DNA of 11,032 nt from an uncultured bacterium (GTDB lineage: Bacteria > Krumholzibacteriota > Krumholzibacteriia > Krumholzibacteriales > Krumholzibacteriaceae): contig CAWFAD010000015.1 in NCBI GenBank assembly GCA_963813815.1, positions 1 to 11,032 on the forward strand. Direction: 5' to 3'. This document shows positions 1 to 11,032 of this stretch, in pieces; position 1 is the first letter of the stretch, and every line of letters starts with the position of its first letter. The position numbers and the translations under genes were made by a program. The notes under the pieces were generated by a model that was not told the origin of the DNA, searched no databases, and worked only from the letters and a program-made list of their open reading frames with translations.

Positions 1-19
1 ACGGACTGGAAGGCAGCGC

Positions 20-304
20 ATGACTAACGTCTCGAACGTGCCTGAAGAAGTCCGCGCGGTCGCTGCCGACGGCACCAAGCTGCGCTATGCGCTGATGGAG
101 CTGTCCAATCAGTATCCCGATGCGATTGCGCTGGGCCGCGGTGACCCTGATCTGGCCACGCCGCGCAACATCATCGAAGCGGTCGAACGCGCCATCCGTA
201 ACCAGCAAACCGGGCCGACACCCGTCGCGGGCATGCCCGCGCTGCGCGAAGCGGTCGCTGAAAAGCTGCGTCGCGAAAACGGCCTGCCTGTGACTGCCGA
301 AAAC
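20..304 (+). other. N-terminal fragment (~95 aa) of a class I/II PLP-dependent aminotransferase (AspC/AspB-like), truncated at an apparent chimeric junction
   Basis: The translation has the fold-type-I N-terminal motifs 'DAIALGRGDPDLATPRNIIEA' (cf. I.L..G.PD..TP..I.EA) and 'GMPALREAVAEKLRRENGLPVTAEN' (cf. G..ELR.AIA..L....G). The expected 'I.IT.G..EA' does not follow. SD-like GGAAGG at 8-13 precedes ATG 20. All 8 Leu codons are CTG and 8 of 9 Glu codons are GAA, unlike the CTC/GAG preference of the rest of the window. Confidence 0.8.
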
Positions 305-505
305 CAGCGCGCCTGCCTCGCGCGCGGCGGGGCGTTCGCGCGGCCCGCCTTTTGGGGCGCCTTCCGCGTGATCGGCGACGGCGCGGCGGCGCCGGAGCTT
401 TCGCCGGGATTCGATCCGGCGACCTGGATTTCGATCGTGATCCTCGTCGCCGCCGGCGCGGCATTCGTCTGGAACGCCCTGAGGAGGCGTCGGTTCGGTG
501 GATGA
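305..505 (+). CDS. C-terminal fragment of a CHAT-domain (caspase-HetF-associated, clan CD) protein with a C-terminal membrane anchor; 5' part absent
   Basis: 'QRACLARGGAFARPAFWGAFRVIGDG' matches the CHAT C-terminal signature (AQ..L.......HP.YWAAF.L.GD). It is followed by a short linker, a hydrophobic helix (WISIVILVAAGAAFVWNAL) and RRRR. The stop TGA at 503-505 overlaps the GTG start of the next gene. Catalytic His/Cys motifs are not in the window. Confidence 0.75.
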   Translation, partial: QRACLARGGAFARPAFWGAFRVIGDGAAAPELSPGFDPATWISIVILVAAGAAFVWNALRRRRFGG

Positions 506-1790
506 ACGCATTCAAACGGCGACCGACGAGCAGATCGCGGCGGCGATAGCCGTGAGTCCGCGCGAGGATCTCTGCGCGGAGCTCTATCGCCGGTACGACA
601 AGCGCGTGTACCTCTGGTGCTTTATCCATGCGCACGAATCCGACGAGTCGATCGCCCTCTCCCAGGAGATACTCGAGAAAATGGTGTGGGGCATCGGCGG
701 CTTCGCGGGAGGCTCGAGATTCTCGACGTGGGTGTATCAGATCGCGAGAAACGAGTGCCGCGGCGAGCTCCAGAAGCTCAGGGGGCGCTGGCGCGAGAGG
801 CTTCGCGCGTTCGAGGGCGAGTTCGTCGAGGCGCTCGAGCCCGGGTTCTACGAGTGGGTCGACGGCAAGTGCAACTGCGAGGGAATTCTCGAGTCCGCGA
901 CCGGCGCCATGGACAAGGAGGAGCTCCAGGCGTTCGTCCTTCACTACTGCGACGGGTTCGCCGTGAAGGAGATAACGAAAATGCTCGGATGCCGGAACGC
1001 CGCCGCGGCGCGGACGCTCATCCAGAACGCGCGGCGCAAACACATCGCTCTCGATTCGGGGCAAGCGCCGTGCGGCTGCGGGACGGCGGGCGGGAACCAC
1101 GCGTCGATCGAGACGCTCGCCGCGCTGCTCGAGGGCAGGCTCCCCGCGCGCGATCCGGACGCGACGCGGGAGCACATCGCGCGCTGCGCGCTCTGCGACC
1201 TCGCCTCGAAAAGGCTCGAGCGCTTCATCGGCGTGGAAGCGGACGAGGAGCTCGCGCGCTCGGCCGAATGGATCTACGCCCGCGGCAAGCTCGAGCGCGC
1301 GTATGAGGAGCGGATCGCTCCGCTCGTGGCGAAACGCGGCCTCGCCGCCTCGACCCGCCGGTTCGGTCTCCGCCGGTCGCTCCTGATCGCGGCGGTCGCG
1401 GCCGTCGCGGTCGCGATCGTAGCGATCGCCCGCCTCGCGACGAGGGAGGGGAACGTGCCGCCGGCGACCGGGCGGGAGGCCATGCGCGGCGCGCTGATAG
1501 CCTCCTATGCGATCGCGCCGGTCGCGCCGTCGGGGGACATCGAGGGTTTTCCGGCGGAGTTCTCATGGAAGGACTCGCGCGGAAAGAGCCTCTACACGCT
1601 CGAGATATTCTCCCCGTCGCTCGAGCGCGTGTACGCCGCCCCGGACCTCGCGTCGACGCGGTTCGCCTCTCCCGAGAGCCTCCGGGCCGTCCTCCGGCCG
1701 AACGTCATCTACCTCTGGAGGGTGAAGGGGCGCGAGGATCTCGGCTCGGCGGAGCCCTCCCCGAGCTGCTGGTTCCGGTACGGCCGCTGA
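498..1790 (+). CDS. ECF (sigma-70 group 4) sigma factor fused to a zf-HC2/ZAS anti-sigma domain, a TM helix and an extracytoplasmic FN3/Ig-like domain
   Basis: Sigma region 2: 'LYRRYDKRVYLWC...QE...F.GGSRFSTWVYQIARNEC'. Region 4: 'EELQAFVLHYCDGFAVKEITKMLG...ARTLIQNARRK'. ZAS domain: 'HASIETLAALLEGRL...REHIARCALC' (H201; H226xxxC230xxC233). TM helix at aa ~295-311, preceded by RRFGLRR. C-terminal beta-rich domain 'P..F.W......Y.LEI...Y.WRV'. GTG start with SD GAGGAGG at 481-487. Confidence 0.88.
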   Translation: MDERIQTATDEQIAAAIAVSPREDLCAELYRRYDKRVYLWCFIHAHESDESIALSQEILEKMVWGIGGFAGGSRFSTWVYQIARNECRGELQKLRGRWRERLRAFEGEFVEALEPGFYEWVDGKCNCEGILESATGAMDKEELQAFVLHYCDGFAVKEITKMLGCRNAAAARTLIQNARRKHIALDSGQAPCGCGTAGGNHASIETLAALLEGRLPARDPDATREHIARCALCDLASKRLERFIGVEADEELARSAEWIYARGKLERAYEERIAPLVAKRGLAASTRRFGLRRSLLIAAVAAVAVAIVAIARLATREGNVPPATGREAMRGALIASYAIAPVAPSGDIEGFPAEFSWKDSRGKSLYTLEIFSPSLERVYAAPDLASTRFASPESLRAVLRPNVIYLWRVKGREDLGSAEPSPSCWFRYGR

Positions 1791-1803
1791 GCGCTCCCCC
1801 GCC

Positions 1804-1832
1804 TTGACAGCCGCGAACCGCCGTGCTAGCGT
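1804..1832 (+). promoter_or_regulatory. Sigma70-type promoter for the M24 peptidase gene
   Basis: Perfect -35 TTGACA (1804-1809), a 17-nt spacer, and -10 TAGCGT (1827-1832) with extended TG at 1824-1825. It lies in the intergenic gap. Confidence 0.75.
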
Positions 1833-1891
1833 GGCGAAAATCCCCGCGCGCCGCAGACGGCTCGATATCTCGACAGGGAGGAACGCGACCC

Positions 1892-3076
1892 ATGGACATC
1901 AAGAAGATTCAAGAGGCTCTCCGCGAAAAGCGCATCGACGGCTGGCTCCTCTGCGATTTTCACAACCGCGATCATCTCGCCTACCGCGTGCTCGGGCTCG
2001 ATTTCGCGAAGGGCACCTCCCGGCGCTGGTTTTATTTCATCCCGGCGAAGGGGGATCCGGTTCGCCTCGTCTCCGTCGTCGAACCGGCCCGCCTCGACGC
2101 GCTCCCCGGCGAGAAACGCTCGTATCGCGCCTGGGGCGATCTGCACGCGGCGCTGGGAAAGCTCCTCGGCTCCCACAAGAAGATCGCGATGCAGTACTCG
2201 CCGATGAACAACATTCCTTACGTGTCGATCGTCGACGGCGGCACGATCGAGCTCATCCGGAGCCTCGGATACGAGATCGTGTCGTCGGCGGATCTCGTGC
2301 AGCAGTTCGAGGCGATCATCGACCGCGCCGGGTACGAGAGCCATCTGCGGGCCGGCGACAAGATTCAGCACATCAAGAACGAGGCCTTCAAGGAGGTCGG
2401 CCGCGCGCTCGCCAAAAAGCAGAAGCTCACCGAGTACGAGCTCGCGCAGTTCATCCTGAAACGGTTCGCCGAGGAAGGGCTCACCTGCGGCAACGAATCG
2501 CCCATCGTCGGGATCGGCGACCATCCCGCCGATCCGCACTTCGAGCCGAAGAAGGAAGGAACGTACGCCTTCAAGAAGGGCGACTGCTTCCTCATCGATC
2601 TGTGGGCGAAGTTCGACAAGCCGGGCTCGATCTACTACGACATCACCTGGTGCGGTTTCGTCGGGGACGAGCCGCCGGAGAAGTATCTCGAGATCTTCCA
2701 CACCGTGCGCGACGCGCGCATCGCCGCGGTCAACTTCGTCCGCAAGCGCTTCGCCGCGAAGAAGCCCTGCTTCGGCTGGGAAGTGGACGACGCCTGCCGC
2801 GACGTCGTGAAGGACGCCGGATACGGGGACTACTTCGTCCACCGCACCGGCCACTCGATCGGCGAGGAAGTGCACGGGAACGGCGTCAACATCGACAATC
2901 TCGAAACGAAGGACGAGCGCGAGCTCGTGCCGGGCATCTGTTTCTCCGTGGAGCCGGGCATCTACCTCCCGGGCGAGATGGCCGCGCGCAGCGAGATCGA
3001 CTGCTTCATCACGCTCGACGGCGAGGTCGTCGTCCACGGCGAGGAGCAGATGGAGCTCGTGCGGGTGCACGTCTAG
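1892..3076 (+). CDS. M24 family metallopeptidase (Xaa-Pro aminopeptidase/prolidase-like), 394 aa
   Basis: Pita-bread metal ligands are present: 'LIDLWAK', 'YYDITW', 'HRTGHSIG..VHG', 'SVEPGIY', 'RSEID'. There is a creatinase-like N-domain. ATG 1892 follows SD GGAGG (1877-1881) and lies downstream of the promoter, so it is preferred over the 1823 start in the ORF track. Confidence 0.93.
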   Translation: MDIKKIQEALREKRIDGWLLCDFHNRDHLAYRVLGLDFAKGTSRRWFYFIPAKGDPVRLVSVVEPARLDALPGEKRSYRAWGDLHAALGKLLGSHKKIAMQYSPMNNIPYVSIVDGGTIELIRSLGYEIVSSADLVQQFEAIIDRAGYESHLRAGDKIQHIKNEAFKEVGRALAKKQKLTEYELAQFILKRFAEEGLTCGNESPIVGIGDHPADPHFEPKKEGTYAFKKGDCFLIDLWAKFDKPGSIYYDITWCGFVGDEPPEKYLEIFHTVRDARIAAVNFVRKRFAAKKPCFGWEVDDACRDVVKDAGYGDYFVHRTGHSIGEEVHGNGVNIDNLETKDERELVPGICFSVEPGIYLPGEMAARSEIDCFITLDGEVVVHGEEQMELVRVHV

Positions 3077-3131
3077 CGCGGAGGGCCGGCATCGACGAGC
3101 GCCGCTCGCGGCGGGCTCGGAAAGAGGCTTC

Positions 3132-3476
3132 GTGTACGAGCATCGCTCGGACCCGCTTCTCGCGCGCTCCCTGTTCCTGCGCCGGGTGTTGCTTCACGCG
3201 CTCGCCGGGACCGGCATCATCATGGCATCGCTCGGCATCGGGGTCGCCGGCTACCGGTTCATCGCCGGGCTCTCGTGGGTGGACGCCCTTCTCAACGCCT
3301 CGATGATTCTCGGAGGAATGGGGCCCGTGAACGAGCTCGGCACGAACGCCGCCAAGATCTTCGCGTCCTTGTACGCCCTCTTCGCCGGCATCGCGTTTGT
3401 GGCGACCGCCGGCGTTTTCGCGGCCCCCGTCGCGCACCGGCTGCTGCACCGGATGCATCTCGAGCGCCGCGGATAA
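3132..3476 (+). CDS. Small 2-TM membrane protein with potassium-channel pore-like (Ion_trans_2-like) architecture and a non-canonical filter
   Basis: Layout is TM1 (…GIIMASLGIGVAGYRFIAG), pore-helix-like 'LSWVDALLNASMIL', loop 'GGMGP', 'TNAAKIFASLYALFAG' and TM2. This parallels K+ channel 'W.DA.Y....T.TTVGYGD..P.T..GK.F...Y.L.G'. GTG start with GAGG at 3124-3127. Confidence 0.72.
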   Translation: MYEHRSDPLLARSLFLRRVLLHALAGTGIIMASLGIGVAGYRFIAGLSWVDALLNASMILGGMGPVNELGTNAAKIFASLYALFAGIAFVATAGVFAAPVAHRLLHRMHLERRG

Positions 3477-3488
3477 TCGAGCGGCTCC

Positions 3489-3505
3489 GCCCGCCGGCGG
3501 CGGGC
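3489..3505. terminator. GC-rich inverted repeat between convergent genes (possible bidirectional terminator or stability hairpin)
   Basis: GCCCGCCG-G-CGGCGGGC is a perfect 8-bp inverted repeat in the 29-nt gap between two convergent stop codons. There is no U-tract on either side. Confidence 0.4.
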
Positions 3506-5617
3506 CTACGCGGCCGGCTTGGTCCGCTTCAGCGCGTAGCGCAGGAGCACCCCGCACAGCGCGAGAAAGACGCAGAGCCCGAACCAGCTCGCCTCGCTGA
3601 GATCGCCCAGAATGCGCGGACCGATCGCGAGCTTCGTGTCGAGGTCGAACCCCGTCACGAAGGCGAAGATCAGCCCTCCGATCGCCCCTCCCGCGATGAG
3701 CCCGCTCGAGAAGAGCATGCCGGGGCCGGATTCGTCCTTGGCCTCGGCCCCCCGCTTCGCGAACTTGTCGACGCCCCACTTGATGAGGCCTCCCGCGAAG
3801 ATCGGCACCGAGGTGGACATCGGGAGATAGACGCCGACGGCGAAGGGGAGCCCGCGGACGCCGCAGAGCTCGACCGCGATCGTGAGGCAGATGCCCATGA
3901 GAATGAGGACCCAGGGGAGCTTGCGGTTCAGCACGCCGTCGATCACGGTCGCCATGAGGCGCGCCTGCGGAGCGGCGAGCTTCGAGGAGCCGATGCCGGC
4001 CTCCTGCTTGATGACCTCGCGCGGCTCGCCGCGGCTCACGAGATACTTCTCGCCCGAGCCGTGAATGCCGAAGACGTCGAACGCGGCGCCGTCCCTCTCG
4101 ACCGCGCCCTCGGCGACCGCCTCGGCGGGGACGACGAACGTCGAGTCGGCGATCCGCTCCTCCGTCGTGAAGGCGCTGTTGAGCGTCACGACCGTGAAGC
4201 CGACGACGAAGATCGACGTGAAGGCTCCGATGATGTAGCCGTACTCCTGCTTGCGCGGGGTGCAGCCGAGGAGGTAGCCGGTCTTGAGCGCCTGCGCCAC
4301 GTTCCCCGCGTTCGACGCGCAGATGCAGACCACGGCGCCCACCATGAGGGCCACGGCCGTGTAGACGCCGCCCGTCCAGCCGACCCCGAGGAAGATGAGG
4401 CAGGTCGCCATGAGCGTCGCCACCGTCATGCCGGAGGTGGGATTGGACGAGACGCCGATCTCGCCGACGAGCCGCGAGGAGACGGTCGCGAAGAAGAAGC
4501 CGAAGACGATGATGAGCGCCGTCGCGATGAAGTTGCCGCCGAGGTGCCCCGGATGGATGACGAAGTTGAGGAGCGCGTAGATCACGACGAACGCGACCGC
4601 TATGCCGGCGATGACGAAGGTGATCGGGAGGTCCTGCGATATCCGGTCGACGACGCGCTTCTCGCCCTTGCCGCGGCGGATCTCGGCGAAGGAGTCGCGG
4701 AACGAGTGCGCGATCGTCGGCATCGCGCGGACGAGGTTGATGAGCCCGCCCGCGACGACGGCGCCGGCCCCGATGTAGCGCACGTAGCGGCTCCAGATGA
4801 CCGAGTAGTTGGTGATCTCGCCGATCGTCGTGGTCGCGCCGTCGACCGTGATCGGCGTCGCGGCGCCGAAGAACTTGATGAGCGGAATGAGGAGCATCCA
4901 CGAGACGAAGCCGCCCGCGACCATGATCGAGGCCGTGCGCGGCCCGATGATGTAGCCGACGCCGAGGAGCTCGGGGGATGCCTCCGCGATGACGGTGGAG
5001 CCGCTGTAGAAGGCGGGCTTCCACACCGGCTGCTCGCGCCAGAACCGGAACACGTTCATGAGGAGCTTGTAGGCGAGGCCGAGCCCCGCGCCCCAGAACA
5101 CGGCGCCCGCGTGCGCGCCCCCCTTCTCTCCGCTTTTTATGACCTCGGCGCAGGCGATCCCTTCGGGGTACGGGAGCACGCCGTGCTCCTTCTCGATGAG
5201 GATGCGCCGGAGCGGTATGAGGAAGCACACGCCGAGGCAGCCGCCGGCCAGCGCCACGACGAACGTCTTGGTCACGTCGAGCGTGAAGCCGAGAAAGATG
5301 AGCGCGGGCATGGTGAAGATGATGCCCGCCGCGATCGATTCCCCGGCGGCTCCCGTCGTCTGCACGGTCGCGATCTCGAGGACGGTCCCCTTCGTGCCGC
5401 CCTTCGATTTCGCGAAGGCGGCGAAGACCGCCATGGCGATGATCGCGATGGGGATGTTGACGGCGACGGTGAGACCCGCCTTGAGACCGAGATAGACGGT
5501 GACGGCGCTGAAAACGAGTCCGAGGACCGCGCCGAGCACGACGGCGCGGAGGGTGAACTCGTTCATCGCGACCGTGACCGGCACGTAGGGCTGGAACGCC
5601 TTTTTCTCTTCGCTCAT
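3506..5617 (-). CDS. OPT family oligopeptide transporter (bacterial OPT/YSL-like)
   Basis: OPT motifs are present: '[32 protein letters not shown]', '[21 protein letters not shown]', '[12 protein letters not shown]', '[18 protein letters not shown]', '[17 protein letters not shown]', '[15 protein letters not shown]', '[12 protein letters not shown]', '[11 protein letters not shown]', plus many TM segments. ATG 5617 has AGGA 5 nt upstream. ATG 5623 is the alternative start. Confidence 0.95.
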
Positions 5618-5660
5618 GCTCATCCTTTCGCGCGACGGTACGGAACGATTTCCGGGGGGC

Positions 5661-5690
5661 AGTATATCAGCCGCCGCGGTCCGCGCTCAA
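5661..5690 (-). promoter_or_regulatory. Sigma70-type promoter for the OPT gene
   Basis: The minus strand reads TTGAGC (5690-5685), an 18-nt spacer, then TATACT (5666-5661) with an extended -10 TG. Confidence 0.62.
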
Positions 5691-5700
5691 CCGGAATGAG

Positions 5701-5729
5701 TTGCGCGCCGGGGGGCGAGGGGGTAGCAT
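5701..5729 (+). promoter_or_regulatory. Sigma70-type promoter for yggS
   Basis: TTGCGC (5701-5706), a 17-nt spacer, then TAGCAT (5724-5729). It sits back-to-back with the OPT promoter. Confidence 0.58.
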
Positions 5730-5735
5730 CTGCCG

Positions 5736-6446
5736 GTGACCATGGAATCGCCTTTTTCGATACGGGAGAATCTCGAGCGCGTGCGCGAGCGCATCGCCCG
5801 CGCCGCCGAGCGCGCCGGCCGGAGCGCGGCGGACGTCGCGATCGTCGCCGTCACGAAGACGCACGGGCCGGAAACGGTGAGCGAGGCGATCGAGGCCGGC
5901 GTCGCGGACGTCGGCGAGAACAGGGTGCAGGAGTTTCTCGCCAAGGCCCCCGCGGTGAAGCTTCCCTGCCGGTGGCATCTCGTCGGCCATCTCCAGACGA
6001 ACAAGGTGAACAAGGTCATCGGCCGCTTCGCGCTCGTCCAGTCCGTCGATTCGTTGAAGCTCGCCGAGCACCTCGGCCGCGCGGGAGAGGCGGCCGGCGT
6101 CTCGACGGACATTCTCCTCGAGGTGAACACGAGCGGCGAGCCGTCGAAGTACGGCCTCGCGCCCGAGGAGACGCTCGCCGCGTGCGGCCTCGTCGCGAGG
6201 ACGGCGAACGTGAGGGTTCGGGGCCTCATGACGGTGGGCCCGCTCTCGAGCGACGCTGCGGCGACGGCCGCCTCCTTCGCGAGGCTCCGGCGCCTCGGCG
6301 AGGAGATCGAGGCGGCCCGCATCGACGGGGTGTCGATGGAGCGCCTCTCGATGGGCATGTCGGACGACTTCGAGATGGCGATCGCCGAGGGCTCCACGAT
6401 GGTCCGCCTCGGCCGGGTGCTCTTGGGAGCCCGGGAGAGGGCGTGA
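5736..6446 (+). CDS. yggS: YggS/PROSC family PLP homeostasis protein (PLPBP)
   Basis: Family motifs 'IVAVTKTH' (PLP lysine), 'GENRVQE', 'WHLVGHLQTNK', 'EVNTSGEPSKYG', 'RGLMT' and 'LSMGMSDDFEMAIAEGSTMVRLGR' are present. The start is either GTG 5736 or ATG 5742. Confidence 0.96.
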   Translation: MTMESPFSIRENLERVRERIARAAERAGRSAADVAIVAVTKTHGPETVSEAIEAGVADVGENRVQEFLAKAPAVKLPCRWHLVGHLQTNKVNKVIGRFALVQSVDSLKLAEHLGRAGEAAGVSTDILLEVNTSGEPSKYGLAPEETLAACGLVARTANVRVRGLMTVGPLSSDAAATAASFARLRRLGEEIEAARIDGVSMERLSMGMSDDFEMAIAEGSTMVRLGRVLLGARERA

Positions 6447-6523
6447 CGGAAAACCGGCCACGAGGGCCGGCCGCCAGGCGGGCTCCTGAGCAGCCGCGGG
6501 GGAGCGCCTCGGAAATCGGCGAA

Positions 6524-6529
6524 TATAAT
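6524..6529 (+). promoter_or_regulatory. Candidate internal -10 element upstream of yggT-divIVA-DUF167
   Basis: Perfect TATAAT inside a conspicuous AT-rich patch (~6512-6560), 20 nt before ATG 6550. SD-like AAGGA at 6541-6545. No recognisable -35. Confidence 0.45.
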
Positions 6530-6549
6530 ATGTTGAATAAAAGGAAGTT

Positions 6550-6807
6550 ATGGGCTATTTTGTCAGCGACGGGGTTGGCCTGACTATTGCTTTGCTGAAC
6601 ACGGCGACTTTCGTTACGCTCTGCTACGCGTTTCTCAGGGCGGTCGAGGAGAGGAGCAGGGTGCTCCACGCGCTCGATAAGATCTATGCGCCGGCGCTCT
6701 CGCCCTTGCGGCGAATTCTCCCGGCGTGGAAGATCGACATCGCCTCCCTCATTCTCGCCGCCGCGTTGCAGGTTGTGGCGTTCATGATCAAGAGGCACTC
6801 GCTCTAA
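6550..6807 (+). CDS. yggT: YggT/YlmG family membrane protein (divergent)
   Basis: 'LDKIYAPALSPLRRILPAWKIDIASLIL' matches the YGGT signature (L...T.P.L.P.RR..P....D.S.I.), flanked by two hydrophobic segments. Its position between yggS and divIVA is the usual one. Confidence 0.8.
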   Translation: MGYFVSDGVGLTIALLNTATFVTLCYAFLRAVEERSRVLHALDKIYAPALSPLRRILPAWKIDIASLILAAALQVVAFMIKRHSL

Positions 6808-6828
6808 GGGCGACGAGGAGGCAGCGCG

Positions 6829-8097
6829 ATGCGAATCACTCCGCTCGATATCAGAAAGCAAGAATTCAAGAGAGTCATGCGCGGGCTCGACGTCGACGAG
6901 GTTCACGCGTTTCTCAATACGGTCGCGGAGGAATACGAAGCCGTTCTCTCGGACAACAAAAATCTTCGCGAGAAGATCGTCGCGATCGAGGAGCGCCTCA
7001 ACGAATACAAGAGCATCGAGATGAATCTGCGCAACACGCTGCTCACGGCGGAGAAGCTCACGCAGGAGGCCAAGGACAACGCCCGCCGCGAGGCGAGTCT
7101 CATCGTGCGCCAGGCGGAGATGGAAGCCGAGAAGGCCGCCGATGGGATCCGCTCGCACACGGCGCAGCTTCGCCGGGAGATCCTCGAGCTCAAGAAGAAC
7201 AAGGACAACTATCTCTCGCGCCTCAGGACCCTCATCGAAGGCAACGCCCGGATGCTCGAAGGGTATGCCGAGGATTTCGCCGGCGTCGATCAGGCGATCG
7301 AGAGGATCGGCAAGCAGGTCGAGGAGGACGCGAGCCGCCCCGCGGCGCCGAACCGCATGAGCCGCGACAAGATCACGCAGGATTTCGGACATGAGCCGAA
7401 GGACAAGGTCACGTGGGGGGACGAGCGCCGGGTCGAGGAGGAGCCGCGTCCGCAGATGCCGCGGCCGGCCGGCGAGCGGGGCGAATCTCAGGACCGGAGG
7501 CCGAAGCCGCCCGAGAGCGCGAACGCATTCGCGGCGCCGCGCATGGCTCCCGCCTCGGACGAGCCGCCCCGCGCCCAGCAGCGCCCCGACGAGTCCGTCC
7601 GGCGTCCGGAGCCGAGACCGGCTCAGCCGGCGGAGCAGATGAGAATGGAGCCGATGACCGGCGCGTCGGGCGTCGGGACGAGCGCCCCCGAGCGGCCGGA
7701 GCCCGCGGCGGGCGCCGCGCCCCAGCCCCCGCAGGACGACTGGCGCGGCTACGAGGTTCGCAAGCAGGCGGTCGACTGGAAGAGCTACGTGATTCCGGAG
7801 AAGGCCGCGCCGGAGCAATCCGCGCCGCCGCCGAAGCCGGTCTCGCCGCTCGACGCCGAGCTCGACAACGCCCTCTCGAGCCTCCAGGAAGCGGCGGGCA
7901 AGGCGGAGCTTCCTCCGCAGCCGCGCCGCGAGCCGCAGCAGGCCCAGCGTCAGGCCCCGCCGCAGGCCGCCGCGGCGCCGCCGAAACCGCGGCCGGAGCC
8001 CGTGAGCGCGGAAACGACGAGCGATCAAACGTGGTCGATGGACGATCTCCGCCGCAATCTCTCGAATCTCTCTCAGGATGAAGGAAATAAAAGCTAG
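6829..8097 (+). CDS. divIVA: DivIVA-domain protein with a long Pro/Ala/Glu/Gln-rich C-terminal extension
   Basis: The N-terminus 'MRITPLDIRKQEFKRVMRGLDVDEVHAFLNTVAEEYE' is the DivIVA signature. Coiled coil ('LRNTLLTAEK...A..EA.LIV..AE.EA') runs to aa ~165 and low complexity follows. SD GAGGAGG lies upstream. Confidence 0.92.
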   Translation: MRITPLDIRKQEFKRVMRGLDVDEVHAFLNTVAEEYEAVLSDNKNLREKIVAIEERLNEYKSIEMNLRNTLLTAEKLTQEAKDNARREASLIVRQAEMEAEKAADGIRSHTAQLRREILELKKNKDNYLSRLRTLIEGNARMLEGYAEDFAGVDQAIERIGKQVEEDASRPAAPNRMSRDKITQDFGHEPKDKVTWGDERRVEEEPRPQMPRPAGERGESQDRRPKPPESANAFAAPRMAPASDEPPRAQQRPDESVRRPEPRPAQPAEQMRMEPMTGASGVGTSAPERPEPAAGAAPQPPQDDWRGYEVRKQAVDWKSYVIPEKAAPEQSAPPPKPVSPLDAELDNALSSLQEAAGKAELPPQPRREPQQAQRQAPPQAAAAPPKPRPEPVSAETTSDQTWSMDDLRRNLSNLSQDEGNKS

Positions 8098-8371
8098 AGA
8101 CGACGCGCGAATCAGCTTCCGCGTCAGAGTGCAACCGTCCGCCCCTCGAAACGAGCTCCTCGGCTGGAACACGGCCGGGGAGCTTCGTGTTAAGGTGGCG
8201 GCCCCGCCGCGCGAAGGCGAAGCGAACGCCGAGATCGTCAGATTTTTCGCGAAGCGTTTCGGGGTGGCGAGGCGCGAGATCGTTGTCGAGTCGGGCGGCG
8301 GGTCGCGAAGCAAGGTGCTCTCGGCGCCCGCGTCGATCGCCGCGGCCCTGCGGGCGCTCCCCGAAGTCTAG
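8078..8371 (+). CDS. yggU: DUF167 / UPF0235 (YggU) family protein
   Basis: '[14 protein letters not shown]...[28 protein letters not shown]...[11 protein letters not shown]' is the DUF167 signature. It overlaps the divIVA end by 20 nt, in the typical synteny. Confidence 0.92.
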
Positions 8372-11031
8372 CTTCGCGACGGCTTGATCGTGGCGACTCG
8401 CGCCGCGGCGTCGATGAGCTCGGGGATGTCGGGATCGGCTTCCGAATAGTATTCCAGAAATTTTCGGTAATGTTCGAGCGCCCCTGCGCTCTTGCCTTGC
8501 CTCTCGAGGAGCTTCGCGATGCGGTATTCGTAGCGGGGATTGAGGATCCGCCTCTCCTTGCCCGCCGGGTCGAAGACGAGGAGCTTCCCGTACTCGGCTA
8601 TCGCCCGGTCCAGGTCGCCCTTGGCGGCGCATGCCCTCGGCACGACGTCCAACTCGAACGGCACGTAGGCGTAAAACAGAGCCGGTCCCGAATCCGGCAC
8701 GTACGGCTCGAGCTCCTTGCTCCCGCAACGAATCGCATCGCGCGGGAGTCCTTCCGCGAGCAAGATCTCGGCTTTGAGGGCGGCCGCGCGGTTGGCCATG
8801 CTCTTGGCTCTTTCCTGCTCTTTCGAGCGCACCCCCGATTTCAGATCCAGGAGCCTCGTGAGCCTCGTTCGGGCCGCCGGGAGATCGCCCGTCGCCACCT
8901 CGATAAACCCGACGTAGCATTCCCGGAAAGCGACGTCATTCGGGGATTCGATCCGCGAGAAGCGTTCGGCGCCCAGATCCCCTTCGAGGACCGAGCGCGC
9001 CTCTTCGAGCCGGCCCCAGTGATAGAGCACATGCCCTTCGATGTGCTTGGAGACGAGCAGCATGTTTGAAATACCGGTCGAGTCGGCGATCTCGAACGCC
9101 CGCCGGGCGTCCCGCAGCGCTTGCCCGCGTTGCCCGCTGCATGAACGGTAGATGGCCTTCCAGCAATAGTCGCTGATGAGCTTCCCCGGTTCGATCCCCG
9201 CCTGCATGTGACTCTCGATCCATCGAATCGCCCCGCGGAAATCCCCGCGCATGCCGCACAGATACGCGAGCATGACGGCGGAGTCTATGTCGGGTTTCAG
9301 CGCATTCGCCCTTTCGTACATGCGGGCGGCATCGGCGAGCCTGCCCATCCGGAAGTACGCCTCTCCCATCGAATCGTACGGATTCCCGTCGGAGGGACAG
9401 AGCTCGCTGTATCGCCGGAAGAGCTCGAGCGCCTTGTCGTAATTTTCCATGGCGAGGTGCACGTACGCGAGATCGTTGAGAGAGATGCCGAATGTCGGAT
9501 CGAGCTCGAGGGCGCGCTCATGGTACGAGACGGCTTCGCGATACATCTTCCTCCGGCGGTACGTGACGCCGAGGGTATAGCACATGAGCTTCTCGCGCGG
9601 ATATTTCTCGAGAAGCTCCCGACCTATGCGTATCTCCTCGTCGGAGTCTTTATTAACCCGCCCGGCGTACCCCGATTCGATATATAAACGCTCGCGCTCC
9701 GTCGCCTTGCCGGAGTGGGAAAAGGCTTTCTTAAATGCTTCGAGGGCATCGGTCTCGTTAAAGGAACCGCGGTACGCCTCTCCAAGAAAGAGGTAGGCGA
9801 CGGCGAACGTCGAATCTATCTCGACGGCCCTCTCGAATGCCCGTATCGCCTCTCCGAAGTAGAACCGCTCGAGGGCGTCAGTTCCTTTGAGATAATAGGT
9901 ATACGCTTCGACCGAGGAGGTGGTCACATCGACAAGCGGACGCTGCGTCTCCGCGATCTTGCGCTCGGAGAGGCCGACGCCGCGGGATATCTGCTTGCTG
10001 AGCTTGTCCACCTGCTCGGGAATGCTCTCGAGTCCGCGTCCATCGGCGTTCGCGACGGCGAGGCTCCCCTTCGAGTCGACGTCGAGCACCTTTATGTCGA
10101 TCACGAACCTGTCGCCGAGCTTCGTGAAGGAGCCGATGACGAGCGCGTCGATCTTCTCGCGGCGGCAGATCTCGAACCCGAGGTCGGCGTCGATCTCCTC
10201 GACGCTCCGCTTCCCGGTCTGCTTGGCGAGGTCGCGGAGCCGCTCCCACGTGGCGACCTGCAGGTACTTCGATTGCTCGAGGCTCGTGATGAGGAGGTTC
10301 GGGATGACCTTCTTGAGGTTGTCGTACTGCGGATCGCCGGTCTGGTTCTCGAAGGTGATGACGGCGACGGGATGGCGCTCGGTGGCGATGGCGCCGCCGA
10401 AGAGCACGGGTCTGAGAAAGACGAACGCGGCGACCGCCGCGGCGGCGACGCAGAGGGGAACGAGTATCTTCGCGAGCCGCCTCTTCGGAGGCTTCGCTGG
10501 GGCCGCCGCCTCGAAGGATGCTCCGGGGCGGGGTGTCGCGCCCGCGGCCGCCATCCGCGACGCTGCGCCCGCCTCGAGGCTTTTTCTCAGAGCGCGCAGG
10601 TCGGCCGCGAGCTCGTCCGCGTGCTGGTAGCGCTCGGACGGGTCCTTCGCGAGCGCCTTTGCCGCGATCCGCTCGATCTCCATCGGAACGTTGGAGCGAA
10701 GGGCCGTCATCGGTTCGGGCGCCTCGTTCATGATCGAGTAGAGCACGGCCTGCTCGTAATCGCCGCGGAAGGGGAGACGCCCCGTGACCATCTCGTAGAG
10801 GATCGCGCCGAGCGACCAGAGATCGCTTCGGCGGTCCGCCTCCTTGCCGCGCGCCTGCTCGGGGGACATGTAGGCGACCGTTCCGAGCGTCGTCCCTTCC
10901 TTGGTGAGCATGGTCCGGCCCGAGAGCTTCGCGAGACCGAAGTCCATGATCTTGACGAGGCCCTCCGGCGCCACCATGACGTTCGCGGGCTTGACGTCGC
11001 GGTGAACGACGCCCTTGCGGTGCGCCGCCTC
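8368..11031 (-). CDS. Hanks-type Ser/Thr protein kinase with TM helix, TolB_N/CsgG-like domain and TPR repeats (5'-truncated by the window edge)
   Basis: The frame stays open to the window end and reads '[31 protein letters not shown]...[13 protein letters not shown]...[21 protein letters not shown]'. Hydrophobic segment '[18 protein letters not shown]' follows KPPKRR. '[12 protein letters not shown]...NLLITSL' is TolB_N-like. TPRs include '[16 protein letters not shown]', '[16 protein letters not shown]' and '[14 protein letters not shown]'. ATG 10977 in the ORF track is internal. Confidence 0.95.
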
Positions 11032-11032
11032 G

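Follow-up and report, generated by a model that had tools for sequence, protein, structure and literature searches.

Does a caspase-like protease control the membrane-tethered sigma factor encoded beside it in an uncultured member of the Krumholzibacteriaceae? The window, by which we mean the whole 11,032-nt stretch analysed here, opens with an ORF (20..505) whose 3' end encodes a CHAT C-terminal motif followed by a hydrophobic helix (nt 425-481) and RRRR, and which shares 8 nt with a second ORF (498..1790) coding for a 430-aa sigma/anti-sigma fusion. A sequence-only reading had proposed, on the model of Craspase, that the CHAT protein cuts the fusion and thereby starts release of the sigma factor. 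We lean, with somewhat better than even confidence, towards another answer: the family would be a split version of the DdvA-type site-1 protease switch, of which the window carries a disabled copy, most likely locked off. The features concerned are the following.

1..303, + strand: foreign DNA, 5' portion of an aminotransferase gene (class I/II; PF00155, codon use).
304..309, + strand: junction; its 6 nt recur as the final 6 nt of contig C2 (same genome, G000) read as reverse complement.
305..505, + strand: 3' end of an exported TPR-CHAT gene, with the last CHAT motif, the C-terminal anchor (425-481) and a cytoplasmic RRRR (482-493) (profile of relatives' CHATs, identity to G004).
482..505, + strand: AGGAGG (482-487) and 8-nt stop/start overlap (sequence; gap-free run X1 contig, 355-1054).
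498..1040, + strand: diverged ECF sigma part, region 2 at aa 29-94 and region 4 at aa 131-181 (Pfam matches, relative rate).
1041..1097, + strand: lineage-specific linker joining sigma to anti-sigma (gap-free run X2 contig, 919-1076; relatives have separate, overlapping genes).
1098..1196, + strand: zinc-binding anti-sigma domain (weak zf-HC2 match, invariant columns).
1380..1436, + strand: the one membrane helix (aa 295-313), preceded by basic residues (sequence, helix in the model).
1482..1490, + strand: M329-R330-G331, a conserved hydrophobic-Arg-small motif in the periplasmic linker and the putative cleavage site of relatives with an intact locus (61/61 anti-sigmas, model, co-fold).
1506..1790, + strand: fibronectin type III (FN3)-like periplasmic domain, predicted CHAT docking surface (model, FN3 matches, co-fold interface).

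The 5' end of the window is a mis-assembled, chimeric contig end. Residues 1-95 of ORF 20..505, whose ATG lies at 20, match PF00155 and are unrelated to CHAT; this aminotransferase stands outside the switch system. The fragment is 93% identical to an Anaerolineae aminotransferase and uses CTG in 8/8 and GAA in 8/9 cases, compared to 18% and 19% genome-wide. The run X4 contig spans only the foreign part (2-270), and the exact 27-nt junction pattern had 0 matches among metagenome contigs. The remaining part of the TPR-CHAT gene lies on C2, on the minus strand with its start at C2:3527, and C2 and the window pieces adjoin in register on the DNA of a relative (G010). The true upstream gene codes for an exported TPR-CHAT protein of ~1,240 aa.

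The 66-aa CHAT tail (aa 96-161) searched alone gave no Pfam match at E≤1, but it aligned with positions 507-538 of 539 in a profile of relatives' CHATs (E 8e-10) and is identical to the G004 tail at 44/63 positions, in keeping with the CHAT signature that had been read there. The part encoded on C2 matches PF12770 above the cut-off (129 bits, positions 5-263 of 289). With the upstream sequence recovered, the gene shows a signal-peptide-like N-terminus, TPRs, the C-terminal anchor and the catalytic Cys, but not an intact dyad, an outcome that the sequence-only reading had itself listed as refuting: the flanks of the Cys are altered, the catalytic His position holds an Arg (codon at about C2:360-362), and seven further changes lie at or near the active site, including around the Cys and at two conserved Asp. 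To judge from these residues, the CHAT of this genome is a pseudoprotease, and the replacement of its His by Arg leaves the proposed cut unsupported here.

The partner ORF matches sigma region 2, sigma region 4 and zf-HC2, all under the Pfam cut-offs, and has the ECF architecture, with regions 2 and 4 and without region 3. Both regions score above the cut-offs in a relative with an intact locus (G012), where Sigma70_r2 reaches 48.2 bits compared to 20.7 in the window. The zinc anti-sigma domain retains H201, H226, C230 and C233, and the linker that joins it to the sigma part contains a CGC motif common to another fusion, P0002. AlphaFold was uninformative for the full fusion (mean pLDDT 40); in the FN3-like domain pLDDT is 88-96 per block and the best FN3 match has Z 9.9 and rmsd 2.7 over 89 aligned residues, while the Arg linker is modelled at pLDDT<50 and is likely flexible. 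DUF928 was considered as the identity of the anti-sigma domain and rejected, as there was no Pfam match and no paper pairing CHAT with DUF928, and the fold is FN3-like. New cysteines in G000 and P0002 were considered as a CorE-like metal switch and set aside as a mere resemblance, four residues kept at 66% identity being unremarkable.

In relatives from Ca. Krumholzibacteriota and Acidobacteriota, three separate genes code for the TPR-CHAT protein, the ECF sigma and the anti-sigma, and a CHAT gene adjoins this sigma and anti-sigma in several phyla, as the sequence-only reading had anticipated. A census of the dyad covered 50 three-gene loci from 48 genomes, 48 of the loci unfused and 2 fused. 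The catalytic His is present in all 48 unfused loci and is Arg in both fused ones (nominal Fisher p 1/1225), and the Cys of unfused relatives is kept wherever readable, being masked by N in G010. A pattern search had hinted at His loss in G057 and G043, where alignment found both dyads intact; the G000 row of that alignment was out of frame and was disregarded, along with its place in the resulting tree, its dyad being read separately. A later metagenome scan yielded 9 loci, 9/9 unfused. On the substrate side, the linkers of 61/61 anti-sigmas carry a hydrophobic-Arg-small motif, compared to 20.9 expected for this pattern, which was picked post hoc, after the data had been viewed; it lies 9-25 residues from the membrane and is retained in both protease-dead lineages. 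RAMP domains (Cas5/6/7; PF03787) were found in 0/5 genomes (G000, 91% complete, and four relatives; range 84-96%) by a search whose control was positive in 5/14, which agrees with the earlier remark that no CRISPR component is visible. The family has a cultured carrier, Paludibaculum fermentans (locus L073).

The 8-nt overlap and the AGGAGG inside the CHAT tail were correctly read from the window. This overlap stands where unfused relatives have a spacer and the promoter-like motif TGTCA-N17-GTC, which was found at -31 to -35 of the sigma start in 41/41 close unfused loci, with a leave-one-out score >13 in 38 of them. At the sigma start of both fused lineages the motif is missing (the highest score in G000 being -8.3 and in G005 -8.0). 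By comparison with the unfused loci, overlap and fusion alike are derived states, not the family norm. A regulon scan of G000 gave 9 sites above score 13, compared to 11-24 in column shuffles, and hence no excess; this says little, since G012 and G004 also have the strict motif once per genome. Extra strict matches, three in G023 and one in G000, score 5-16 and have no clear gene behind them. The genes seen downstream encode secreted proteins, and the outputs look like secreted FlgD-Ig/T9SS-tail proteins.

The second fused lineage, represented by G005, has Arg at the His position in 9/9 CHAT proteins of its cluster, and in the sigma cluster that corresponds to it 6/7 members are fusions of 438 aa. 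A quick tree places the fusion of the window among unfused Krumholzibacteriota genes and supports independent origins for the G000 and G005 fusions (AU p 1e-63). Both lineages share three changes, namely His-to-Arg, sigma/anti-sigma fusion and motif loss, a correlation made up of just two events (G000 and G005). Nor is the fusion the normal substrate that had been supposed, being confined to the two lineages whose CHAT lost its His. Relative to G001, the genes of this locus evolved fast in G000 (sigma 27:9, anti-sigma 24:10, CHAT 41:13), compared to 13:9 for M24 and 22:19 for RpoB; these two served as controls because OPT had no orthologue at E≤1e-100 among 5 relatives. Acceleration in G005 was small and nowhere significant (anti-sigma 14:12 and 14:7, CHAT 15:6 and 10:6). 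All frames are open, pairwise dN/dS is 0.35-0.54, and P0002 is a 430-aa fusion like that of G000, with 66% identity, equal length and a like linker type, which together is unlike plain decay. A search for the CHAT of P0002 returned 9 matches, none linkable to P0002, with His in 9/9.

The co-fold of CHAT and anti-sigma ectodomain was run on the intact G012 pair. It passed, scoring 0.73 as against 0.00 for its best control; the mark used for such co-folds was reached by 116/157 solved pairs and 2/215 mismatched pairs. The runs share at least 77% of contacts, with partner pLDDT of at least 78. The predicted interface comprises CHAT residues 399-403 (His) and 453-456 (Cys) and partner residues 11-19 (M-R-G motif); its 25 best pairs join FN3 to upstream helices, and the contact output lists no pairing of Arg with His or Cys. 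As modelled, the CHAT of intact relatives docks the FN3 domain and touches the Arg linker.

Sequence conservation and modelling suggest that relatives probably free sigma by means of an exported caspase-like protease, which would cut a membrane-bound inhibitor at the conserved Arg. The ancestral system would consist of three proteins: an exported TPR-CHAT, in most cases with a C-terminal helix as anchor; an ECF sigma; and, as a product of its own gene, an anti-sigma made up of a zinc domain, one membrane helix, a flexible linker with the conserved Arg and an FN3 domain. A signal at the TPRs would activate CHAT, activated CHAT would make the site-1 cut after the Arg, and RseP would then cut within the membrane and free sigma, whose output may be secreted proteins encoded downstream of TGTCA-N17-GTC copies. 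The motif copy belonging to the sigma gene adjoins or spans the sigma start codon and so may remake the anti-sigma only, resetting the switch. Arg specificity would rest on the substrate side, since the S1 Asp of separase is not conserved at the aligned position. In the window, a CHAT pseudoprotease, a sigma joined to its inhibitor and a deleted motif would most likely leave the switch locked off, under relaxed but presumably not absent selection, and the identical three changes would have arisen independently in the G005 lineage.

A serious but distinctly less probable alternative is that the switch of the window is rewired, not off. The dead TPR-CHAT would remain able to bind the Arg linker, shielding it, and let go on signal, after which another protease (Prc, a DegP-type enzyme or a second TPR-CHAT on contig C16) and RseP would free the fused sigma, as in the IutY hybrid, which provides a precedent according to PMC8999054. 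Consistent with this, G000 has an RseP homologue, Prc- and DegP-like motifs and, on C16, a second TPR-CHAT with an intact dyad; the frames are open with dN/dS below 1, the fusion is retained in G000 and P0002 as described above, the Arg motif and zinc ligands are retained, and the second lineage has kept nine dead CHATs that are almost identical to one another. However, the sigma of both G000 and G005 deviates at 4/35 otherwise invariant columns, compared to 0 in 12 other same-genus rows, and in P0002 two Arg that are otherwise conserved in the region 4 helix are gone. The predicted docking residues of the FN3 domain are altered in G000, the freed fragment would retain the zinc inhibitor domain, and G000 has no excess of motif sites (9 above score 13, 11-24 when shuffled).

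We consider it unlikely that there is no cut even in intact relatives, where CHAT would bind the anti-sigma to sense or cap it, using the Arg as a pseudosubstrate anchor, and would direct its protease activity at another target. This would explain why the Arg is retained where the protease is dead and why the strongest predicted contacts fall outside the active site; the separase S1 Asp is not conserved, and PMC11506125 describes DdvA dyad mutants as being without phenotype in unstimulated cells. Nevertheless, the catalytic residues lie within the predicted interface, the motif sits in a flexible linker at the distance from the membrane where a site-1 cut is expected, and loss of the His in 2/2 fused and 0/48 unfused loci ties catalysis to a separately encoded anti-sigma.

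The model as first written, in which the CHAT of G000 is active and cuts the fused protein, is highly improbable: the Cys is retained, the topology fits and the C2 sequence is known from the assembly alone, but the His-to-Arg change comes with the seven others and a CHAT rate of 41:13, and nine proteins of the second fused lineage stably carry the same substitution. Least credible is that misassembly, as at the chimeric contig start, produced the fusion and the overlap, as apparent frameshifts in C2 and the position of nt 1077-1167 outside the listed contig pieces might suggest, given the independent 430-aa fusion in P0002 with its linker of the same type, the gap-free run X1 (355-1054) and X2 (919-1076) contigs, and the lack of a nearby stop in the alternative frames after a one-base change.

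Under the split-switch reading that we prefer, the two natural loss events provide comparative evidence that catalysis, separate anti-sigma and promoter motif belong to one circuit, and they illustrate how one-component membrane sigma factors may originate. The window holds the worst copy to assay, and a negative result obtained with it would mislead on the family. A bolder synthesis, which we regard as doubtful, is that a widespread CRISPR-independent envelope switch uses an exported, separase-like protein as its dedicated site-1 protease, cutting after a conserved juxtamembrane Arg, with a sigma-dependent promoter over the sigma start that remakes the anti-sigma only, and that twice in one genus it was converted by the same three changes to a pseudoprotease-capped one-component sigma that still signals.

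Craspase of type III-E CRISPR (Csx29/Csx30/CASP-sigma; PMC10028731), the model invoked at first, resembles this family in that the TPR-CHAT protein Csx29 cuts an inhibitor of an ECF sigma and sigma-binding motifs lie within the locus. It is cytoplasmic and RNA-activated via Cas7-11, with Csx30 as substrate, whereas all parts here are envelope-linked, the partner is a ZAS-TM-FN3 protein and no RAMP gene was found in the 5 genomes. IutY of Pseudomonas putida and groups ECF48/52/53 likewise combine sigma, anti-sigma, membrane helix and periplasmic part in one polypeptide; PMC8999054 presents these as old, group-wide fusions, IutY being processed by Prc and RseP, whereas here the fusion is recent and occurred twice inside one genus with loss of the dedicated protease. 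ECF54 of Actinobacteria has conserved TPR-CHAT neighbours and proteolytic control has been proposed for it, but it is described as lacking an anti-sigma, as having subtilase and carboxypeptidase-regulatory neighbours and a GTATCAG/CTCC motif (PMC7826278 supplement; PMC8999054). Separase (PMC10317155), which supplied the best solved structure matches (PDB 5FC2/5FBY), shares the CHAT fold, the His-Cys dyad, exosites and cleavage after Arg in an unstructured segment. At the position that aligns with its S1 Asp (Cys+41) the residue here is not Asp, and these linkers have no ExxR; an invariant Asp and Glu lie near the S1 position in the CHAT alignment, and equating that Asp with the S1 Asp was ruled out by spacing.

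Among known systems DdvA/DdvS of Myxococcus xanthus comes closest, and was matched at E 2e-7 (PDB 8ROT). As reported in PMC11506125, an ECF sigma is held there by an anti-sigma that has a zinc domain and a single membrane helix, RIP after ectodomain loss has been demonstrated, and a periplasmic TPR-CHAT is proposed as the site-1 protease, the juxtamembrane linker being cut before RseP acts. In DdvA the TPR-CHAT lies within the anti-sigma, whereas the family described here exports it as a protein of its own and has an FN3-like domain at the end of the anti-sigma; a CRISPR link was not found (RAMP in 0/5 genomes), and the copy in the window has a broken dyad and a fusion of sigma, rather than of the protease, to the anti-sigma. 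According to that structure paper, the role of the periplasmic CHAT as site-1 protease was left open, since what triggers it is not known and a single chain contains both enzyme and substrate. The split family makes this question testable with purified domains, since its enzyme and its small substrate are separate proteins, the bond after Arg is a candidate cut site, the motif could serve as a reporter promoter, and one carrier is in culture.

A sequence-only reading of this locus had described a membrane-anchored CHAT protease that would cut a tethered sigma factor encoded as an overlapping 430-aa ECF sigma/anti-sigma fusion (498..1790). This description was confirmed in part. The fusion is real: contigs of sequencing runs X1 and X2 cover window positions 355-1054 and 919-1076 without gaps, and a second, independent 430-aa fusion (P0002) shares 66% identity with it and has a similar linker bearing a Cys. 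ORF 20..505, however, is a chimera by Pfam match, identity and codon use. Its residues 34-95 match the aminotransferase family PF00155, and an Anaerolineae aminotransferase shares 93% identity with residues 1-96; in this stretch CTG makes up 8/8 CTG/CTC codons compared to 18% genome-wide (P about 1e-6) and GAA 8/9 Glu codons compared to 19% (P about 1e-5). A contig of run X4 spans window 2-270 and none of the window beyond.

The window comprises the entire contig C15 of genome G000. This genome contains two CHAT genes. One leaves contig C2 at the contig's start, at profile position 263 of 289. Window 304-309 is identical to the final 6 nt of the C2 reverse complement, the C2 end and window 305-459 adjoin when aligned to DNA of the related genome G010, and in 5 of 7 relatives checked the locus matches long C2 and sigma/M24 stretches in order (the G004 contig holding the CHAT end only and that of G010 stopping after the anti-sigma). 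From these observations we infer that the true upstream gene codes for a TPR-CHAT protein of about 1,240 aa on C2. Its hydrophobic N-terminus is signal-peptide-like, as judged by eye, and TPRs are present in the C2 part; the C-terminal helix and RRRR are those visible in the window. Several family-level CHATs (L027, L035, L036, L037, L150, L153) lack the C-terminal membrane anchor, which is thus optional. Upstream of CHAT on C2 (L155), flavodoxin-type and DHH-like genes look frameshifted, which suggests indel errors in the assembly.

The dyad motifs sought in the recovered gene turned out to be altered. In the assembly sequence, H-L-C-A-R-A occupies the column where relatives have H-x-A-[AS]-H, and L-P-V-C replaces L-[SA]-[AGS]-C; substitutions (G012 numbering) include A399C, H401R, S453P, S454V, R456L, D489E, D492E and D493G. 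The G000 CHAT is therefore predicted to be a dead protease. Its new Cys, 2 residues ahead of the lost His (C2 about 366-368, minus strand), might, speculatively, form a periplasmic pair with the catalytic Cys. The second exported TPR-CHAT (G000:C16:520373-521254, L001) has an intact dyad and falls outside the sigma-linked clades.

CHAT gating of sigma, wrong for the window locus given H401R, probably holds for the family, in which a TPR-CHAT, an ECF sigma and an anti-sigma are normally three genes. The catalytic His is kept in 48/48 unfused loci and is Arg in 2/2 fused loci (G000 and G005). This count takes in 50 loci from 48 genomes in which the three genes were all present and the His column could be read, among loci bearing handles only; the genes are split over two contigs in G001, G003, G013 and G020, and G006, G011 and G042 are omitted because the dyad lies off the contig. 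The sigma/anti-sigma pair occurs in all 15 same-genus genomes and in 26/52 genomes of the order, as separate, overlapping genes in nearly all carriers. Its homologs do adjoin CHAT genes: a genome scan, whose loci include Acidobacteriota and Eisenbacteria records, found CHAT in 23/27 best loci (L060-L086) compared to 0/53 weaker, generic ECF loci (L087-L139). Across the phylum, an anti-sigma ectodomain query matched 73/208 genomes. Among 40 further loci, 27 have all three genes, 4 on short contigs lack CHAT, 3 have CHAT and a membrane-FN3 partner with sigma absent, and 6 weak matches have neither. At L188, L193 and L194, a TPR-CHAT gene runs divergently to that of a membrane-FN3 protein in which an Arg-Gly motif persists, with no zinc motif and no sigma found in the locus; these may form a sigma-free branch.

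Directly ahead of the sigma gene, unfused loci carry the motif TGTGTCA-N17-GTC. Its top-scoring site falls at -31 to -35 in 41/41 close loci, with leave-one-out scores above 13 in 38 of the 41 (lowest 2.6); distant loci, on which the motif model was not trained, carry a looser TGTGA form. An in-frame start codon follows the 31-nt site by 0-4 nt in 38/41 close loci and falls within the spacer in several distant ones. Given the usual spacing of ECF promoters, a transcript from this motif would probably leave out the start of sigma and might serve to renew the anti-sigma alone. Six more sites scoring above 17 were found in the fetched loci; four lie ahead of proteins with signal-peptide-like N-termini, two of these leading to FlgD-Ig-tailed proteins. 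No such site is present at the G000 or G005 sigma start (best scores -8.3 and -8.0), where the stop codon of CHAT and the start codon of sigma overlap. The G000 overlap, absent from unfused relatives and previously taken to suggest translational coupling, is the scar of the motif's deletion.

Fusion arose twice. In a tree of sigma plus anti-sigma (20 rows; G003, G006, G008 and G020 omitted as partial), the two fused groups fall in different supported clades, and a single clade for both was rejected in a quick tree (p-AU 1e-63). The G005 fusion stems from an A run shorter by one base; 6/7 members of its sigma cluster are 438-aa fusions, and in its CHAT cluster 9/9 proteins combine the Arg with a C-terminus of the overlap type. 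That both His losses hit the two fused loci has a nominal chance of 1 in 1,225, a figure based on only two events of a single common transition, His to Arg. At L149:1010-2341 (minus strand; G057), only one TAG separates sigma from anti-sigma in a common frame, and both the dyad and the motif are intact; by its sequence this pair would be one base short of a third fusion. The G000 fusion also carries, in common with P0002, a CxC between sigma regions 2 and 4 (window 873-881), a new Cys in region 4 (948-950) and a CGC after it (1071-1079).

The window further contains:
1804-1832, TTGACA-17 nt-TAGCGT ahead of the M24 peptidase, found by eye
1892-3076, M24 peptidase, located after the anti-sigma in the majority of same-genus loci
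3132-3476, plus strand, 114-aa hydrophobic ORF
3506-5623, minus strand, OPT oligopeptide transporter
5736-8371, plus strand, cluster of YggS-like, YggT, DivIVA and DUF167 genes
8368-11032, minus strand, Ser/Thr kinase, membrane helix and periplasmic TPR protein, cut by the contig end

The M24 peptidase probably has its own housekeeping promoter. The 114-aa ORF, with no Pfam or NCBIfam match, may resemble a two-helix channel-pore protein. The transporter was matched at E<=1e-100 in 0/5 same-genus genomes; it may have been acquired, or else lost by the relatives. The Pro/Gln-rich tail of DivIVA, about 290 aa, is unusually long.

Selection on the G000 locus appears relaxed. With two outgroups, private changes in G000 and G001 numbered 27:9 in sigma (p 0.004), 24:10 in anti-sigma (p 0.024) and 41:13 in CHAT (p 0.0002), compared to two controls, RpoB (22:19) and the adjacent M24 peptidase (13:9). 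Pairwise dN/dS to G004 was 0.41, 0.54 and 0.35 in G000 sigma, anti-sigma and CHAT and 0.13 in M24, while G004 compared to G010 gave 0.14 for sigma and 0.44 for anti-sigma. G005 showed a clear excess in one sigma comparison only (14:3). Yet all G000 frames remain open, and neither the Arg motif nor the zinc ligands have been lost. Weighing both, we rank a switch locked off as more probable and a rewired one as the less probable alternative. The two independent natural losses link the promoter motif, catalysis and a separately encoded anti-sigma to one another.

In the predicted structure of the anti-sigma part, a zinc domain made of helices is followed by a membrane helix and a linker whose pLDDT is below 50; the beta domain, modelled with confidence, resembles FN3 domains (89 residues aligned at Z 9.9 and rmsd 2.7 for the best of many tied matches). 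A hydrophobic-Arg-small motif lies within 30 residues past the membrane helix in 61/61 anti-sigmas compared to 20.9 with each linker shuffled, the pattern having been picked after inspecting the data and kin among the 61 not being independent. The proposed co-folding was run on the intact G012 pair (CHAT region of 553 aa, 33-row alignment; ectodomain of 120 aa, 32-row alignment). It gave 0.73, with 0.00 for the best control, although the existence of solved CHAT-substrate complexes may have raised this score; the mark was reached by 116/157 solved complexes and 2/215 mismatched pairs. Runs shared at least 77% of contacts, with partner pLDDT of at least 78. The predicted interface includes CHAT 399-403 and 453-456 (dyad) with partner 11-19 (Arg motif), and FN3 loops against CHAT helices 201-248; the G012 output does not display Arg-dyad pairing.

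The best solved structural relatives of CHAT are separase, DdvA and Csx29. According to excerpts of PMC10317155, separase cleaves after Arg via an Asp 41 residues beyond Cys, whereas the aligned position in these CHATs is not Asp. The Cys pattern of the G000/P0002 fusion resembles, in sequence only, the CXC and Cys-rich tail of CorE (PMC8999054, in part). The consulted parts of that paper already describe sigma/anti-sigma hybrids and, with those of PMC7826278, the CHAT-linked ECF54 group, a comparison that may miss later ECF groups. Our search, its scope ending short of subscription journals and preprint supplements, found no published description of an exported TPR-CHAT that is encoded separately and accompanied by a ZAS-TM-FN3 anti-sigma. 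The protease/anti-sigma/sigma logic is common to Craspase (PMC10028731, in part); unlike Craspase, a RAMP gene was found in 0/5 genomes examined. As far as the excerpted sources go, DdvA/DdvS is the closest known system. A role of its periplasmic CHAT as the site-1 protease is proposed by the authors, who were unable to demonstrate it but did show that DdvA turnover is RseP-dependent after ectodomain removal (PMC11506125, in part). To this, the present study adds a specific candidate cut site and a predicted co-fold that reached the mark.
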